A stretch of 64,000 bases of DNA from positions 62,001 to 126,000 of the IMG/VR virus record IMGVR_UViG_3300018424_000006, one strand, 5' to 3'. Both the position numbers and the translations under genes were made by a program. Of the stretch, positions 1 to 64,000 are shown piece after piece. Each line of letters opens with the position of its first letter. Position 1 is the first letter of the stretch. Under the pieces are notes generated by a model. The model did not search any database, was not told the origin of the DNA, and saw nothing but the letters and a program-made list of their open reading frames with translations.

Positions 1-1593
1 ATTACAGTGACTGCTACAGACTCTGTAGGAGCTTCTGGACAGAATACCATTACTCTAGAAGTTGTAGGCGAGGCGGTAACGACATTTGCGTACTTAACAA
101 ACGACGTAAGTGTTATTGCTCCGTATTATGACGCAGGGCAGCCTGCCAAATTAGGTACGGTAACCGACCCTGTTACTGGTGTAACTATTCGCCGTATGTC
201 AGATTCATCTACTGACTTGCAGCAATCCGATCAAGGTCTAAATGGTTATTCAAGATGGACCCAGATTAATTCGGACGGGACTAAGTTGCTGATCTTCGGT
301 TCGAACTCTACTTCGTGTACAGTCCTAGAAGTTTCTACTGGCGCTGTCGTAGCATATTTAGCTTATGACGACTCTGGCAATGGCGTGACTACATTAGGTA
401 TGGCCCATGAAGTAAGATGGGACTTATCTGGTAATCACCCCAATCGAGTTTATTTTAGAAATGGCACCCAATTCTTTCAGATTGATGATGTTACTCAGAA
501 CAACAATGCCGATCGATCTAACCCAACTAGATCCGTTATTAAAGACTTTGAATCATTAATAACGTGGCCATCGGGTAGTTCTGGCCATCAGATAGAAAAT
601 GATCAAGAAGGCGACTCGTCTAATGACTCCGACCATTGGGCATTTATGGCGACGTATTATGAGGCTGCTGGAGATACGACTCGCTGTAGAGCATTTATCC
701 ATTACCAGATCTCTACCGATACAATGCACATTATGTATCCTAGTGACTTAGCCGGTGCTCCTGTAGCGACCTTTAGGATAAACGATTCAAGTGATTTTGC
801 CAGTCTTGATAGTATTAAGGATATGGATTATTTCCCTGCTCGTCCTAACATGGTAGAGATATCTCCACTAGGTACAGGGTTTGTAATCCATAACGGTCGG
901 GCTTGGGACCCGGCTACAACCATCTCGGGTACTTGGTTCGATGGTCCTCATTTATGGCCTCTAGATTTAGATTGGCAGCGTGAAGCGCCTTTCAGAATCT
1001 CTATTGACCAATCTCACTCCGGCTGGGCGTTTGCTAAAGACGGAAGAGAGATGTTTGTTTATCAGGACAACAGACGTGACTTCCTAACTGCCACCTATAT
1101 CAGTGGTGCAGTTAAAGGTTATAACCTTAATTCTGATGCCGGTCCTAATGACGTTACTAATGAAGGTAGTATAGATTTCGCTTATCATAGCGATCTATCG
1201 TGGACTGGATTCCACTTTGGTAAGATGCCTCCTAATCGTCCAGGATTTGTTATGGTATCTACCTACTCAGGCGGTATCGACGAATGGGCCGATGAACAGC
1301 TTCTTATGATCGAAATTAAAGATAAAGATGCTCCCACACCCCCTAAGATTCTTAGGATTGCTCCTATGTACCATGAGTATGAAAGTGCTTACTGGGATGA
1401 AGCAACTGCTAGTATGGACGTAACTGGAAATATAATTTGTGTGGCTCAGAACTGGGGTCTTGCAAATGGTGCTTCAAATGAAGTATATTTCTATGAACTA
1501 CCTAACGACTGGCATGCGAAGTTATCTGCGCCGACGTGGTATCCTCCGGAATACTACCAAACCGTAATTGTAAATAGTGTAGAGGTGGTCTAG
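1..1593 (+). CDS. Tail-associated protein, 5'-truncated: end of an Ig-like domain followed by a probable beta-propeller
   Basis: Frame is open from base 1 (ITVTATDSVGASGQNTITLEV, typical Ig/PKD-like C-terminal strand). DPVTGVTIRRMSD, NSDGTKLLI and W-rich blade-like segments suggest a TolB/oligogalacturonate-lyase-like propeller. Confidence 0.5.
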   Translation: MTVTATDSVGASGQNTITLEVVGEAVTTFAYLTNDVSVIAPYYDAGQPAKLGTVTDPVTGVTIRRMSDSSTDLQQSDQGLNGYSRWTQINSDGTKLLIFGSNSTSCTVLEVSTGAVVAYLAYDDSGNGVTTLGMAHEVRWDLSGNHPNRVYFRNGTQFFQIDDVTQNNNADRSNPTRSVIKDFESLITWPSGSSGHQIENDQEGDSSNDSDHWAFMATYYEAAGDTTRCRAFIHYQISTDTMHIMYPSDLAGAPVATFRINDSSDFASLDSIKDMDYFPARPNMVEISPLGTGFVIHNGRAWDPATTISGTWFDGPHLWPLDLDWQREAPFRISIDQSHSGWAFAKDGREMFVYQDNRRDFLTATYISGAVKGYNLNSDAGPNDVTNEGSIDFAYHSDLSWTGFHFGKMPPNRPGFVMVSTYSGGIDEWADEQLLMIEIKDKDAPTPPKILRIAPMYHEYESAYWDEATASMDVTGNIICVAQNWGLANGASNEVYFYELPNDWHAKLSAPTWYPPEYYQTVIVNSVEVV

Positions 1594-2729
1594 TGGCTAT
1601 TAATTTAACTCTGGATACTGATCCATTACAGGCTAATGGCTCAACTATCTTTAATACATTTGAAGACTTAAAAGCATATATAACGACTACTTACGGCAAT
1701 AGCTGGACCGGACAAGGAACATTAACTGTTACGTGTCAATCTAGTGACGGCCAGCCTTATGTAGGTGGTATTGTTGTAGACGACTTCGTCCCTAGTGAAA
1801 CAGATAATATGATTATCCGTGCCGTTAAAGTGGGCAATACTCCATTCCGCCAAACACCCCCAGATAACTTTACTAGTTCTCTTATAGGTATAGCTGACGA
1901 CTATGTTGACGTTATAACGGAATTAGGCACTTGGTTCTTGGATGGAAGTCAGGGAGCGATTAATAATCACTTCTTCTGTCACTCTTCTAAGGCGGGTGTA
2001 ACTGAAGGGATTGTTCTTCTAGGAAATGGTACGACTACAGGCGCTGCGTTATATGCAGGGTCATATGCACGTACTTATCGAAAATGTATCGTTAAAGATT
2101 TTCATCGTCCTTTCTATGGCGCTTTCCGTGACGGTAGTACTGTACTGAATATTGATCAGTGTGTTTTCATAGATAATGTTTATGGCCGTAGTGCTAATAC
2201 TATCTCTAATTCAATACTGATTAATACACCTATTCAGACTCAATACGGTATTCATAGTTCATCTAACAACAACGCATATACACAAAGTCAAACCATTGAC
2301 ATGTATAGCGATGCTGTTATGGGCGATGCGAATTCCGTATTTGATTTCGTTGCGGTAGATCATGTTGCGGCCAGAGCAGATGGCGGAGTAAACATTATTG
2401 TAGGTTCCCCGCTAGCGACGACTGCCTCTGACGGCGGACCTGTAGGCGCGGATGCTTTGATCATTACTCCTGCCACTATAGCAACCAATATTACTCGAGG
2501 CGCTAGTTTCGATATTGTACTGGAAGGTCATACGGCAGGACCATCTACCGAATGGGTAGATGTCGTGATTAAAGATGTGGCTGGTGATGGGACAGAATAT
2601 CCTTGTACGGTAACTACCTATACAGATATTTTGATTCAAGCTACTGCTCCAGATACAGGGGCGATTGCAGCTATGTCGGGTGCTCAAGTCATTGTTCGTT
2701 ATAAGAGCAAATTGGGGTACTTCGAATAG
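1593..2729 (+). CDS. Putative tail/virion protein with parallel beta-helix region
   Basis: GTG start overlaps the upstream TAG, RBS GAGGTGG; N/S/T-rich beta-helix-like segments (NIDQCVFIDN, TISNSILIN, SSNNNAY). Confidence 0.5.
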   Translation: MAINLTLDTDPLQANGSTIFNTFEDLKAYITTTYGNSWTGQGTLTVTCQSSDGQPYVGGIVVDDFVPSETDNMIIRAVKVGNTPFRQTPPDNFTSSLIGIADDYVDVITELGTWFLDGSQGAINNHFFCHSSKAGVTEGIVLLGNGTTTGAALYAGSYARTYRKCIVKDFHRPFYGAFRDGSTVLNIDQCVFIDNVYGRSANTISNSILINTPIQTQYGIHSSSNNNAYTQSQTIDMYSDAVMGDANSVFDFVAVDHVAARADGGVNIIVGSPLATTASDGGPVGADALIITPATIATNITRGASFDIVLEGHTAGPSTEWVDVVIKDVAGDGTEYPCTVTTYTDILIQATAPDTGAIAAMSGAQVIVRYKSKLGYFE

Positions 2730-2771
2730 AGTTCTTATGATCGAATTCTATGTGATCAATACCTTTTAAGC

Positions 2772-2800
2772 TAGGACAGGGTCTCACGGCCCTGTCCTAG
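2772..2800 (+). terminator. Stem-loop terminator
   Basis: CTAGGACAGGG/CCCTGTCCTAG inverted repeat followed by TCTATGCTTTT. Confidence 0.65.
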
Positions 2801-2822
2801 TCTATGCTTTACAAAAGGAAGT

Positions 2823-5501
2823 ATGAATATGACAAACACATTAGAAACGGTATTTCAAACCGCTACCTCAAGGATGAAACAGTCGCAAGAGAAGCTTGCT
2901 GCTGACGTCAACCAAGTAGATGATGATACCGATTTAAATAAAAATTTAATTGACCAGCTTCGTAGTGACCTTACGGAAGTACAACGAGCTATTCTTAACC
3001 TTCCGACATACACACCTTCATTACCTACTGTTTTTGCGATTGTTCGTGACAATGAAGTTCAAACTAGTTGGCCGGGTAGTCATGCTACTCCGCTAGATGC
3101 CTCTATTAAAGTAGCAGATGCAAATCTAGTCTGGACAATGCGTAAAGAATTGAATGATTTAATTACATCATTCGATATGCTAGATGGTACAGCAGATGCA
3201 GACTGGAGAACTAACCTAAACGACATGTTAGGTTGGATCAGTACTAACACAGCTAATCTAGAAGCATTAGGTACAGCTAATGCTACTCAGAACGGTTTTA
3301 TGTCTTCCACTCAGGCCATAAAGCTTGCTGGTCTCCCTGAACCAGAAAACGCTATGAGTAGAAATGGTAGTTCTACTTGGCTTGGTAATTCGACGACCAG
3401 TTTGTTAACAGTAAGTCCTACTCAGTCTGCGACTACCTCTTCATGGAATGTTGGCATTGCGTTTCAAAATTCTGAGTCAGGGTCAAGTAACCCCGGCCTT
3501 TTACGCGCTTTCGGTAATGCTGACGCGATCAGCTATTTACAGCTTACTACTAAACCGACAGACAATGGCCTTAGAGTCTATCCAGATAGGCTGCTCTGGA
3601 ACAGCGACGAAGTTTATCATGAAGGGAATCTGCCCATTCAACCTAATAGCTACACGGCTAATGAGGGCGATTTACTTGAATCTGGAACTCAGACGTTAGG
3701 GCAGACGTACCATACTGGAGACCCGGCCTATAAATGGGAGACCGTTAATAAAGCTATACATCCTGGAGGCCTAGGTCAATCTAGACGTGCTTGCTTCGTA
3801 ATCGGCTTCAATGCTTCAACGGTAGATGATGCCACAAATAACGTATCATTCGATCCAAGTGGTGTCAGGGGCATTCTTCGCGGAATAGACAGCAGTGGGG
3901 GCAGTAGCGATAGGGATATTGTGGAGGTAGAACTTGATGTTCTTTCATTTGGTCCATGTCAAGATCTAGATCAATACTATGCCAAAAGCAGCATACTTAC
4001 CAACAGGCCAGATCTAGTAACCGGCCATTCAGTTAAATTATCTGACGGTCGTTTTGTTAGCCTTTTGGAATTTACGCCTGATGGCGAAAAGTATAATTGG
4101 ACTTTCAATGGGGATATCATTCAAGGGGGCCCGGGGGGAGATATTGTTGGCACTGGCATAAGTAGCGTCTCTATAGATACCTACCTAGGTGACTTCGGTA
4201 AAATCCGAGCTACTCAAGAGCAGGTGAGAAGCTTCTTGGATCGTAAGAACGGAAGTATTTCCTTTGGTTCGGGTGGTGATTTTGCTACTCTCTATGCGGC
4301 ATGGAATTATGTTACTCTTCTTGATTATTATGAAGGCGGAGTGACCATGGGGCCTACTGGGGCAATAACGTGTGATGATATTATCACAATCTCTAATAGA
4401 AACTTATCTTGGATAACTGTTTCTGGCGGCATTAATACCACTAACTGCATTAGTATAGGCGCACTATCAACACGTATTGTAGATCTAGGTTATAATAATA
4501 ACACCCATGCCGAATACCCCCTCTTCTATACATCGAATGGTGGAACCGGCCCTAACTTGACTGGCTTCTTTAAGTTTACGGAATCTACCAGCGCCTCTAT
4601 ATATAGATCTCTGGCGGGCGTCGATGGCCCCGGGAGTACTCAGAAACTAGCCGTCGTTAGATTGGCGGGAGGTGGTCCGGGCAAACGCGATAAAGGCGTC
4701 ATTTCTAATAATGGTGCGGCAATTAGATTGGAAGATGTCGACTTTGATAATCTTTATTTTGGTTATCAGGCCGAAAAGCTAGGTACTATCATATTAAGTG
4801 ATGGGTGTAGTATTACTGACTGCTGGAGAGGAGGTATCCTTATAAACTCTGGAATTGTCAATAGTCGCCAGACGACCTATCGGGATAACAATGAAGATCT
4901 GATTATTATACGCCGATCAGACTACTACGGCTCCTCTGACGTTTTTAACAAAACAGAGGCCGGAATAAGCATCATGGTAAACGGATCTTCTCTAAAGTTA
5001 GCGTCAACGGTTCTAACGATTGCAAGTACGCTTACACCATCCTCTCCTCTTATAGAGGCAGATGATGGGTCTGATATTAACTTGGAGGTAGTTAATCTTT
5101 ATACCGAGTCTTCGACTACACTAGCCCCCGTTCTAGTTGAACTAAGGGAGAAGTCTAAGCTACATTGTAAGCAGGTTAACCTTAAAGGGTTTGAGTCAGC
5201 CATCACTGCCTATGATGGATCTAGTATTGTATTTGAACTGGCAATACCTGCGATACCGAACTCTGGAGGCCTGAACGGTAGATTCTTCACTCTATATAGT
5301 GGAAGTGAGGCATATTGCAATTCCTTCACATCTATCGATAGGGTGGAAGGTATTGGAGCAATTACGCAAGGCTCTAGAGTATTTGAAAGTAATCTAGAGA
5401 ATGGACTAGGCATCGGCTTCGGCTCTGGTATTTATGTTACGGGCAATCGGGACACCTGGTCCGTACACGGTATAGTTTATTCACCGAGTAGTATTGCGTA
5501 A
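2823..5501 (+). CDS. Tail fibre/tailspike-like protein with C-terminal pectin-lyase-like beta-helix
   Basis: N-terminal coiled coil; ATQNGFMSSTQAIKLAGL and WNSDEVYHEGN tail-fibre motifs; GSGGDFATLYAA motif preceding a beta-helix. Confidence 0.7.
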   Translation: MNMTNTLETVFQTATSRMKQSQEKLAADVNQVDDDTDLNKNLIDQLRSDLTEVQRAILNLPTYTPSLPTVFAIVRDNEVQTSWPGSHATPLDASIKVADANLVWTMRKELNDLITSFDMLDGTADADWRTNLNDMLGWISTNTANLEALGTANATQNGFMSSTQAIKLAGLPEPENAMSRNGSSTWLGNSTTSLLTVSPTQSATTSSWNVGIAFQNSESGSSNPGLLRAFGNADAISYLQLTTKPTDNGLRVYPDRLLWNSDEVYHEGNLPIQPNSYTANEGDLLESGTQTLGQTYHTGDPAYKWETVNKAIHPGGLGQSRRACFVIGFNASTVDDATNNVSFDPSGVRGILRGIDSSGGSSDRDIVEVELDVLSFGPCQDLDQYYAKSSILTNRPDLVTGHSVKLSDGRFVSLLEFTPDGEKYNWTFNGDIIQGGPGGDIVGTGISSVSIDTYLGDFGKIRATQEQVRSFLDRKNGSISFGSGGDFATLYAAWNYVTLLDYYEGGVTMGPTGAITCDDIITISNRNLSWITVSGGINTTNCISIGALSTRIVDLGYNNNTHAEYPLFYTSNGGTGPNLTGFFKFTESTSASIYRSLAGVDGPGSTQKLAVVRLAGGGPGKRDKGVISNNGAAIRLEDVDFDNLYFGYQAEKLGTIILSDGCSITDCWRGGILINSGIVNSRQTTYRDNNEDLIIIRRSDYYGSSDVFNKTEAGISIMVNGSSLKLASTVLTIASTLTPSSPLIEADDGSDINLEVVNLYTESSTTLAPVLVELREKSKLHCKQVNLKGFESAITAYDGSSIVFELAIPAIPNSGGLNGRFFTLYSGSEAYCNSFTSIDRVEGIGAITQGSRVFESNLENGLGIGFGSGIYVTGNRDTWSVHGIVYSPSSIA

Positions 5502-5626
5502 AGCTAATTTTATGTATGGGAGGTTCGTCCTCCTAGACATAAAGCATCCTAGGTTTCTTGCATTTTGTAAGATTAGTATTTAACTGGCCTTGTTAGCTTT
5601 TGCTAATAAGAGGTACGGAGATAGCC

Positions 5627-5725
5627 ATGGCTTCACAAGTAAAACGAACGTTACCCTACGTTCCATATGCAGCTGTAGTAGCAATTAATATTGTTATCTA
5701 TTCGGCAAATGTATTAGCGGGGTAG
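5627..5725 (+). CDS. 32-aa hydrophobic peptide MASQVKRTLPYVPYAAVVAINIVIYSANVLAG (below ORF-track cutoff)
   Basis: GGAG RBS 6 nt upstream of ATG; basic N-terminus plus one TM-length hydrophobic run; embedded in hairpins. Confidence 0.5.
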   Translation: MASQVKRTLPYVPYAAVVAINIVIYSANVLAG

Positions 5726-5811
5726 CGTCGGTTGCAGTGTGTGACCCCCCATGCGTTATCGTAGTTTGCATAACCAAAGTCAAGCACGCAATTGAATGTT
5801 ATTTCCTATAT

Positions 5812-5856
5812 AAGAACTAGAGTAAGAAAGGTAGTCTATTCTAGTTCTTCTTTTAA
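5812..5856 (+). terminator. Stem-loop terminator
   Basis: AAGAACTAGAGT...ATTCTAGTTCTT stem followed by CTTTTAA. Confidence 0.55.
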
Positions 5857-5911
5857 TTATTCGTCGTGCAGTTAATTTGAATAATAATAATTCTTAAGAG
5901 GGATTTAACAA

Positions 5912-6370
5912 ATGAAAAACACTTTGCTTTATAATATTCCGATTGCTCTTTTTGGAGTATTAACAGCTCTCGTGTTCTACAAACCAGTTCAGCCTAACTA
6001 TATAGTTAATATGTTCTATTTTGTAGACATTCTCATGAATGCTTTAACGGGCGGTAATGGTACTATTACTGTTTCTGCACGTACTGGCTTTTACGATAGA
6101 CATAAACCTGCACGCCATGCTTATAGTCGATGGTTCTGGGACAAAGCTGCCAGAATTATTAACTTCACGTTCTATCCAATGGATGGACCGGGGCACTGTG
6201 AACAGGCTTATGTCTGGGCGCGCGATAACGTACTTCAAGGTAAAGATGATGAGATCGGTTTTATGCATGGACCTAAGTGGTCTTTAGTAATACTGATGTT
6301 AGTTATTATTTTAGCTTGTATAGTCTTAATTCCAGTTTTACGCATAGGTAAGTTATTTAAACTGTATTAG
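5912..6370 (+). CDS. Membrane protein, D-x3-N-x3-GG-x4-TxSAR family
   Basis: RBS GAGGG; N- and C-terminal TM segments; DILMNALTGGNGTITVSARTG and GHC motifs. Confidence 0.6.
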   Translation: MKNTLLYNIPIALFGVLTALVFYKPVQPNYIVNMFYFVDILMNALTGGNGTITVSARTGFYDRHKPARHAYSRWFWDKAARIINFTFYPMDGPGHCEQAYVWARDNVLQGKDDEIGFMHGPKWSLVILMLVIILACIVLIPVLRIGKLFKLY

Positions 6371-6441
6371 GACGATCGATTTCCAGTTAATCTTTAGGTT
6401 AAGAAGTCGATAAAGAATAACAAACGAAAAAGGATTTAGAT

Positions 6442-6789
6442 ATGGCCAATATCGATTATGTTGTCGAGTGGTTCTTCCAAGGGTACGAGATAACAGATCC
6501 CAAAGTAGTTTCCTTTAGGGAATTGCATTGGGAAGGGACAGGCTGTCAGTGGGTCGTACAGCGCTCCTCAGGAGTCGCTTACGCATTAGCCCTACTAAGT
6601 CAGCGTGTTGGACCAGAAGTGGCCGTAGAGAGCCTTCAAATAGCTCTCAACGATTTAATCTACGGTAAGATAAGTGTAATTGATGAAGACGGTGTCATGG
6701 CTCCGGTTGTGATTGCTCGTCTAGATAACATCTTGGCTTCATTGCCAGATGCAGAACCATTCATCATAAGCTTCCTTAACGAATTTTAA
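6442..6789 (+). CDS. Hypothetical protein
   Basis: RBS AAGGA; 115-aa ORF ending at a terminator. Confidence 0.7.
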   Translation: MANIDYVVEWFFQGYEITDPKVVSFRELHWEGTGCQWVVQRSSGVAYALALLSQRVGPEVAVESLQIALNDLIYGKISVIDEDGVMAPVVIARLDNILASLPDAEPFIISFLNEF

Positions 6790-6790
6790 A

Positions 6791-6845
6791 CAAAAAAATA
6801 AAGCTACCCTACTAGCCTGAGCTAGTAGGGTAGTGTCTTTATGCA
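6791..6845. terminator. Bidirectional terminator
   Basis: CTACCCTACTAGC-CTGA-GCTAGTAGGGTAG between convergent genes; near-identical copy at 57350-57404. Confidence 0.8.
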
Positions 6846-7555
6846 CCTAGTTCATATTCTTCAGATGGTGCCTTAGGTGATTCTTCATCATCCTCAGGAC
6901 CATCGTCAGCACCTTTCATAAGTTGTTCATCTTCTCTGATTCGTGCAGTCTTAGAAGTGAAGTCTTTTTGAATGATGATTGATTCAGTAGGATTGAACTG
7001 AGCAAACAAACGACTCTCAGGAGCGTCTGAAATATCCAGTTCGTAATCCACTGAAAAGAAGTCAGATAGTTTCGTATCTTCATCCTGCTTATCTTTAATA
7101 AGCTGACGAATACGATAGACTTGATAGCTAGACTCGTCGTCTATTTCACTTACACTCCAACCGTAGTTATAGTGTTCAATGTAATAGTTGCCCATAAGGA
7201 TGATGAAGTTACCTACATTGTTAATGACAATGCCGGGAGCTAATGCTTCCAATTTCATTACTACATCAACAAGCATCTTCTCAGAATCTACGGTCTTCCG
7301 TTCGATCCCTTCTAGTAATTCAGATAAACCGGGAATCTCATCAGGCTCGGCTACCAAAGGGTCTTTAGGGGAGCCGAAGTGCCTACCTAAACGAAAGTTC
7401 TCGTTAGCTTCAGACCATGCGTCCTGAAAGCTATGATACCAAGGACCTTCCGTAGCGAATATCCCTCTGTTAGCAAAGGCACCTAATGATGCTTTAACTA
7501 CTAGAGTATTTAGATATTTAATAACCAAGATTAAATAATACTTAAGCTGATTCAT
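6839..7555 (-). CDS. Hypothetical protein with acidic C-terminus
   Basis: 238-aa ORF overlapping the upstream gene; last gene of a minus-strand accessory operon. Confidence 0.7.
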   Translation of the reverse strand: MNQLKYYLILVIKYLNTLVVKASLGAFANRGIFATEGPWYHSFQDAWSEANENFRLGRHFGSPKDPLVAEPDEIPGLSELLEGIERKTVDSEKMLVDVVMKLEALAPGIVINNVGNFIILMGNYYIEHYNYGWSVSEIDDESSYQVYRIRQLIKDKQDEDTKLSDFFSVDYELDISDAPESRLFAQFNPTESIIIQKDFTSKTARIREDEQLMKGADDGPEDDEESPKAPSEEYELGA

Positions 7556-8078
7556 GTTTGCCTAGCCTCCATTCATTTTGGAATCGTGTTTCAAAAACAA
7601 CTAATGCTTCCCGTCCCTCTTTAATTTGAGAGGGATCTAAGAACTCTAGTTTCCGTTTTACTTCTGGTAGTAATGCACTGTTTATAAAGATATTAGGATG
7701 TTCAATATCGTCATATGCTTTATTGAGCAAATGCCCTACTACCGCACGAGCTAACGAAGTGCCTTTAGTCCTAACGCCATCCAAGCCATCATTGCTATCG
7801 CCTACCATATAGAGAGGGTTCTTGCCACTTCGAAATATGTTTAATTCGAAGTGGCTAATTAGCATCTCTAAATGAGCAGGGTTGTCAAATGGATTGAAGA
7901 ATCCAATTGGTTCACTACGGTCTGCAGATCCCGCTGGCTCCTGCCCTTCTTCAGGAAAGAACCAATACTTATCAGCACCGCCGCTATCCTTAGGATAACG
8001 ATGCCACCCAAAAGCCTGTCCTAAGAAGAGAACCATACTTAGATCAGTCATCAGCATCATTGCATCATTAACCTTCAT
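7542..8078 (-). CDS. NinX/DUF2591-like phage protein
   Basis: FNPFDNPAHLEMLISHFELNI and GTSLARAVVGHLL resemble that family; start moved to MKVNDA because of RBS AAGGAG. Confidence 0.45.
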   Translation of the reverse strand: MKVNDAMMLMTDLSMVLFLGQAFGWHRYPKDSGGADKYWFFPEEGQEPAGSADRSEPIGFFNPFDNPAHLEMLISHFELNIFRSGKNPLYMVGDSNDGLDGVRTKGTSLARAVVGHLLNKAYDDIEHPNIFINSALLPEVKRKLEFLDPSQIKEGREALVVFETRFQNEWRLGKHESA

Positions 8079-9057
8079 CTTGGCTGTCTCCTTTATATTC
8101 AAAGTCAGTCGGGCCGTCATAGATATAAACAATGTTACCAGCGTCTACTATCTGCTTCACTTTCTTAGTGCCTTTAAAACGTAAAGTAAGACGGAAGCCT
8201 TCGTTATACTCCATGTTGTAAAAGGCTTTAGGTTTAACTTCCCAATCATAGCCTTCTACTAAAACATAGCTGCAGTCCGAATCCATATACTTACCGTCTA
8301 CAACACGCCAACTATCGCCAGTGTATTCGTCAGTATCTAAAGTGCCGCTAAATTTATCATCGGCATAATAGACATGATGTTTAGAAGTAGTAAATGACTT
8401 AAGATAACCTTCTTCTTCGTCAAAGACTGCGCGGGAAAAGCGATTAGCGGGCTGGTTTATAACGTACTTACTGTTCTTGGTCAGCTCAATATACCGAGAA
8501 GCGTACCTCTGGGCGTACTTAGTTTCTGCCTTATGGTTACCATCTGGATCGCTGTAAAGCACTCGATGTTCTACTGACAGTTCGCCGTCAAGGAAGACCT
8601 TCGACAATTCGCCCTTAGCACTATACTCACGTAAAACATATTGAAAATCGCCAATCCATTCTTCCGTACAATTGTTATGCTCATCATATTTAACAATCTT
8701 GGGTTGAGAATTTTTTGAAGTTATTATGCACGTCTTACCGACTGTATCATAAGTTGACGTAAAAAATACGGTATCTGAAAACTGCATTGTACAAAAAGGA
8801 TAGCTACCAGCTTTTTGATAGAGAGTAATCACTGTCCCCGGACTGATCTTAAAGACGAGTCTATTTCCAGAGTCTTCAAGTATTTTATTCGGTCTGATAG
8901 CTTTAAGGGATTTGGCGTATATACATTCTGGCTTGTAGTCGATTTGCATTAAATCTTCAAACGACATACCTTCTAAGCCTAATTGCTCTATAGCTGTTCT
9001 GTCGACCGCAGAAAGATTCATAAGAGCCATGGTGACGTGGTTAATGGTTGTTATCAT
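8068..9057 (-). CDS. Hypothetical protein with short YD-like beta-hairpin repeats
   Basis: RBS GGAG; KYDEHNN, EYSAKGEL and VFDEEEGY segments. Confidence 0.65.
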   Translation of the reverse strand: MITTINHVTMALMNLSAVDRTAIEQLGLEGMSFEDLMQIDYKPECIYAKSLKAIRPNKILEDSGNRLVFKISPGTVITLYQKAGSYPFCTMQFSDTVFFTSTYDTVGKTCIITSKNSQPKIVKYDEHNNCTEEWIGDFQYVLREYSAKGELSKVFLDGELSVEHRVLYSDPDGNHKAETKYAQRYASRYIELTKNSKYVINQPANRFSRAVFDEEEGYLKSFTTSKHHVYYADDKFSGTLDTDEYTGDSWRVVDGKYMDSDCSYVLVEGYDWEVKPKAFYNMEYNEGFRLTLRFKGTKKVKQIVDAGNIVYIYDGPTDFEYKGDSQDEG

Positions 9058-9127
9058 TTTAATAGTTCTCCAACTATTTATTTCAACAAAAAATCGAAAT
9101 AAGCCTCTGCTAATTTCGACGGCAAAA

Positions 9128-9247
9128 AAGTAAACAGAGACCTAGCTGAGTTTTGACATCGCAATCTACACTCTACAGTCGCAGTACCTCCCTAAAATTA
9201 TTTATTTGCGGGAGGTTGCTAATGTTTAACTAGGTCTCTGTTTACTT
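9128..9247 (-). repeat. Perfect 18-bp inverted repeat enclosing 84 nt (structured 3' UTR/terminator or ncRNA)
   Basis: AAGTAAACAGAGACCTAG (9128-9145) / CTAGGTCTCTGTTTACTT (9230-9247); followed on the minus strand by TTTTGCCG. Confidence 0.75.
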
Positions 9248-9252
9248 ATTCT

Positions 9253-9492
9253 TTACGCAGCGCTAGCGTCTAGCTGACGATACGCATCGTTGGCTTTACG
9301 GGCCACACGAATATTTTGCTCCAAAGTCATAATGACAATATCTTGTTCAGGTACGTCATTGGGATTTGGATTTACTTTTTGGATTACTCCGTAGTCAGCT
9401 ACGAATTTATCCGACAAGCCAGCCAATAATTTTGTCTGTTTGTCTTGCAGTTTTTGGATCTTCTTTTTCTTGGTAGAGAATTGCTTACTCAT
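9253..9492 (-). CDS. Small basic hypothetical protein
   Basis: 79-aa ORF with RBS AAGGG. Confidence 0.65.
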   Translation of the reverse strand: MSKQFSTKKKKIQKLQDKQTKLLAGLSDKFVADYGVIQKVNPNPNDVPEQDIVIMTLEQNIRVARKANDAYRQLDASAA

Positions 9493-9506
9493 TTTTGCCC
9501 TTTCTT

Positions 9507-9887
9507 TTAGTTATAGGCTTCGCTCGGCACGGAGAAGCGGATAGTTGTTCTATCGTTCTCATTCACTACCTCATTCACCTCTGCGAATGATGCGTGACGT
9601 ATACCGAATTTCAGCTCTGCTTTTAAAGCAATACCAACGATCTGTTCCCATACATCAAGGATTGATACGTGAGTAAAGGCCTTATTCAAACACTCGAACC
9701 ACTGCTTCAGAATGGAACATTCGGATTGAGAGTCGGAACTAAACAGCGACCAAGATAGTGTGTCGTCACTTTCTTCTAGCCCGTTCTCCGGCAATTCGTA
9801 TTGTTTACTAAGTCTCAGTTCAACGGCAGTTACTTGCTGCATATCGTTAAACGAGATTGTAAAATTTTTTCCAGTTAATTCAGCCAT
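9507..9887 (-). CDS. Hypothetical protein
   Basis: 126-aa ORF, RBS AGGAG. Confidence 0.7.
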   Translation of the reverse strand: MAELTGKNFTISFNDMQQVTAVELRLSKQYELPENGLEESDDTLSWSLFSSDSQSECSILKQWFECLNKAFTHVSILDVWEQIVGIALKAELKFGIRHASFAEVNEVVNENDRTTIRFSVPSEAYN

Positions 9888-9900
9888 CTGTTTTCTCCTG

Positions 9901-10047
9901 TTACGAAGCTGATTTAAATATGTAATACAAATACATAGCCATTAGACCATAACAGATAAAGGCATTTTCAAATACCCCTATCTCCTTTCCTGCTCCGGGA
10001 TATTTATATATCCCTTCATCGCATACATCTTCTTCTAACTTCGCCAT
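9901..10047 (-). CDS. 48-aa C-terminally anchored membrane peptide (not in ORF track)
   Basis: MAKLEEDVCDEGIYKYPGAGKEIGVFENAFICYGLMAMYLYYIFKSAS; starts 1 nt after the upstream stop and fills the operon gap. Confidence 0.55.
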   Translation of the reverse strand: MAKLEEDVCDEGIYKYPGAGKEIGVFENAFICYGLMAMYLYYIFKSAS

Positions 10048-10048
10048 C

Positions 10049-10522
10049 CTACTTCCCCTTCTCCAGTTTCTGAAGCTTAACGAAGCTTGTAATGTCGGGA
10101 AGAGCCAAGTCTTCAGAAAAGGTATCGAACTCTAGTTCATATGGAGATACTGACTTATCCCATCTACAAAAGAAGACTGTCTTCTTTTTATGCACCCTCT
10201 CAAGGTCTTCCATTAAAAAGAAATCTCCGTCTGGCATAATAGTAGACATTACGAAGTGGGCAGATAACTTCATGATCATAGGCATTGCAAAGTTTGTTTG
10301 GTCATCTATCAGTAGAAAGATATAATTATAGTACACAAACGCTCTAGGCATCTTAACCGTTTCGTCTTCAACAGCTTTACCATAGATATAGTGAGCTGCC
10401 CATGAACCCCTCTTAAGGGTAATAAGATCAATATCCATATCTGGTTTATTAATCAGTTTCTTTATCGTAGCAATGACGTTACGTTCATCATCCCCTTCAA
10501 TTGCAATGATATTATCAATCAT
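10049..10522 (-). CDS. Hypothetical protein
   Basis: 157-aa ORF overlapping the upstream gene. Confidence 0.7.
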   Translation of the reverse strand: MIDNIIAIEGDDERNVIATIKKLINKPDMDIDLITLKRGSWAAHYIYGKAVEDETVKMPRAFVYYNYIFLLIDDQTNFAMPMIMKLSAHFVMSTIMPDGDFFLMEDLERVHKKKTVFFCRWDKSVSPYELEFDTFSEDLALPDITSFVKLQKLEKGK

Positions 10523-10727
10523 CTGTCTTTTCCTTTTCTTGTGTTGACCACTTTACAATATAAACTACCATTATCATAAAGAAGAAGAAACCTATACTCA
10601 TAACAATCACCTTTATCGGTAGAAAAAACGTCAAAATGATTGGGACGAATTTAAACAGAAAAGCGGTTGCTACTACAAACAGACTACAGAAAATCTGTAG
10701 TCTTACGAATTTCTGAGTTCCGTTCAT
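10515..10727 (-). CDS. Small two-TM membrane protein
   Basis: Start moved to MNGTQK (RBS AAGGA); two hydrophobic segments. Confidence 0.6.
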   Translation of the reverse strand: MNGTQKFVRLQIFCSLFVVATAFLFKFVPIILTFFLPIKVIVMSIGFFFFMIMVVYIVKWSTQEKEKTDD

Positions 10728-10791
10728 TTTATAATTCCTTATTAAGACAAAAGAAATAAAGGGAGACTGCACCTGCCTCCCTTATCTCTAG

Positions 10792-11061
10792 TTAATACAA
10801 AAAGTCATCATCATCTTCCTGCGGACGACACGGACCAAAGATTCCATCAAGTTCTTTCTCAGTTACTTGATCTAACGTTTCTTTAGTTCGGTTAGGTAGT
10901 CTGTAAAGAAGCTCATCATCCTGGATGGCTTGTCTTTTACAATAACTGCCGTAGTATCGTACACGCTCGTCGTGTGAGATGTTTGTATATTCTGCAAGAA
11001 GCTCGTTAAAGTCTTCTCCATTACGTGCAGGATCTAATCTACTCATAGTAGTAAACCTCAT
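10792..11061 (-). CDS. Early hypothetical protein
   Basis: First ORF downstream of the promoter at 11083-11113; acidic C-terminus DDDDFLY. Confidence 0.65.
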   Translation of the reverse strand: MRFTTMSRLDPARNGEDFNELLAEYTNISHDERVRYYGSYCKRQAIQDDELLYRLPNRTKETLDQVTEKELDGIFGPCRPQEDDDDFLY

Positions 11062-11082
11062 TAGAGTCTGCGGGCCATATAA

Positions 11083-11113
11083 GTAATATAGATTTGAAAG
11101 GTTCTAGAGCGCG
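11083..11113 (-). promoter_or_regulatory. Early (virion-RNAP-type) promoter 1
   Basis: CGCGCTCTAG-N12-CTATATTAC; TATATTAC is the phiKZ early promoter core. Confidence 0.8.
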
Positions 11114-11166
11114 TCACTTTATAAAACTAGGATTTATCATATACCTTTCAAAAGGAGATTAAGATA

Positions 11167-11781
11167 ATGCCTGTAAAATTAAATAGCAAGCCTTACGCGC
11201 TTATCGGTAACCGTAAAGACGTACATCTAGCTTATAGTGAAGAGTTAATCCGAATCGGTTACTACCTATCTAGTGTAGGAGCTTTATTCAGATCCGGTGG
11301 TTCTGGTACGTCAGATAAAAGCGGCGAGGCTGGGGTAGTTCGCTACTACGAAGAAAACGAAAAAGAAGTAGACTATGAAGTATTCTTGCCATGGAAAAAC
11401 TTTGACGCTGCCACCCGACTAAGTCCACCAGAGGCATATAAAACACTAACAAAAGAAATGGAAGAATGGGCTGACGAAATTCTTATTGAAAACAAAGTTT
11501 GTACATTCATTAAGAATCTACCTAGCGGCATTGCTAATATGTTTCGAAGAAATGTCTGTCAGATAATGGGCTATGGACCCGGACAACAATATTCTAAGTT
11601 CGTAGTCTATTATGCAAAAGAAGGTTATCCCAAACGAACTATAAAAGGCGGCACACGTATCGCAGTCTATTTGGCTCGTAAACTAAAGATACCTACCTTT
11701 AATATTGCATTCGAGAAAGACAGAAAAGAATTCAGTCGCTTTACTGGTTATGAGTTCACTGTTCTTGACGGATCATTTTAA
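11167..11781 (+). CDS. SLOG/DprA-like nucleotide-binding protein
   Basis: ALIGNR, RSGG..GxD...EAG, FLPWKNF, RN..QIMG and GGT..AV..A...KIP.FN motifs of the phage DprA-like SLOG family. Confidence 0.75.
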   Translation: MPVKLNSKPYALIGNRKDVHLAYSEELIRIGYYLSSVGALFRSGGSGTSDKSGEAGVVRYYEENEKEVDYEVFLPWKNFDAATRLSPPEAYKTLTKEMEEWADEILIENKVCTFIKNLPSGIANMFRRNVCQIMGYGPGQQYSKFVVYYAKEGYPKRTIKGGTRIAVYLARKLKIPTFNIAFEKDRKEFSRFTGYEFTVLDGSF

Positions 11782-11782
11782 A

Positions 11783-11868
11783 CAAAAAAATATCCCGGGA
11801 AAACAACCAGAAATATCTCTATGTATCAAAAAAATTAAATACATCGGATAGAGCATGTTTATGCTCAT
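11783..11868 (-). ncRNA. Candidate early small RNA
   Basis: Lies between promoter 2 and a G-U-containing hairpin plus U7 tract; three hairpins; no RBS-led ORF. Confidence 0.45.
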
Positions 11869-11872
11869 ATAA

Positions 11873-11903
11873 GCAATATAGGATTGTATTTTTCTGGAGC
11901 ACG
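11873..11903 (-). promoter_or_regulatory. Early promoter 2
   Basis: CGTGCTCCAG-N12-CTATATTGC. Confidence 0.7.
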
Positions 11904-11908
11904 TTAAT

Positions 11909-11950
11909 TACCCCTACCTGCCTTTTTAGGTGGGTAGGGGTATTATGCTG
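11909..11950 (+). terminator. Plus-strand terminator of the SLOG gene
   Basis: TACCCCTACCTGCCT-TTTT-AGGTGGGTAGGGGTA with two G-U pairs valid only on +, then TTATGCTG. Confidence 0.7.
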
Positions 11951-11951
11951 C

Positions 11952-11995
11952 AAAAAAAAGAGGACCTGTCGCAATGGGGGTGCGACAGGTCCTCT
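11952..11995 (-). terminator. Minus-strand terminator
   Basis: Perfect 15-bp stem AGAGGACCTGTCGCA/TGCGACAGGTCCTCT plus U-tract. Confidence 0.8.
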
Positions 11996-12068
11996 AAAAA
12001 TGCCAAGGCTAGAACGGGTGCTCCAGTCCGCTATTACTACCTAGTCCCTGGCTTCCTCAACGGTCGGT

Positions 12069-12638
12069 TTACTGCATGTAATATCCTGCAGTGAATTCTT
12101 TCTCTACGTCTTTAAACTTACTCGTTCCAAAGCGTACACCTAGGATGTTGTCATAGTACCATGTATTACCTTTCTGATACTGACTGTCGCCCGGTTTAAA
12201 TTTATTACCGTCAACCTCAATTACAAATCCATTGTCCATATAGGTACGGACACGAACACTGAATTCAGATAACATTACTTTACCCGAGATTCTAATGTCG
12301 AAGCTATGGATACGTGTAAACGGACGAATGGAATTAATTACATAACTGGCAATAGCAGCTACATCCGAGTTAAAATCTAATCTTTTCGTTATCCCTTCAT
12401 ACGCTAAAGCATATCCGGGAGTACCTGCGTCTACTTTAACGGAGGTAGCAATTGACTTAAAGCTTTTCTCTGAAAGCTTGATGACAATCTTCTCGTCATT
12501 TGCTGTACATATTTTAAAGGACCCGTCTTCCTTAGTGCCGGCTAGACGAGCCCTTATAATTTCTTTCCCAAGTTTATCGAATAGTGCCACCCGATATCCA
12601 TTAAGAAGGGCAGTAGTGTATAACTTCTTATTAAACAT
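12069..12638 (-). CDS. Hypothetical protein
   Basis: Likely start MFNKKLY (RBS AAGGA); frame is open to 12713. Confidence 0.65.
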   Translation of the reverse strand: MFNKKLYTTALLNGYRVALFDKLGKEIIRARLAGTKEDGSFKICTANDEKIVIKLSEKSFKSIATSVKVDAGTPGYALAYEGITKRLDFNSDVAAIASYVINSIRPFTRIHSFDIRISGKVMLSEFSVRVRTYMDNGFVIEVDGNKFKPGDSQYQKGNTWYYDNILGVRFGTSKFKDVEKEFTAGYYMQ

Positions 12639-12699
12639 TTTACTTTTCCTTAAAGCTTCCTTTCTTAAAAATCGACGGCAGAAAGACCAATGCCAAACC

Positions 12700-13224
12700 C
12701 TAAGGCTTGGCATCAGTTTTATCTTTCAATGCAATTCTCGATGCGTCCCAACAAGTAGTTTTGCCGTTAGGTTCGTATGCCCATGTATGGTTACCATGAA
12801 CTTCGAAACGGTCAAAACTATCTTTCCAGCAGGGTCTTGCTATCTTTTTGTGTGCCCAATAGTGGGTAGAGGCATCATCCAAACTAAAGTCATTACTTAG
12901 CACTCTTATAGAGATAGCTAAGATCTGCTTATAGATTTCTGCATCTTCCACTTTCCGTAGAACAACTGAGTTTGGAAGGTGATCATTGGTCCAGCTAAAT
13001 GCTCCGGGTTTCCAGATAACACTACATACTGTATCTGGATATGAAGAATCATAGAGACGCTTCATGACTGTAGTACCAACTTTAATCTGACCAACCAGAT
13101 CTTCACCTTGCGCTTCAAACCATATGTTCTGGGCCATACAAGTAACGTTTCTTTTGTTGACTAATTCGCCGGGCTCAAATGTTGTATTGAGCGCCATAGC
13201 CAATAAGTATTCCGCTAAACCCAT
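12700..13224 (-). CDS. SleB/Hydrolase_2-family cell wall hydrolase
   Basis: CMAQNIWFEAQGE (catalytic Glu), YPDTVCSVIW..GAFSW, STHY and GNH motifs. Confidence 0.85.
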   Translation of the reverse strand: MGLAEYLLAMALNTTFEPGELVNKRNVTCMAQNIWFEAQGEDLVGQIKVGTTVMKRLYDSSYPDTVCSVIWKPGAFSWTNDHLPNSVVLRKVEDAEIYKQILAISIRVLSNDFSLDDASTHYWAHKKIARPCWKDSFDRFEVHGNHTWAYEPNGKTTCWDASRIALKDKTDAKP

Positions 13225-13318
13225 AATTTTGCTTTCCCTCGCCAAGGCTAGAAGTTCTAACCCTAACTCTTATTTAAACATTAATTAGGAATTATAGATT
13301 CCTATTAAACAATAAGAG

Positions 13319-13645
13319 TTATTCGTTAATTGCTACATAGTCAGCTAGCTCATTGTGACGAGCAGCTAGACGTTGGCGTTGTTCATCACTTAGAAAGTCT
13401 AAGCTGAAGTCTTCAACGATACTAGGTTGTAGAATTAGACATTTAAAAATTTGCTGAGAAGATAAAGTTGTGGTATCTATCTTCTTGGAAAGTTCAGGGC
13501 TCTGGATGATAAGATAAGTCTTATCTGTGTTATTCAACAAAGATAGATCTACGCTATCTGCTAGGTATGGTTGGAAAGCTAAAATGTTACGCACTTCAGA
13601 GGAAGTGGTTGGAGTAACGAAGCTTGCTTTTCTTAATGCGTTCAT
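13319..13645 (-). CDS. 24-residue helical repeat protein
   Basis: Repeats ILAFQPYLADSVDLSLLNNTDKTY / LIIQSPELSKKIDTTTLSSQQIFK / CLILQPSIVEDFSLDFLSDEQRQR; RBS GAGG. Confidence 0.7.
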   Translation of the reverse strand: MNALRKASFVTPTTSSEVRNILAFQPYLADSVDLSLLNNTDKTYLIIQSPELSKKIDTTTLSSQQIFKCLILQPSIVEDFSLDFLSDEQRQRLAARHNELADYVAINE

Positions 13646-13791
13646 GACTTAAAGTCCTCTATTTTAAAAGTGAGTTAATAACAACAAAATGCAAACATAC
13701 ATACGGCATATGGCATAAAGCCATGTATGAAATATGAATGCATTCTGTTTATTATACTATAAGGTAAGAGAATATTTTTTTATTCTCTTAC

Positions 13792-14415
13792 CTAGAGACA
13801 CTCGAGTATCTCGATATTTTTAGGGGCCTCTCGACCGTTAGGGTAAGTCACCTTATTCTTTTTCAAGCTAGGTGTAATGTGTAGCGAGTCCATTCCTTCC
13901 CGTCTACTCTTTGTTAGCAGTAGATTGATATAGTCCGGAAGATACTTCTTAAAGCTGCGGATTTTTCTTAAAGTACAAAGTACTACTTTGTAGCGGTCCT
14001 TACCGGAACCCTTTGTAAAATAAGTCACCGGAATTAATCGATCATCACCTTCTAGGTTAAACATAAAGTTTACCTGAGCATTGGTATTATGATCTTTTAA
14101 TTGGGTCAGCTTTTTAATTCCGTCTTCAGGAATCTGGACGTCCTCGTTGTTTGTGTTAAGAGTGCCGTTCTTAGCCCAAACAGTGCAAACTGCAAAGTCG
14201 TCACTGAAATACGTTAATGCCGGAGAAACCAGCACGTTCGTTTTTCTAAACTTAGTAGGTCGGTGTATATCCACTTCTGGAGTGGAGCTAAACGTCACTA
14301 TTAAGGATGGGCTCTTGTAAGCATAGGCTTCCCAATTGACCCTGACATTCTTTACAGTTAGTCCCTCTTCTGTAGTTATAGTTTCCATAGTCCTTTGATA
14401 TGGTTGGTAGTTCAT
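13792..14415 (-). CDS. Early hypothetical protein
   Basis: Directly behind promoter 3; the first ATG is at the predicted TSS, alternative start at 14388. Confidence 0.7.
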   Translation of the reverse strand: MNYQPYQRTMETITTEEGLTVKNVRVNWEAYAYKSPSLIVTFSSTPEVDIHRPTKFRKTNVLVSPALTYFSDDFAVCTVWAKNGTLNTNNEDVQIPEDGIKKLTQLKDHNTNAQVNFMFNLEGDDRLIPVTYFTKGSGKDRYKVVLCTLRKIRSFKKYLPDYINLLLTKSRREGMDSLHITPSLKKNKVTYPNGREAPKNIEILECL

Positions 14416-14419
14416 TAAA

Positions 14420-14450
14420 ATAATATAGATTCATAGTAACCTAGAACACG
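14420..14450 (-). promoter_or_regulatory. Early promoter 3, fused to the portal terminator tail
   Basis: CGTGTTCTAG-N12-CTATATTAT; its first CG is shared with TTATGCCG. Confidence 0.75.
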
Positions 14451-14490
14451 GCATAAAGACTACTATCGACCGAAGCCGATAGTAGTCTTA
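14449..14490 (-). terminator. Portal gene terminator
   Basis: AAGACTACTATCG/CGATAGTAGTCTT stem plus TATGCCG tail. Confidence 0.75.
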
Positions 14491-14497
14491 TAATTAA

Positions 14498-16906
14498 TTA
14501 AAACTCGCCAAAGTCATCACTAGAATCGCCTAGGTCGTCAGTGGATTCTTCACTGAAACCAGAGTCGTTATCCTCACCTTCTGCTCCGGGGTCATCAGAA
14601 CCACCTTCTTCAGAAGTGTCGTCTAAGTTGTCGTCTTCAGCTGGAACGTCATCATCGGAAGAGAACTCATCTTCCTCTCCTTCTGCTCCGCCCTGCTCCT
14701 CTTCTTTCTTAGCCAAACGCTCTTCTTCATCTGCGTCTAACTTATCTTGAAGATCTTCAGTTTTGTTGTCTTGTTTAATATCGACTTTCTTAATATCACG
14801 ATAAGTATCGCCAATAAGCCCTGCCATCATTTCAACATGAGCCTTAATCTTATCTTTAATGCCGCCATTACCTTCAGCAGAAAGTAACTGATCAAGTTCA
14901 GGTAAGATATTTTGGCTACGCATCCAGTCACGGACTAGGGTACTGATCATCATCTCGCGGAAGTTTTCGATGCCGGTAGGCACTGTATCGCCTTCAAACA
15001 TATCGGAAAGCATTTCGTCAGTAAGATAGTTATCAACTGCTATTTCAGCAAACTCACGGAATTTCTGCAGAGCCTCAGAATGTGCCTCAATCTTGGTCGT
15101 ATCTGGTTCAGGGAAAGATACTTCGATACCCAGTAAGATATCTTCCATAGATACTTTCTTTTTACCTATTTCATAAAGATCTTTAAGAAGCTTACCAGAC
15201 CATCGTACATACTTACGTACGTGTTCGGTTGACTGACTACCCAAAATCTTCTGATAGATACGAATACGACGAGCAAGTAGCTTGTTTGACGTTACGATGC
15301 CTGTGGCGAAATCGCCTTGGTACATCTGGTCAACTACTTCAGGAGGCATTCCCATGCCGTGATACTGAGTCTTCTTAAGCTGCTCTTCCATCTGGTCATC
15401 AGGACGAACTCGATCTCGACTATTGTCTTCAATCTCAGCTTTAGTAGACGGAAACGCAGTACCGCCATCAACATTAACCTGAATACCAGAATGCTGTAGG
15501 TTTCTAATCATGTCCGTTGGTTCATGATAGTCCCCTAGAGGTAAACCGTCGTTCTGCATCTTAGAGAATTCAGAAACGATCATGTGAACAGCTTTAACCG
15601 GATCTTGTTCGTCTTCATCTAACGTGATGTTTAGATTAGTACGACCCACCGCATTCTTAACTGAAGAAATCAAGTTAGAGAAAAGCACGGCTGAGCGCAT
15701 AGAAGAATATAGCTTAGTTCTTTCTAGAAGAGATTCACCAATACCTTCTGGAGTATAACTGAAAGCAAAATAAGTAATCAGTTCTTTATCCACATAAAGC
15801 AGCTTGGTTTTCTTATGGGACAGTGCACGCCAGAACATGACGTTATACACTTCTTCAGAATCGGCTACTTCAACATTGCCGCCCACAAGACCATCTTTCA
15901 ATGCTTCTTCTAAGTGGGTATTGATATGCTTATGATAAAGATTAGTTAGTTCCTTAGCACTACTTACTGTATTGCCACCCAAACCAAGTTCTTGAATGAT
16001 CTTGTTTAGATGATTATCATTAGAAGCTGAAAGAGTCTTAAGCTTCTCTGTATGATCGCCATCTGTCACCCTAGATACTGGATAACCGTTCTCGTCGAGA
16101 AGTATATAGAAAGCTAACTGCTTACGAGGGTTACTTGGCTCATGAATAGGGATAACACAATCAAACGGTATGCGCTTAACTAAAGGAGCTTCGCTGGCAT
16201 CGCTAGCATCAATTGGACGGATACTCAGAATGTTTTTATTCTGGTCTCCGTACATATTCTCTAGACCGGCATGTAAAATAGAAGCATTACTTAATGCCTT
16301 ACTTCTTAATTCAGGAGCCGCTAATAACTCTAGGTTATCAGTTACTTCGATGCCTAGTTTATTCGCTTTGCATTTAACAAACGAAGGTGGCTTACTATTC
16401 ATAACCTGAATCTGTCTAGTGAAGCTTTCCAAACCTGCCGTAGCATTAACAGAGCCGGTTACATTTTCAACAATAGGACGAGGAAGGATAAGGGAAGTAT
16501 AACTACCATAATCAAACAGAGCCTCGCGAATAATAGTCGGAATCTCTTCAGAAATATTATAAACTTCGGTGAAGTGCTCATTAAGCTTAGTGGCAATATC
16601 TGCAGCTACTTGCTCGTCTACGTCATCAAGACTTACTTTAATCTCGATATCAGTATCCGTAAAGTCTTTAGGGTTACAGATACTAGACACTAGAATCTCT
16701 TCAACTAATGCAAGGTCAGGAAGTATCTCTTTAATACTCTTGGCTTCTGAACCTTTACGACTTAGTTTATTAAACGTGTCTTCTAAAGAAGCGGTATTAA
16801 CTGTCTTCTTTTTCTTTTTATCTTCAACAATAATCTTTCTCGGAACAGTCGCCTTCTTAATAAGTGCGCTTTCCGTATTACTGCTGATCTTGGATACTTT
16901 TGTCAT
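14498..16906 (-). CDS. Portal protein (phiKZ gp129-like)
   Basis: ILPDL..VEEILVSSI.NP.D, IIREALF..GSY, YFAF.Y...G.G.SLL and VKNAVGRT motifs; acidic tail; synteny. Confidence 0.8.
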   Translation of the reverse strand: MTKVSKISSNTESALIKKATVPRKIIVEDKKKKKTVNTASLEDTFNKLSRKGSEAKSIKEILPDLALVEEILVSSICNPKDFTDTDIEIKVSLDDVDEQVAADIATKLNEHFTEVYNISEEIPTIIREALFDYGSYTSLILPRPIVENVTGSVNATAGLESFTRQIQVMNSKPPSFVKCKANKLGIEVTDNLELLAAPELRSKALSNASILHAGLENMYGDQNKNILSIRPIDASDASEAPLVKRIPFDCVIPIHEPSNPRKQLAFYILLDENGYPVSRVTDGDHTEKLKTLSASNDNHLNKIIQELGLGGNTVSSAKELTNLYHKHINTHLEEALKDGLVGGNVEVADSEEVYNVMFWRALSHKKTKLLYVDKELITYFAFSYTPEGIGESLLERTKLYSSMRSAVLFSNLISSVKNAVGRTNLNITLDEDEQDPVKAVHMIVSEFSKMQNDGLPLGDYHEPTDMIRNLQHSGIQVNVDGGTAFPSTKAEIEDNSRDRVRPDDQMEEQLKKTQYHGMGMPPEVVDQMYQGDFATGIVTSNKLLARRIRIYQKILGSQSTEHVRKYVRWSGKLLKDLYEIGKKKVSMEDILLGIEVSFPEPDTTKIEAHSEALQKFREFAEIAVDNYLTDEMLSDMFEGDTVPTGIENFREMMISTLVRDWMRSQNILPELDQLLSAEGNGGIKDKIKAHVEMMAGLIGDTYRDIKKVDIKQDNKTEDLQDKLDADEEERLAKKEEEQGGAEGEEDEFSSDDDVPAEDDNLDDTSEEGGSDDPGAEGEDNDSGFSEESTDDLGDSSDDFGEF

Positions 16907-16908
16907 CT

Positions 16909-18330
16909 TTAAACCTCAGTGGGTATATAAATGTCGCGAAGGGCCGGGTGTCCCATATTCTTTAAGATCCCTAAAACATATACGGCAGAGTTACTGAAAC
17001 TCATAAATTCCAGATCCCAGTTATATTTTAATTCGCCTGTCTTGGCAAACGCCTTATTGACATTAAGAGTTCTTAACAAAAGATCAAGCGGACAATTAAG
17101 TAGCTGTGACCTTAAGTTATCTTTAAAATGGACCGGAAAACCTTTACGTGCTAGTCGGCTATCCTCTACTTCTAGGATGTCGATAGGATGGAAAGAATAT
17201 CTAAATAAAGCATGAAGTGAATCGTCGCTAATATCCGAGATATCAATTTTTAGATCGCTATAGAACTTCTTTATCTGAGCTGTCTTGATGCCATGACATT
17301 TGTGATTAATGCAAGCGTAATAGCCGCCAATTAACCTAAGGTCATGTTCACAAGAACTGCAGTGAGGCCTGGACTCTGTACCGGGATCTATGACATCTTT
17401 AATAATGAAGTTATCTTCTTTATCTTTGGCCATCATAACCATAGCCCCACGATTTAGTTTCTTTTCGGTCAAGAGAAGAGTGTCATCTAACTTAATTGTA
17501 AATCGCTTACGTGGAGACGAAACAGAATATATCTCAACTCCTGCAATCCCTTTATGGTTAGGTGTGAATGTGAGGTCTGTAAAATTTACCCGAATGCCTT
17601 CCGATTCGGCATTAATAAGATTCCATTCAAACGGATTCTTTCTGCCCACTGGAAGATTTTGATCAAAAAGATATGCTTCGCGACATTCTCTAAAATCTTC
17701 GGCAAAGTTTAAATCAAATAGTCTATCGGCATTAGAAGAATACGGTTGTAGATCAGACCCTCTAAGAATAGTCTCAGGAATCATTCTAAAACCTAGCTTC
17801 TTTAAATAGACTCTTTGGGTCTTGTAGTCGGAACTAATGGTTTCTGGATCAAATTTAAAAGTCCCATAAATGAAGATATCGATTAACTTAGCATGATCCT
17901 TATCTTTAACCAAGTAGTATGGGACCTTACTATAAATACTCTTCTCACCAGAATGTCTTATCGTAGCAACTCCTCTCAATTCCATACTAGCAAAGCTAGT
18001 AAGTTTCTTCGGAATTAAATTTGCTTCTACTAAATAGGAAGTAATATCTTCTCCAGAACAGCCATCGCCAAAAGTAATTGCGCTAACTAAAGTTCCGCTA
18101 GCGTATTTAGCCGTAAATTCGATTCCTAATGGCCGAGGAATAATGACATAGGACTTATTTAGATCTATATCTTTACAAAACTCTTTCATTGGCTCCTTTG
18201 TTGTAAGGATTGGACCAAAATGAAAGTTGTGTCTGATTTTCTGTGTTATTAATCTACTGTTTTCCAGTGACTTCAGAGGGAATTTGAACTCGTTCTTTTC
18301 CTCTTTCGTTAGCTGCGAAAATATATGCAT
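16909..18330 (-). CDS. NAD-dependent DNA ligase homolog with degenerate active site
   Basis: SAITFGDGCSGEDIT and ELRG match the LigA adenylation domain; C4 Zn finger CSSC...CINHKC; motif I KxDG is RPLG; no BRCT-like tail seen. Confidence 0.7.
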   Translation of the reverse strand: MHIFSQLTKEEKNEFKFPLKSLENSRLITQKIRHNFHFGPILTTKEPMKEFCKDIDLNKSYVIIPRPLGIEFTAKYASGTLVSAITFGDGCSGEDITSYLVEANLIPKKLTSFASMELRGVATIRHSGEKSIYSKVPYYLVKDKDHAKLIDIFIYGTFKFDPETISSDYKTQRVYLKKLGFRMIPETILRGSDLQPYSSNADRLFDLNFAEDFRECREAYLFDQNLPVGRKNPFEWNLINAESEGIRVNFTDLTFTPNHKGIAGVEIYSVSSPRKRFTIKLDDTLLLTEKKLNRGAMVMMAKDKEDNFIIKDVIDPGTESRPHCSSCEHDLRLIGGYYACINHKCHGIKTAQIKKFYSDLKIDISDISDDSLHALFRYSFHPIDILEVEDSRLARKGFPVHFKDNLRSQLLNCPLDLLLRTLNVNKAFAKTGELKYNWDLEFMSFSNSAVYVLGILKNMGHPALRDIYIPTEV

Positions 18331-18342
18331 GGGAGTCTCCTA

Positions 18343-20439
18343 ATGCGTTCAGAACTATATAAAATCTATCGAGATAGTAATATTTCTCTCGCTAGAAGTA
18401 TTGTTGTAAAATCTGAAGATTCTATTGTCGCTATTAATGATTACTTTAATGCCATGGGCAGGACAGTAGATAGCGATCCGAAGACTTGGAAGTATTACCT
18501 AAACCTAGCAGGTGAGTATCATTGGTCGGATACGCCGATGGAAGTAATATCCTCAGATACTCAGCAGCTTATCCCTTTTACTAAGGAAGTACTGGTCGAT
18601 CACCCCCTTACTCGATTTGAATATCGTAGAGGTGGCTCTGAACGACACCGTATTCTTTCTGCTTATCCTAAGCAAGAGATATTAATAGATAGAATACTTG
18701 ATCCAGTTGATATCGATAAAGCTATTGCTGCAGACAACATGGACATCCTTTTTTGGGATAGTACGCTAGTAGCCTCTAACGAACTTAACCTTATCCCTGA
18801 ATTACAAAGATGGATTAAGCGTTTTAATTTACGTTGGAATGTTACCTCTATGTCCGTAACGGATGGCCTATATCCTTCCGTATTTTTAGCTAATCTTTAT
18901 TTAGCGATGGTGAATGAAATTTCTAACATTCGTATCTCTAATATAAAGACGCCCTATGCCTCTCAATGGCATATATGGACTTACCTATCTGGCCATCTAG
19001 GCTTAGATAAGTATCAAGAATATTTAAGTATTGAGCAGTCATTATGGCTATATCGTAATATCGAATATATTCGTCGTAACGCAGGTAAAGAATATACTCT
19101 GGACTTGCTAGTTGAGAACCTTATTAAGACAACCGGTTTGTCCGCTAATAAGTTCGACATGATGAAGGCCGATGACTTACTTAAAGATTATAACATCATT
19201 AGCATCAAGACAAACAAAAGCGATGTTGACGACGTTAATCCAATAGTCGATCCAGGCTCTTTACTTGATCCATATTTAACTATGGATGCAACTAAGACTA
19301 GGGCTTTGGAAAACGACTCGAATAAAGATATTGATGCTGAGATTTTTGAGAAGGCTGCTTTAGCCAACCCAACAACCATTCGTCAAGTACCAATGTACGA
19401 GATTACTCAGCAATTAAGTGTACTTAGTCGATTTAACAACCACCTTCAACTGCAATCTGACTACTGGATTTATTTATCTGCTATAGGTAGATACACTGGC
19501 TCCTTTACCATCCCTATTCCGGGACAGAATGCAGTAAACCTTTCTCCTAAAGAAGCTTTGATTCTTATGGTTTATTGTAGCAATAAAGCTAACGGATATC
19601 TTCTAACGGATATACCTAAGCTTTTTGTAACTGGAGTAATTCCTGAGACTTATCCAGATAAGTCTGTTATACAAGGCATGCTTGATGAAGAACAGGTGAA
19701 GGTTACCGAAGTGGTTAATGAGTTAACTACGGACTTAGTTAAGCTAAAAACATTGACTAGTCTGTCTAGCTTAATTCAGTTTGTCGACTCTGTTACGGTT
19801 CAGAATCTCAAGCATTATTTTGCCGGAAGGCATGCTCGCGACACTCACGGAAAGAGTATGATCGAATCTGCCAGTCTAGCGCTGCTCGATAAACGAGACT
19901 GCCTATTGGCCCCTGAAGGTACAAAATATGTTGACTGGTTTAATTTCTTAGACTTAGATGTATCGACACTCTCAAACGAAGATTTACTAGAGGTTGTGAT
20001 CAGCTGTCTTAAGACAGTGGGTGGGATAGATGAAACTTCTACTGGTCTTCCTATTCAACAACTGTCGATGTTGGAATTATTAGACTACTTAACCTCTTAT
20101 GGCTTTATAGTCGTAGAAGGTCGAGCGTTTAATGCTAACTCGACTATAGAATGGTTCTTCTCTCAATATTCTAACTTTGACGTAAGTCTAGAATATTACG
20201 GAGCAATTGATCTGGATGCTAATACGCTTGGCAGCTCAGATAATGTTTCTGTTACTATTGAAGATAGCTATTCGGTTGAAATAAATAACAAAGAACTTAA
20301 GAACTCGGGTATCCATGACGAATTCAGAGATATTCAAGTGGGTACTAGCCCTACAAGTTCAATGGAATCCTCCGGTACTACATTTGCTGAAATAAGTAAA
20401 ACGCTTATAACAAATGCGACCGTAACAGTTACTGATTAA
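18343..20439 (+). CDS. Virion structural/baseplate protein (phiKZ gp128-like)
   Basis: DPKTWKYYLNLAGEYH and LWLYRNIEYIRRNAGK motifs; RBS GGGAG; divergent from the portal. Confidence 0.75.
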   Translation: MRSELYKIYRDSNISLARSIVVKSEDSIVAINDYFNAMGRTVDSDPKTWKYYLNLAGEYHWSDTPMEVISSDTQQLIPFTKEVLVDHPLTRFEYRRGGSERHRILSAYPKQEILIDRILDPVDIDKAIAADNMDILFWDSTLVASNELNLIPELQRWIKRFNLRWNVTSMSVTDGLYPSVFLANLYLAMVNEISNIRISNIKTPYASQWHIWTYLSGHLGLDKYQEYLSIEQSLWLYRNIEYIRRNAGKEYTLDLLVENLIKTTGLSANKFDMMKADDLLKDYNIISIKTNKSDVDDVNPIVDPGSLLDPYLTMDATKTRALENDSNKDIDAEIFEKAALANPTTIRQVPMYEITQQLSVLSRFNNHLQLQSDYWIYLSAIGRYTGSFTIPIPGQNAVNLSPKEALILMVYCSNKANGYLLTDIPKLFVTGVIPETYPDKSVIQGMLDEEQVKVTEVVNELTTDLVKLKTLTSLSSLIQFVDSVTVQNLKHYFAGRHARDTHGKSMIESASLALLDKRDCLLAPEGTKYVDWFNFLDLDVSTLSNEDLLEVVISCLKTVGGIDETSTGLPIQQLSMLELLDYLTSYGFIVVEGRAFNANSTIEWFFSQYSNFDVSLEYYGAIDLDANTLGSSDNVSVTIEDSYSVEINNKELKNSGIHDEFRDIQVGTSPTSSMESSGTTFAEISKTLITNATVTVTD

Positions 20440-20456
20440 AAACAAGGTTTATAAAA

Positions 20457-21290
20457 ATGTCTTTTTCTACAGTTAAAACTATGCATCTAGATATGCTGGA
20501 AACCACGCGTTCTATCGAAGGGGCGTTCAGCACAATGCAATATTCGACTTTAAATGAAAAGTTTAATATTGAACAGGATACTGATTTACCACCAGGCGAA
20601 TATCCTAAGATTCGCTATATTGCAATCGGTAATGGCGGGCACCGTAACGTAAGTGGCGGAAACGGCGGCCTTCAGGATATCCTGCAGCATTCTGTAACAG
20701 ACGCTGCCTTATTCAACCACTTACCCTTCATCATGCGCGAAACAAATGACGACCTTACTCCGTCTGAGCGTGAGAAATATCGTCTACGTAAAGTAGAAGT
20801 GCATGGCGGTAAGGAATACTACGTCTATTACCTTCGTAAAGTAACTCTAAGTACAACTACTCCACAGGTAAGTACTATTGATACTGACAATGGTAGTACG
20901 ACTACCCAAGAGTTTACACCGTCTAGTTCTATGCTTTCTCCTACTCCAGTAACTATGGAAAATGGTAAAGTAGTAGAGACTACTGGTAAACATATCTCTG
21001 TGCAGGTTCCGGTTAAGATCGAACTGACTCAGACTGATATTCAAGAAATCATTAATGCAGCCGAGATCATTCATGGCGATAGTCGTTACGCTATCATTTC
21101 CGAGATCTCCATTGTGTCTGCTATTGACTTGACAGTAAACTCTACCCAAGGCGGTAACAATGTAAACTACACTGAGGCCGTCGGGGCACAGTGTTGTAAC
21201 TTCATTGGTGCAAACACCAACCTTAATGCTAGCAACAAGCTTGTAACCCTAAACTATGACTTAGGTACTACACAGCCTCTATTGCTATAA
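20457..21290 (+). CDS. Conserved phiKZ-like virion/baseplate protein (gp139-like)
   Basis: STLNEKF, YIAIGNGGH, HLPFIMR...DL...ER.KYRLR and YAIISEI motifs; precedes RuvC. Confidence 0.7.
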   Translation: MSFSTVKTMHLDMLETTRSIEGAFSTMQYSTLNEKFNIEQDTDLPPGEYPKIRYIAIGNGGHRNVSGGNGGLQDILQHSVTDAALFNHLPFIMRETNDDLTPSEREKYRLRKVEVHGGKEYYVYYLRKVTLSTTTPQVSTIDTDNGSTTTQEFTPSSSMLSPTPVTMENGKVVETTGKHISVQVPVKIELTQTDIQEIINAAEIIHGDSRYAIISEISIVSAIDLTVNSTQGGNNVNYTEAVGAQCCNFIGANTNLNASNKLVTLNYDLGTTQPLLL

Positions 21291-21301
21291 GGTAAGACTC
21301 T

Positions 21302-21856
21302 ATGTCTACTCCAAAGTTCCGGGTCATCTCAATTGACCCGGGATCTAATAATACTGGATTTTCCGTTATTGATTTTGATCCTTCAACCGGATGGAAAGAT
21401 ATAATCTTTTCTGAAACCATTAATCAGAAAGACTCTACCGCTAACCAGAAGGCTCTAATTGAGATTTATGGCGAGAGACCTATTAGAATTAAGCAGGTGA
21501 CGAAATTCCTAGGCGAACTAATTGACACATATGAGCCCGACGTGGTGGTATCAGAAGCTCCTTTTATGGGACGGTTTCCTGCCGCATTTAGGGCTCTGGC
21601 TGAATTAGTTTTTGCATTCAAGGCACTAGTGATTGAGCGTTATTCTCCATTGGAATTTGTAGATGTCGATCCTCCTAGTGTAAAGAAAGCAATGGGAGTG
21701 AATGGTAAAAGCAGTGATAAAGACGACATGACCAATGCTTTGATCAGTCGAGACGATTTATCATATGCAGAGGATATTAATGTGACTGCTCTTGATGAGC
21801 ATGCTGTTGATAGTATCTGTGTAGGTCTATGGTTTATAGGCACTATAAGTAAATAG
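21302..21856 (+). CDS. ruvC: Holliday junction resolvase RuvC
   Basis: ISIDPGS..TG, VVSE, P..VKKAMG..G...K..M and DEHAVDS catalytic motifs. Confidence 0.9.
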   Translation: MSTPKFRVISIDPGSNNTGFSVIDFDPSTGWKDIIFSETINQKDSTANQKALIEIYGERPIRIKQVTKFLGELIDTYEPDVVVSEAPFMGRFPAAFRALAELVFAFKALVIERYSPLEFVDVDPPSVKKAMGVNGKSSDKDDMTNALISRDDLSYAEDINVTALDEHAVDSICVGLWFIGTISK

Positions 21857-21864
21857 GTGTAGAA

Positions 21865-22296
21865 ATGGAACGTGGAAGCTTAACGAGCTATGCCATCTAT
21901 GGCAGTGCCGGAATGGCAGCCGCAGTCAACAAGGGGATTAGGGACGTGAATACCGAAAACACTCCTATAGTCTCCACCGTCGTAGAAGAATCTGCTAAAG
22001 AAGCAATTAATCCTAGGATAGCAAGAATCTTGGAAGAGGCCCCATGGTTGTTTAATAACTTCCCTGAGATGGTTGCTGATGGTTCTTTGAATATAAAGAA
22101 TGGAAGTATTCTTCTCTATGGTGTTGGGCTACTAGATATCTTTTCTTTTATCGTAATTCCTATAACGCTTGGTTTCGCTATTGGTAAGTTTATTATGGAT
22201 CGTAAGAGCTTCAAACTAACCCAAAGGCGGCTGGCGGAAGGGAAGCGACGTGCGGATAAATGTCCGGATTGTGGTAGTGATATTAGTAATATCTAA
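21865..22296 (+). CDS. Single-TM membrane protein with C-terminal CxxC
   Basis: Hydrophobic segment followed by a basic tail and CPDC. Confidence 0.65.
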   Translation: MERGSLTSYAIYGSAGMAAAVNKGIRDVNTENTPIVSTVVEESAKEAINPRIARILEEAPWLFNNFPEMVADGSLNIKNGSILLYGVGLLDIFSFIVIPITLGFAIGKFIMDRKSFKLTQRRLAEGKRRADKCPDCGSDISNI

Positions 22297-22302
22297 ATAA
22301 TA

Positions 22303-22360
22303 AAAAAATAAAGCTATACTCCCTAGGCATTAGCCTAGGGAGTATGGTCTTTTTATGTCG
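22303..22360. terminator. Bidirectional terminator
   Basis: CTATACTCCCCTAGGC-ATTA-GCCTAGGGAGTATGG between convergent genes. Confidence 0.75.
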
Positions 22361-22366
22361 TTTTAC

Positions 22367-22810
22367 TTAAGAACGTAACTCTTGATTTTCCTCTCTCGCT
22401 TTAGTTTTTATTAGTTGCTGTTGACGGAAAGGTAACGATTCTAATTCTTTGGTTTCTTGAAGCTTACCGTCATCATCATAAAAGAAGCCCGTTTCCGTAA
22501 GGAATGGTATTGAGACGACGGGTTCATCTATATTTAAAAATTTAGAGCAAGTGGCAGTATCTACAAGATAGAACTTTCTTCCGTTACTCATCTCTATCTT
22601 TAAGGTCTTGGTCCACATCTTCAACGTACGTTCATAGTTATAGCTACAGATTACAGGTAAAGCTACGATCTCCTGCATGACAATAAAATCGGTATTAATT
22701 TTGATGAACTCGGGAGCCGCTCTATATGTACCCAGTATAACTTCAACTGCAGCGTCACATTCAGCTGGAAGCTCTTCTATAACTAACGGTTTTATTAAAA
22801 TTAAAGGCAT
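22367..22810 (-). CDS. Hypothetical protein
   Basis: 147-aa ORF, RBS AAGGG. Confidence 0.7.
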   Translation of the reverse strand: MPLILIKPLVIEELPAECDAAVEVILGTYRAAPEFIKINTDFIVMQEIVALPVICSYNYERTLKMWTKTLKIEMSNGRKFYLVDTATCSKFLNIDEPVVSIPFLTETGFFYDDDGKLQETKELESLPFRQQQLIKTKAREENQELRS

Positions 22811-22829
22811 TGGTTGGTTCCCTTTTAAT

Positions 22830-22858
22830 CAAAAAAAAATACCCCTGCGAACAGGGGT
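22830..22858 (-). terminator. U-tract terminator
   Basis: ACCCCTG-TTCG-CAGGGGT plus U9 on the minus strand. Confidence 0.75.
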
Positions 22859-22922
22859 TAAAAGCTCCACTATCTTGGGGATAGCAGAATGGATATCCAT
22901 CAGGATACCGGGGAGAAATCGT

Positions 22923-23303
22923 TTATCTTACAGCAGACGCTACTAGGACCAGTAGGAACGTCAATTCTAAATAAGGTAAAATCTTTCTAAGTAAAGGTTC
23001 ATTGTACGTATTTAGCCTTACTGTCGCGCACACCACAACTACTACTAGTAATGCTGCGCTTTCAATGCTATACACTCTGTTCGTGTTATGTACACCCAGT
23101 GCTATAATTATTATTAATACGTTAACAATGAATTGGAAGTACGCGATTAGCGCCTTCTGTATTTCTATTTGTTGTGTGTGACCATAACCGTTATTAGTTA
23201 TGAATATACTGTCTACAACCTCACCCATCGCTTTATAGAGATGTATGAAATTAACCAGTATATATGCAACACCAAGAGCGAGTATTATATTTTGCAAACT
23301 CAT
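22923..23303 (-). CDS. Multi-pass membrane protein
   Basis: Four hydrophobic segments; RBS AGGAG. Confidence 0.7.
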   Translation of the reverse strand: MSLQNIILALGVAYILVNFIHLYKAMGEVVDSIFITNNGYGHTQQIEIQKALIAYFQFIVNVLIIIIALGVHNTNRVYSIESAALLVVVVVCATVRLNTYNEPLLRKILPYLELTFLLVLVASAVR

Positions 23304-23319
23304 TGGTGACTCCTGCTAG

Positions 23320-23841
23320 CTATAGGGCTTGTAGATGACGTTGGTCTAAGCCAACTTCTTGCGACATAATAGATTCTAAGATAGATTCTTTACGTTCATC
23401 GTTTTCATCACTTTCCACTAAAGCCTCTGCTCCGAATTTATCAAGCATGATTAAATTCTTGAAGCTTTCTACTAGAGACTGAACGCGTTCCTCACGGATC
23501 AAACGCAATTGTCCCGTTGCGATGTGTAGATATGTATCAAGTGTTTCAGATAGAGACATAACTACTTCCAGAGGAAATAACTCTTGCTCTGTCGTCTCAT
23601 CATTCTCGATGCACTTTTCTACAATGTCGTCAGATGCTTGAAGTAAGCTATCCTTCAAATAACGACAATGTTCCATTTGGTTTCTCCACTCCTGACTTCC
23701 CGCCGGTGGTGGATTGCGTTTCACTGCTTTCATAAAGTCCGCAGTCTCTACCACTTGCTCTTTAACGCCTCCTACTTTGGCGCTAAGTCCATCGGCGACA
23801 TCATAGATGCCGTCCATTATCTTTCCTATTAGAGCATTCAT
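23320..23841 (-). CDS. Hypothetical helical protein
   Basis: 173-aa ORF, RBS AAGGGG. Confidence 0.7.
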   Translation of the reverse strand: MNALIGKIMDGIYDVADGLSAKVGGVKEQVVETADFMKAVKRNPPPAGSQEWRNQMEHCRYLKDSLLQASDDIVEKCIENDETTEQELFPLEVVMSLSETLDTYLHIATGQLRLIREERVQSLVESFKNLIMLDKFGAEALVESDENDERKESILESIMSQEVGLDQRHLQAL

Positions 23842-23957
23842 CTCTAGGTTTTCCCCTTAATCCGAAGATAAATATATTGAAGTTGATATTTCCATCTCGC
23901 TCTGTTAACTACTCCTGTTAGAGCGAATTTTACCGCTGCCTTCTAGTCTTATTTTTA

Positions 23958-24434
23958 TTAATCGAACAAACGTAAAAGTTCGTCCGTATATGCTCGATGT
24001 AGGGCCACATCTTCATCTGCTGTTTCGACACCACTTATACCATGGCGTACTGCAACATATAGATCCGCATAGTTTTCAACTAAAGCCTTATAATCCGTAA
24101 CGTTACTCTCTCCCAGAGCATTGTTCTTAGTCATAGTGACCGTATTAAGGATTAGTCGAAGTGCTTCTTTCATCAGGTCCGGTGAGCAGAACCTGTCGTT
24201 CATGTATTGTTGTTCAGTTAGGATAGCAGCCAACGTTACCAAACTATCTACACGCCCAGAAGCGATTCGTACTCGGGCTTTGAAAACATGGTTAACCTGA
24301 CGTGGGTCAGTTTCGCGCATTTTTGCAATTGCCGAGTAATCGTCAAAGATTCTGCTCGTAGCGTCTCTTAACTCATACAAGTTAGGATCGTCGTCCAAGA
24401 CAGCCAGAATCTTCTCCTGTAGTTCACTTTTCAT
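23958..24434 (-). CDS. Early hypothetical protein
   Basis: First gene behind promoter 4. Confidence 0.7.
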   Translation of the reverse strand: MKSELQEKILAVLDDDPNLYELRDATSRIFDDYSAIAKMRETDPRQVNHVFKARVRIASGRVDSLVTLAAILTEQQYMNDRFCSPDLMKEALRLILNTVTMTKNNALGESNVTDYKALVENYADLYVAVRHGISGVETADEDVALHRAYTDELLRLFD

Positions 24435-24520
24435 TTTCTTAGTCTCTTGTTCCTCTAATTTCCTTTTAGGTAATCAGACAAGCAAACGATATTAATTATA
24501 TCGTAGCTATCACCATTAAA

Positions 24521-24551
24521 GTAATATAGAATTATTTTATCCTTCAGCACG
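24521..24551 (-). promoter_or_regulatory. Early promoter 4
   Basis: CGTGCTGAAG-N12-CTATATTAC. Confidence 0.75.
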
Positions 24552-24661
24552 TATGGGCCCACAAGATGCGTTTGCACAATACACTCATAGTTTATTAGGT
24601 TTGCTACAAAGTCTTCTTATAGAGCTTTACAGTGCGTTTGAAGGTCTAATACTACACAGGA

Positions 24662-24700
24662 CGGCATAATGTCCCCACCACCTAAGTAGCGGGGACATTA
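24662..24700 (-). terminator. Terminator with TATGCCG tail
   Basis: TAATGTCCCC/GGGGACATTA stem running into GCCG. Confidence 0.7.
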
Positions 24701-24703
24701 ACT

Positions 24704-26251
24704 CTAAAGCATTTCTGCTTTTACAACGTGGATAATAGGACTCAATGCATCGTCAGAATAAACTACTTCTAAACGCTGAGTCTTAGTCAGCACCACTACC
24801 TTGTGGAAACTGTTAACAGGTACGCCAACAATGTCTTTGTACATATCTAGGAAAATACGACGATACTCGTTTTCCCCTAGGAACTTATGAATAGCGCTAA
24901 GTGCATCATAAAGTTCTTGCGTTATTTCAGATTTAACACGACCTACTTCATACAAGCCATCTAAATCTAAATTCGCGACCAGCTCAATTTCTTTAAACTC
25001 AGGAAGAAGGATGCCTTCAGCATCTTCGTCATCTTCTTCAATCTCAGTTACTTCTAGGCATAGAGCTGAACGATAAGTATCGGTGCAAGAAATATTGAAT
25101 AGGTCCAAAAGACTTTCGCCCTTTTCTTCCAAATATTTCATCAATGCAGGCCAGTCATCAACAGCACTATCAATGCTAATGTCAATAGATGGTCGGCGAT
25201 ACTTAAGCGTTTCGTTAATCCAGTTTGTTAAACGGGTTTCCAGTTCGCGAATAAGAATTGGATAGCGTTCTTGAAGCAGTTTATTTTTAATAGTTGCTGC
25301 TACTGAAACGATCCAGTTTGCAAACGAACTATTATCAAAGCGTAGATGCTCAATATCATCTTGCGTAATTGACTCAGGTAGCTGCTTATGAACAACTCCT
25401 AAGGAAACTACGCCTGCTTTTCCGATAGCCGGATTTAGACTACGAAGTACGCCGTATAAACATTCTGCCGAATTGTTAGTGCGTACTTTACTTGAGATCT
25501 CAAAACGATACCGGTCAACATCCATCGTAGCATCAGGAATAACCTTAGCTTCAGTGGCAGTACCGTTTGATTCTTTTAGACGAAGAACTATTTCGTCGTC
25601 TTGGTCAATGTGTTGATTAATGTCCATAAACTCTTTCCCCACGTAAATTTCTTTAAGCTCTTTGTCTTTCAAGACAGGTACTACCTGACCTAGTTTTCGG
25701 TCAAAGCAGATATTGCCTTCAAATCGGAACTTCGGTGCAACGTCAACAGATAAGCTTTTCTTGTTAAAAAGTATCGCCACGCTGTTATTACGATAAAGGG
25801 CTTTGCCGATAATCGTTCCGTAGTTAGGTTCTTGCTTAACTGCGGTCTGTTCGACAATTGGTTGGGTTTGGACTTGGGGTTGAGGCTGTGTATTACGACT
25901 TGCAAGCAAGCGTTCTTCGTAAACCGTCATGTCTTCGCGAGCAGGGCCTTCGGGTTCATTATACCCATATCCTACAGAAGCGGTCATATTCTGCGGACGG
26001 GATTGGGTGATAGGCTGATGCGATGGCTGACTATACATAGGCTGTTGATTCATAGCCTGTGTAGGTCGGGGACGGGGGGCATTTTGATACTGATTCACGG
26101 GTTGCTGGTAGGCCGTTGGCTGGTGCGGTCTCATAGCAGGTTGTGAAGCAGCGTGTGCCATAATGGGGTTTCCGTTTTGGTCTACTGGTAACCATATTTC
26201 GTTGCCAGCGGCATCTAGGAATCTTCCCATTGGTTGCTGAGGTTGATGCAT
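24704..26251 (-). CDS. Protein with Q/P-rich low-complexity N-terminus
   Basis: About 140 N-terminal residues rich in Q/P/Y/M, then a globular region; in the nvRNAP operon. Confidence 0.75.
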   Translation of the reverse strand: MHQPQQPMGRFLDAAGNEIWLPVDQNGNPIMAHAASQPAMRPHQPTAYQQPVNQYQNAPRPRPTQAMNQQPMYSQPSHQPITQSRPQNMTASVGYGYNEPEGPAREDMTVYEERLLASRNTQPQPQVQTQPIVEQTAVKQEPNYGTIIGKALYRNNSVAILFNKKSLSVDVAPKFRFEGNICFDRKLGQVVPVLKDKELKEIYVGKEFMDINQHIDQDDEIVLRLKESNGTATEAKVIPDATMDVDRYRFEISSKVRTNNSAECLYGVLRSLNPAIGKAGVVSLGVVHKQLPESITQDDIEHLRFDNSSFANWIVSVAATIKNKLLQERYPILIRELETRLTNWINETLKYRRPSIDISIDSAVDDWPALMKYLEEKGESLLDLFNISCTDTYRSALCLEVTEIEEDDEDAEGILLPEFKEIELVANLDLDGLYEVGRVKSEITQELYDALSAIHKFLGENEYRRIFLDMYKDIVGVPVNSFHKVVVLTKTQRLEVVYSDDALSPIIHVVKAEML

Positions 26252-26269
26252 AAAGTTTTCTCCCGGAAC

Positions 26270-26803
26270 TTAGATGCGGATGTTATTCAGATACGGATAT
26301 CTTTGAGATACGTACCCAGTATAGAAAGTTGTATTAGGCATACCATATGCTCTACGATAAATATGCAGAACATGGCACGGATCAACATTAAATTTTTCTG
26401 GATTATAGATAATGTCTGTTACCATGTCATTTGTATAATCCGAAGGATACAACTGTCTGGTTGTTTCTAGTGCAATACTGCTATAGACGAACTCTATGAA
26501 AGTCGGACTAGGGCCCGGCTTACTAAAACTATTAACGGCATGGGAAAATACTTTATTTAGTTCTTCCCGTTCCTCAATAGTCGGTTCGACATAAGTAGCT
26601 GGATGACGCACTATTAGATCGACAGGCATAAAGGCCGATTCCTGCTTAGGAATCGGCTTAGATGCTTTTTTGCTGTCGTCAAGCGAAAAGGTTCCAGACT
26701 CTTTTGTAGAGGAACTAAACATTCTAGCTACTCTACGTAATCGATTCTTGATACCTACTTCCCGTCCCATTTCTTTCTGGGAATCTTGTTCGTAATCAGA
26801 CAT
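26270..26803 (-). CDS. Hypothetical protein
   Basis: 177-aa ORF, RBS GAAGGA. Confidence 0.65.
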   Translation of the reverse strand: MSDYEQDSQKEMGREVGIKNRLRRVARMFSSSTKESGTFSLDDSKKASKPIPKQESAFMPVDLIVRHPATYVEPTIEEREELNKVFSHAVNSFSKPGPSPTFIEFVYSSIALETTRQLYPSDYTNDMVTDIIYNPEKFNVDPCHVLHIYRRAYGMPNTTFYTGYVSQRYPYLNNIRI

Positions 26804-26810
26804 ATCCTTC

Positions 26811-27377
26811 TCACAACAATGAAAATTTCTCGGAACCTTTGAACCGCTTTTCTTTTACCTTAGAACGTCGATCTAAGGTAAAATTACGCAAAAAGTTTTT
26901 CTCGGATTCCAACTTACTCTTTTCTTTGGAAGACCCTCTCCTACCAACGTAGTTGCTAGTATGCTCTTTATACTGATGCACATAACTGGTAGCCTGAAAG
27001 CCACCTGCTCGTGATAAATCAGCTCTTAAATCGCCTACTGCACGATCCATAAGTAAGCCAAGTGTAATCATTTTAGAATGATACACAAAACTATGATCGC
27101 TAATCGGGAAGTTTCCGATATCAACTAAATAGGAAAGTATGTCTAGGCTATCTCTCACAAGCGCTATAAAGCCAGAATCGTTCGCAGAAATCAATGGAAT
27201 TTGATCACTATAGATTCCTTCTCTAAACTCATGAAGAGTGCCCAGTACATTGGAAATGCCTTTTATAATACTATCGGCATGTTCCTCAACCGGACCCGGC
27301 AAATTCAGATCCGTTGGAGACCTTCCTGTTTCCAAGCAATGAACAAACTTAATAGCGCTAACATAGCTATTATTCAT
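26811..27377 (-). CDS. Hypothetical protein
   Basis: 188-aa ORF overlapping the end of the RNAP gene; RBS GGAG. Confidence 0.65.
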   Translation of the reverse strand: MNNSYVSAIKFVHCLETGRSPTDLNLPGPVEEHADSIIKGISNVLGTLHEFREGIYSDQIPLISANDSGFIALVRDSLDILSYLVDIGNFPISDHSFVYHSKMITLGLLMDRAVGDLRADLSRAGGFQATSYVHQYKEHTSNYVGRRGSSKEKSKLESEKNFLRNFTLDRRSKVKEKRFKGSEKFSLL

Positions 27378-28977
27378 GTGGTGCTAGCTCCGCAAAGTTA
27401 TCAGCCAGTGGTTTGATAACCTCGTTCTCTCGAACATCGTAGTTTTCCCCTAGCGACGCAAACGGATTTAACCGCCCATGGCCGGAAGGAGCTGACTTCA
27501 GAATTGAGAGATACGAGAAGGTATGGAAGTTACTAGGATGCAATTGGAACTTAGGGTTCTTCATTTCATCTGACTTCTGGCTTCCTTTCTTCGTATTACT
27601 GGCTTTTTCTTGATCCACAACAGGTAAGGTAACTTTCATTAAAAAGCTATCTGACGCTGTCTCGAGTGTGCTCACTTCCCCATGTTTACTATTTATTTTC
27701 ATGATGTGATCAGTGGGGAATCGATTCAATACATTATCCAAAGCATGCTCGGTTAAACGGGCACCCTTCAATTCCTGCATTTTATACATCATGTTAAAGA
27801 TCTGACGTGTGATGTCAAACAAAACGAAACGAGTAGTCTCTAGCTGTTTCCCGATTGTATTCGGTAGATCTTTGGAATTTTCAAGACGTGTGAAGTTCTT
27901 GATAAGGTAAGCTAGGAAATCTTCGATACTTTCCAGATGGATGTTCTCAAATCGAAGTTTCTTAAGTACAAGACTATCCATATAGTTTCGTACGCTCTCC
28001 ATATGCTCATCCATTTTCTCAAGCTTCTGGGATTCTGAATCGATTACTCGATAAATGAAACGCGCTAATACACGACGCCACAAACGCGGTTTATCCATGT
28101 ATTCCGTAGTTACAAATCCTAGATCTGATATGTGGTCAAGTATATAGAAGAACGAACCTATCATGGAACGCAAACCTGCATCTTCTTCAAACTTATCTTT
28201 CGGTACAGCAATACGGAAATGAGTTTTCATCGTCATAGCCAGTTTCTTTGTACGAGTGGTAGGGTTACCATCACTCTCACAAATTACCCACTTATCTGAC
28301 GGATAGTTCTCTTCTGTAATGTTTTCTATGCCGTAGTGTACTTTGGTGTCGAAGTAACGCTTAAACGTCTCTGTAACACCCATAGAAGCGAATAGGTAGT
28401 TTGCTAGAAGGGTATGTCTACGCTTCACACAATCTTTGTCAGGCCAGTTATGTAACTTAGACCAAACAACGTCTTCCTTTACAGAAGTACCATTTGCTAA
28501 ATAGGATGTTTGTAACTTAGAGAAGTTAATGCGTGTACGAGTCAGCTGCACAAAGATGTTACCATCCTCAATCGAGAATAGATTGTCAATTAGTGCTGGG
28601 GAAATATGGAACTTCGCTCCACGGATACTCAATATCCCGCCACGATGAACATTTGGTAACATCAGGTATTTATACCATACCTTCGAACCGTATTCGAAAC
28701 GATAGCATACCATATAAATGTCCGAGTAACTGGCTTCATACTTGCCTTTTCGCTCTAGCCCTGACAACTGACACAATGCTCGAAATTGTTGCTCAGGCGT
28801 GCAGCGCGTAAAGCCTTGATAACGAAATCCCTCTGGGAAGTTTTTCGCAGCAGACTTTATAACGATGTCAATGTATTCTTCCGTTACGGCTGGTCGTAGC
28901 TGCTCAGTTGCAAGACCATCACAAATACTCGAATTAAATCGAGGCATTTCGTCTTGTAGCTGTCTGACTAAGTCCAT
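27370..28977 (-). CDS. Non-virion RNA polymerase subunit, beta N-terminal part (phiKZ gp123-like)
   Basis: MPRFN..ICDGLA, LPNV..GG..SIRGA.F.ISP and K..PSG.GRLNPF motifs; synteny with the capsid gene. Confidence 0.8.
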   Translation of the reverse strand: MDLVRQLQDEMPRFNSSICDGLATEQLRPAVTEEYIDIVIKSAAKNFPEGFRYQGFTRCTPEQQFRALCQLSGLERKGKYEASYSDIYMVCYRFEYGSKVWYKYLMLPNVHRGGILSIRGAKFHISPALIDNLFSIEDGNIFVQLTRTRINFSKLQTSYLANGTSVKEDVVWSKLHNWPDKDCVKRRHTLLANYLFASMGVTETFKRYFDTKVHYGIENITEENYPSDKWVICESDGNPTTRTKKLAMTMKTHFRIAVPKDKFEEDAGLRSMIGSFFYILDHISDLGFVTTEYMDKPRLWRRVLARFIYRVIDSESQKLEKMDEHMESVRNYMDSLVLKKLRFENIHLESIEDFLAYLIKNFTRLENSKDLPNTIGKQLETTRFVLFDITRQIFNMMYKMQELKGARLTEHALDNVLNRFPTDHIMKINSKHGEVSTLETASDSFLMKVTLPVVDQEKASNTKKGSQKSDEMKNPKFQLHPSNFHTFSYLSILKSAPSGHGRLNPFASLGENYDVRENEVIKPLADNFAELAPHE

Positions 28978-29026
28978 ACGTTTTCCTTTTTATTTGGTTG
29001 GTTCATAGGAATCATATCAAGTTGTA

Positions 29027-30214
29027 TTAAAATGCAAAGCCAAACATACGACCGAAGAATCCTCCAATCGCTCCAAAGAAGTCAGCTACTTTTCCAAGGA
29101 AACCTGTGGAGTCTTTTGCTTTACTCCAACGGGCATCTCGAGCGGCCTTTTCTTTTTCTGCTTTATGTAGACTCTTCAGTTCTTCAAGTTCTTTTTCAAG
29201 CTTGACCTTTTCTTTAGCCTGCTCTTCTTTAAACTCTTCAAATTTCTGTTCTAACTTTGCCTTTTCTACCTTGAGGAACTGTTCGTTCTTCTTGATTTGA
29301 TCCTTGGTATATTGAGTTTCTGGTTTACGGTTATCGATCTTGGCTTCTTGCTCAGTTTCGTATAAACGTATTCCGCCTTTACCTTCACCTTCCAATAAGT
29401 CTGTAATACTGCAGACTATTTCTTTTTCATTTGTATCTAGAAAATATTTGTATCTGATACGTACTTCTTCATTTGGTAGGGTGGAGTCTGTGTTTACTTT
29501 AATCTTTCTAGTGCTATCCAAGAAGGGCAGATAGAGAGAAGTAAAGCGACGATCATTCGAAGAGATTGTTATCTCAAGTCCGAATGCTTCTAGAGGATCT
29601 CGGTTCTCATATTCCTCAGCATAAAAGTGAGGCGTTTCTTCAGCTAGCTCTTTGTCTAGGAAGAACATGAAATGACATCCGCTAAAGCGAAAGCCTCTGT
29701 CATGATTAAGAACATTCTCTAGAGTTGTTGTTTTTGAAATGAAGTTTCGAGTGCCGTTTAACTTACGCTCGTTATGAGTATATGGACAATAGTCAGTATG
29801 ATGGCTTTTATCGTTCTGAGGATAAACTCCAACGCTATAGAATTCTCGTACAGCTAAATCGTATTCATCTCTAGGATTAATACTAATGCTACCGTTTTCT
29901 ATAATAGACTTGGTCATCATTTTCTCTGGATCATAATACTCCAGAACAGTTAGGACCTTCGCTACATTCTTATCATTCCGAGAATGGATTTCCATGATTC
30001 TACCATTTGGATGCTTGGCATAAATAGTTGAACCTAGGTTGTTTTCAATTACACATGCAGTATCTAAAAACTTCAATTGCATGTCGCCCCAAGGACCACT
30101 CGCAGCTGAAGGTTTAGTTAATGTATGAAATTGCTGAGGAGTATTGCAGTCTCGTATATCTTCTAATATACGACCGCTGATTTCCTCATGGCCTGCAGTA
30201 GTTAACATAGCCAT
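29027..30214 (-). CDS. Conserved hypothetical protein (gp122-like), C-terminal coiled coil and amphipathic helix
   Basis: Position between capsid and nvRNAP genes; K/E coiled coil; FLGKVADFFGAIGGFFG tail. Confidence 0.65.
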   Translation of the reverse strand: MAMLTTAGHEEISGRILEDIRDCNTPQQFHTLTKPSAASGPWGDMQLKFLDTACVIENNLGSTIYAKHPNGRIMEIHSRNDKNVAKVLTVLEYYDPEKMMTKSIIENGSISINPRDEYDLAVREFYSVGVYPQNDKSHHTDYCPYTHNERKLNGTRNFISKTTTLENVLNHDRGFRFSGCHFMFFLDKELAEETPHFYAEEYENRDPLEAFGLEITISSNDRRFTSLYLPFLDSTRKIKVNTDSTLPNEEVRIRYKYFLDTNEKEIVCSITDLLEGEGKGGIRLYETEQEAKIDNRKPETQYTKDQIKKNEQFLKVEKAKLEQKFEEFKEEQAKEKVKLEKELEELKSLHKAEKEKAARDARWSKAKDSTGFLGKVADFFGAIGGFFGRMFGFAF

Positions 30215-30255
30215 TGCTCCTTTATTTCTAATAATTATTGTTTCTAGTCATTAAG

Positions 30256-30286
30256 GTAATATAGAATTTCAAATATCTGGAGAACG
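30256..30286 (-). promoter_or_regulatory. Early promoter 5 (drives the nvRNAP operon)
   Basis: CGTTCTCCAG-N12-CTATATTAC; early expression of an nvRNAP subunit fits phiKZ biology. Confidence 0.8.
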
Positions 30287-30303
30287 GCAGAAAAGCTGCT
30301 TCA

Positions 30304-31380
30304 CTAGGAAGCAGCAAAAAGAGATTCTTGGACGACCGGGGAGTCGACTAAATCAATTTGGTCTTGGTGGCGGTCTAGAAGTAAGGTAGAATCTAAATAA
30401 CCTGCCAAATCTGGAATCTCGTGAATGATTTCCAATATTAATTTGCTAGCTACATATTCCTTACCTAGGCTATCCAATAATGACGGATGTCTGCTAACTA
30501 ACATCTTAAGGTGCTGGCCTGTAAGATTATCGGTAGGTAAGACTGTTGCTATACTTGGATCTTTATTAATCAAGTTTTTAATAGCTTGACTAGACAACCT
30601 GTCTAGAGGAAGAAAGGATAGTAGGGTTCTATCCATATCAATAAGCATGCAAATTAAGTCGGAGTTTAAACGGTTACGCACAATTAAATTGCGTAATAAG
30701 TTTCTATCTCTGACGATATCAATCGCTAGCGATTTAGTAGGAACCGCCATGTAATCTATCTCGGCCATTTTAGGACCTCCTTCATAAATGTATCTTCCGC
30801 TTAATAAACCTTTATTTCTAAACATCGGATAAAGGTCAGGACGAGCTTCTGCTAAACGTTCAGCTTCATTTGTGTTTAATTCTTCGATGGGATAATTCCA
30901 ATCTAAAATGAAGGGGTGTTGCTTAGCAAGGCGGTAGCGCTGATGCTTGGTTAGAAAACTTAAATCTAGGGTCGGTAGATAGTTGCCGTATCTGCCCAGT
31001 AAGATAGCCAAGTTTTTATAGTCGAAGACTGTTTCCTGAAACCATTTATGTCCAAGCCAATCTTTTCTTTTTAAAAGAAGAAGCTGTTTATGCTTAGGAC
31101 CTAGTCTCATGAAGTCTCTCTGGCTAATAAGCTCTAACTCGGCATGCGGCTCCATGAGTACGGTAAAGAGTTGAACATCGGTGAAGTCGTTTACTTTCAT
31201 TCCTAACTTCAACGGTGCCATAAGAAGGAACTGGTAGCGGTCAATAGCAGGCACTTTATCGAAGGCTTTAAAGGAAGGGAACCTTGATAGCAATTCAGCT
31301 TTCTTGCAAATTGATCTATGTTTATCTAACTCTTCTTTATGTAACTTCTTCAAGGCGTCCAGTAGTATTCTAAAGTCCAT
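30304..31380 (-). CDS. 24-residue helical repeat protein
   Basis: Start moved to MDFRILL (RBS GGAG) because the track start lies inside the capsid terminator; repeats such as LINKDPSIATVLPTDNLTGQHLKM. Confidence 0.7.
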   Translation of the reverse strand: MDFRILLDALKKLHKEELDKHRSICKKAELLSRFPSFKAFDKVPAIDRYQFLLMAPLKLGMKVNDFTDVQLFTVLMEPHAELELISQRDFMRLGPKHKQLLLLKRKDWLGHKWFQETVFDYKNLAILLGRYGNYLPTLDLSFLTKHQRYRLAKQHPFILDWNYPIEELNTNEAERLAEARPDLYPMFRNKGLLSGRYIYEGGPKMAEIDYMAVPTKSLAIDIVRDRNLLRNLIVRNRLNSDLICMLIDMDRTLLSFLPLDRLSSQAIKNLINKDPSIATVLPTDNLTGQHLKMLVSRHPSLLDSLGKEYVASKLILEIIHEIPDLAGYLDSTLLLDRHQDQIDLVDSPVVQESLFAAS

Positions 31381-31419
31381 GTTGATTCTCCATAATCTTT
31401 TCTCTACTAGATTAGAAGG

Positions 31420-31462
31420 CGGCATAAAAAATAACCCCTCAGCTATTCGCTGAGGGGTTATT
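31420..31462 (-). terminator. Major capsid gene terminator
   Basis: AATAACCCCTCAGC/GCTGAGGGGTTATT plus TTTTATGCCG. Confidence 0.8.
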
Positions 31463-31488
31463 TTCAACTAGTTACTTTAAAGCAGCTA

Positions 31489-33618
31489 TTAGCTTACTTT
31501 AGGAGTAGCCGTTAGGAACAAGCTTTCTAGGCCAGTTACCGTGATAGCACCTAGTACTGGACATAGTACGTGGTGACGGTTACGAGGCTGAAGCTGGATT
31601 TCATTGCTAGTAGCAGAGCCTTTAGAAGTAGCCGCACGGAAGATCAATGAAGTAGTAACACCATGGATACCGAAGTTCAATGGGTCAGCAGCGTCAGCAC
31701 CTTTACGGCGTAGAGCGATCTTGATTTGACCACGTAGACGTTGGTCATCAGTAGCAGCAACGCGGAAGCTAATGCCGTTACCTAGAGTACGAGCATCGCC
31801 AGACTTCATTAGAAGAGAAGCGATTTGTTCGTCGGTACCGATAACAACTTCATATTCGCGAGAACCAGGTACAGTCTTAAGTGCAGCAGTGTAGCCAGAC
31901 TCAAGAACCATGCGGTGAACGATAGCAGTTACAGAGTTCAAGATTGCTTCGCGTAGGTCGTCATAAGAACCGCTAGAGCGAGCAGAGATTACTTGAGCAG
32001 CAACGTCTACAGTTTCAGATGCATACGTAGGAGTTACTAAAGTAGAACCAGCGAATGCAGAAGTACCGGCTAGGCCAGAGTTAGCAGCTAGAGCAGCTTC
32101 CATTTCTAGTAGAGTATCTACAGCACGGTTAGCGTTACGGATACGGTTAGTAGCGTTAAGCGCTTCGATAGTTACGCCGTAATGGTCGCCAGATACTGGA
32201 GAGATAGTAGAGATTGGGCTCTGTAGCTCAACAGGTAGACGATAGGTAACAGTGCTACCAGATTCTACGCTTAGACCGCGAGAACGCATGTTGCTGTTGC
32301 TACGACGAGCAGCAGGCATTGTACCAAGGATAGTGATAACAACGTCATCAAGACCAGTGATGTCCGCGATAGGAGTCATACCATCGTCGCCACCAACGAA
32401 ACCGGTAACAGTAGCTTTAACAGCGTTAAGCTCGAAAGAACCAGTAGTGGTGTTAGCGTCACCAGAAACTTTAACTTCGAAAGTCATTGCCCAATCAGCA
32501 GCTGCGCCAGCACTTACATCGTCAGCCAATTCTAGAGCTGCAATAGAGGCACCAGTGATGTCTTTAGTGTTCTTGCGAACTTGTAACTGACCAGTGAAGT
32601 TAACAGTTAGATCAGAGCTGTCGCCTTCAGCAGGACGAGTGAATAAAGAACCTTGCATACCTGCAGTAGATAGCTTAAAGGTCATGTCAACACCAACTGC
32701 AGAGTTTGCAGATGGGTTAGAGATGTTGATGTAAAGATCGCCAACAGCTAGGTTAGGATCGATAGTATCAGTTTCGTCTTGTTCGCCAAGGATAATGCCT
32801 GGATGAGCAGATAGAGCCAATAGGTCTACTTTCTTGCCCATAGCGATAGGACGAGTGTCAACTTCAGTACCGTTTATAGTTTCTTTGAAAGCAGCTACTT
32901 GTGCTGCAGGTACTAAGTAAGCATCGTTTTCGGCTTTAGAAACAGGTACGATTTTAGTGCTGTCGTTTGCTAGGATGCTAGCGTCACGTACGGCAGCTAC
33001 TAGAGATTTCTTGTTGATGTCAGTTGGAGCACCAGTGTTACCACGAACAGTACGGTTATAAACCTTAGGTACTTTAACTTCAACATCGATACCAGACTTA
33101 CCGGCCGGGATCATTTTAGTGCGGAAGAAAGCTTCGGCGAAAGCGTCGCCAGATGCATTCAGTGCGTTGAAAACAACAGAAGCGGCAGCGAAGTCAGCGA
33201 AAGCGTTTTGGTCATAGCCTTCCATACCAGCAACCATGGTTTCGGCATTGAAGTCACGACCTAATACGTTTTGGCCTTGTTGTGGCTTCATGAAACCTTG
33301 AGCGAATTTTGCAGGATCTTGAGCAGCATAGATAGTGGCAACAGCAGCTTCGATACCGGCAGTAATTGCAACTTCGTCTTCGCCATATTCAGCTTTAAGA
33401 ACTTTCATGAAGCCGTCATCAGAGCGTAGAGAACCTGAAAGAGTTTGCATTTGGTCAGCAAAGCCTTGTTGGGCAGCGATGTCACCTAAAGATTCCATAC
33501 CGGCTACAACAACATTGGCTGCGCCTTCAGGAGCGATAGCTGCACCTTGGGCTGACATTTGGCTAGATACGAAATCGATCGCTTCATCAACCGTTGATTT
33601 TTGAGTAATTTCAAACAT
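31489..33618 (-). CDS. Major capsid protein (phiKZ gp120-like)
   Basis: FN...A..D.FAEAFF.T, ARRSNSNMRSRG and VVIGTD..IA..LM..GD.RTLG motifs; strong codon bias; propeptide with AGxE sites. Confidence 0.9.
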   Translation of the reverse strand: MFEITQKSTVDEAIDFVSSQMSAQGAAIAPEGAANVVVAGMESLGDIAAQQGFADQMQTLSGSLRSDDGFMKVLKAEYGEDEVAITAGIEAAVATIYAAQDPAKFAQGFMKPQQGQNVLGRDFNAETMVAGMEGYDQNAFADFAAASVVFNALNASGDAFAEAFFRTKMIPAGKSGIDVEVKVPKVYNRTVRGNTGAPTDINKKSLVAAVRDASILANDSTKIVPVSKAENDAYLVPAAQVAAFKETINGTEVDTRPIAMGKKVDLLALSAHPGIILGEQDETDTIDPNLAVGDLYINISNPSANSAVGVDMTFKLSTAGMQGSLFTRPAEGDSSDLTVNFTGQLQVRKNTKDITGASIAALELADDVSAGAAADWAMTFEVKVSGDANTTTGSFELNAVKATVTGFVGGDDGMTPIADITGLDDVVITILGTMPAARRSNSNMRSRGLSVESGSTVTYRLPVELQSPISTISPVSGDHYGVTIEALNATNRIRNANRAVDTLLEMEAALAANSGLAGTSAFAGSTLVTPTYASETVDVAAQVISARSSGSYDDLREAILNSVTAIVHRMVLESGYTAALKTVPGSREYEVVIGTDEQIASLLMKSGDARTLGNGISFRVAATDDQRLRGQIKIALRRKGADAADPLNFGIHGVTTSLIFRAATSKGSATSNEIQLQPRNRHHVLCPVLGAITVTGLESLFLTATPKVS

Positions 33619-33756
33619 GTTTGTTTCCTTCTTACAAAAGAAAAAATTAAAATTTCACTGACCAAAGAAAGGCACGATGGCCAGCATACACCAGTGTCAT
33701 AACATAATGTGGATAAAAACTACCCAACATTAAAATCTTTCAGTTAAATGGATAAC

Positions 33757-34197
33757 TTAAGGGCGTCTAAGCTTCTTAAAGTTATCATACTCTTTAGAGA
33801 GCATCATTTCGCTAATGCCTTTACATTTAGCGAACTGACATAAAACTTGAGTTGCCAACTCAATACTAGCAAAAGCTTGTATTGGAGAATCGGCACATTC
33901 ACATAAAATTAGATTACCATCTATGGTAATTTCTGCTTTTAATGTGGAGTTGTGATGTTGATAGTTCCAAGGAACAGATCCCTCTTGAACAGGAACGTCA
34001 AAGTAGTTCTCAATTCCTAATTTAACTAGCGCCGGATGTTGAGAAAACTTCTCTGCTTCTAATGCCAAGAAGTGTCGATCTTCATAACTAAAATCATCAA
34101 GGATTTTAGAAAGTTCAACGGAAGCTAAACTTTCATATCGTTCCTCTAAAGCATTCGCAATAGTGGACGGTAAAAATATAAATTTCATCTTTATCAC
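33757..34197 (-). CDS. Hypothetical protein (gp119 position)
   Basis: Between the helicase and capsid genes; FIFLP N-terminal motif. Confidence 0.6.
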   Translation of the reverse strand: MIKMKFIFLPSTIANALEERYESLASVELSKILDDFSYEDRHFLALEAEKFSQHPALVKLGIENYFDVPVQEGSVPWNYQHHNSTLKAEITIDGNLILCECADSPIQAFASIELATQVLCQFAKCKGISEMMLSKEYDNFKKLRRP

Positions 34198-34267
34198 CTG
34201 AAGAAGATAATAGTGGCTTCCACACTATAAGCAAAGATTAAAGTACTATAGAACCTAGGAGTTCTTA

Positions 34268-35845
34268 ATGAACAGCTCATTTCTAGTGATCCTGAAAGGG
34301 ATTATTGCCGCCTTTCTTAATAGAAGGCTGGAGGACGACAAACTTGACATCAAAGATGAGTTACGGTCCGTTTTAAAGGAAGTTCGTCTACCTACGAACT
34401 TAATGGGTACGGGTAGTGATGGCGATATAGGTTCAGGACTTAGAGATACCCTTTCGTGGGTATTAGATTATAAAGAAGATCAAGAGTTAACGCCAGAAGA
34501 TGTTCTTGCTAGAGTCCAAATCAATCTACACACCGATACTCACTATGCAGATGTTATTCGTACGGCTATATCGAACGAAAATGAAACAAAGGAAAGAACT
34601 CGTATTCGTGTCTCTACTAATATGAGTGAAATTCGCAGCGAGTTAGGTAAACAACGACTACAGACAAAAATTCGTGAAGCAAATAAAACTTTGAATAGTT
34701 CGGATTCTTATCTGGATAAAGAAGAGTTCTTAGGCAACTTAATAGAAAGTCTAAACGAATTTAAGAGTGAGTTAAAAGAAGGTGGACCTGTTTCCCAATC
34801 TTCTCTTAATTCCGATGACCCTGAAAGTATCCGTACTATATTTAAACAAGCGCAAGAAAGTGTTTCGGCAGATGGCGTATTAAAGACGGGACTGGTGGGT
34901 CTAAATAAAATGTGTGGAGTGGGCGGTATTGTCCGAGGCCTTTATGTAAATATAGGTGCCCTTACCCACAACTATAAAACTGGTTTGTTACTTGACTTGT
35001 TTAGGCAGATCCCAATGCATAATAAACCCTTTATGCTTGACCCGTCTAAAAAGCCTTTAGTATTACGTGTCAGTTTCGAAAACCGCATAGAGCAAGATTT
35101 ACCTAAGCTCTATAAAGATATTAAAGAACAAGAGACCGGCGAGAAGGTAGATATTAAATCCATTAATGTTGATGATGCAGTTGAATATATCTCCTCTAAA
35201 CTTAAACGCAATGGCTATCATTTTGCCATGGAATTCTTTTCTCCTAATGACTTTACTGTGGACGATCTAATAACCGTCCTTGAAGAGTATGAGTCTAAGG
35301 GTTACGAAATCCATCTTCTTAATCTTGACTATCTAGAATTAATTGCTAAAGCAAAAGGGAATGCTAGACCTGACCAAGTAATTACTGACTCAGCGGAGAA
35401 GTTACGTGGTTATTGTTTCCCGAGACGTATTACTGTTATTACAGCTCACCAGCTGTCTACAGAAGCACAAGCTCTGTCTCGTGAAGGAACGTCTAACTTT
35501 GCTAAGCGTGTATCCACCGGTGGTTGGTATATGAACTGTAAGTCATTGCACACTAAGCTGGACTTAGAAATCATTTGCCATATCCACAAAACAGAAGAAG
35601 AATCTTATCTCACATTTGCCCGTGGTAAACACAGGGGTGGTGAAGAAACGCCTATGAGTCATCGATACTTCGCGTATAAGTTCCATCGCATTGGGACAAT
35701 ACATGACGATATCGATAAGGAAGTACCCGAAGTCATTTATAATGTTTCGGAAGGTATGCAGTCAGTAGAAGGCGCTAAACAAGAATCTAATAATCAATCT
35801 CAAATGGGGAATAGTAATGCCAATAGCGATGATGCCGACTGGTAA
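34268..35845 (+). CDS. dnaB: Replicative DnaB-like helicase (phiKZ gp118-like)
   Basis: LKTGLVGLNKM, variant Walker A GALTHNYKT, SFEN, LDYL, TAHQLS and RGKHRG arginine finger. Confidence 0.9.
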   Translation: MNSSFLVILKGIIAAFLNRRLEDDKLDIKDELRSVLKEVRLPTNLMGTGSDGDIGSGLRDTLSWVLDYKEDQELTPEDVLARVQINLHTDTHYADVIRTAISNENETKERTRIRVSTNMSEIRSELGKQRLQTKIREANKTLNSSDSYLDKEEFLGNLIESLNEFKSELKEGGPVSQSSLNSDDPESIRTIFKQAQESVSADGVLKTGLVGLNKMCGVGGIVRGLYVNIGALTHNYKTGLLLDLFRQIPMHNKPFMLDPSKKPLVLRVSFENRIEQDLPKLYKDIKEQETGEKVDIKSINVDDAVEYISSKLKRNGYHFAMEFFSPNDFTVDDLITVLEEYESKGYEIHLLNLDYLELIAKAKGNARPDQVITDSAEKLRGYCFPRRITVITAHQLSTEAQALSREGTSNFAKRVSTGGWYMNCKSLHTKLDLEIICHIHKTEEESYLTFARGKHRGGEETPMSHRYFAYKFHRIGTIHDDIDKEVPEVIYNVSEGMQSVEGAKQESNNQSQMGNSNANSDDADW

Positions 35846-36494
35846 GAAACTAAGTAGTAAACGACTGGCGTTATGCCCTAACTGTTTATTTCCAGTAAAA
35901 CGTACCCTTTACATGGGTTTCCAAGATTCCTATCACTGCCAGCGCTGTGGTAGTTTCGAGCCTTGGAGTAGTCGTCTTTCTATTCGTAATCCGAATAACC
36001 CTAAGAAGACGGGACGTTTCCCTACTAGCCTTTTGGAAGTATTTGGTAACAATCTTAAGAAGTTAGGTATTCAGGAAAATACTAAATACTTTAACTTGGG
36101 CATCGTTGCCAATAAAGACATGACTAAATTTGTCTTTAAGGAATCCGGTATTCTTAAGAAGCTTAATGGCTTTGGCGGTAAGGTATCTCCCGTATCTAAC
36201 CTTAAGGAAGCTTGTGTGAGTTCTCTTGAGAAAAGTACTGGAGTCACGACTAAGGCTGACGATTGGATCTATATCGATTCTATTGCTCGTCGCGAAGTAG
36301 AAGAAGCATTAGGTTACGACTCTCCCTTAGTGGGATTAGTAGGTATGCTGATTCATGCGGATGACGATGTCTTTTGGGACGTTTCTTGTAAAGAAAGAAC
36401 TCGGGTATTGGATCTAGAAGAGCTAGCTAAATACGAAGATGGTGATCTTGGTATCGACGCCGGTTTAGTAGAACGTATCCTATCTAATTCTTAA
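35817..36494 (+). CDS. Zn-ribbon fused to a degenerate Nudix domain
   Basis: CPNC...CQRC; LNGFGGKVSPVSNLKEACVSSLEKSTGV keeps Nudix-box spacing but lacks the E/R residues. Confidence 0.6.
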   Translation: MPIAMMPTGKKLSSKRLALCPNCLFPVKRTLYMGFQDSYHCQRCGSFEPWSSRLSIRNPNNPKKTGRFPTSLLEVFGNNLKKLGIQENTKYFNLGIVANKDMTKFVFKESGILKKLNGFGGKVSPVSNLKEACVSSLEKSTGVTTKADDWIYIDSIARREVEEALGYDSPLVGLVGMLIHADDDVFWDVSCKERTRVLDLEELAKYEDGDLGIDAGLVERILSNS

Positions 36495-36548
36495 CAAAAA
36501 AATAAAGCTATAACCCCTAGGCACTGTGCCTAGGGGTTATAGTCTTTT
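36495..36548. terminator. Bidirectional terminator
   Basis: CTATAACCCCTAGGCAC/GTGCCTAGGGGTTATAG. Confidence 0.8.
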
Positions 36549-37122
36549 ACGGTGCGTTATTTGCATATACGCTTAGAGGAGGCATTCCCATTTCTTTTAG
36601 ATCGTCAATGGCTTCTTCTAGATTCTCTTGATCTTCACTGTAATCTTTTTCTAAAATAAAGCTAACTAGCATTCTAAATGCTAACTGCATAGCTTCCATT
36701 GCTGTTTGTTCCCTAGTGAATATTTCTTCAAGAAACTGAATCTTGGAATCCGTCACTGCATTCTGGGGATGCACTGCCGCACAATAAGCTGAACCATAGC
36801 ACTCATCTAGCTGGAGAAATATCTCCATAGTCTCTTCTTCTGAAGTGGCTAAATCTAAGAGTTCCATTAAACGACTTGCTGGTCCAATTAAAGTAGATAT
36901 CAGTACTATGACACGGTCTGCATTACGCGCAATTCGTAGCATGTTCGATACCTCAGTCGTAACGTCATCCGCCGATATTAGCCCTTTCCCTATACGAGGA
37001 TCTTTGGTCTGTAGCTTTTCTATTAAACGCACTAACTCACGTAATGAATCCATGTAAGTCAGTGCAGCCTGAGTTCTCTGAGTTAGCAGAGCCAACTCTT
37101 TTACCTTAGCTGAAAAATCCAC
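36547..37122 (-). CDS. Hypothetical helical protein
   Basis: GTG start with RBS AAGGAG, overlapping the upstream gene. Confidence 0.7.
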   Translation of the reverse strand: MDFSAKVKELALLTQRTQAALTYMDSLRELVRLIEKLQTKDPRIGKGLISADDVTTEVSNMLRIARNADRVIVLISTLIGPASRLMELLDLATSEEETMEIFLQLDECYGSAYCAAVHPQNAVTDSKIQFLEEIFTREQTAMEAMQLAFRMLVSFILEKDYSEDQENLEEAIDDLKEMGMPPLSVYANNAP

Positions 37123-37534
37123 CTGTTTTCTCCTTAAGAATTAATAGAATATCCTCTGTCATAAATGAGACCAGAAGTATAAAGATTGCTAGTATTAGAA
37201 AAACATCAATTGTAATAATCAACGAGGCACTGTATCTAAACAGTGGAAGGGAAGCTGCAATAACAACCAAAAGTCCTACGCCAATATAAACTAGATAAAA
37301 GTTTGCGTACTGGCCATTAATATAATATGCCGCTAACCATACTGCCAAAATCCACAAGGTACGCACCGTAGTTCTCAGCCTCAACTCCCTCATCTTAATT
37401 CTTCGCATTATCCTTTTGACTTCTTTGGGGTTATTATTACCTCCTACTCCTATCTCCATTAGCTTCTTACCTACAAGTAAATTGTAGACAAAAATATTCA
37501 ATAAAATAACTGCAAGTAGTAGTACGTATTTCAT
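37106..37534 (-). CDS. Four-TM membrane protein (early)
   Basis: Hydrophobic segments; behind promoter 6. Confidence 0.7.
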   Translation of the reverse strand: MKYVLLLAVILLNIFVYNLLVGKKLMEIGVGGNNNPKEVKRIMRRIKMRELRLRTTVRTLWILAVWLAAYYINGQYANFYLVYIGVGLLVVIAASLPLFRYSASLIITIDVFLILAIFILLVSFMTEDILLILKEKTGGFFS

Positions 37535-37570
37535 AGCTACTCTCTTTTTTTGTTTGCCATATTCGCATTA

Positions 37571-37601
37571 GTAATATAGAATCGTACTAGCCTTAGACAC
37601 G
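37571..37601 (-). promoter_or_regulatory. Early promoter 6
   Basis: CGTGTCTAAG-N12-CTATATTAC. Confidence 0.75.
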
Positions 37602-37651
37602 TTTAAAACAGAAAGAGTATATTTTATGTATTTTATTAAGAGGGATTTAAA

Positions 37652-38032
37652 ATGTTTGAAACATTTGTTTGGATCTACGGATCTATGTTTGTAGTTGGGG
37701 CCGTTATAAATATCGTACTTGTTTTCAATGATATTTCTGATGGAGGCATGATGGAATATTATGAAGAAAGTAGTTTGAAGATTTTGCAGCGTAACATCTT
37801 TAGTGTTATTCGAATAGGTATGTTAGCTCTGGTAGGCATTTTAATAACTGCCGGAGGCGCTAGACTTTACATGGGACCTGGTCACCATGAAGACATAAAG
37901 ATACTTATAGGTGACGCATTCTTCTGGACCTATGCCATTATCCCTATCCTTGTTCTTTCAAAGGCGTTGTGGGAAATCCGTTTCCGTAAAGCTAAGCCGG
38001 GACAGGCGGCTCTTATGGGGAGGCCTCTATGA
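37652..38032 (+). CDS. Three-TM membrane protein
   Basis: RBS GAGGG; three hydrophobic segments. Confidence 0.7.
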   Translation: MFETFVWIYGSMFVVGAVINIVLVFNDISDGGMMEYYEESSLKILQRNIFSVIRIGMLALVGILITAGGARLYMGPGHHEDIKILIGDAFFWTYAIIPILVLSKALWEIRFRKAKPGQAALMGRPL

Positions 38033-38421
38033 CAACTGGAGAAATGGTCGTCGTCTATCTATATGGCTATCTATTTCCGCTAACGGTTTTAATTTTCTTA
38101 CTCGTTTATATTGATGAGCGCCATAAAGATTTTCTGAGTAATGAAAACTATATGGTTCTATCCAATCTAACTAAAGCCATAACTAACTTCCCTCTGTATT
38201 CAATCGGCGGCGTAACCAGTATTCTAGTCGGTAGTGACTTAGGGTATGGGTCTTTTGATCCCTTCGATCTTGACACTATTCGTGAAAAGGACGCTCTAAC
38301 CTATAAGAATGCACTGATGTTTGTAAACGTACTACCTGCCGTTATTCTCATACAGGCGCTATTACGAAACCATAAGTTTCGAGTCGATAATAGTTTTCTT
38401 TATAATAAGGGGGAGTTATGA
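38029..38421 (+). CDS. Membrane protein
   Basis: ATGA overlap with the previous gene; RBS GGAGG. Confidence 0.7.
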   Translation: MTTGEMVVVYLYGYLFPLTVLIFLLVYIDERHKDFLSNENYMVLSNLTKAITNFPLYSIGGVTSILVGSDLGYGSFDPFDLDTIREKDALTYKNALMFVNVLPAVILIQALLRNHKFRVDNSFLYNKGEL

Positions 38422-38801
38422 GTGATTTAGAGTTATGGCAAAAAGTAGGTTTAGGTGTATGGGTATTAGGACTTATGTTTAGGTCCTATATATCTACGAC
38501 ATATCCTATACGTCAAGCAGAACTAAGAGGGACCACCTTAGCTAGAATCTCTCTTATTCTAACTATCCTCTTCTTTGCCTATTGCGGCTTAATTCTAGTA
38601 TGTATAGCCGGAGGGTTAATAGCCATTCTCCTTCTATATCTAACTGATGGTTCTATACAACCTTACCTCTACACATTTGTACAGGCCGTAAAACCATTAG
38701 TTCTGGAAGTAACAGCTATTATCGGATTAATCATAGCATGGGACTTTGATATCCGTGAACGTAAGTATAAAGGTTATGACTATTACGACTATCCTTTATA
38801 A
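38418..38801 (+). CDS. Three-TM membrane protein
   Basis: ATGA overlap; RBS GGGGAG. Confidence 0.7.
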   Translation: MSDLELWQKVGLGVWVLGLMFRSYISTTYPIRQAELRGTTLARISLILTILFFAYCGLILVCIAGGLIAILLLYLTDGSIQPYLYTFVQAVKPLVLEVTAIIGLIIAWDFDIRERKYKGYDYYDYPL

Positions 38802-38853
38802 CAAAAAAAGAAGCTACTCTACTCCCTCATGGGAGTAGAGTAGTATTCTGCCG
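38802..38853. terminator. Bidirectional terminator
   Basis: CTACTCTACTCCC-TCAT-GGGAGTAGAGTAG. Confidence 0.8.
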
Positions 38854-38854
38854 T

Positions 38855-39055
38855 CTAAGATAAGAAGGCTAGCATACGGCCTATTGTACCACCCGGGTTG
38901 GCAGGACTAATAAGCATTGCCTTACCTAAGCCTTTAGTTGGGTTAAAGTCCCCAACCTTCTTAGGTTCTTTCTTTTCTTCTTTGCCTTCGGCTTTCTTTT
39001 TAACCACACGACCTTTAGGTTCTTTTACTGGAGCGCCTGTTGTATTTAAAGACAT
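38855..39055 (-). CDS. Small Lys-rich early protein
   Basis: Start MSLNTTGAP (RBS AAGGA); sole gene between promoter 7 and a terminator. Confidence 0.6.
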   Translation of the reverse strand: MSLNTTGAPVKEPKGRVVKKKAEGKEEKKEPKKVGDFNPTKGLGKAMLISPANPGGTIGRMLAFLS

Positions 39056-39111
39056 ATTTATTTTCCTTTTGTCATTAATGAGAATTGATATGTTCAATCC
39101 TAGTCATTAAA

Positions 39112-39142
39112 GTAATATAGCCTTATACTAATCTAGAACACG
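39112..39142 (-). promoter_or_regulatory. Early promoter 7, fused to a terminator tail
   Basis: CGTGTTCTAG-N12-CTATATTAC; shares CG with TTTATGCCG. Confidence 0.8.
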
Positions 39143-39175
39143 GCATAAAGGCACTACTCCAATGGAGTAGTGCCT
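39141..39175 (-). terminator. Terminator with TATGCCG tail
   Basis: AGGCACTACTCC/GGAGTAGTGCCT. Confidence 0.75.
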
Positions 39176-39181
39176 ATTAAG

Positions 39182-40537
39182 TTATTCAGGTTTAACAAAT
39201 ACCTTAAGGGTACTGTTAGATCTATACTCAGTATCAGTCATACCGGTAGTTGCAGTTGTAATAACCGTCTGTACGCCCGTGAGAGTACCGACTGATTCTT
39301 TTACTAACCCATTCTTCATATAAAGAACTTTAACCGGCATACCGGGATACAGAAGACTCTGATTAGAATTCTGCCAGGTAAGCGTTAACTCGTGACCCAG
39401 TCCTTCCGTCAGATTACTGATTTCAGGATATGGATTATTCGTTATTCTCCCTTTCGCCCAACGGATATTATTATGTCCGTTTACAGGTTCTGCTATAGAG
39501 GTTTCTTTGAGAGTCTTATCCCTTTCTAAAGTTACTTTGTTTTCAGAAGGAACACCCATCAAATCCATTAAAGCAGAAGCCCTAACGTAACGCATACCAT
39601 TGCCTTTATTCAGCATACTAGAGCGACTAACGTCAGTCATAGTACTAGAGCCTGTAGAAAGGACGAAGATCTTCTTTCCGTCTTTCCTATAAGATCTTTC
39701 AATGGCAGGCATTTCATTTTCAGGTACATTAACTATCGTTAGAGTACTAGGCTTTTTATTGAAAAGTGTATAGTCTCTGGTAGGATATACAAACCACTTA
39801 CCGGCCTGCAAATAAACTCCTAGGCCGGAGCTGTAGATACCATAGTTCTTCTGAATGTAGTCAGGGAGATCTATGATGCGAGTACCTACCGGGATAATCA
39901 ATGGATCGATCACTCCTGAATTAGCGGGCTCGGATATCTCAACCCCACGAATACCTGTAAAGGTATCTTCCTTTAAAGGACCTATAGAAGTACCTCCATT
40001 GAGTCCATAACCCATTCCTACACGAAGTACATCTTTGATGGTAGACTCTCTAAAGATACCACCGAACTCTGCTAAACGAGAAGTGAATAAAGCTTCCTCA
40101 TTTAACTGGAAGGTAAAGTCTAGTTGATTAGCTGCTTCGTCTTCAGCGGCTCTATCTGATTCCTTTAGTTTAGCTAACTTATCAATGTCTGGGGCCGTTG
40201 TTAATGTAGCGGTATAGATTTGATAACTAACATCACCAAAAGACACATCTGAACCAGACTCTCCTTTACGAGAGCGAGTAACTTTAATCTTTAGGTTTTC
40301 CCGATGGGGATAGATATCTCTCTTGTAAGTAAAGGCACCTAACGTAAGTGTAATTAAAACCATATCTCCATAAGAGGATACATAGTCACGATTATAGTGA
40401 ATGCCGTCAACCCGGATTGCTTCAACGTCTTTATCTGGAGTAATAATTTCAGCTTCATATTTCCAGATATCAGCAGGTGCCCTGCTATTAGCCAGGGCAG
40501 TGATATCACTATAGATCGCTTCGTTTTCAAAAGCCAT
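39182..40537 (-). CDS. Virion structural protein, putative baseplate hub (gp101-like)
   Basis: RDY..SYGD, YIQK.YGIYSSGLG.Y.Q...WFVYP and W.NS...LLYPGMPVK motifs. Confidence 0.7.
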   Translation of the reverse strand: MAFENEAIYSDITALANSRAPADIWKYEAEIITPDKDVEAIRVDGIHYNRDYVSSYGDMVLITLTLGAFTYKRDIYPHRENLKIKVTRSRKGESGSDVSFGDVSYQIYTATLTTAPDIDKLAKLKESDRAAEDEAANQLDFTFQLNEEALFTSRLAEFGGIFRESTIKDVLRVGMGYGLNGGTSIGPLKEDTFTGIRGVEISEPANSGVIDPLIIPVGTRIIDLPDYIQKNYGIYSSGLGVYLQAGKWFVYPTRDYTLFNKKPSTLTIVNVPENEMPAIERSYRKDGKKIFVLSTGSSTMTDVSRSSMLNKGNGMRYVRASALMDLMGVPSENKVTLERDKTLKETSIAEPVNGHNNIRWAKGRITNNPYPEISNLTEGLGHELTLTWQNSNQSLLYPGMPVKVLYMKNGLVKESVGTLTGVQTVITTATTGMTDTEYRSNSTLKVFVKPE

Positions 40538-40540
40538 CTA

Positions 40541-41263
40541 TTAGTCCTCTTTCATAAAGGCGTATGGATCATACTCCTCTGCTTTAACCATATCTCCCTT
40601 ACCAAGAACAACTTCCTTGGTGGAGACCTTAACACGGTGACTAGCGGCTGCTCGGTTACCTTCGCTAGCAGGAGTGAAGTTAAAGAACATCTTATCAAAC
40701 TCAGCATAATCCACATTACCGGCAGTAACTGCTTCAGCCGCACCACGAATCTTATTTCGGAAGTTACGGATTTTAATCACATCTTCTTCTGGAGGCGGTT
40801 TGCGGTGAGGATCAATGGACTTAAGATTTTCCAGTTCGAATAGATACCCATTAACAATAGAGAATACTTCAGGAAGTTTCTCCCATTCCTTCATAGTGAA
40901 GGTGGCTTCCATATCAGCAATCTCAATCATTTGGTTAATGGTTAATTCATAAGACTCGATGTCTTGAAGAATTTCCATAGCCTCTTCATCGCTTTCACCT
41001 AAATGGGGCGTACCCATTAATAGGTCGATATGAGCTTGGTCATCATCATTACAGATGACTTCTATACCTGAGGCAATATGCTCGAAGTAAGCAGGAGCAG
41101 GTTCTTCTTCTTCAACTATCTTTGCTTCTTCTTGAATCGAAAGATAATTGATTACTTTAGTCATTACTAAATAGTTAGTATGGAAAAGTTTGTAGACATT
41201 AGAGTTGGGATCTAAACCGGCCCCTCTTCCGACTACGACTGGCTCGTCATAATTATTGGACAT
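40541..41263 (-). CDS. Conserved hypothetical protein (gp100 position)
   Basis: LTINQMIE and PPEED motifs; synteny. Confidence 0.6.
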   Translation of the reverse strand: MSNNYDEPVVVGRGAGLDPNSNVYKLFHTNYLVMTKVINYLSIQEEAKIVEEEEPAPAYFEHIASGIEVICNDDDQAHIDLLMGTPHLGESDEEAMEILQDIESYELTINQMIEIADMEATFTMKEWEKLPEVFSIVNGYLFELENLKSIDPHRKPPPEEDVIKIRNFRNKIRGAAEAVTAGNVDYAEFDKMFFNFTPASEGNRAAASHRVKVSTKEVVLGKGDMVKAEEYDPYAFMKED

Positions 41264-41282
41264 GACCTGCTCCTTTGCTGGG

Positions 41283-42470
41283 TTAGTTTACTGCCGACTT
41301 AAGTAATAAGAAGTAAACAGGTAATTGATAAAATCTTTCTTCTGGAGTTAGATTTGGTAGATTGTTAACTGGGTCGACAAGACTACTGTAGTCGGGACGA
41401 GTACCCATTAAGAAATCATGGACGAACTTATCTAGGACGGTATAGTTAGCTTCATCCGAATCATAGAACGCTTTAGAAAGAACGTAGTAAGGTTCTGCTT
41501 CATCAACAGGCGTAAGGCCATCTGTCCGTAAAGTAGGGATGCTCTTAGGATAAGCAACGCTATCAATAGGGCTGGTAGATAAACTATAATGGATACTGTC
41601 TGAAGAGAATGCAGAAGTAGCTACATTTTCAGTTTGTCTAGGAATAGAATCCTTTCCGTAACAAGTGGCCGTTAGAAGTAAATCCCAGATAGTTGAGATC
41701 TTCTTGCGATACTTACCATTCTTAACAGAGTACAGTTTAGGTTTTGGTTGGCTACCGCGTAATACACGAGGCACTACTTTGGACCAGAACTCTGCAACAA
41801 ATGGGTCGTAAATTAGCTTACCGTCATCAGGGTAAAGGATCGTCTCACTACGCTCATTAAAGAACTCATCATTGTAATAGGCTACTAATTTACCAATATC
41901 CACTGTACGGCCCGCTGAGGACGTTCTAGCGGTAAGACTGAGGTCTTTATTGACATTATCGAAATAACGCTCCTCTACGGTCTTTAAGGCAAGGTTCTCG
42001 GCTGATGAGACTGATAGTATTTCATAAAGTTCAAACTCTATACGATGGGCTGTATTAGCCGCATAGCTTAGACGAGTTACTTCTTTAATGATAAACAAAC
42101 ATTTGCCACGGTCAGACAGATCTGCAACAAAATGGTCATTTACGTTTGGTACGATACCCGGATAAAGTAATCCTTCTCCAGTAACCGTAGAATTACCTTG
42201 ACCATCGTCTGCTTCAAAGGTAAGATCGCCTTGCAGCATAAGCTCATAGTTATGAACCTTAATGTATTGCTGTAGAGTAGGATCAATACCCAAGTCTAGT
42301 GGAGAGGAAGAGTCATCGTCTCGCAGTAATTGCAAGAAGAAGTCTGCTCGCCAAACAGTACCTTCAATAGCACTGATAATCTTTAAAGGTTCAGTAGCCG
42401 AACCGTATTGCGTACTAGTATCTATTTCAGGCACTTCACGCTGTGTCGGTGTTTCTGTAACGAAAGCCAT
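41283..42470 (-). CDS. Virion structural protein (gp99-like, neck/adaptor candidate)
   Basis: IEG..W..DFF.Q, QQY.K....L.LQ, YPGIVPN..D.F.AD and YYVLS.AFY motifs. Confidence 0.7.
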   Translation of the reverse strand: MAFVTETPTQREVPEIDTSTQYGSATEPLKIISAIEGTVWRADFFLQLLRDDDSSSPLDLGIDPTLQQYIKVHNYELMLQGDLTFEADDGQGNSTVTGEGLLYPGIVPNVNDHFVADLSDRGKCLFIIKEVTRLSYAANTAHRIEFELYEILSVSSAENLALKTVEERYFDNVNKDLSLTARTSSAGRTVDIGKLVAYYNDEFFNERSETILYPDDGKLIYDPFVAEFWSKVVPRVLRGSQPKPKLYSVKNGKYRKKISTIWDLLLTATCYGKDSIPRQTENVATSAFSSDSIHYSLSTSPIDSVAYPKSIPTLRTDGLTPVDEAEPYYVLSKAFYDSDEANYTVLDKFVHDFLMGTRPDYSSLVDPVNNLPNLTPEERFYQLPVYFLLLKSAVN

Positions 42471-42473
42471 TTA

Positions 42474-44015
42474 TTACCTTCTCCTCGCTATAACGGAAGC
42501 AGACAAAACAGTCCCTCCGCCTTTACGTTTAGCTCGTTTAAATTCTTTATTCGTACCCGGTAGTTTACGAAGAATATCGTTATAACTAGATACAGTAACT
42601 TCAGTTCCAAATGGAACATGTAGTTTCCCTTCTTCATAGTCACTGGAAACCTCTAGATTAGGAGCCACTCCATACATTGCATCTAAGGTATCTTCAAAGT
42701 TTAATAGGAAGTCTTTGATAACCGCATTTGGTATTCTAGTCTGGTCTGTAATTGCTGATACACGAAGATAATATCTGTGGCGCATATTCATTGGTAAAAC
42801 GCTACGGATATTTAGATCCGCATCCAGAGTAAAGGTGTGACGAATCTGACCGTCTCCTAAACCAAACAATTCAATAAAGTAAGGGCCGTCTAGGTAAGTG
42901 TGAACCGAATCCAAATTGTTCTTAATATAGTTCTTTACTCTGGCAGGTAACAGATCGTCTCCTACCTGTCCTAGTGGACCTACGCTATGTTTGTCAGCAG
43001 CCTGTACTTGAACAGGTATCAGAAGAAGCGTTTGGGTATCGGCATATACTTCTCTAGGAAAGAAGTCGTCATAAGAGACCATGCGTTTACCGCCGTCCCC
43101 TAAATACTGAGTTCTTCTCTCGATAGGTTTGCCGCCAATAACTCTTCCATCTAATACCTTTTCTTCGCCTACAGAAACAGGCACTATTCTGTTAACCCAG
43201 CTATCAATATATTTGGAATCAATGCTGGAGTTATGAACCATAAAAGGAAAGTCTACAGCAATAGCAGAAGCACGTTCGTAATTATACTTAAACGTAATAC
43301 TAACATCGTGTTTACCTTTATCGGCAGTGGATGAATTATAGAACGTCTCGGTAACGAAATGTCCTTCTATATTACGCTGTAATTCATTTACTACTTTAAC
43401 TTGATATGAACCGCTTCTATTACTACGAGTAATAGTCGGGGTCTTTACAATGCTATCTACATACTCTTCTAGAGTATCGCCATAGCCGTCGTTCAGTTCA
43501 CGTAGATCATGCACATGCTTTACAAAGTTCCCTAAGATCTCAGGGAAAGCATAGTTGTACTGGATATCGAACGTATAACTAAGAGGACGAAACTTCTCTG
43601 CTATAGCTAAACGGTCTAACCAATTATTCATAGTAGACTTTGATTTAAAACTGAATGTCATTTCTAGTTCAGCTTCAATCGGTAAATAAAGAGTAGAGGC
43701 AGCGATACCAATAACCGGATCATGGATCAGTGGAGTATTAAAGCTAACAGAACGTAAGCGTTGTAAGATAGCTTGTTCCGAAATTCTGTCCACTCCTATA
43801 GCCCTTACACGGTTACTGTAGCGAGTACGTACATCTTCTTTCTCTGGGGCATCTTCCCCATCACGCTTACGAAGAACTTCATCGGTTTCAACCAAATCAA
43901 TTTCACCGTCAGACGGGAAACCTGTCTTCCGAATAATCGTGTCGATAATGCTTTTGCGTACATAGTTAGAAACGCTAATTGCATTATCAGGTAAGTTTAA
44001 TAAAACTCTGGACAT
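42474..44015 (-). CDS. Virion structural protein (gp98-like)
   Basis: FPFMVHN and SYDDF motifs; C-terminal TV....VIARR; synteny. Confidence 0.65.
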   Translation of the reverse strand: MSRVLLNLPDNAISVSNYVRKSIIDTIIRKTGFPSDGEIDLVETDEVLRKRDGEDAPEKEDVRTRYSNRVRAIGVDRISEQAILQRLRSVSFNTPLIHDPVIGIAASTLYLPIEAELEMTFSFKSKSTMNNWLDRLAIAEKFRPLSYTFDIQYNYAFPEILGNFVKHVHDLRELNDGYGDTLEEYVDSIVKTPTITRSNRSGSYQVKVVNELQRNIEGHFVTETFYNSSTADKGKHDVSITFKYNYERASAIAVDFPFMVHNSSIDSKYIDSWVNRIVPVSVGEEKVLDGRVIGGKPIERRTQYLGDGGKRMVSYDDFFPREVYADTQTLLLIPVQVQAADKHSVGPLGQVGDDLLPARVKNYIKNNLDSVHTYLDGPYFIELFGLGDGQIRHTFTLDADLNIRSVLPMNMRHRYYLRVSAITDQTRIPNAVIKDFLLNFEDTLDAMYGVAPNLEVSSDYEEGKLHVPFGTEVTVSSYNDILRKLPGTNKEFKRAKRKGGGTVLSASVIARRR

Positions 44016-44061
44016 TCCAAAGCCTCCTCTATAAGGATAAGTAACAGAAAATCAGACAAGA

Positions 44062-44094
44062 CGGCATAAAAAGCCCTAGGTAGTCCTAGGGCTA
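44062..44094 (-). terminator. Terminator with TATGCCG tail
   Basis: AGCCCTAGG/CCTAGGGCT plus TTTTATGCCG. Confidence 0.75.
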
Positions 44095-44100
44095 ATTTGC

Positions 44101-45402
44101 TTACTTCTCGATGTCTTCATCAGAAAATGCATTGCTGCCTGAAATCTGAGTATTAAGACGAGCAATCTTTCTACGGAAAGTTTCAAGAGGTTTAATCTCA
44201 AGAGGCATTAGTTTACCGAAGTGTTCAGCTGCTTTCTTGGCCGATATAATACGTACACGGTGATCACTACTAATGCCATCCATCTTACGAAGAAGATTCA
44301 TAGCATCGATAGCTTCTTTAAGATTAGTCTTGTTGTCTGTAATATCGTCAGTGATATCACCAAGCTCTTTGATAACTTCATTAAGAATCTTTTCAGATTT
44401 CTCTAGAAGACTGATGGCTTTATCTCGGGTACTGGCATCGACCATAATAAGATCTGGTACGGCACTAGTAAGAGTAAAGTTACTAGAACTAAAGATAACA
44501 ACATTAACGCCTACTTTACTTGCCTTAGCTAAAGACTGCACTCCAAATCCAAACTTCTTATTACCGAATAATAGATCGGCACGGAAATCTGGTTGTGTTT
44601 TAGTGATGACGTCTTCTACAGTTGTAGTGGCATTCTCAGCCGCACGTTTGTCGCCAAGCTTAACCTTAGTAAATTCATCTAAGACTTTTAACTGCTGACG
44701 ATGAGCATCCGGACGAGACTCAACATGCTTAGAAACGAAGCTGTATATATCTTGGGCTTTCGCTAATAGTTCTTTCGAGTTCTTGATGTCACTGAACTGC
44801 TTGTCTAGTTTAAGTTTATAAACTGACGGTACATCGGGTAGACCTTTAACTTTAGACATGACTTCATCAAAGATACTAGATGCTTCATAAAGAATCTTAT
44901 TAGGTTCATCAGACTTATCGGCTTTCTTAGCCATTTCAAAAAGATCGTCTTTTGCTTTTACAACAATCTTTAATAATTCAGAATCTTTCTTAGTCGCTTC
45001 CAATTTGGAAACAGTCTCTAGCTTATACGCTAGGAAAGAAATCTTGCCAGAGGCTTCTTGTGAAGTCTGGTCTTTAGATAGACCTAACCATATCTTAATA
45101 CGGTTGAAGATCTGAGTAATGGTTCGCACAATGGCTTCCCATATCTTTTTAGCAGTATCACGGATACTTGATTCAGTACCTGCTACTAACTCTTCTTCTA
45201 GTTCCCCATATAAAGGACCAGAGATAACTTTAAGAGCAGCTGAGAACATCTGGGACTGTTCAGACGGACCTAGATCGGCAACGGCCTCTAGTCCAGAATG
45301 GATAGCGTAAAGATTATCCAAGGCAAGTACAAGAGGTTTAATCTCCTCATTGAGAAGCTCATGCTCTCTTTCAAAATTAGTAATATCCATTTTTATTCTC
45401 AC
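44101..45402 (-). CDS. Internal head (ejection) protein, phiKZ gp93-type paralog
   Basis: Propeptide ending VAGTE followed by KKIWEAIVRTITQIFNRIKIWL amphipathic helix. Confidence 0.7.
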   Translation of the reverse strand: MRIKMDITNFEREHELLNEEIKPLVLALDNLYAIHSGLEAVADLGPSEQSQMFSAALKVISGPLYGELEEELVAGTESSIRDTAKKIWEAIVRTITQIFNRIKIWLGLSKDQTSQEASGKISFLAYKLETVSKLEATKKDSELLKIVVKAKDDLFEMAKKADKSDEPNKILYEASSIFDEVMSKVKGLPDVPSVYKLKLDKQFSDIKNSKELLAKAQDIYSFVSKHVESRPDAHRQQLKVLDEFTKVKLGDKRAAENATTTVEDVITKTQPDFRADLLFGNKKFGFGVQSLAKASKVGVNVVIFSSSNFTLTSAVPDLIMVDASTRDKAISLLEKSEKILNEVIKELGDITDDITDNKTNLKEAIDAMNLLRKMDGISSDHRVRIISAKKAAEHFGKLMPLEIKPLETFRRKIARLNTQISGSNAFSDEDIEK

Positions 45403-45449
45403 GACAAAAAAATAAAAGAAAAAATAAAGGAGGCCGAAGCCTCCTTTAT
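45402..45449 (-). terminator. Terminator
   Basis: ATAAAGGAGGC-TTCG-GCCTCCTTTAT plus long U-rich tail ending TGTCG. Confidence 0.8.
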
Positions 45450-45483
45450 TCGGATAAAGAATCAGTCAAGATTCAGGTAAAGA

Positions 45484-46854
45484 TTACTCTTCGCCTTCTT
45501 TCTTGTCGTCTTTCTTAGCTTCAGGCTTCTTGTAGTTGTCTTTAGACTGGATACCGAAGTTGGTAGCAGCATTAGCAACAGAAGTAGCGTGACCAGCAAC
45601 AGCAACTACTGGCTGGTGAGCTTTAGAAGCAAGACCACGGATAAGCATCATGCCGAACTTAGCAACGCCTTTGGCAACAACAGATTCTTCTTTGTCGTCC
45701 ATAACGCCTTTAAGGTCGTCACCAACTTTAAGAAGGTCTTTACCCATTTTGTCAAGGGCTTTGTCTTCTTCTTTAAGAGCGATAACTTTATCACATAGCT
45801 TAATTACAGCTTCAGCTAGAGAAACGATACCAGCTTTATCTAAAGCTTTGATAGTTTCTTTACCAGTGAACTTAGGCGCTTTATCTTCCGCATCCATAAG
45901 AGCTAGCTTCTCAAGCTTAGCTTTGTTACCACCTTTAGTTTTGGTGATAGCTAGGAAAACAGACTTGCCACCTAGGTATTCTTCGCCTTTAGAAACTTCA
46001 ACTTTATCGTCGTTGAAACGGTCATCACCAGTTACAGCTTTAAGGCCGTAAGCAGCAGCTACGTCTTTGTAGAAAGTAGCAGCAGCACCGTTAGTGATTT
46101 CTAAAGATTTAGCGTCGCTATCTTCTTTAGTAGCAGCTACGAAAGATTCAGCATACTTAACTGCAGCAGAACCTACTTTGTCAGAACCAGACATGTCTTC
46201 AACAAGTTTCAACATTTCTTCAACGTTCTTAACAACATCGTCCTGAACCTTACCGCCTTTAGCGAAGAACTTAACAGCACCGCCAAGTTTTAGTTCAGCT
46301 TCTTTCTGCTCTAGAGAGTCAGAGATTTCGCCAGCAGCTTCTTTAAGCTTCTCGGCGCGACCTTTTAGACGGCCAACAAGAGCAACGTTCTTAACGAAGA
46401 ACATTTGGATTTTCTTCGCCATGTCTTTGATGAACTTAACGATAGTATCCCATACTTTCTTAGCAGTTTCGCCAAGAGCTTCACAAGCAGCAACAGTAGC
46501 TTCGTGACGACCGCCGTCTTCGCTGTAGTTTTCTTGTGCAGGAACAAGTAGGACGTTTTCAGCACCGCCGAATGGAGTCAAAGTGGCGTCAGCAGCGATT
46601 GCAAATAAAGCAGCTTCTGCTTCGTTCATACCGCCGTTTTCAGCAGCAGCTTCTGCTTGAGCTAGAAGAGTTTCTAGGCCGCCAGCAACTTGTTCAGCTT
46701 GGTCGATCATTTCAACTTGTAGGTCAAGATCAGCTTTAGCTTCGAAATATTCGTTAGTAGTGTCTTGCTCAAGTGCAAGGTGTTCTACGCCAGCAATTGG
46801 TGTAGTTTTCTCGGCAGCCAAAGCGCCGGCCATCATAGATTGAATTTTAGACAT
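45484..46854 (-). CDS. Abundant internal head protein, phiKZ gp93-type paralog
   Basis: GLE...AENGGM...A propeptide, ACE then KKVWDTIVKFIK; strong codon bias. Confidence 0.75.
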   Translation of the reverse strand: MSKIQSMMAGALAAEKTTPIAGVEHLALEQDTTNEYFEAKADLDLQVEMIDQAEQVAGGLETLLAQAEAAAENGGMNEAEAALFAIAADATLTPFGGAENVLLVPAQENYSEDGGRHEATVAACEALGETAKKVWDTIVKFIKDMAKKIQMFFVKNVALVGRLKGRAEKLKEAAGEISDSLEQKEAELKLGGAVKFFAKGGKVQDDVVKNVEEMLKLVEDMSGSDKVGSAAVKYAESFVAATKEDSDAKSLEITNGAAATFYKDVAAAYGLKAVTGDDRFNDDKVEVSKGEEYLGGKSVFLAITKTKGGNKAKLEKLALMDAEDKAPKFTGKETIKALDKAGIVSLAEAVIKLCDKVIALKEEDKALDKMGKDLLKVGDDLKGVMDDKEESVVAKGVAKFGMMLIRGLASKAHQPVVAVAGHATSVANAATNFGIQSKDNYKKPEAKKDDKKEGEE

Positions 46855-47020
46855 TTTTAAGTTTCCTTAAACATTTTCATTTAACGCGTTAAAAAGAAGG
46901 CTACACAACCTAGGCTTGTGAAGTAAGCCTTCTCACCACATGATAAGACTCTGATTAAAGACCTAGAAACACTGGTAAACTCCGGTCTTTAAACACTGGG
47001 TCAAATATGTTCTAAAAAGA

Positions 47021-47536
47021 CTATTTTAAATAGTCGCGATGCACCTTGGTAATTTCATTGTAGTTACACAAGAAAAGTACGTCCAGTGCGTATTGTGCTT
47101 CAACTAATTCTTTCAACGAAAAGAATTCAATTGCCGACACAGAACTAGGCATCTCATGACCTAAGTCGTTGAGAAGTCCAGTAAGTTCTTTGTAGTATTT
47201 CATCTGCTCATCACGAGTAAAGACGTCATACTCTTTATACAAAGGATAAGAGTTACCTTCAACCGTACTAGGCTCATCTTTAGGCCCGTTGAAGTCACGG
47301 TAATAAGAAACTAGTTCCAATGGCTCTGTAGAGCGAATCCCAGTGCGAGCATCTTTTAATACGGCACGGGATACTTCTAGCTGAATACGGTCATTCAGTT
47401 TAGCCTGTACTTTAGCGTTAGCCAAAGCATGCGTAACCTTAAGAACATCTTCAGCATCCATTACGCCACCTTCCGCATATACTTTACGGATAGTTGGCAT
47501 AAGGAGATCACGATCTCTAGGATGAAGTTTAAACAT
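47021..47536 (-). CDS. Conserved hypothetical/virion protein (gp91 position)
   Basis: Coupled to the upstream head gene; synteny. Confidence 0.6.
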   Translation of the reverse strand: MFKLHPRDRDLLMPTIRKVYAEGGVMDAEDVLKVTHALANAKVQAKLNDRIQLEVSRAVLKDARTGIRSTEPLELVSYYRDFNGPKDEPSTVEGNSYPLYKEYDVFTRDEQMKYYKELTGLLNDLGHEMPSSVSAIEFFSLKELVEAQYALDVLFLCNYNEITKVHRDYLK

Positions 47537-48432
47537 TATTCTGCCTCTTCTTCATAGTCCTGAATTTTGGCTTGTAGTTTCGTATGGTGTTTGGTCAAGT
47601 ACTTAATCTGTTTCTCAACCTTTGCGATCTTATCCGCAGGAGCGCCATCGATCTCGTCCTGTAGAGACATAAGTTCTAGCTGAGTACGTTCAGCTTCGAT
47701 CTTAGCGGACTCGTAGCAAGCAGCTTTCCAATCGTTCCACGCCAGACCTACATAATAGGCAGGGTTTAATGATACTGGGAGGAAACCTAACTTAAGTGGA
47801 TCAGTTGCACCTTGACGTAGGCCCATAGACTTTTCAGGGACGTCTGCATTCACAGTAATACCACGAAGCTTCTCAAGCGTCTTAACGATATCCTTGGCTG
47901 GTGTTTGTAGTGCCGAGTAGCACGTTAAGAACGTCTCCAAGTTGCGGCTATCCATTACGAAGGCGTTTGCCATCTTTTGCGGTCCTTTAATCTCTTTACC
48001 AGCCAAGAGTCGTTCTCCGCCAACTATGGCTTGAACATAACTCCGCATATAGCGGTTAACGAAAGCGACTGCATTTGTATAATGAAGAATATTCAACTTC
48101 TGATAATCAAGTGCTTCTTTTAGCACGTAATTATTGAACGTCTTGTCAATGGCTTCGACAATTCGATCTTCGTCATTGATCATCTTCTTGGCTAACTCAA
48201 GCATTGCTTCATTAGCAGAAATACCTTTAAAACCTTTAGAGATTAAGCGCTTGCTTAGTTCTTTAAAGGCAGGGTTAGCTCCACCAGTTTCTGGCAGAAG
48301 GTGGGACAAGGCACGAATAGTACCGTCACGCATTTCTTTGATAGTACCTTTGTACTCATCAACAATACGTTTCTTCTCGAAAGAAGGAGTAAGCTTACGG
48401 AAGAAGCTCATGATGTTTTTAATCATTTCCAC
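47536..48432 (-). CDS. Head/inner-body protein (gp90-like)
   Basis: L.PSFEK N-terminus, DPLKLGF....NP.Y.VG and C-terminal coiled coil. Confidence 0.7.
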   Translation of the reverse strand: MEMIKNIMSFFRKLTPSFEKKRIVDEYKGTIKEMRDGTIRALSHLLPETGGANPAFKELSKRLISKGFKGISANEAMLELAKKMINDEDRIVEAIDKTFNNYVLKEALDYQKLNILHYTNAVAFVNRYMRSYVQAIVGGERLLAGKEIKGPQKMANAFVMDSRNLETFLTCYSALQTPAKDIVKTLEKLRGITVNADVPEKSMGLRQGATDPLKLGFLPVSLNPAYYVGLAWNDWKAACYESAKIEAERTQLELMSLQDEIDGAPADKIAKVEKQIKYLTKHHTKLQAKIQDYEEEAE

Positions 48433-48474
48433 AACACAATTCCTTATATTGGTTTTATAAAGAGAACCGACCTA

Positions 48475-49518
48475 TTAAAGGCCGGGACTATTACCTAAAC
48501 GGTATGCTTTTAGTACATCGTTGATATCAACACCATTTGCATTAGTGCTGTTCTTTTCGATGTCGTCAAAGGTGTAGATTGCTCCATCTTCAATACCGCG
48601 TTGGTATAGAGTGAAGGTTTCCATGTTTGGATCTACAACCGCTAGAATCATGCTGTTAGTTTCTTCGAAGAATTTACGAACATCACGACCACGAGAGAAT
48701 TTACCACGCATAGCAACTTCAAGTTGTTTGGCAGTATTCTTGGTAATAACTGTAATTGCAGAAGCAATATTGTTAGAGCCTTTACCGCTTAAAACAGTGG
48801 CTAGGAAACCACGTCGCTTAGAGCGTTTAGCCCTTTTATGTATGCCATTCTTATCGTTTAGAAGTACTTTCTTATCGTTTTCGATAAGGTCTAGGCAAAG
48901 AGCATAGTCTGCAAAAGACAGCTCGCCTGAGCGCCAGCGGCGGAAACGTCCGGCCACAGAGTTATCTTTAGAGCCAGCAGATAAGAAAGTCAACATTGAT
49001 TTCTGATCAAGACGTTGTGGCAGTAAACGAACAGTGGTCATTACATTCATCTTAGTCTCGCCTACTTGGATAGGTACATTCAGTACTTTACCGACAGCTA
49101 GGTTAGATGGACCAGTAACGTCTTTGTTTTCCAAACCTGCAACAGTAGCAGATAAAGAATGTAAAGACTCGATACCAAATGCTTTACTGGAACGTTCTAA
49201 AATGTTGTCCTGTCCAGCGTTGATATACGGATCACGATCAGTAGCAAAACGATCAATGATATTAACAGCCTTAACATTACCAACCTGCGCGATTAAAGAA
49301 ACCGCTTGTAAGTAATGGGCAGAATAAATAGATAGAAGGGTTTGCATTACTGCGCTCTGGGTATCCTGAGGGATAGCCGAGAATCCTTCATCAATAAAAG
49401 CTAAAGGCTCTACACGAGTTCCCTTAGTAAATTCAGTTAAGGAGGTGCTCTTTAACTCGTGAGTTAATGAAGCTACATTCCCTACTGTTTGCAATAGAGT
49501 AGCTGTTTCGTTTGACAT
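48475..49518 (-). CDS. Head/inner-body protein (gp89-like)
   Basis: SLTEFTK.TRVEP, YLQAVSL, NLAVGKVLNV and DI.DVLKAY..G..P motifs; start moved to MSNETAT. Confidence 0.75.
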   Translation of the reverse strand: MSNETATLLQTVGNVASLTHELKSTSLTEFTKGTRVEPLAFIDEGFSAIPQDTQSAVMQTLLSIYSAHYLQAVSLIAQVGNVKAVNIIDRFATDRDPYINAGQDNILERSSKAFGIESLHSLSATVAGLENKDVTGPSNLAVGKVLNVPIQVGETKMNVMTTVRLLPQRLDQKSMLTFLSAGSKDNSVAGRFRRWRSGELSFADYALCLDLIENDKKVLLNDKNGIHKRAKRSKRRGFLATVLSGKGSNNIASAITVITKNTAKQLEVAMRGKFSRGRDVRKFFEETNSMILAVVDPNMETFTLYQRGIEDGAIYTFDDIEKNSTNANGVDINDVLKAYRLGNSPGL

Positions 49519-49545
49519 TTTTATTTCCCTTAAGGTAAAAACAAG

Positions 49546-50601
49546 ATGACTATCATCCAAGAACCCGATAGCAAGAATAACACTACCCTTGTTAACGAAG
49601 CCTCTAGACAGTCTGGTCGAGGGGCGCGCAATGCCTCAACCTATAATATTTTACACGGCATTAATCATAGATTCTCCGGAGTAAGTCCGGCTCCTGCAAA
49701 TCAGGATTCTGTTGGATTCACCTTCTTTACGAAGCCGGTATTGAATCTAGCATACAATAACATAAGTGGCATACGAAAACTGGAGTTTTTAGGTGATAAT
49801 GACCCTAAGTCAATGGGTTGTGCAATCAAATCTATGCTTAGTCCATATGTTGTTCGTAACGTACCTTATTGGGACTCTACTGATAATATCCGTTCTGCGA
49901 TTGTAGACGACCACTACCCGTTCATTCCACTTCTTTCTAATACTCTTTTAAACATTTCCGGCTGGCCAGATATGAGTCCTGAGACTTATACAACCGATGA
50001 AGGTATTGCAAAGGAATCTACAAGCTGGATCGATGGTCGTGGTGATATTTATAATACCTTTGACCTTACGGCTAACTTTAGAAACCTAGATGGTGATCCT
50101 GTCACTGCCCTTATGGATGCTTGGGTTTACTATTCCAGTAAAGTAGCCGAAGGCGCTATCGTTCCTTATGCCGAAATGATGGTTGAAAACGAGATCGATT
50201 ACATGACTCGTATCTATCGCTTAGTCATGAATAAAGAGCAGACGCATGTCACTAAGATAGCGTGTACAGGAGCAGCGTTTCCTTTTGCCGTTCCGAACGG
50301 AGCATCTTTTAACTTCGAGACTACGGCGGTAGTTAGTAAAGAGAATGAACAGATCTCTATTCCATTCAGATGTATTGGGGCTATCTACAATGACCCGATC
50401 ATCATCAGAGAGTTTAATGATACTGTTGAAATGTTCCAGCCTTTCATGAGAGAAGAAAATCGTGATAAGGAAATGACGAAACTTAAGCGATCTGAATTAC
50501 CTCTATTTAACTTTAAAGGTTATCCTAGAATAGAGAGTGACAATGAACTTACTTGGTGGGTAACGAACGCTACCTACAAATCTATGTTTACGGAAGGATA
50601 A
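49546..50601 (+). CDS. Virion structural protein (gp88-like)
   Basis: G.TFFTKP.LNL.Y.N, FIPLLSN.L...SGWPD, EIDY.TRIYRLV and YNDPI.I.EFN motifs. Confidence 0.75.
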   Translation: MTIIQEPDSKNNTTLVNEASRQSGRGARNASTYNILHGINHRFSGVSPAPANQDSVGFTFFTKPVLNLAYNNISGIRKLEFLGDNDPKSMGCAIKSMLSPYVVRNVPYWDSTDNIRSAIVDDHYPFIPLLSNTLLNISGWPDMSPETYTTDEGIAKESTSWIDGRGDIYNTFDLTANFRNLDGDPVTALMDAWVYYSSKVAEGAIVPYAEMMVENEIDYMTRIYRLVMNKEQTHVTKIACTGAAFPFAVPNGASFNFETTAVVSKENEQISIPFRCIGAIYNDPIIIREFNDTVEMFQPFMREENRDKEMTKLKRSELPLFNFKGYPRIESDNELTWWVTNATYKSMFTEG

Positions 50602-50604
50602 ACT

Positions 50605-53463
50605 ATGTCCACTACTGATGTTTTAAAAAATAAAATGGCGCAGCTTAAAATCTCTCCAGCTAATATCCAGCAAGTAGCTTTGGATATGCTAGAAGAAATA
50701 AGTGATGGTGCCAAGTTAGTAGTTGATCCTACTAACCCATTCGTATTCAGTCTTGAAACGGCCGCTACTGCTTCGGCAGTAAGCATCGATAGAACCGAAG
50801 CCTTATTACGAAAAGCATATCCTCGTATTGCTCAGGACAAGACTGACCTATATAGTCATATGTCAGACGAAGATTACAAAGATCGTTTCTCCACTCCTTC
50901 TGAAAGTGTAACGATGTCTATCTGGCTTGACTTAGAAGAAGTAAAGGCTAAAGCAGTTACTGATATTTCAACCGGGCTACGTAAGTTAGTTATCCCTGAG
51001 AATACAGCATGGATGGTTAAGGACTATCATTTCTATAGTCATTTTCCTGTTATCATTAATGTTCTTCCCAATGATTCTATTCAGATTGTATTTGATCTAG
51101 AGACCACTTCTCCATTAAAGACTCTGGAATCGAACATTATTGATTTCACTACGACTTTATTTGATGGTCGTAAGATGCTTAACGTCAATATACCTGTTAG
51201 CCAGGTTCGTCTATATAACGAAGAGTATTCCATTACTCGCGCTACAGGTTTCAACGTTAATATTCCATTTCATGATCAATTCTATTTCTGCCGTGCTTAC
51301 ATGAGTGACGACGATGAGAATTGGGAAGAGATTGTAACAACGCATTCGTCGCAGGTTTATGATCCAAATGTCCCTACTCTCGTATTAGCAGTAGGGGAAG
51401 GCTTTTTAAATGCCTCTATCCCTGAAATTTATCTTACTAAGAATAGATTCAAAAGTTCTATTCGAATTGAAGTATATACAACCAAAGGTATGGTAAGTGA
51501 AGACTTGTCTGTACTTGGACCTGACGCCTATAGTGCTACGTGGAATAACTTCAATGGACGGTATAGCGAATTCGTTGCTCCGGTTAATACGCTAAGTACT
51601 ATCCTTATCTTTAGTGATAGTGTCTTAGAGGGCGGTACTAACGAAATAAGCTTTGATGAACTTAGAGAGAAGGTCATCTATAACAAGTTTGGTAAAGACG
51701 TCCCTATGCTCTTTATAGAGCTTGAGAAACAGCTTAGCGATCTTGGATATCGATTGACCAGACTTCGAGACCATATCCTTGGAAGAATGTATTTAGCCAG
51801 CCGCTTTCTAGAGCCTGCTACCAACTCTATCTTCTCGGGTATTTCGGCAATGACTGCTTATTTCCAAGTAGACCCTAGTCTGAACGACAACCCTAGTTGG
51901 ATGAGTGATAACGGTAATCGAATTACTCTTCATCCTGAACTACTATATAAACGCGTAGGTTTCGGTACGACAATTGTTCCTGACGCCACTCGTTCAGTGA
52001 TTGTTGGGTTAGATAGCGATGGCATCACCGACGAGCTAAATGAGAATAACTATTTCTATTCTCCGTTTTTCACTATTATTGATGGTGACAGTGTAGCGAC
52101 TAATATCCGTAGCTACTACTTAGACTCTCCATCAGTTAAAGCTCGTTCTTTTGTTGACAATAATTCTAACTTAGGCTATATCGTTAACACGAAGTCTACC
52201 TTAGTGACTCGAGTAAGTAATGGTTTCCAAATCGAAATCATAGCTGAAATTCCAGAAGGACTAACCGGCCTTAATCTTCAGGTTATTCTGAATAGTCGGG
52301 ACACGGGTGAACGTTGGCTATGTGAAGCTATCTCTAGTGAAGTTATTGGCACAGAAGCTAAGTTTGTTTTCTCTATCGAAACTAGTTTTGATATTGATTC
52401 AGATAACCGCATTGAGCTAACTAACCTATCAGAGCTTGCCAGTGGGCCGAATAATATCTTTATGGCTATTGATGCTCCTATTGATATCATCTATTCGGTA
52501 GACAGTACTGTGGTTACTTCAACTACGTTCGATAACAAATTCGTTCGTGACATCTTTACCGAACCTCAGTCGGGCGTTACTTATGAAGCAGGCATATTGA
52601 GCTTTGGTGAACTTCTCGAACACTATTATTCGGAAGTAAAAGCAAATCTTAAGCCCGAAGTATTCGATACCTATTCTGCTGACGTACCTCTTCTACACAC
52701 TAAAGACGTTTATGAGTCCGATGCTAACGGGCCTATATATACTCCTGACGGCAATGGCGGTATTACTATGAATAAACTTCATGCTATTGGAGATCCTGTT
52801 CTAGATGAATTTGATCAACCTATCATGAAGTATCGTGCAGGCGATATTCGTCTGGATAATGATGGTAATCCTGTTGTCCTCAATCCTCGTTCAGTAGTAC
52901 ATGAAGTTAAGATCCCTGTATTGGATGCTCGCTACATCTTTGCTAACACGTCTGACATTAAAGACTATGTAGTAGAGATTCCTAAGGTTATCTCTAAGTA
53001 CCTTAAGGAAGACATTGCTCCAGTCTCAGATACACTCCTAGAGCGTACTGAGTTGCCTTTTGCTCCTGCTAGTACCAATAGCAATGCAGAAGTTCGTATG
53101 TCAAATGGCGCAACTACCTATATGGATACAGCACTTAGCTTTACGATTCAATTCACTATGACTCAGCGTGGTTATCGTGAAGACGATATTCGTAATGAAA
53201 CTCGAACGTCTGCTCTTAAGGCAATTGCTTCTGAACTTACTAAACGAGAGATCTCCATGAGTTCTATCTTAAGTGCAGTTAAGCAAGCAGTATCCGATGA
53301 AGTTATCGGTATTGACATAAGTAACATTCTGCCGGAAGGTGGATATGCTAAGTTAATCAATGACTATGATGCATTCTCTTTGAAATCTAGATTGACCATT
53401 CTAAGTAATGGTAGTTTGGATATCACTGATGATGTTGTAGTTGACTATGCAGTAACGGCATAA
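50605..53463 (+). CDS. Large baseplate/virion structural protein (gp87-like)
   Basis: VDPTNPFVF.LE, LYSHMSD.DY..RF..P, YTTKG and LLERTEL.F.P motifs. Confidence 0.75.
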   Translation: MSTTDVLKNKMAQLKISPANIQQVALDMLEEISDGAKLVVDPTNPFVFSLETAATASAVSIDRTEALLRKAYPRIAQDKTDLYSHMSDEDYKDRFSTPSESVTMSIWLDLEEVKAKAVTDISTGLRKLVIPENTAWMVKDYHFYSHFPVIINVLPNDSIQIVFDLETTSPLKTLESNIIDFTTTLFDGRKMLNVNIPVSQVRLYNEEYSITRATGFNVNIPFHDQFYFCRAYMSDDDENWEEIVTTHSSQVYDPNVPTLVLAVGEGFLNASIPEIYLTKNRFKSSIRIEVYTTKGMVSEDLSVLGPDAYSATWNNFNGRYSEFVAPVNTLSTILIFSDSVLEGGTNEISFDELREKVIYNKFGKDVPMLFIELEKQLSDLGYRLTRLRDHILGRMYLASRFLEPATNSIFSGISAMTAYFQVDPSLNDNPSWMSDNGNRITLHPELLYKRVGFGTTIVPDATRSVIVGLDSDGITDELNENNYFYSPFFTIIDGDSVATNIRSYYLDSPSVKARSFVDNNSNLGYIVNTKSTLVTRVSNGFQIEIIAEIPEGLTGLNLQVILNSRDTGERWLCEAISSEVIGTEAKFVFSIETSFDIDSDNRIELTNLSELASGPNNIFMAIDAPIDIIYSVDSTVVTSTTFDNKFVRDIFTEPQSGVTYEAGILSFGELLEHYYSEVKANLKPEVFDTYSADVPLLHTKDVYESDANGPIYTPDGNGGITMNKLHAIGDPVLDEFDQPIMKYRAGDIRLDNDGNPVVLNPRSVVHEVKIPVLDARYIFANTSDIKDYVVEIPKVISKYLKEDIAPVSDTLLERTELPFAPASTNSNAEVRMSNGATTYMDTALSFTIQFTMTQRGYREDDIRNETRTSALKAIASELTKREISMSSILSAVKQAVSDEVIGIDISNILPEGGYAKLINDYDAFSLKSRLTILSNGSLDITDDVVVDYAVTA

Positions 53464-53508
53464 TTACTATACTCCCAGACTGATGTCTGGGAGTATAGCT
53501 TTTTCTGC
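53456..53508. terminator. Bidirectional terminator between structural genes
   Basis: CTATACTCCCAGAC/GTCTGGGAGTATAG; tails TTTTTCTGC on + and TTATGCCG on -. Confidence 0.8.
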
Positions 53509-53511
53509 TTA

Positions 53512-54390
53512 CTAGAAATCTATCATTTCTAGAACTGGAGCACTATCGTTTTCCACTTCAGACTTGTCGTCTTTAGGGAAAGCGTCTTCGTCCAAAGTAT
53601 CAGGTGTCTGTTCTTCAACTTCGTCTTCTAAAGAACCAGATAGCATTGCGCTAATGAACGCCTTTTTAGTTTCTTCGGTGGTTACCAAACTATCTAGTAA
53701 GTAATCCATTAGGATTTCAAATACTACTTCAGAATGAATAAAGGTACGATTAACAGTTCCTTTTACGCCAGCTAAATAACGAGCTACTTGGTGTAAGATA
53801 GACGAAGAACCAGAAACTAACTTCATTACTTCTTCAATCTCATGGAACTCTAACTTATCCCAGTAGCCGGAATCTGCGTTTTCACGGATAGCTTCTTCAA
53901 ACTTCTCACGTAATTCATATTCAGAATTAGATGGGACGTCAGTAAGATTTACCGTCTTCTCAAATACTTGAATAATTGGATAGTAAAGAGAACGAAACTC
54001 TTCTAACGTCATTCCGTATAAAGACTCTTCTTTTGCATCCTTAATTCGATTATAGATCTTTTCTGCGAACGTCGGGATAAAGAAACCATTTAAGATTTCA
54101 TTTAACATTCGGTTGCGGACTACGGACACTTGACGAGATAGTTCGATTGTAGAATCTAAACTAAATGCAGCCTTACCTTTAATGGATAATAGCTGACGAC
54201 GAGTTTCAAAGCGACTATCTGTAGTCCAACGAGCAGAAAGATTGTTGTCTGACTCACGACCTAATAGACGGAAGTTACTGAAACTTAAATAGATAGCTAG
54301 CATCAAAGAGATACTAGAATAGCCACGGCCCGTTCCATAAGAACGAACAAGAGATGATGCACCAATTGCAGAGTTAATGTTCTTAAACAT
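53512..54390 (-). CDS. Hypothetical/virion protein (gp85 position)
   Basis: 292-aa ORF, RBS AAGGA; acidic tail. Confidence 0.65.
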   Translation of the reverse strand: MFKNINSAIGASSLVRSYGTGRGYSSISLMLAIYLSFSNFRLLGRESDNNLSARWTTDSRFETRRQLLSIKGKAAFSLDSTIELSRQVSVVRNRMLNEILNGFFIPTFAEKIYNRIKDAKEESLYGMTLEEFRSLYYPIIQVFEKTVNLTDVPSNSEYELREKFEEAIRENADSGYWDKLEFHEIEEVMKLVSGSSSILHQVARYLAGVKGTVNRTFIHSEVVFEILMDYLLDSLVTTEETKKAFISAMLSGSLEDEVEEQTPDTLDEDAFPKDDKSEVENDSAPVLEMIDF

Positions 54391-54402
54391 TGTTAAAATT
54401 CC

Positions 54403-55626
54403 TTATGCTTCTAAACGAGCGGCAAGCTCATGTAAACGGTTGTTGCCAACTTTCTCAAGTTGCTTTTGAATCTGTGCAAGCTTTAGTTTCTTGCGGTTCC
54501 ATGGGGCCAGCTTCCAGATCACTCGACCTAGAGGTTCCCACTCCACGCTTTTCTCCCAAACCTTTTCAAGTTCATCGATATCGTCTAGGATACGCCTCAC
54601 TTCTTCTTTAGGTAGACCTTCATTCTTCAATGACTTAGACATCTGCTGACGAATAACGTTAGCGCGAGTTTTATGACTATCGTAAAGATCTTTGCCATCA
54701 TCAAAGATTAGAATTAAAGGAGCAGCCAATAAGTTTGCTGGGAGAAATAGAGTTACTTCTAGCACGTTAACGAACCAGCGTATGCCACGACTACGTTCTG
54801 GGGTATAATCTAGTAGTTTAGCCAGACCTGTACCTAATGCCTTACCATAGCCCATACGGATAGCAAAGTTATCTGCTAGAGCTTCGTAACCACGAGTATC
54901 ATAAATATTCTCGCCTAGAGAACTACGACACTCTTCATATTCGGCTTGAGCCACAAGCACTACGGCAGCTTCTTTACTTTCTACTTTGGCTACTTCTTCT
55001 GGATCTTTAATATTAAACCCAGCCTTACGGTAATCACGCAAGATCTTAACGCGCTCTTCAGAACTATTGATATTCAATACACGTTCTGTAAGGTCAGTAA
55101 GAAGATAGTTCGTTGTAGTATTGCGATACAACAATTCAAAATAACAGAAAATATGTCCTAACTCATGCAGGATAATGGCTGTGGTTTCAGCTAAAGTAAA
55201 TTCGCTATTACTTGTTAAGTGTGAAGTACCTACGCCAACCATACAAGTAATGTCACGGAAATCACCGGTAACGATACCTTTCTTAAGGTCTACTCCACCT
55301 TTAATGAAGTCTTTACGGTTAATCACCTCAATAGACTGACTGCTGTCCTGTAGCCATCCCGGGAAATGATTGATAAGCACATTGTTCTTGGTTAGCTTAG
55401 GAGGATAAACATAAGCATTGCCGCCAAAGGTAAGCTCAAAGTTTACTGAGATGCCTGTGATGGTTTTAATTGCGTCTACGATCCCATTAAGAGAGGAAGC
55501 TTTTATCTCTTTCTTAGAAGCTCGTATGATACGCAGCTCCTTCTCGATAGCGATACCTAACTTCTTATCTTTCTGGAAATCTATGGCTTCTAGACCGGCA
55601 CGTAACATGCCTGTGATCTCACTCAT
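54403..55626 (-). CDS. Virion head protein with zincin motif (gp84-like)
   Basis: N-terminal AGLEAIDFQ; AIILHELGHIF; downstream EALADNFA.RMGYG; C-terminal hydrophobic segment. Confidence 0.7.
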   Translation of the reverse strand: MSEITGMLRAGLEAIDFQKDKKLGIAIEKELRIIRASKKEIKASSLNGIVDAIKTITGISVNFELTFGGNAYVYPPKLTKNNVLINHFPGWLQDSSQSIEVINRKDFIKGGVDLKKGIVTGDFRDITCMVGVGTSHLTSNSEFTLAETTAIILHELGHIFCYFELLYRNTTTNYLLTDLTERVLNINSSEERVKILRDYRKAGFNIKDPEEVAKVESKEAAVVLVAQAEYEECRSSLGENIYDTRGYEALADNFAIRMGYGKALGTGLAKLLDYTPERSRGIRWFVNVLEVTLFLPANLLAAPLILIFDDGKDLYDSHKTRANVIRQQMSKSLKNEGLPKEEVRRILDDIDELEKVWEKSVEWEPLGRVIWKLAPWNRKKLKLAQIQKQLEKVGNNRLHELAARLEA

Positions 55627-55689
55627 TTGTGACTCCGTAAAAATTTAAATAAGTTTCAGATTGTATATGAATTATTGGGAGAAATATTA

Positions 55690-57348
55690 ATGGAAACTCA
55701 ACGCAATTGTATTTGGGTAACCCATCATCGCTCTAAACATACTAAACAAGATGACTTGTTAGTCATTAAAGAACGAGTTAAAGAACCGAACAAAGAAGAA
55801 TACTCTAATGTTCGATACGTAAAGAATTTTAAACGACCATACTGGATAACTAAGAAAGCTCACCAAAGCACCCATGAGCAAAAGAAAGACTGGGAGCATA
55901 TGGGTAACCTAGACCGCTATGAATGCACGCAAGCTGAGCTAGCTACGCACTCTGCTAAAAATCTAGGTATGTATCTGCATAATGGTTTTGCAAAACAATC
56001 TGATGTTAACCGGTCTCCATACGTCTATGGTACAGACGTTACCTCTCCTGTTATCGTTAAGAACAGTTACAGAGATAAATGGCCAGATTATGCCCCTGCT
56101 GCCTCTGTAGCAGTACTCGATTACGAGACAGACGTTATTAACGATCCAGACGATAAGCGAGTGGTATCTGGAGCACTAACCTTTAGAAACAAATGTTACT
56201 TAGCAATCAGCCAGGACTTTGTTGGGACGTTACCAAATCCAGAAGAAAAGATTCGGGCTTGCATAGAAAAGCATCTATCTAAATATATCCATGATCGTGA
56301 TATAGAATTGTTCATTAAGATCGTTCCGGACTCAATGGCGGTTATTCGTTCTTGTATGAAAGCCGCCCATATGACTCAGCCAGACTACGTAGCAATATGG
56401 AACATGGTGTTCGATATTAACGTAATGATTGATGAATGTGAACGCTGCGGCATTGATCCTGCTGATATCTTCTGTGCTCCTGAAATCCCTAAAGAATTTA
56501 GAACCTTTAGATGGGTAGAGCAACCTAAGATCAAGCGTAAAGCTAATGGCGATACGATGAGTAAAGACCCATCGGAACTATGGCACCGCGTAGAAGCTCC
56601 TGCTAGTTTCTATTTCATAGATGCTATGTGTTTCTATCGAATCTCTCGAGTAATGCAAGGTAAGATTAACTCTTATTCTCTTGACGCCATTCTAGATCGT
56701 GAGTTGAAATTAGGTAAACTTCGTTTTGATGGCGCTAACGGTTTAACAGGCTTAGACTGGCACATTAAAATGCAGATGCAGTACAAACCTGAATATCTCG
56801 CATATAACTTATTTGACTGTATCTCAATGGAACTGTTGGATGAGAAGACTCAAGACTTATCTGTTGCCTTGGGTTCGTATGTGGGTATTAGTGAGTTGAA
56901 GTCTGTACCTAGTAACCCTAAGCGATTGGCGGATGCTTGTCACTTCTTCTTATTAGAACGCAATAAGGTTATCTGTAGTACGTCTGACGACATGACTCAA
57001 GAATTAGATAAACATCTACTTAGTCTTCGTAACTGGATCATTACACTAGCCTCTGAGCTTGTGGAAAATACTGGACGAAGTATTGTAGAAGGTATACCTG
57101 ATTCTGAAAGTCGTTTCTCTGGACACTGCGGAGATATCGATATTGCATCGGGTTATCCATCTGCCGGTACCGCTATGAATATATCTGGCGGCACTACTCT
57201 ATTTGAAGTAGTGGGCATTGAAGGTAAGTCTGAAGATACTCAGCGTCGTAATGGCGTAGACTTAAATGCTTGTAAGACTAACTGCGGTCAGTTAGGACGA
57301 GAGTTATTTGATCTACCTAGCTACACAGATGCCCTACAATATTTTTAA
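55690..57348 (+). CDS. Split family-B DNA polymerase, 3'-5' exonuclease-containing subunit (phiKZ gp82-like)
   Basis: ExoI LDYETD, ExoII WNMVFD, ExoIII YNLFD, YSLD.IL; PolB motif-A-like DIDIASGYPS near the C-terminus. Confidence 0.85.
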   Translation: METQRNCIWVTHHRSKHTKQDDLLVIKERVKEPNKEEYSNVRYVKNFKRPYWITKKAHQSTHEQKKDWEHMGNLDRYECTQAELATHSAKNLGMYLHNGFAKQSDVNRSPYVYGTDVTSPVIVKNSYRDKWPDYAPAASVAVLDYETDVINDPDDKRVVSGALTFRNKCYLAISQDFVGTLPNPEEKIRACIEKHLSKYIHDRDIELFIKIVPDSMAVIRSCMKAAHMTQPDYVAIWNMVFDINVMIDECERCGIDPADIFCAPEIPKEFRTFRWVEQPKIKRKANGDTMSKDPSELWHRVEAPASFYFIDAMCFYRISRVMQGKINSYSLDAILDRELKLGKLRFDGANGLTGLDWHIKMQMQYKPEYLAYNLFDCISMELLDEKTQDLSVALGSYVGISELKSVPSNPKRLADACHFFLLERNKVICSTSDDMTQELDKHLLSLRNWIITLASELVENTGRSIVEGIPDSESRFSGHCGDIDIASGYPSAGTAMNISGGTTLFEVVGIEGKSEDTQRRNGVDLNACKTNCGQLGRELFDLPSYTDALQYF

Positions 57349-57349
57349 A

Positions 57350-57404
57350 CAAAAAAAATAAAGATACCCTACTAGCCTGAGCTAGTAGGGTATTCTTTTA
57401 TGCC
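57350..57404. terminator. Bidirectional terminator
   Basis: ATACCCTACTAGC-CTGA-GCTAGTAGGGTAT; near-identical to 6791-6845. Confidence 0.8.
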
Positions 57405-58081
57405 TTTAGTGCAGCATCAAACTCCTTAAGGAACGGATCATCGGAAAATAACTTCTCTCCAATCTTTCGATTGTAAGCAATTATCCTTTCGACATCTCTA
57501 TCTGAAGGATCTCCTTTACGAGCAAGTTCTGCCTCATAGCGTAGATCATAATAAAACTTCTCTCTAGTCATACCGGAGCCACTGGATTCGACATAGTCGT
57601 ATTCAGCATTATAGGCCTCGATTTCATGGGGAGAAGAGAAATATTCTTCTAAGCTAGATTTTAGATTACCTTTGATATCGGCTACTTCCTTAATAGGTTT
57701 GCCTTTCCACAGTAATACCGAATCAGACTCACGGACTAAATCTCCACGCTGCATTTGTTTGATATGAGTAAGTTCATGTACAAACATGCGACGGACAAAG
57801 AAACGGGCACCGAAGGCACCGTACGCAAGAATGATCCTATCTAAAAACGTCATAGATATCTGTATAATGGGTTCGAAAACTCCTACGCTAAAGCTAGCGT
57901 AGCCAGCAACCGCAGACTCTTGTTTAGAAAGAATGCAGCCCACCGAGCGCTCTAGATCTTTAACTTGATCATTAAGCCACTCCAAACCAGTCAAAGCTAC
58001 TAAGACATCTGCTTCAGTAGTATTAATCGGTACCATATCATAAAGATCGTGGTGTAGCGTAATGTTCTTAAGTTCATTCAT
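57398..58081 (-). CDS. Early zincin-like metallopeptidase
   Basis: FVHELTHIKQ plus downstream Y...PHEIEAY; sole gene behind promoter 8. Confidence 0.7.
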   Translation of the reverse strand: MNELKNITLHHDLYDMVPINTTEADVLVALTGLEWLNDQVKDLERSVGCILSKQESAVAGYASFSVGVFEPIIQISMTFLDRIILAYGAFGARFFVRRMFVHELTHIKQMQRGDLVRESDSVLLWKGKPIKEVADIKGNLKSSLEEYFSSPHEIEAYNAEYDYVESSGSGMTREKFYYDLRYEAELARKGDPSDRDVERIIAYNRKIGEKLFSDDPFLKEFDAALKA

Positions 58082-58144
58082 TATATTTGTATTCTCCTAG
58101 TTATAATGAAAAGGCTAAGAGATATATTCTCTTAACTCATATAA

Positions 58145-58175
58145 GTAATATAGTACTATTTAGGTCTAGAACACG
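58145..58175 (-). promoter_or_regulatory. Early promoter 8
   Basis: CGTGTTCTAG-N12-CTATATTAC. Confidence 0.8.
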
Positions 58176-58180
58176 TTCGG

Positions 58181-58218
58181 CGGCATAAAGACCTATATAC
58201 CCCGAAGAGTATATAGGT
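58181..58218 (-). terminator. Terminator with TATGCCG tail
   Basis: ACCTATATAC/GTATATAGGT plus CTTTATGCCG. Confidence 0.75.
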
Positions 58219-58224
58219 ACTGAA

Positions 58225-59541
58225 TCAAACTGTAAACGGGAAATTTTCCACAGCGATATGTAGACTATTAATGTAGTCATTCATATCTTTGTACATGCGA
58301 CTATGAATACGACAAGTATCATGCATACGACGGAAGAAGAAAAGTAGACCTTTTAGATTGGCTTCTGCCGCATCTTCCTTCTCTTCTGCTTGACGAATAG
58401 CTTCACGAAGACTCTCTTCAAATGACATTAAGCCATTACTACCAGTAGGGCCGTGTGATGCAATTTCTTCCACCGCACTCTCAAATAATTGAGTAGTAAG
58501 TGAAAGTATGCCGCGAAGATGATGAATTTGGTTGGCAGTAGCTTCAACAAATTCATTATAGTCAGTTTGGCGCAAGGCAGGGATCGCTATAGGCTTGCGT
58601 AACTTTTTAGTTACTTCAAACTTAAATGTCGTATAGCTCTTAAGATCGCCATGAGTAATGGGTACTATATTCTTCACGAAAGTAATGTTACTACCCTTGG
58701 AATTTAATACTTTCCATTTAGCATTGTCGATACTTACGTTACTGCTATTAATCCACGCGAAGAACTTATGTCCTGCCCGAACCCAGCTATCGTAATCTTT
58801 AGCGGCAAATATATTAGCAACTAGCGTACGTAGACTGGTGGTATATTTTTCAATGGAGTTAACCATATCCGTAATTTCTTCGACTAGCAAAGTAATATCG
58901 GAATCGGTTTTGGAGCCACCAAATAGATAGAGATTTTCGGTTGATCTAGAACGAGCAATTTCCATTTCGTTATAGGCTTCTATCTGTTCTTCGGTGCCTA
59001 ACCCAATATACATAGCCAGTAATTCGCGCGCTTCTCGAATGAGAGGAATGGCGTCTTGAGGGTCAGTCGCTTTCTTGATCGCAGCATCCATCGATCTCGT
59101 CTTGCTTTCAGCATCATCTTGATCTTCTTTAGGGAGGGTCTTAATGACGTCATTAGCTTTACGAGTATTTTCTTTGGCAATTGTTTTCGCCTTTGCTACG
59201 TCGGCTTCTTCTTTCAAACCGAAGTACTCAGAAATTTTGTCTACAATTTTCATAAAGAAACTATAGATTCGTTTCCAAATATTCTTTAGGGATTTACCTA
59301 CTTCCGCTAGACCTTCATTACCAGCAGTAACTTCAATCTCTAGCATATCGCCGAATTGTTCACTCAAGGCTTCAGGTCTAATCACAGAGACATCAGAAGC
59401 TTCTAGATTCTGGTCTCGGATAGCCTCTAGTTGCCGTACACTCTCAGCGATACGACATACTTGAGATAACGAGCGCTCTAGTCCAGCCAGAGCAGCTCTT
59501 GATTCAGCAACAGATTCTTCTAACGCCAGAACTGATACCAT
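58225..59541 (-). CDS. Internal head protein paralog
   Basis: LAGLE and VTAGNE sites then KNIWKRIYSFFMKIVDKISEYFGL, as in 44101-45402. Confidence 0.7.
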   Translation of the reverse strand: MVSVLALEESVAESRAALAGLERSLSQVCRIAESVRQLEAIRDQNLEASDVSVIRPEALSEQFGDMLEIEVTAGNEGLAEVGKSLKNIWKRIYSFFMKIVDKISEYFGLKEEADVAKAKTIAKENTRKANDVIKTLPKEDQDDAESKTRSMDAAIKKATDPQDAIPLIREARELLAMYIGLGTEEQIEAYNEMEIARSRSTENLYLFGGSKTDSDITLLVEEITDMVNSIEKYTTSLRTLVANIFAAKDYDSWVRAGHKFFAWINSSNVSIDNAKWKVLNSKGSNITFVKNIVPITHGDLKSYTTFKFEVTKKLRKPIAIPALRQTDYNEFVEATANQIHHLRGILSLTTQLFESAVEEIASHGPTGSNGLMSFEESLREAIRQAEEKEDAAEANLKGLLFFFRRMHDTCRIHSRMYKDMNDYINSLHIAVENFPFTV

Positions 59542-59825
59542 TTCTTTTCTTCCTTCTTTTGATTCTTTTTAGCAGCATCGGAATTCAGCTTCCGTGCTTC
59601 TTCGAGCTGAGCATTACACTTCTCAATAGACTCGGCTTCTTTTACTCCCCACTTAAGGACTTCTTTATAGCCGAAGCCCTTAGCGAGAGGTTGCTCACAA
59701 TCTTTCAGATATTTATCAGGTATCTGGACATAGGTGACTTTCTGCGAGCCTGAGCCCACACAAGACGTCACGAGCAATGCTGCTAGGAGAATCAGAAGGG
59801 TTTTCTGAAGGGGTGCTAACTTCAT
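59520..59825 (-). CDS. Outer-membrane spanin (o-spanin) lipoprotein
   Basis: Signal peptide with lipobox LVTSC, P..YL.DC..P and CN.QL motifs; overlaps the 3' end of the i-spanin gene. Confidence 0.8.
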   Translation of the reverse strand: MKLAPLQKTLLILLAALLVTSCVGSGSQKVTYVQIPDKYLKDCEQPLAKGFGYKEVLKWGVKEAESIEKCNAQLEEARKLNSDAAKKNQKKEEKKWYQFWR

Positions 59826-60180
59826 CTTCCACTACCTGTTCATTATCTGTTAAATTGTTGTAGATTTCTTCTAGAGACTCAGGTACTTCAATAGCGCCTA
59901 AGATTGGACTTTCGGATTCCAATTGCTTAAGTTTTTCGTATGCTTCGTCGTACTTGTCTTCTATTGCCTTGTGCTTTTGTTCCAAGCGTGCGGCTGACCT
60001 ACGTTCTTCTTCCAAGCGATCAGTTAAGTCTTTTACGTCCTGCTGAGAATTTGCTAATTTAGTCTCAGTTTCGGCTAAAGAAACTTCTAAACTAATCACT
60101 CTAAGAATACCAAGGATAAGAAGGACAAATATCCCGATGGTAATCTTTCTTGAGTCAATTATCTTTGTTAGGAAGTCCAT
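59716..60180 (-). CDS. Inner-membrane spanin (i-spanin)
   Basis: N-terminal TM, long coiled coil, C-terminal Cys pair. Confidence 0.75.
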   Translation of the reverse strand: MDFLTKIIDSRKITIGIFVLLILGILRVISLEVSLAETETKLANSQQDVKDLTDRLEEERRSAARLEQKHKAIEDKYDEAYEKLKQLESESPILGAIEVPESLEEIYNNLTDNEQVVEDEVSTPSENPSDSPSSIARDVLCGLRLAESHLCPDT

Positions 60181-60182
60181 AG

Positions 60183-60500
60183 CTATACCTTAAGATATTT
60201 CTTACGCCAGTTATCGTCAAGTACAGCGCCGAAGATCCAGCTGATTAACAGATAAGTTGTACCACCAATTAAAGTGGCTACAGTTTGTTCGTGGATAGGC
60301 AAAACCTTCTCCACAAAGAAGCTTACTTTAAGAGTATAAACTAAGGTAACGATTGAGAATAGAACAATCGCTAATCGACGTAAACGCCAAGCATGTTTAA
60401 CAGACAAGCCGTTAATGGTTCGTTCTTCTGCCACAACTGGCACTGCTTCATTAGTATTAGTTGAGTTGACTTCTGGTCTTAAATCGGATGCATTACTCAT
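60183..60500 (-). CDS. Putative holin
   Basis: Two TM segments, basic C-terminus, located between endolysin and spanins. Confidence 0.6.
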   Translation of the reverse strand: MSNASDLRPEVNSTNTNEAVPVVAEERTINGLSVKHAWRLRRLAIVLFSIVTLVYTLKVSFFVEKVLPIHEQTVATLIGGTTYLLISWIFGAVLDDNWRKKYLKV

Positions 60501-60541
60501 CTCGAGTCTCCTTACCTGTAAAAGTGAAAACAGTTTCGTTA

Positions 60542-61093
60542 CTATTTGTATTTAGAAACAGCCAGATGAAAATGGCCAAGATCAAGAAAAGGTTTCTTAC
60601 CCTGCTTGCGTTTTCGAGCAACATAGTTATCAACCGCAGACTTAATACAAGTAATGGTTCTAAGGTCTTTCCAACAACCGCCCCAAACGACCGGAATGTC
60701 ATTTTTAACAGCTGATATCCGCATGGCCTCGGCAAATGCATAAAAGTACTCCGCTTTCCAAGTTTTGTTTCCATTCTCGTCAAACATGATAAAGTCTTGA
60801 GCATGACTCAGTTTAACTTTACCTAGTAGACGCTCCTTACGACTCTCTGCCATGTTAGTACGGATAACCTTAACTAACTTAGGGATATGGCTAGAAGCCA
60901 TTGTCTGAGACGCACCGGTACGTACAAGCTCGGCCTGCTCTGCTTTAGTACGAACAGAACAAATAATGCCTGCATCAAATACAGTATATTTCGTTAAAGC
61001 GTCTGTAGATACCTTAACGAAATCTGGATGTGTTTGAGCATTGTGTTTCTTAGAGCCTGCGCCCCAAGAGAAATTTTGTGCCTTTACTAACAT
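60542..61093 (-). CDS. Endolysin, M15 (T5-like L-Ala-D-Glu) peptidase
   Basis: HPD, RT..EQ..LV..GAS..M.S.H, HA.D, WGG.W and D.GHF.L zinc-peptidase motifs. Confidence 0.85.
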   Translation of the reverse strand: MLVKAQNFSWGAGSKKHNAQTHPDFVKVSTDALTKYTVFDAGIICSVRTKAEQAELVRTGASQTMASSHIPKLVKVIRTNMAESRKERLLGKVKLSHAQDFIMFDENGNKTWKAEYFYAFAEAMRISAVKNDIPVVWGGCWKDLRTITCIKSAVDNYVARKRKQGKKPFLDLGHFHLAVSKYK

Positions 61094-61109
61094 CGTTTAT
61101 CTCCCTCGA

Positions 61110-61148
61110 GAAAAAAAGAAAAGTACCCTAACAATTAAGTTAGGGTAC
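61110..61148 (-). terminator. Terminator
   Basis: GTACCCTAAC/GTTAGGGTAC plus U-rich tail. Confidence 0.7.
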
Positions 61149-61158
61149 GCCGAATCTA

Positions 61159-61941
61159 TTAAAGCTTACAAATACGACGGATACGACTTAGCGCAACTTC
61201 ACCATCTTTCGCTGGTAGAGTCTTAACCAAGTTTGGTAGGTCGGTTTCTTTCGCTAACGCATGTCGAGTTTTAGGGTCGGCAATGCGAGTGAAGAATACA
61301 GTCAAGAAGGTTAGCGCAATACGCTGAGACTTCTGTAGCAGACCGGCTTCATCAATATAGCGACAAGCTAGACGCTCGGTAAAGCAGTTGTCTTTATGTT
61401 CAAGATAGATTTCAAGAACTTTCTCAAGGCGCTTAACACCTTCTGCATCATCGCCTTTAGTAAGAACTGCTACTAGAGCATTGAACAAGCTAAATTGGTT
61501 AGCGATGATTTCGTCTTTAGAGATCACTACATTCTTACCCATCTTCTGGGTATAAAGAGCGATGTTACGAAGTTCGCGATCAGAACCTTCAATAGCTACA
61601 GCTGTAGGAGAAACCGCTTCAGCTTCTTCTTGCTCTTCTACAATAGGAGCAGGGTCAGGTACGAATGGAGGCTCATCCTGAATTTCAGCAGGAGCTTCTG
61701 GTTCGTCTTCTTGGGTTTCTTCGCCATCGCCAGAATCGCCTTCGGCTACAGCTTCAGACGCTACTTCATCAGTACCTTCAACAACAGAGGTATCGTCCTG
61801 TACTTCTACAGAGCCTTCTTCTTGAACAGACTCGGCAACAACTGGAGTGTCCGTTTCTTTTACTTCTTCTTGAGAAGCTACTTCTTGTTGTACTTCTTTG
61901 GGCGCTTTTTCAGCTGCGCCCTTACTACGTTTCTTAGCCAT
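61159..61941 (-). CDS. Protein with long acidic disordered N-terminus and helical C-terminal domain
   Basis: E/D/P-rich first ~120 aa; follows the vRNAP subunit gene. Confidence 0.7.
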   Translation of the reverse strand: MAKKRSKGAAEKAPKEVQQEVASQEEVKETDTPVVAESVQEEGSVEVQDDTSVVEGTDEVASEAVAEGDSGDGEETQEDEPEAPAEIQDEPPFVPDPAPIVEEQEEAEAVSPTAVAIEGSDRELRNIALYTQKMGKNVVISKDEIIANQFSLFNALVAVLTKGDDAEGVKRLEKVLEIYLEHKDNCFTERLACRYIDEAGLLQKSQRIALTFLTVFFTRIADPKTRHALAKETDLPNLVKTLPAKDGEVALSRIRRICKL

Positions 61942-61962
61942 TTTCTTTTCCTTTACTCGAGT

Positions 61963-63216
61963 TTAGGAGATTGAACTTAAGTGGTCATATTCTTCTGTTC
62001 TTAGTTGCTTACCATGGAATGCACTAAGAGAGATTGATAAGAACACACTACCAACAGCAGAGAGTTGAGGCCCCAACCCAATGCCTGATTTAGCAACGGT
62101 ATCGCCAATACATTTTTCGCAATAGTTGCCAGACTTCACACGACACCCAATCGGGCTTCGTATAATGACTTCTTTTCCAATCAAACCTTTTAGGTCTGAT
62201 TCCGATAAAGGTTTGCTAGGAGCACTTACTTTGTAGTGTCCTACAAATTCTTTATAGTTTTCTTTGGTGATGTTAATGGGGAGACCTACTTTACTTCCAC
62301 AATCTGCTTCAGTAATTTTGGTATTCTGATACATACGACCAGACATCTTAGCAGCCTCACCACCTAACGCCGTATCCTTACCGCGGTCATAAGAACCACT
62401 TCGAAGGTTATTGGCAATGGCAGGTAAATCTTCTGCTCTCCACCCTTCCTCTAGAGAACGAGGGATAGTTTCTACCTTCGTCTCATCATCAAGTCTAGGT
62501 ACGCCACCTATCATACCGTGAGTCATCTTACGTACAGTATTTATCGACTTATCTTTAATAAAGAAACCTTCGGCCTCATCCCCTTCTAGTTCTTCCTTCA
62601 ACGCTTTGGTTATCTCAGCATCAATCTTAGAAACTACAACAGGATCATGAAGGTTATCGATATTTTCCTTTATCAGCCTGTCTTTAAGTTCAGCTACCTT
62701 CTTAGAAGGAGCCAATACTTTAGGGCTGGCTGTAGGAACACAGAAATCTGTAAAGAGAGTAATGAAACCCATCGACTTCATGAACTTACGATATTCATCG
62801 ATCGTAATGAGTTCTTCTCTCAAGTTACGTTCAATTATGCCGTTCAGTATTTTACCATTAAGTTCACCAGCCATAAAGGTAACTTTGTTACCAAAAGGTT
62901 CAGCGAAGATAATGGCATTTAACAATATTTTACGATAGGTTGTTTTAATCGGTTCAGGAATATTTGGTAACATCTCAGTCTGGGCAGTTACTGCCTCATC
63001 AATGCCAAAGAAAGGCTTATCTAAAGCTGCCCCTTCAACTTGGATTGGTTCGCCACCCAAAAGAAATATTACTTTACCATTTACCACTGAAGGATCTTCA
63101 TCAGCTTCTTCTCGCTGACGAATAATCCCTAAGGTTCGTATAAGCCATGTTTTAGACTTATACTTCTTTTCCCGTAGACACTCAGTTAAGTAATCTACTT
63201 TCTTAATTATCTTCAT
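61963..63216 (-). CDS. Virion RNA polymerase beta-prime subunit, C-terminal part (phiKZ gp80-like)
   Basis: SLEEGW, N.LRSGSYDRG..TALGG, I.EADCGS, IRSP..C.....YC..C.G Zn site and AFHG. Confidence 0.85.
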   Translation of the reverse strand: MKIIKKVDYLTECLREKKYKSKTWLIRTLGIIRQREEADEDPSVVNGKVIFLLGGEPIQVEGAALDKPFFGIDEAVTAQTEMLPNIPEPIKTTYRKILLNAIIFAEPFGNKVTFMAGELNGKILNGIIERNLREELITIDEYRKFMKSMGFITLFTDFCVPTASPKVLAPSKKVAELKDRLIKENIDNLHDPVVVSKIDAEITKALKEELEGDEAEGFFIKDKSINTVRKMTHGMIGGVPRLDDETKVETIPRSLEEGWRAEDLPAIANNLRSGSYDRGKDTALGGEAAKMSGRMYQNTKITEADCGSKVGLPINITKENYKEFVGHYKVSAPSKPLSESDLKGLIGKEVIIRSPIGCRVKSGNYCEKCIGDTVAKSGIGLGPQLSAVGSVFLSISLSAFHGKQLRTEEYDHLSSIS

Positions 63217-64000
63217 CGTCAGCTAACCATTTCTTTAGAAGTTTGCCTACCATACCAGAGACATTACCGATGAAGAACAATTCTACATCTAGGTCATCTA
63301 GTAATTCACCAATCTTCTCTTGGATTAAAACTTGGTCTTCATTCGACGCTAAAGCAAGTAAAGTTAATTCGCTACTTACCCGCTCAATGTCTTTTGTTTC
63401 AATGAAGTACTCTAAGTCTTTGAAGATTGCTCTTACAGCCACTTCGAAATTAAAACCAAAGGCGAAGGAAACAGGTCGCATTTTAATGTGTTCTCTTGCA
63501 AGAAGCACTTTGTCGTTTGTTTCCATTTTAGTCAAAGCTTTCTTAGTCCGTAATCTAGATTTATGGATGATTTCTTTTTCATCTTCATCTAGTTCAACAT
63601 CGAACTTAACTTTAACATTCATAATTACTTCGTTATAGAACTCACCGATAATTGGATATAGTTCGCCCATCCCAATATTCGTTAGTTCATTAACTAGATT
63701 AATGAAAGATTCTTCAGGACTTAGTTCTTCATCAGAGAAGTGTTTGTCAACTAAATCCCTGTTGGTAGTATCAGCAATGTCTTCCATTGCATCTAACAAT
63801 GCGGCTAAAAGCTGTAGACTAATATCTTCATCGTTAGTTAAAACTAAACCAATTTCTTTAAGTACTTTCTTAGTATGTACTTTATAGACATCTTCGATTT
63901 CAGATGCTTTATCAGACTCGGTTGCTTCTGGGTGTGAAAGAGCCTGAGTAACTTCTGATTCATGATCACTATAATCGAATTTATCGAAAATAGAATCAAT
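63203..64000 (-). CDS. Conserved hypothetical protein (gp79 position), 5'-truncated by the window edge
   Basis: Frame is open from 64000 to 63203; overlaps the start of the RNAP gene. Confidence 0.65.
   Translation of the reverse strand: MDSIFDKFDYSDHESEVTQALSHPEATESDKASEIEDVYKVHTKKVLKEIGLVLTNDEDISLQLLAALLDAMEDIADTTNRDLVDKHFSDEELSPEESFINLVNELTNIGMGELYPIIGEFYNEVIMNVKVKFDVELDEDEKEIIHKSRLRTKKALTKMETNDKVLLAREHIKMRPVSFAFGFNFEVAVRAIFKDLEYFIETKDIERVSSELTLLALASNEDQVLIQEKIGELLDDLDVELFFIGNVSGMVGKLLKKWLADDEDN

What the first reader, a model, noticed from the sequence alone, without database searches (positions are those of the whole stretch)
11783..11950. Early promoter driving only a ~90-nt structured RNA antisense to the SLOG/DprA-like mRNA 3' UTR
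Seen: of 8 copies of the bipartite early promoter, this is the only one not followed by a conventional gene. Its predicted transcript (11868 to ~11783) has GAGCAT/ATGCTC and ATGTAT/ATACAT hairpins and a G-U-rich terminator with U7 that folds only on the minus strand. The SLOG gene's own terminator (11909-11950, G-U pairs valid only on +) lies beyond the promoter, so the SLOG 3' UTR should fully overlap the small RNA. Inference: a phage early sRNA acting as a cis-antisense timer/antitoxin for a nucleotide-handling SLOG protein, or in trans on the host. A leaderless 31-aa ORF (MSINMLYPMYLIFLIH...) is the alternative, but an ATG occurs at about this position in all 8 promoter copies.
Basis: partly seen in the sequence, partly recalled or inferred. 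Interest (0 to 1): 0.68.

Follow-up and report, generated by a model that had tools for sequence, protein, structure and literature searches.

The report
Gene-less early promoter unit in jumbo phage
An uncultured phiKZ-like giant phage carries one copy of its early promoter that drives only a short, probably non-coding RNA lying opposite the tail of a DprA-like gene's message; the layout is real, but whether the RNA does anything is unproven and small RNAs of this sort are already catalogued in related phages.

Summary
The window is part of a 220-kb phiKZ-like jumbo phage. It has exactly 8 copies, all on the minus strand, of a bipartite promoter: ACGTGyTCtAGA, 12 nt, CTATATTAC, 6 nt, then G. 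The core matches the published virion-RNA-polymerase early promoter of phiKZ, 201phi2-1 and AR9.

With 6 further copies elsewhere in the genome, 13 of 14 are followed by a ribosome-binding site and a gene. The copy at 11873-11904 is not.

By the published rule that transcription starts at the G 6 nt after the core, the start is G11866. That removes the A and U of the supposed leaderless ATG from the RNA. The predicted 83-nt RNA (11866 to 11784) folds into three hairpins (z -3.6). It lies entirely inside the roughly 170-nt 3' UTR of the convergent DprA-like gene, whose phiKZ-type terminator sits at 11909-11952.

Three cautions apply:
- This is the only copy with G at an otherwise invariant A of the core.
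- Its terminator stem is weak (-4.8 kcal/mol against -12 to -30 for the others).
- No close relatives exist, so covariation cannot be tested.

The nearest relative has a gene-less early unit in the same slot after the endolysin, but there it is not antisense to anything. The antitoxin reading is unsupported. A cis-antisense role is plausible, and a relic is nearly as likely.

The parts
11893..11904 (-). Upstream promoter element ACGTGCTCCAGA
   Evidence: Aligned with the same element in all 8 window copies at fixed spacing. The element CGTGTTCTAG is also present in the nearest relative's promoters.
11873..11881 (-). Promoter core CTATATTGC, a variant of CTATATTAC
   Evidence: TATATTAC is the published phiKZ early promoter core. 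This is the only one of 14 copies with G at position 7.
11866..11866 (-). Predicted transcription start (G, 6 nt after the core)
   Evidence: AR9, phiKZ and phiR1-37 early promoters start at a conserved position 6 nt after the element. G is present at this position in all 14 copies of this phage and in all 7 copies in L096 and L098.
11784..11866 (-). Predicted 83-nt RNA without a gene
   Evidence: Three-hairpin fold, -20.3 kcal/mol, z -3.57. No Rfam family and no tRNA. No ORF preceded by a Shine-Dalgarno site.
11851..11866 (-). 5' hairpin GAGCAU-AAAC-AUGCUC, beginning at +1
   Evidence: Similar 5' hairpins occur in about half of the other early transcripts.
11821..11844 (-). Weak A-U hairpin whose loop contains an internal U7
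   Evidence: Present in the minimum-energy fold of the exact transcript but not in the fold of the 94-nt stretch.
11784..11812 (-). Terminator-like stem (11793-11812) followed by UA and U7 (11784-11790)
   Evidence: Terminator scan. The stem alone gives -4.8 kcal/mol, z -0.9. The tail ATTTTTTTGTTTAAAA is the same as at the phage's other convergent terminators.
11773..11868 (-). 31-aa ORF, judged not to be a gene
   Evidence: Its ATG is promoter positions -2, -1 and +1, so only the G is transcribed. There is no Shine-Dalgarno site. The next in-frame AUG lies in the 3' arm of the 5' hairpin.
11167..11781 (+). DprA-like (SLOG superfamily) gene, convergent with the small unit
   Evidence: phrog_768, E 9.2e-34. 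About 31% identity to DprA-like proteins of T4-like phages. A homologue on the opposite strand lies next to the portal gene in L096 and L098.
11909..11952 (+). phiKZ-type terminator of the DprA-like transcript (stem 11909-11942, tail ATTATGCTGC)
   Evidence: -27.6 kcal/mol on the plus strand against -21.9 on the minus strand. The tail fits the published motif. Other plus-strand operons at convergent junctions reach their terminator within 17 nt of the stop codon.
11951..11995 (-). Strong terminator of the upstream 189-aa gene (stem 11959-11995, then U8)
   Evidence: -28.7 kcal/mol, z -10.6.
11076..11115 (-). Next early promoter copy, driving the 84-aa gene beyond the DprA-like gene

Best explanation
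This is a real copy of the phage's early promoter, of the type read by the polymerase carried in the virion. It drives a unit without a gene. Transcription most likely starts at G11866 and gives an RNA of about 83 nt with three hairpins, ending at the U7 tract three bases from the stop codon of the DprA-like gene.

The DprA-like message runs on to its own terminator at 11909-11952. The small RNA is therefore fully complementary to that 3' UTR.

The most likely action is in cis. Early in infection the RNA pairs with the DprA-like message, or polymerases starting here collide with those transcribing it. Either would lower or delay DprA-like expression. If the weak terminator leaks, the antisense transcript extends into the coding region.

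Shown from sequence: the promoter copy, the absence of a gene, the fold and the nested layout. Inferred: that the promoter is active, where the RNA ends, and any effect on the DprA-like gene.
For: - The promoter match is far above background: 53.6 bits against 2 for the best non-promoter site.
- The core and the +1 G follow the published rule for phiKZ-type early promoters.
- It is 1 of 14 copies without a gene.
- The fold has z -3.57.
- The plus-strand terminator lies beyond the promoter and fits the phiKZ terminator motif. The plus-strand operons at the other convergent junctions reach their terminator within 17 nt of the stop codon, so this 3' UTR is exceptional and holds exactly this unit.
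- There is no early promoter on the plus strand anywhere in the window, so the DprA-like gene is probably not early.
- Small and antisense RNAs with defined starts have been mapped in phiKZ and 201phi2-1.
Against: - The core has G at a position that is A in the other 13 copies and in all 7 copies in the relatives. In AR9 a single deviation silenced a predicted early promoter.
- The terminator stem is far weaker than the phage's real terminators.
- The positional analogue in L096 is not antisense to any gene.
- In L096 and L098 the DprA-like gene has no such unit at its 3' end.
- No sequence variation exists to test selection: all copies of this phage are 100% identical.
- There are no expression data.
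Confidence: 0.35

Rival explanations
1. Relic. An ancestral arrangement of promoter, leader, terminator and gene lost its gene when the region was rearranged, leaving an orphan promoter and leader with no selected function. Any antisense RNA is a tolerated by-product.
For: - The DprA-like gene sits at a different place relative to the endolysin than in L096, so the region has been rearranged.
- In L096 the analogous unit is followed by a gene on the same strand.
- The promoter has a unique change at an invariant core position.
- The terminator looks like a degenerate copy of the phage's standard convergent terminator cassette: same A-run and tail, with a weak stem.
Against: - The rest of the 45-bp promoter is intact and scores third of eight.
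- A well-formed plus-strand terminator is placed so that the DprA-like message spans the unit.
- The RNA still folds better than shuffles.
Confidence: 0.3
2. An early small RNA, or a leader with an attenuator, whose role has nothing to do with the DprA-like gene. It could act in trans on host or phage messages, or be a regulated stop. It would be one of a class conserved after the endolysin module in this lineage.
For: - L096 has the order endolysin, one gene, early promoter, then a unit of about 100 nt without a gene. That unit has a 5' hairpin at +1, a middle hairpin and a strong phiKZ-type terminator (-29 kcal/mol, z -6.8). This is the same slot and the same three-hairpin plan as here.
- Promoter-proximal hairpins followed by a U-rich tail also occur in early leaders of a 276-kb relative.
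- 201phi2-1 has 11 mapped small RNAs, 8 of them made by premature termination.
- The RNA has an internal U7 and a 3' U7.
Against: - There is no sequence similarity to the L096 RNA beyond the first 24 nt or so.
- The genes preceding the two units are not detectably related.
- No target better than shuffled controls was found in the window's translation start regions.
- The host is unknown.
- Positional agreement among 6-8 promoter slots could be chance (my rough estimate is about 0.15).
Confidence: 0.2
3. The terminator leaks, and the promoter mainly serves as an extra upstream early promoter for the operon beyond the DprA-like gene (the 84-aa gene onward), reading through that gene in antisense.
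For: The terminator stem is weak. The scan found no other minus-strand terminator between 11783 and 11090.
Against: That operon has its own full promoter copy at 11076-11115. The U7 and tail match those of working convergent terminators.
Confidence: 0.08
4. A leaderless or short-leader message for a hydrophobic peptide of 27-31 aa.
For: An ORF exists at 11868-11773.
Against: - Under the published start rule, the A and U of its ATG lie upstream of +1.
- There is no Shine-Dalgarno site.
- The next in-frame AUG is buried in the 5' hairpin.
- In phiKZ no leaderless transcripts were detected.
- The hydrophobic stretches are 10-12 residues, too short to span a membrane, and are what a U-rich sequence gives when translated.
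- The same position in other copies opens ORFs of only 2-7 codons.
Confidence: 0.03
5. An RNA antitoxin for a toxic SLOG protein.
For: Only the convergent overlap, which resembles type I toxin-antitoxin pairs with overlapping 3' ends.
Against: - The protein is a 204-aa DprA-like recombination mediator. A published survey reports DprA/Smf genes as conserved in several jumbo phage groups and proposes that they act as single-strand DNA binding proteins.
- Its homologues in L096 and L098 have no such RNA.
- Type I toxins are small membrane peptides (my own knowledge).
Confidence: 0.03

Closest known systems
Small and antisense RNAs mapped in phiKZ and 201phi2-1 by ONT-cappable-seq
   Same: Same phage group, same promoter and terminator grammar. 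Short units in which a terminator follows a start site closely. 201phi2-1 has 11 small RNAs, 3 of them intergenic; phiKZ has 4 antisense RNAs with a defined start.
   Different: Those were mapped by experiment; this one is only predicted. None of them has a known function. The conserved one (upstream of the tail gene gp182/gp277) is a 5' UTR element, not a unit nested in a convergent 3' UTR.
Lambda OOP RNA (77 nt, antisense to the 3' end of the cII message; RNase III-dependent). From my own knowledge, not checked here.
   Same: A short RNA without a gene, with its own promoter and terminator, convergent with and complementary to the 3' end of a phage message.
   Different: OOP is made by the host polymerase in a temperate phage and overlaps coding sequence. 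Here the promoter is of the virion-polymerase type in a lytic jumbo phage, the overlap is with the 3' UTR only, and the terminator is weak.
phiKZ, AR9 and 201phi2-1 virion-polymerase early promoters
   Same: The TATATTAC core, a conserved start 6 nt downstream, many copies in front of small genes of unknown function.
   Different: This lineage has its own upstream element, ACGTGyTCtAGA, at fixed spacing. It is shared with the relatives L096 and L098 and differs from the published consensus strings listed for five other phages.
Type I toxin-antitoxin pairs with overlapping 3' ends (for example TxpA/RatA). From my own knowledge.
   Same: Convergent transcripts that overlap at their 3' ends.
   Different: The partner here is a 204-aa soluble DprA-like protein, not a small membrane toxin.

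Membership tests
phiKZ-type virion-polymerase early promoter | Conserved AT-rich core TATATTA(C/T) | tested here: met
   7 of 8 core positions match. The G at position 7 is unique among 14 copies. Published cores are listed.
phiKZ-type virion-polymerase early promoter | Conserved start (G) 6 nt after the core | tested here: met
   G11866. G is present at this position in 14 of 14 copies here and 7 of 7 in L096 and L098. The rule is stated.
phiKZ-type virion-polymerase early promoter | Transcription in the first minutes, independent of new protein synthesis | not testable with these tools
   There are no expression data, and the phage is known only from metagenomes.
phiKZ-type terminator (GC-rich stem followed by YTTATKYYGT) | Strong stem followed by a TTAT-type tail | tested here: met
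   For the plus-strand element 11909-11952: -27.6 kcal/mol, tail ATTATGCTGC.
Intrinsic terminator at the end of the small RNA | Stable stem directly followed by a U-run | tested here: inconclusive
   U7 and the conserved tail are present. The stem gives only -4.8 kcal/mol, z -0.9, against -12 to -30 for the phage's other terminators.
Cis-antisense small RNA (lambda OOP type) | Own promoter, no gene, full complementarity to a convergent message | tested here: met
   Promoter by motif, no gene, nested in the 3' UTR as defined by the plus-strand terminator. That both RNAs exist at the same time is inferred.
Cis-antisense small RNA (lambda OOP type) | Effect on stability or translation of the target message | not testable with these tools
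   This needs an experiment.
Trans-acting small RNA | A conserved seed with targets | tested here: not met
   The best duplex with the window's translation start regions is -17.0 kcal/mol, weaker than 97% of shuffled controls. The host genome is unknown. There is no conservation beyond about 24 nt with L096.
Type I toxin-antitoxin | The toxin is a small hydrophobic peptide repressed by the antisense RNA | tested here: not met
   The partner is a 204-aa DprA-like protein.
Leaderless micro-ORF | AUG at the 5' end of the transcript | tested here: not met
   The predicted +1 is the G of the ATG.
Any Rfam family | Score at or above the gathering threshold | tested here: not met
   No hit at gathering threshold in the window. 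Sub-threshold hits cover only the terminator hairpins.

The most novel reading that the evidence does not exclude
This lineage of phiKZ-like phages keeps, just after its endolysin module, a class of three-hairpin RNAs of about 80-100 nt made by the virion polymerase in the first minutes of infection. They would act before the phage nucleus forms, on host or phage messages. In this phage the RNA would have been co-opted as an antisense brake on a recombination gene.
Probability: 0.12. Interest if true: 0.6.

Novelty: new member of a known kind. Interest (0 to 1): 0.33.

Why it matters
No small RNA of a phiKZ-like jumbo phage has a known function, and none has been tied to the virion polymerase's early programme. 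A gene-less early unit nested in the 3' UTR of a recombination gene, with a positional counterpart in a distant relative, would be a concrete candidate for RNA-level timing control. The practical value is limited: the phage is uncultured, its host is unknown, and no relatives are close enough for covariation analysis.

Tried and rejected
- **Close relatives for covariation.** Searches with the flanking 189-aa protein, the DprA-like protein and the portal protein (as a single sequence and as a 3-sequence alignment) in viral contigs, metagenome contigs and the 5.8-billion-protein set found only 100% identical copies of the same phage. The next relative has 36% portal identity.
- **Cultured phages.** There is no nucleotide match. 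Protein matches are at or below about 31% identity.
- **Known RNA families.** Rfam and tRNA scans found nothing.
- **Alignment with the L096 RNA.** There is no shared structure beyond one 4-bp stem.
- **Trans targets.** None in the window's translation start regions beats shuffled controls.
- **Copies of the RNA body elsewhere.** None in the window or in the fetched loci.
- **A second promoter class upstream of the DprA-like gene.** K-mer enrichment recovered only the early promoter and Shine-Dalgarno sites, so the timing class of the DprA-like gene stays inferred.
- **Replication-origin primer idea.** There is no local GC-skew signal. This neither supports nor excludes it.
- **More distant relatives.** L099, L100 and L221 have a different gene order and are not informative.
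- **Solved structures.** A sequence search with the DprA-like protein gave no significant match.
- **The 395-aa early gene.** No match in cultured phages.

Full report
**What the window is.** The window is bases 62001-126000 of IMGVR_UViG_3300018424_000006, a 219.8-kb contig. The portal-like protein (phrog_3004), the major head protein (phrog_3231) and a phiKZ internal head protein domain (PF12699) place it among phiKZ-like jumbo phages. Its portal-like protein shows no more than about 30% identity to cultured phages of Vibrio, Xanthomonas, Pseudomonas and others. The same phage occurs, 100% identical over the 1.7 kb around the finding, in at least five other assemblies. The nearest different phage has a portal only 36% identical (L096/L097 and L098).

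**The promoter family.** The repeat search and a position weight matrix find exactly eight copies, all on the minus strand, scoring 44-58 bits. The best other site on either strand scores 2. The consensus is ACGTGyTCtAGA, 12 nt, CTATATTAC, 6 nt, G.

- TATATTAC is the published phiKZ early promoter core. The 201phi2-1 and OBP motifs end in a similar (D)TG.
- The AR9 study gives the early consensus as TATATTAT-(6N)-G(+1). It states that phiKZ and phiR1-37 also start at a conserved position 6 nt after the element.
- Six further copies from the same phage, outside the window, all carry TATATTAC and a G six bases later. The two bases before that G vary.

The nearest relative has the same upstream element, CGTGTTCTAG, with a slightly different core, CATATTAC-TATAGT-G. 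The bipartite design is therefore a lineage feature.

**The copy in the finding.**

- Upstream element 11893-11904, core 11873-11881, predicted start G11866.
- The other thirteen copies have a gene with a Shine-Dalgarno site starting about 30-80 nt downstream. At the 14427 copy the ORF list suggests a leaderless start, but a start at 14388 with an AAGGA site fits better.
- Only this copy lacks a gene.
- The 31-aa ORF needs the untranscribed A and U and has no Shine-Dalgarno site. Its next in-frame AUG lies inside the 5' hairpin. In phiKZ no leaderless transcripts were found.

**The predicted RNA.** The RNA from 11866 to 11784 folds into three hairpins (-20.3 kcal/mol, z -3.57):

- a 5' stem starting exactly at +1;
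- an A-U stem whose loop holds a U7;
- a 3' stem that runs into a second U7.

The 3' tail, ATTTTTTTGTTTAAAA, is the one found at the phage's other convergent terminators. The stem proper, however, gives only -4.8 kcal/mol (z -0.9). The other terminators I scanned give -12 to -30.

**The layout around it.**

- The upstream 189-aa gene ends with a strong terminator (11959-11995 plus U8).
- Facing it is a plus-strand hairpin (11909-11942). It is 5.7 kcal/mol more stable on the plus strand because of two G-U pairs.
- That hairpin is followed by ATTATGCTGC, which fits the tail of the published phiKZ terminator motif, a stem followed by YTTATKYYGT.
- The same 'stem plus TTTATGCCG' form marks many terminators here and in L096 and L098.
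- The plus-strand operons at the other convergent junctions reach their terminator within 17 nt of the stop codon. The DprA-like gene instead has about 128 nt before its stem, and that space holds exactly the minus-strand mini-unit.

Any RNA from this promoter is therefore antisense to the DprA-like 3' UTR. If it reads through, it is antisense to the coding region as well.

**The gene partner.** The 204-aa protein matches phrog_768, 'DprA-like DNA recombination-mediator protein' (E 9e-34). A survey of jumbo phages notes that DprA/Smf of the SLOG superfamily is conserved in several jumbo phage groups and suggests it may serve as an extra single-strand DNA binding protein. In L096 and L098 a homologue also lies on the opposite strand. 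There it is directly convergent with the portal gene and shares one terminator hairpin with it, and no promoter faces it. Nothing suggests that the protein is a toxin.

**Comparative evidence.** Gene order is conserved with L096: ligase, portal, a block of fast-evolving small genes with early promoters plus the endolysin and the DprA-like gene, then a shared pair of opposite-strand genes. The position of the DprA-like gene relative to the endolysin differs, so the block has been rearranged.

In L096 the order is endolysin, one gene, an early promoter (core TATATCAC, itself deviant), then a stretch of about 100 nt without a gene. That stretch has a 5' hairpin starting at +1, a middle hairpin and a strong phiKZ-type terminator (-29 kcal/mol, z -6.8), and it is followed about 130 nt later by the next gene. 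This is the same slot and the same three-hairpin plan as here.

The comparison has limits. The sequences align only over the first 24 nt or so. The preceding genes are unrelated. The L096 unit is not antisense to anything.

A 276-kb relative also has strong promoter-proximal hairpins in its early leaders. In 201phi2-1, 8 of 11 mapped small RNAs arise by premature termination in a 5' UTR.

**Weighing the readings.**

- *For an active, useful unit:* an otherwise intact 45-bp promoter, a fold better than shuffles, the nested layout with a dedicated plus-strand terminator, and the L096 analogue.
- *For a relic:* the unique G at an invariant core position, noting that in AR9 one deviation silenced a predicted early promoter; the weak terminator, which looks like a degenerate copy of the standard cassette; and the location at a rearranged junction.

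I rank the readings as follows:

| Reading | Confidence |
|---|---|
| Cis-antisense or convergent-interference element acting on the DprA-like gene | 0.35 |
| Relic | 0.30 |
| Small RNA or leader independent of the DprA-like gene | 0.20 |
| Read-through promoter | 0.08 |
| Peptide | 0.03 |
| Antitoxin | 0.03 |

**Novelty and interest.** Small and antisense RNAs are already catalogued in phiKZ and 201phi2-1, without known functions. This is a new, predicted member of that kind in an uncultured phage. Interest is modest because nothing can be tested without RNA data or an isolate.

Noticed in passing
window, e.g. 6790-6838, 14457-14498, 22312-22352, 31428-31470, 39149-39182, 44070-44100; L096 12299-12354; L098 12338-12395: Most terminators are a GC-rich stem followed by (C)TTTATGCCG(T). 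This matches the published phiKZ terminator motif and is conserved in relatives with only 36% portal identity. The tail contains TATG, which is the phiKZ late-promoter motif with G as the start, so these sites might double as late promoters.
   Followed up: partly
L096 16002-16136 (+): The nearest relative has an early-promoter unit of about 100 nt without a gene, with a strong terminator, just after its endolysin and one further gene. The next gene, 130 nt downstream, has no recognisable early promoter of its own, so the unit may work as an attenuator.
   Followed up: partly
window 11893-11904 and the other 7 copies; L096 4493, 13023, 14270, 16003, 16806, 18046; L098 about 13050: The upstream promoter element CGTGTTCTAG(A), at fixed spacing from the core, is shared by this phage and its distant relatives. 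It differs from the published promoter consensus strings of five other phiKZ-like phages.
   Followed up: partly
window 11867-11872, 11077-11082, 58141-58146 (-): Three of the eight copies read TTATAT before the +1 G. This creates TATG with the same G as the start, which is the phiKZ late-promoter motif. These three copies, including the one in the finding, could be read both early and late.
   Followed up: no
window 38855-39055 (-): A 67-aa lysine-rich protein gene forms a single-gene early unit of its own, running from promoter 39119 to the terminator at 38810-38849. The unit is convergent with a plus-strand operon and has the same layout as the unit in the finding, except that it holds a gene.
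   Followed up: no
window 6784-6839 and 57344-57399: Two convergent-junction terminators 50 kb apart are 88% identical over 56 nt, including the stem. The tail of the DprA-like junction (11776-11792) matches their first 17 nt.
   Followed up: partly
window 13792-14415 (-); L096 13057: ORF lists and gene callers start these genes at the ATG embedded in the promoter. By the start rule that ATG is not transcribed. The real start in the window is probably 14388 (198 aa, AAGGA site), and the L096 gene probably starts further downstream.
   Followed up: partly
L077 4023-4110 and L083 2270-2350 (IMGVR_UViG_2974649833_000001, 276 kb): Another phiKZ-like phage has early promoters reading TCTATATTACTTTAAT-G. 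Its leaders begin with strong hairpins followed by CTATTTTACA, ahead of genes at about +81 to +84.
   Followed up: no
L096 14632-14937 (+): A 101-aa ORF with a Shine-Dalgarno site fills a 500-nt gap that the deposited gene calls left empty.
   Followed up: no
window 44050-44065 (-), 18230-18245 (+), 24472-24480 (-): A shared string, TTGTCTGATTTTCTGT (in full at two sites, in part at a third), lies just after terminators or in leaders. TGTCTGATT is not over-represented in the window overall.
   Followed up: partly

What the first reader, a model, noticed from the sequence alone, without database searches (positions are those of the whole stretch)
16909..18330. Catalytically dead NAD-dependent ligase homolog placed directly upstream of the portal gene
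Seen: LigA-like sequence in which motif I KxDG is R66-PLG, TRGDG is TFGDG and EVRGE is ELRGV. Motifs IV/V are unrecognisable and there is no BRCT tail. The 473-aa frame is intact and the C4 zinc finger is kept. Its stop is 2 nt from the portal ATG, whose RBS lies inside it. Established: the motif I Lys is the essential adenylation site. Inference: an exapted nick/DNA-end-binding protein linked to packaging, or a decoy/inhibitor of host LigA or of a defence system.
Basis: partly seen in the sequence, partly recalled or inferred. Interest (0 to 1): 0.62.

Follow-up and report, generated by a model that had tools for sequence, protein, structure and literature searches.

The report
Dead ligase gene ahead of portal
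An uncultured salt-marsh jumbo phage carries, just upstream of its portal gene, a decayed copy of a DNA ligase that related phages keep intact at the same spot; it has lost its catalytic, NAD-binding and DNA-contact residues, and a second, normal ligase elsewhere in the genome probably does the ligation.

Summary
It is a true NAD-dependent ligase (LigA) homolog with NTase, OB, C4 zinc-finger and HhH domains. Domain Ia is reduced to a vestige and there is no BRCT.

Lost: motif I Lys and Asp (R66, L68), the TRG Arg (F87), the motif III Glu (V121), the R/N loop, motifs IV and V (N240), the OB DNA-contact motif and the HhH glycine hairpins.

New context: it is not an orphan insertion. Four related uncultured phiKZ-like phages have a 532-557 aa BRCT-less LigA in the same slot (baseplate-wedge gene, divergent, then LigA, then portal), and all keep the catalytic residues.

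This phage also encodes a canonical 658-aa LigA in an SbcC/thymidylate-synthase/DHFR module. One relative has no LigA at the matching place.

Most likely it is an ex-enzyme made redundant. Its frame and fold are still maintained, and it is probably co-expressed with the portal. No near relatives exist, so dN/dS cannot be computed. Interest is moderate.

The parts
16909..18330 (-). LigA-derived ORF, 473 aa from M1 (P0001). The alternative start M48 at 18189 gives the 426-aa public gene call (P0003). Stop TAA at 16911-16909.
18337..18341 (-). AGGAG Shine-Dalgarno 6 nt upstream of ATG 18330. An in-frame TAG at 18342-18340 closes the frame four codons upstream, so the ancestral 5' end (first helix of domain Ia) is gone.
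   Evidence: read directly from the sequence
18286..18312 (-). Vestige of the second helix of domain Ia (residues 7-15, LTKEEKNEF). K9 and N13 stand where LigAs have the two NMN-binding Asp residues.
17602..18246 (-). Degenerate nucleotidyltransferase domain (about residues 29-243). Motif I is R66-P-L68-G69 (18124-18135); also F87, V121 and N240. The R/N loop is deleted and motif IV is unrecognisable (pLDDT below 56 over residues 201-240).
17377..17601 (-). OB-fold domain (about residues 244-318), shortened, with the DNA-contact motifs replaced (D283, N307, F308).
17281..17376 (-). C4 zinc finger (C324, C327, C340, C345), fully retained.
16912..17280 (-). Truncated helix-hairpin-helix domain (residues 351-473). 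The hairpin glycines are mostly lost and net charge is -1. It ends like the orthologs, without a BRCT.
16914..16917 (-). GAGG Shine-Dalgarno of the portal gene, inside the last codons of the ligase-like ORF. There are 2 nt between the stop and the portal ATG.
14498..16906 (-). Portal gene (802 aa, phiKZ gp129 homolog, phrog_3004 at 1e-153), with a long acidic C-terminal tail.
18343..20439 (+). Divergent neighbour, the phiKZ gp128-like baseplate-wedge protein (phrog_3222). Its probable start is ATG 18343 with GGGAG 7 nt upstream, only 12 nt from the ligase-like ATG on the other strand.
20457..21290 (+). gp127-like baseplate protein (DUF7208); part of the conserved synteny block.
21302..21856 (+). 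RuvC-like Holliday-junction resolvase (phrog_159 at 9e-33); context only.

Best explanation
The gene is this phage's ortholog of a short, BRCT-less NAD-dependent DNA ligase. A small clade of uncultured phiKZ-like jumbo phages carries that ligase between the divergent baseplate-wedge gene and the portal gene, in the same orientation as the portal and 0-13 nt from it.

In the four relatives the enzyme keeps the ligase chemistry: domain Ia, motif I K-x-D-G, EVRGE, the motif IV DG and the motif V Lys. The TRG Arg is kept in three of the four.

In this phage the copy has lost the first helix of domain Ia, the adenylated Lys and its Asp, the TRG Arg, the motif III Glu, the R/N loop, motifs IV and V, the OB and HhH DNA-contact motifs, and the positive charge of the HhH domain. 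It keeps the fold-defining glycines and all four zinc cysteines.

The genome also holds a canonical full-length LigA (658 aa) in its SbcC/thymidylate-synthase/DHFR module, which can supply ligation.

Shown: homology, motif loss, synteny, the second ligase, and an intact frame.

Inferred: redundancy relaxed selection on the portal-linked copy, which became an ex-enzyme that neither adenylates nor clamps nicked DNA.

My committed reading (about 45%): it has no trans-acting activity of its own. Its frame is kept open mainly because it is the leading cistron of the portal unit, where a stop or frameshift would disturb expression of the essential portal gene. Its fold is kept because a misfolded late protein is costly.

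The identity part (dead, degenerate ortholog of a portal-linked ligase) I hold at about 0.85-0.9.
For: Homology and fold.

Loss of invariant residues. Of 38 highly conserved LigA columns, P0001 keeps 19 and the syntenic orthologs keep 31-34.

Synteny gp127-like <- gp128-like | LigA -> portal in four independent contigs, with intact motifs.

G000's flanking proteins (portal, gp128-like, gp127-like) are 30-43% identical to those of the relatives, but the ligase only 19-25%. Between the relatives themselves, ligase identity tracks flank identity. P0001 has the longest terminal branch in both trees.

Canonical LigA in the same genome: 715 bits to NF005932, typical codon use, in an SbcC/ThyA/DHFR module, 43-46% identical to marine gammaproteobacterial LigA.

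In the closest relative, about 65 kb of 182 kb was read, including its SbcC/thymidylate-synthase module. It holds no second LigA.

Relaxed but coding signature: codon score at the 10th percentile, GC 37.5% against 41.0 +/- 2.3%.

Intact frame: P(open by chance) about 1e-13.

Tight stop-start junction with the portal: here and in the relatives.

Contigs from four salt-marsh metatranscriptome libraries cover parts of the gene at 100% identity.
Against: No experiment has been done.

The gene is a singleton. There is no ortholog above 25% identity among 1.84 billion representatives or in JGI contigs, so dN/dS cannot be measured.

Structural residues are kept better than polar functional ones (15/23 against 4/15, Fisher p = 0.045), and all four Cys survive. 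That points to selection on the folded product and so fits a trans-acting role at least as well as a purely cis role.

The portal has its own well-spaced SD, so translational coupling is possible but not shown.

The absence of a second LigA in relatives was checked in only one of them, over about a third of its genome.

Tree placement with the syntenic clade is unstable. With 62 rows it pairs with another long branch. With 28 rows it joins the clade at SH-aLRT 87.

RNA-library contigs cannot prove transcription, strand or start, and no contig from the four runs covers 18080-18477.
Confidence: 0.5

Rival explanations
1. Exapted pseudoenzyme. The folded LigA scaffold has a new, non-catalytic, trans-acting job tied to head assembly or packaging, for example binding the portal, terminase or another protein, or an atypical DNA structure. 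It would be made together with the portal.
For: The frame stayed open over a period long enough to replace 11 of 15 invariant polar residues. Structural glycines and all four zinc cysteines are kept. The predicted fold is confident over most of the chain. The gene is co-oriented with the portal and 2 nt from it. A RuvC-like resolvase is nearby. Nicks block the T4 packaging motor (PMC3012670), so a ligase-packaging link has precedent.
Against: The canonical DNA-contact motifs and the HhH positive charge are lost. No other phage carries this dead form. The position is inherited from an active ligase. The co-fold with the portal gave no answer. Codon adaptation is below average.
Confidence: 0.3
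2. Decoy or inhibitor. The dead ligase competes with host LigA, or with a defence system that senses nicks, NAD+ or ligase, and so acts as a counter-defence factor.
For: Only general plausibility: it has a LigA-like shape without chemistry.
Against: The NAD-binding domain Ia and the DNA-contact residues are gone, so it offers little to compete for. It is expressed from the structural (late) module; no early-promoter-like motif lies upstream, unlike many genes of this genome. It is a singleton. PADLOC was not scanned.
Confidence: 0.07
3. A non-expressed or only recently dead pseudogene that merely has not yet acquired a stop.
For: There is a 5' truncation with only 12 nt left between the divergent start codons. 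The coding score is low for codons 1-47. No RNA-library contig covers 18080-18477.
Against: 473 open codons in a 41% GC genome (P about 1e-13). In-frame codon score is +0.14 against -0.94 and -1.40 out of frame. Near-saturation replacement at catalytic sites implies a long time without a stop or frameshift. RNA-library contigs cover 16886-18079.
Confidence: 0.1
4. Still an active ligase that uses another lysine or unusual chemistry.
For: None found. E117 and R119 of motif III and possibly D223 remain.
Against: Lost together: the motif I Lys and Asp, the TRG Arg, the motif III Glu, the R/N loop, motif IV Gly and Lys, the motif V Lys and domain Ia. From my own knowledge of the Shuman-laboratory mutational studies of E. 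coli LigA, each of these is individually essential. K115 is the residue mutated in PDB 5TT5 (entry title).
Confidence: 0.03

Closest known systems
Portal-linked short LigA of related uncultured jumbo phages (L006:6390-7988, L008:6386-7993, L009:4162-5769 = P0004, and P0025)
   Same: Same slot: gp127-like <- gp128-like | LigA -> portal. Same domain set without a BRCT, a similar C-terminal end, and a tight junction with the portal gene. P0004 is the best non-self hit of the exhaustive search.
   Different: They are 532-557 aa and keep domain Ia and all catalytic residues. P0001 is 473 aa, is 19-25% identical to them where the flanking genes are 30-43%, and has lost those residues.
Bacterial NAD-dependent DNA ligase LigA (E. 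coli LigA, PDB 2OWO/5TT5), and this phage's own 658-aa LigA
   Same: NTase-OB-Zn-HhH order and fold; C4 zinc finger.
   Different: No functional domain Ia, no BRCT and no adenylation lysine. Motifs I, III, IV and V and the DNA-contact motifs are lost. It scores 46 bits against a 444-bit equivalog cut-off.
E. coli LigB (LigA paralog; from my own knowledge)
   Same: A second, reduced LigA-type protein in a genome that also has a full LigA; it lacks the BRCT.
   Different: LigB keeps the catalytic motifs and weak activity and has lost two zinc cysteines. P0001 shows the reverse pattern: zinc site kept, chemistry lost. The NCBIfam LigB model hit is only 15.6 bits.
Heterodimeric NAD-type ligase of T5-like phage PR1 (PDB 9HU3/9I5I)
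   Same: A phage-specific remodelling of the LigA architecture; structural match at E about 1e-10.
   Different: It is a split but active enzyme solved on nicked DNA (entry titles). It is not a dead single chain.
P0013, a 504-aa degenerate LigA on a 4.5-kb metagenomic contig
   Same: Another LigA with damaged motifs: motif I D->V and G->A, EVRGE largely replaced. It has a long branch and pairs with P0001 in the large tree.
   Different: It keeps the motif I Lys and TRG Arg, and it lies next to a helicase-like gene rather than a portal. The pairing is flagged as long-branch attraction and dissolves in the smaller tree.

Membership tests
NAD-dependent DNA ligase (LigA, EC 6.5.1.2) | Sequence homology of the adenylation (NTase) domain | tested here: met
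   PF01653 scores 31.4 bits against a cut-off of 27. An independent LigA HMM scores 121 bits.
NAD-dependent DNA ligase (LigA, EC 6.5.1.2) | Motif I K-x-D-G with the adenylated lysine | tested here: not met
   The motif reads R66-P-L68-G69, while 59/59 aligned LigAs have K and 58/59 have D.
NAD-dependent DNA ligase (LigA, EC 6.5.1.2) | Domain Ia (NMN-binding, needed for reaction with NAD+) | tested here: not met
   Only a vestigial helix remains, with K9 and N13 in place of the two Asp. The conserved Tyr column is a gap, and an in-frame stop lies 4 codons upstream of M1.
NAD-dependent DNA ligase (LigA, EC 6.5.1.2) | Motifs III, IV and V, the TRG arginine and the R/N loop | tested here: not met
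   F87, V121 and N240 replace the conserved residues, the R/N loop is deleted, and motif IV DG-V-K is absent. E117 and R119 are retained.
NAD-dependent DNA ligase (LigA, EC 6.5.1.2) | OB domain with its DNA-contact motifs | tested here: not met
   The fold is predicted, but N->D283, I->N307 and P->F308, and about 12 residues are deleted.
NAD-dependent DNA ligase (LigA, EC 6.5.1.2) | C4 zinc finger | tested here: met
   C324, C327, C340 and C345 align with the four invariant Cys.
NAD-dependent DNA ligase (LigA, EC 6.5.1.2) | HhH domain with glycine hairpins | tested here: inconclusive
   It is helical and collinear with LigA (NF010930 hit over residues 323-408). Most hairpin glycines are replaced and net charge is -1.
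NAD-dependent DNA ligase (LigA, EC 6.5.1.2) | BRCT domain | tested here: not met
   Absent. It is also absent from the intact syntenic orthologs.
NAD-dependent DNA ligase (LigA, EC 6.5.1.2) | Curated equivalog score | tested here: not met
   TIGR00575 scores 46.4 bits against a cut-off of 444; NF005932 scores 39 against 369.
NAD-dependent DNA ligase (LigA, EC 6.5.1.2) | Adenylylation and nick-sealing activity | not testable with these tools
   This needs the purified protein.
Portal-linked BRCT-less LigA clade of uncultured phiKZ-like phages (defined here) | Position between the divergent gp128-like gene and the portal gene, co-oriented with the portal | tested here: met
Portal-linked BRCT-less LigA clade of uncultured phiKZ-like phages (defined here) | Phylogenetic grouping with the clade | tested here: inconclusive
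   In the 28-row tree it is on one side of a branch with the four others (SH-aLRT 87). In the 62-row tree it pairs with P0013, flagged as long-branch attraction. The AU test on the large set did not finish.
Portal-linked BRCT-less LigA clade of uncultured phiKZ-like phages (defined here) | Intact catalytic residues | tested here: not met
   the four others keep K, D, G, E and K; P0001 does not.

The most novel reading that the evidence does not exclude
The dead ligase has been recruited as a non-catalytic packaging or head-assembly factor. It would be a folded LigA-shaped adaptor made stoichiometrically with the portal, binding the portal, terminase or the incoming DNA end in a new way. More broadly, the conserved LigA-portal gene pair would mark a previously unrecognised ligase step coupled to genome packaging in a clade of jumbo phages.
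Probability: 0.15. Interest if true: 0.7.

Novelty: new variant of a known kind. Interest (0 to 1): 0.38.

Why it matters
This is a clean natural example of how an essential-type enzyme becomes a pseudoenzyme. The intact ancestral state is visible in sister phages at the same locus, a plausible cause (a second, canonical ligase) sits in the same genome, and the decay has removed chemistry, cofactor binding and substrate binding while sparing the fold.

It also brings out a conserved ligase-portal gene pair in an uncultured clade of phiKZ-like phages. That pair could reflect a need to seal nicks before packaging.

For annotation, it warns that this gene passes the Pfam gathering threshold for 'DNA_ligase_aden' and would be named a ligase although it almost certainly is not one.

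Tried and rejected
- Plus-strand reading of the coordinates: full of stops.
- megablast and tblastn of the gene against 50,697 phage records: no match.
- Word-index protein search: only the gene itself, as a 426-aa call.
- Exhaustive HMMER search of 1.84 billion representatives: nothing closer than E 6e-8.
- IMG/VR scan with the portal protein: no close relatives.
- IMG/VR scan with a portal alignment: only relatives at 21-27% identity, without a LigA near the portal. Five of those records, including two with terminal repeats, have no LigA adenylation domain at all.
- JGI metagenome scan with the protein: only the source contig, so no population or ortholog data for dN/dS. A second public assembly of the phage is 100% identical over 15.3 kb.
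- The genome search on ENA/Logan loci: records not held.
- Complex prediction of portal residues 230-720 with the protein: no answer, which is neither support nor evidence against binding.
- Sigma-70 promoter and intrinsic-terminator scan of 14300-18700: not above shuffled expectation.
- The early-promoter-like motif enriched in this genome: no copy upstream of the ligase-like gene or the portal.
- AU test of clade monophyly on 62 rows: did not finish in two runs. It was replaced by a 28-row tree.
- Literature searches for a described dead LigA, or a LigA-portal link in jumbo phages: nothing relevant; one query was malformed.
- The pairing of P0001 with P0013 as real kinship: rejected, because the genomic context differs and the pairing is a flagged long-branch artefact.
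Full report
**1. The observation**

The 473-codon open frame at window 16909-18330 is real but lies on the minus strand. The plus strand at these coordinates is full of stops.

The stop codon TAA occupies 16911-16909. Two bases later, ATG 16906 opens an 802-aa gene whose GAGG ribosome-binding site (16917-16914) lies within the last codons of the frame.

That downstream gene matches PHROG 3004 at 1e-153 and finds portal homologs in 276 phage records. Its PhiPA3 homolog is annotated as similar to phiKZ gp129. gp129 is the portal in the cryo-EM atlas of phiKZ (PMC13250141).

The window lies in a 219,819-bp IMG/VR virus record with direct terminal repeats. That record encodes a phiKZ-type major head protein, a polymerase-family protein (phrog_2943), a DNA polymerase and internal head proteins.

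**2. It is a LigA derivative**

- Pfam PF01653 scores 31.4 bits, just above its cut-off of 27, over residues 60-128.
- PHROG NAD-ligase families hit at 2.8e-13.
- NCBIfam LigA models hit two collinear stretches, residues 55-133 and 323-408, but at about one tenth of the equivalog cut-offs.
- PDB sequence hits are all LigA adenylation domains.
- An HMM built from 59 LigAs without this protein scores it at 121 bits, E 1e-36.
- An AlphaFold2 model made with that alignment has mean pLDDT 73.7. Its best structural matches are full-length LigAs (2owo_A, E 5e-19, 480 aligned columns). Because the alignment consisted of LigAs, the model leans towards that fold; the HMM score is the more independent evidence.

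**3. Motif states**

Against 59 LigAs, and again in an independent re-alignment with the orthologs:

| Feature | State in P0001 | State in other LigAs |
|---|---|---|
| Motif I Lys | R66 | K in 59/59 |
| Motif I Asp | L68 | D in 58/59 |
| TRGDG Arg | F87 | R in 58/59 |
| EVRGE second Glu | V121 | E in 58/59 |
| N-x-R-N-x-A-x-G loop | deleted | present |
| Motif IV DG-V-K | absent, at most a lone D223 (alignment-dependent) | present |
| Motif V Lys | N240 | K in 57/59 |
| OB-domain LHN Asn | D283 | N |
| OB-domain GDVIP | N307/F308 | I-P |
| HhH hairpin glycines | mostly replaced | present |

- Domain Ia survives only as one vestigial helix, with K9 and N13 where LigAs have the two conserved Asp. 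An in-frame TAG four codons upstream of M1 shows the ancestral 5' end is gone.
- Retained residues: H34, G69, Y76, G79, T86, G88, G90, G93, D95, E117, R119, G120, G261, G264 and all four zinc cysteines (C324, C327, C340, C345).
- Of 38 columns conserved in at least 85% of canonical LigAs (outside the BRCT), P0001 keeps 19.
- Polar functional residues are kept 4/15, against 15/23 for glycine, cysteine and hydrophobic ones (Fisher p = 0.045). This is suggestive, not strong.

**4. The start codon is uncertain**

- M1 (18330) has AGGAG six bases upstream. Local alignments to many LigAs extend into residues 8-47.
- The public gene call starts at M48 (18189), giving 426 aa.
- Codons 1-47 have a neutral coding score.
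- No RNA-library contig covers 18080-18477.
- With M1, the start codons of this gene and of the divergent gp128-like gene (probable start 18343, GGGAG seven bases upstream) are only 12 nt apart. One relative also has a very short divergent gap of 22 nt.

**5. The key new finding is orthologs by synteny**

The exhaustive search found no close relative. The nearest portal relatives (35-36% identity) and the contig of the best weak hit P0004, however, all show the same gene order: DUF7208/gp127-like <- gp128-like | LigA (532, 535 or 535 aa) -> portal. A fifth phage (P0025, 557 aa) shows the same core order, gp128-like | LigA -> portal; its first gene is cut off and unassigned.

These ligases lack a BRCT and end like P0001. 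They keep domain Ia, K-x-D-G, EVRGE, the motif IV DG and the motif V Lys; three of the four also keep the TRG Arg (S in P0025). They retain 31-34 of the 38 conserved columns.

More distant portal relatives (21-27%) have no LigA near the portal. Five such IMG/VR records, two of them with terminal repeats, have none at all. Cultured phiKZ-like phages place their ligase elsewhere.

So the ligase-portal pair is a clade-specific inherited arrangement, and P0001 is its only decayed member.

**6. Rate of change**

- G000's portal, gp128-like and gp127-like proteins are 30-43% identical to those of the relatives, while the ligase is 19-25% identical.
- Between the relatives themselves, ligase identity (30-53%) tracks flank identity.
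- P0001 has the longest terminal branch in both trees (3.0 against a median of 1.14; 2.12 against 0.95).
- Placement is unstable. With 62 rows it joins another long branch, P0013, which sits in an unrelated context. With 28 rows it forms one side of a branch with the four syntenic ligases (SH-aLRT 87).

**7. A second, normal ligase**

The same genome encodes a 658-aa LigA with every domain including the BRCT (715 bits to NF005932).

- It lies between an SbcC-like gene and a thymidylate synthase on one side and a DHFR on the other.
- Its composition and codon use are typical of the genome.
- It is 43-46% identical to LigA of marine Gammaproteobacteria such as Kangiella and Spongiibacter, and only 28% identical to the ligase of Shewanella phage FishSpeaker.

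I walked about 65 kb of the 182-kb genome of the closest relative, including its SbcC-like gene and the thymidylate-synthase-family gene downstream of it. I found no second LigA there. This is partial support for the idea that the extra ligase is particular to this phage.

**8. Is the gene still alive?**

- The frame is open over 473 codons. The chance in random sequence of this composition is about 1e-13.
- The in-frame codon score is +0.14 per codon, against -0.94 and -1.40 out of frame. It sits at the 10th percentile of the genome's genes, and GC is 37.5% against 41.0 +/- 2.3%.
- Replacement of 11 of 15 invariant polar residues implies roughly 1.3 changes per such site. By my own rough estimate, a frame drifting neutrally for that long would have collected tens of stops.
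- The frame, the zinc site and much of the fold are therefore under selection, while ligase-specific residues are not.
- No polymorphism data exist. A second assembly is identical and JGI holds only the source contig.
- The phage occurs in salt-marsh metagenomes. Contigs from four metatranscriptome libraries cover parts of the gene (16886-18079), the portal and the gp128-like gene at 100% identity. DNA carry-over cannot be excluded, and neither strand nor transcript ends can be read from contigs.

**9. Mechanism**

Shown: a LigA-fold protein without the residues for adenylation, NAD+ binding or LigA-style DNA clamping. It is inherited in the portal's gene unit, in a genome with a canonical ligase.

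Inferred: redundancy relaxed selection and the enzyme died. Its frame persists either because it is the leading cistron of the essential portal gene (stop-start distance of 2 nt here, and 7-13 nt or a 4-nt overlap in relatives) or because the folded product has a new role.

- A co-fold with the portal gave no answer and counts neither way.
- For the intact orthologs, a packaging-related ligation role is a reasonable conjecture. Nicks block the T4 packaging motor (PMC3012670). From my own recollection, T4 ligase is required for encapsidation (Zachary and Black 1981; not retrieved here). A RuvC-like resolvase, whose products need sealing, sits three genes away.

**10. Verdict**

'Catalytically dead' is well supported by sequence. 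The exaptation and decoy ideas are not supported.

The gene is a new, non-catalytic variant of a known enzyme family, and the last decayed member of a newly recognised portal-linked ligase clade. Interest is moderate: an instructive case of pseudoenzyme birth and an annotation trap, but a singleton with no functional evidence.

None of the operators' special restrictions came into play.

Noticed in passing
G000:C1:11866-13842 (= L002:1240-3216, L025:7867-9843), outside the window: A canonical 658-aa LigA with a BRCT lies between an SbcC-like gene and a thymidylate synthase on one side and a DHFR on the other. Its best hits are marine gammaproteobacterial LigAs at 43-46% identity, which hints at the host lineage or the donor.
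   Followed up: yes
window 18325-18345, both strands: Back-to-back starts. The ligase-like ATG (18330, minus strand) and the probable gp128-like ATG (18343, plus strand) are 12 nt apart, and their Shine-Dalgarno sequences (AGGAG / GGGAG) occupy adjacent, slightly overlapping positions on opposite strands (18337-18341 and 18331-18335). Any promoter for either gene must lie inside the other gene.
   Followed up: partly
genome-wide; example at window 14421 (minus strand), upstream of the gene 13792-14415: A motif TCTATATTAC (heptamers up to 15.7-fold enriched in upstream gaps) resembles, as I recall it, the phiKZ early-promoter consensus TATATTAC. It is absent upstream of the ligase-like gene and the portal.
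   Followed up: partly
window 14498-14760 (portal residues about 715-802): The portal ends in a roughly 85-residue, extremely acidic and probably disordered tail rich in D, E, S and G. A similar tail appears in the consensus of the clade's portals.
   Followed up: no
L023:2805-4319 (P0013, Logan ERR13731082): An independent degenerate LigA of 504 aa. Motif I Asp and Gly and most of EVRGE are replaced, while the Lys is kept. It lies next to a ResIII helicase-like gene and could be a second case of ligase decay.
   Followed up: partly
L006:6390-7988 and L008:6386-7993: The otherwise intact portal-linked ligases of the two closest relatives read DGIVLTV where LigAs have DG-V-K, so the motif IV Lys is a Thr. 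L009 has Q for the conserved loop Arg. Their activity may already be atypical.
   Followed up: no
window 21302-21856 (+) and 11167-11781 (+); L006:10355-10972: A RuvC-like resolvase (phrog_159) and a DprA-like protein (phrog_768) lie near the portal. In the closest relative the DprA-like gene is directly next to the portal.
   Followed up: partly
window 14498-20439 in runs X1-X9: The phage is found in several salt-marsh metagenomes and metatranscriptomes from 2018, with a small share of words in one aquaculture metagenome from 2022. In four RNA libraries, no contig covers 18080-18477 or 18677-18875.
   Followed up: partly
L028:11756-18625 (relative, ENA ERZ650163 NODE_17): A 2,289-aa protein with a weak DUF285 hit lies about 10 kb downstream of the portal in the closest relative. 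No counterpart was sought in the window.
   Followed up: no
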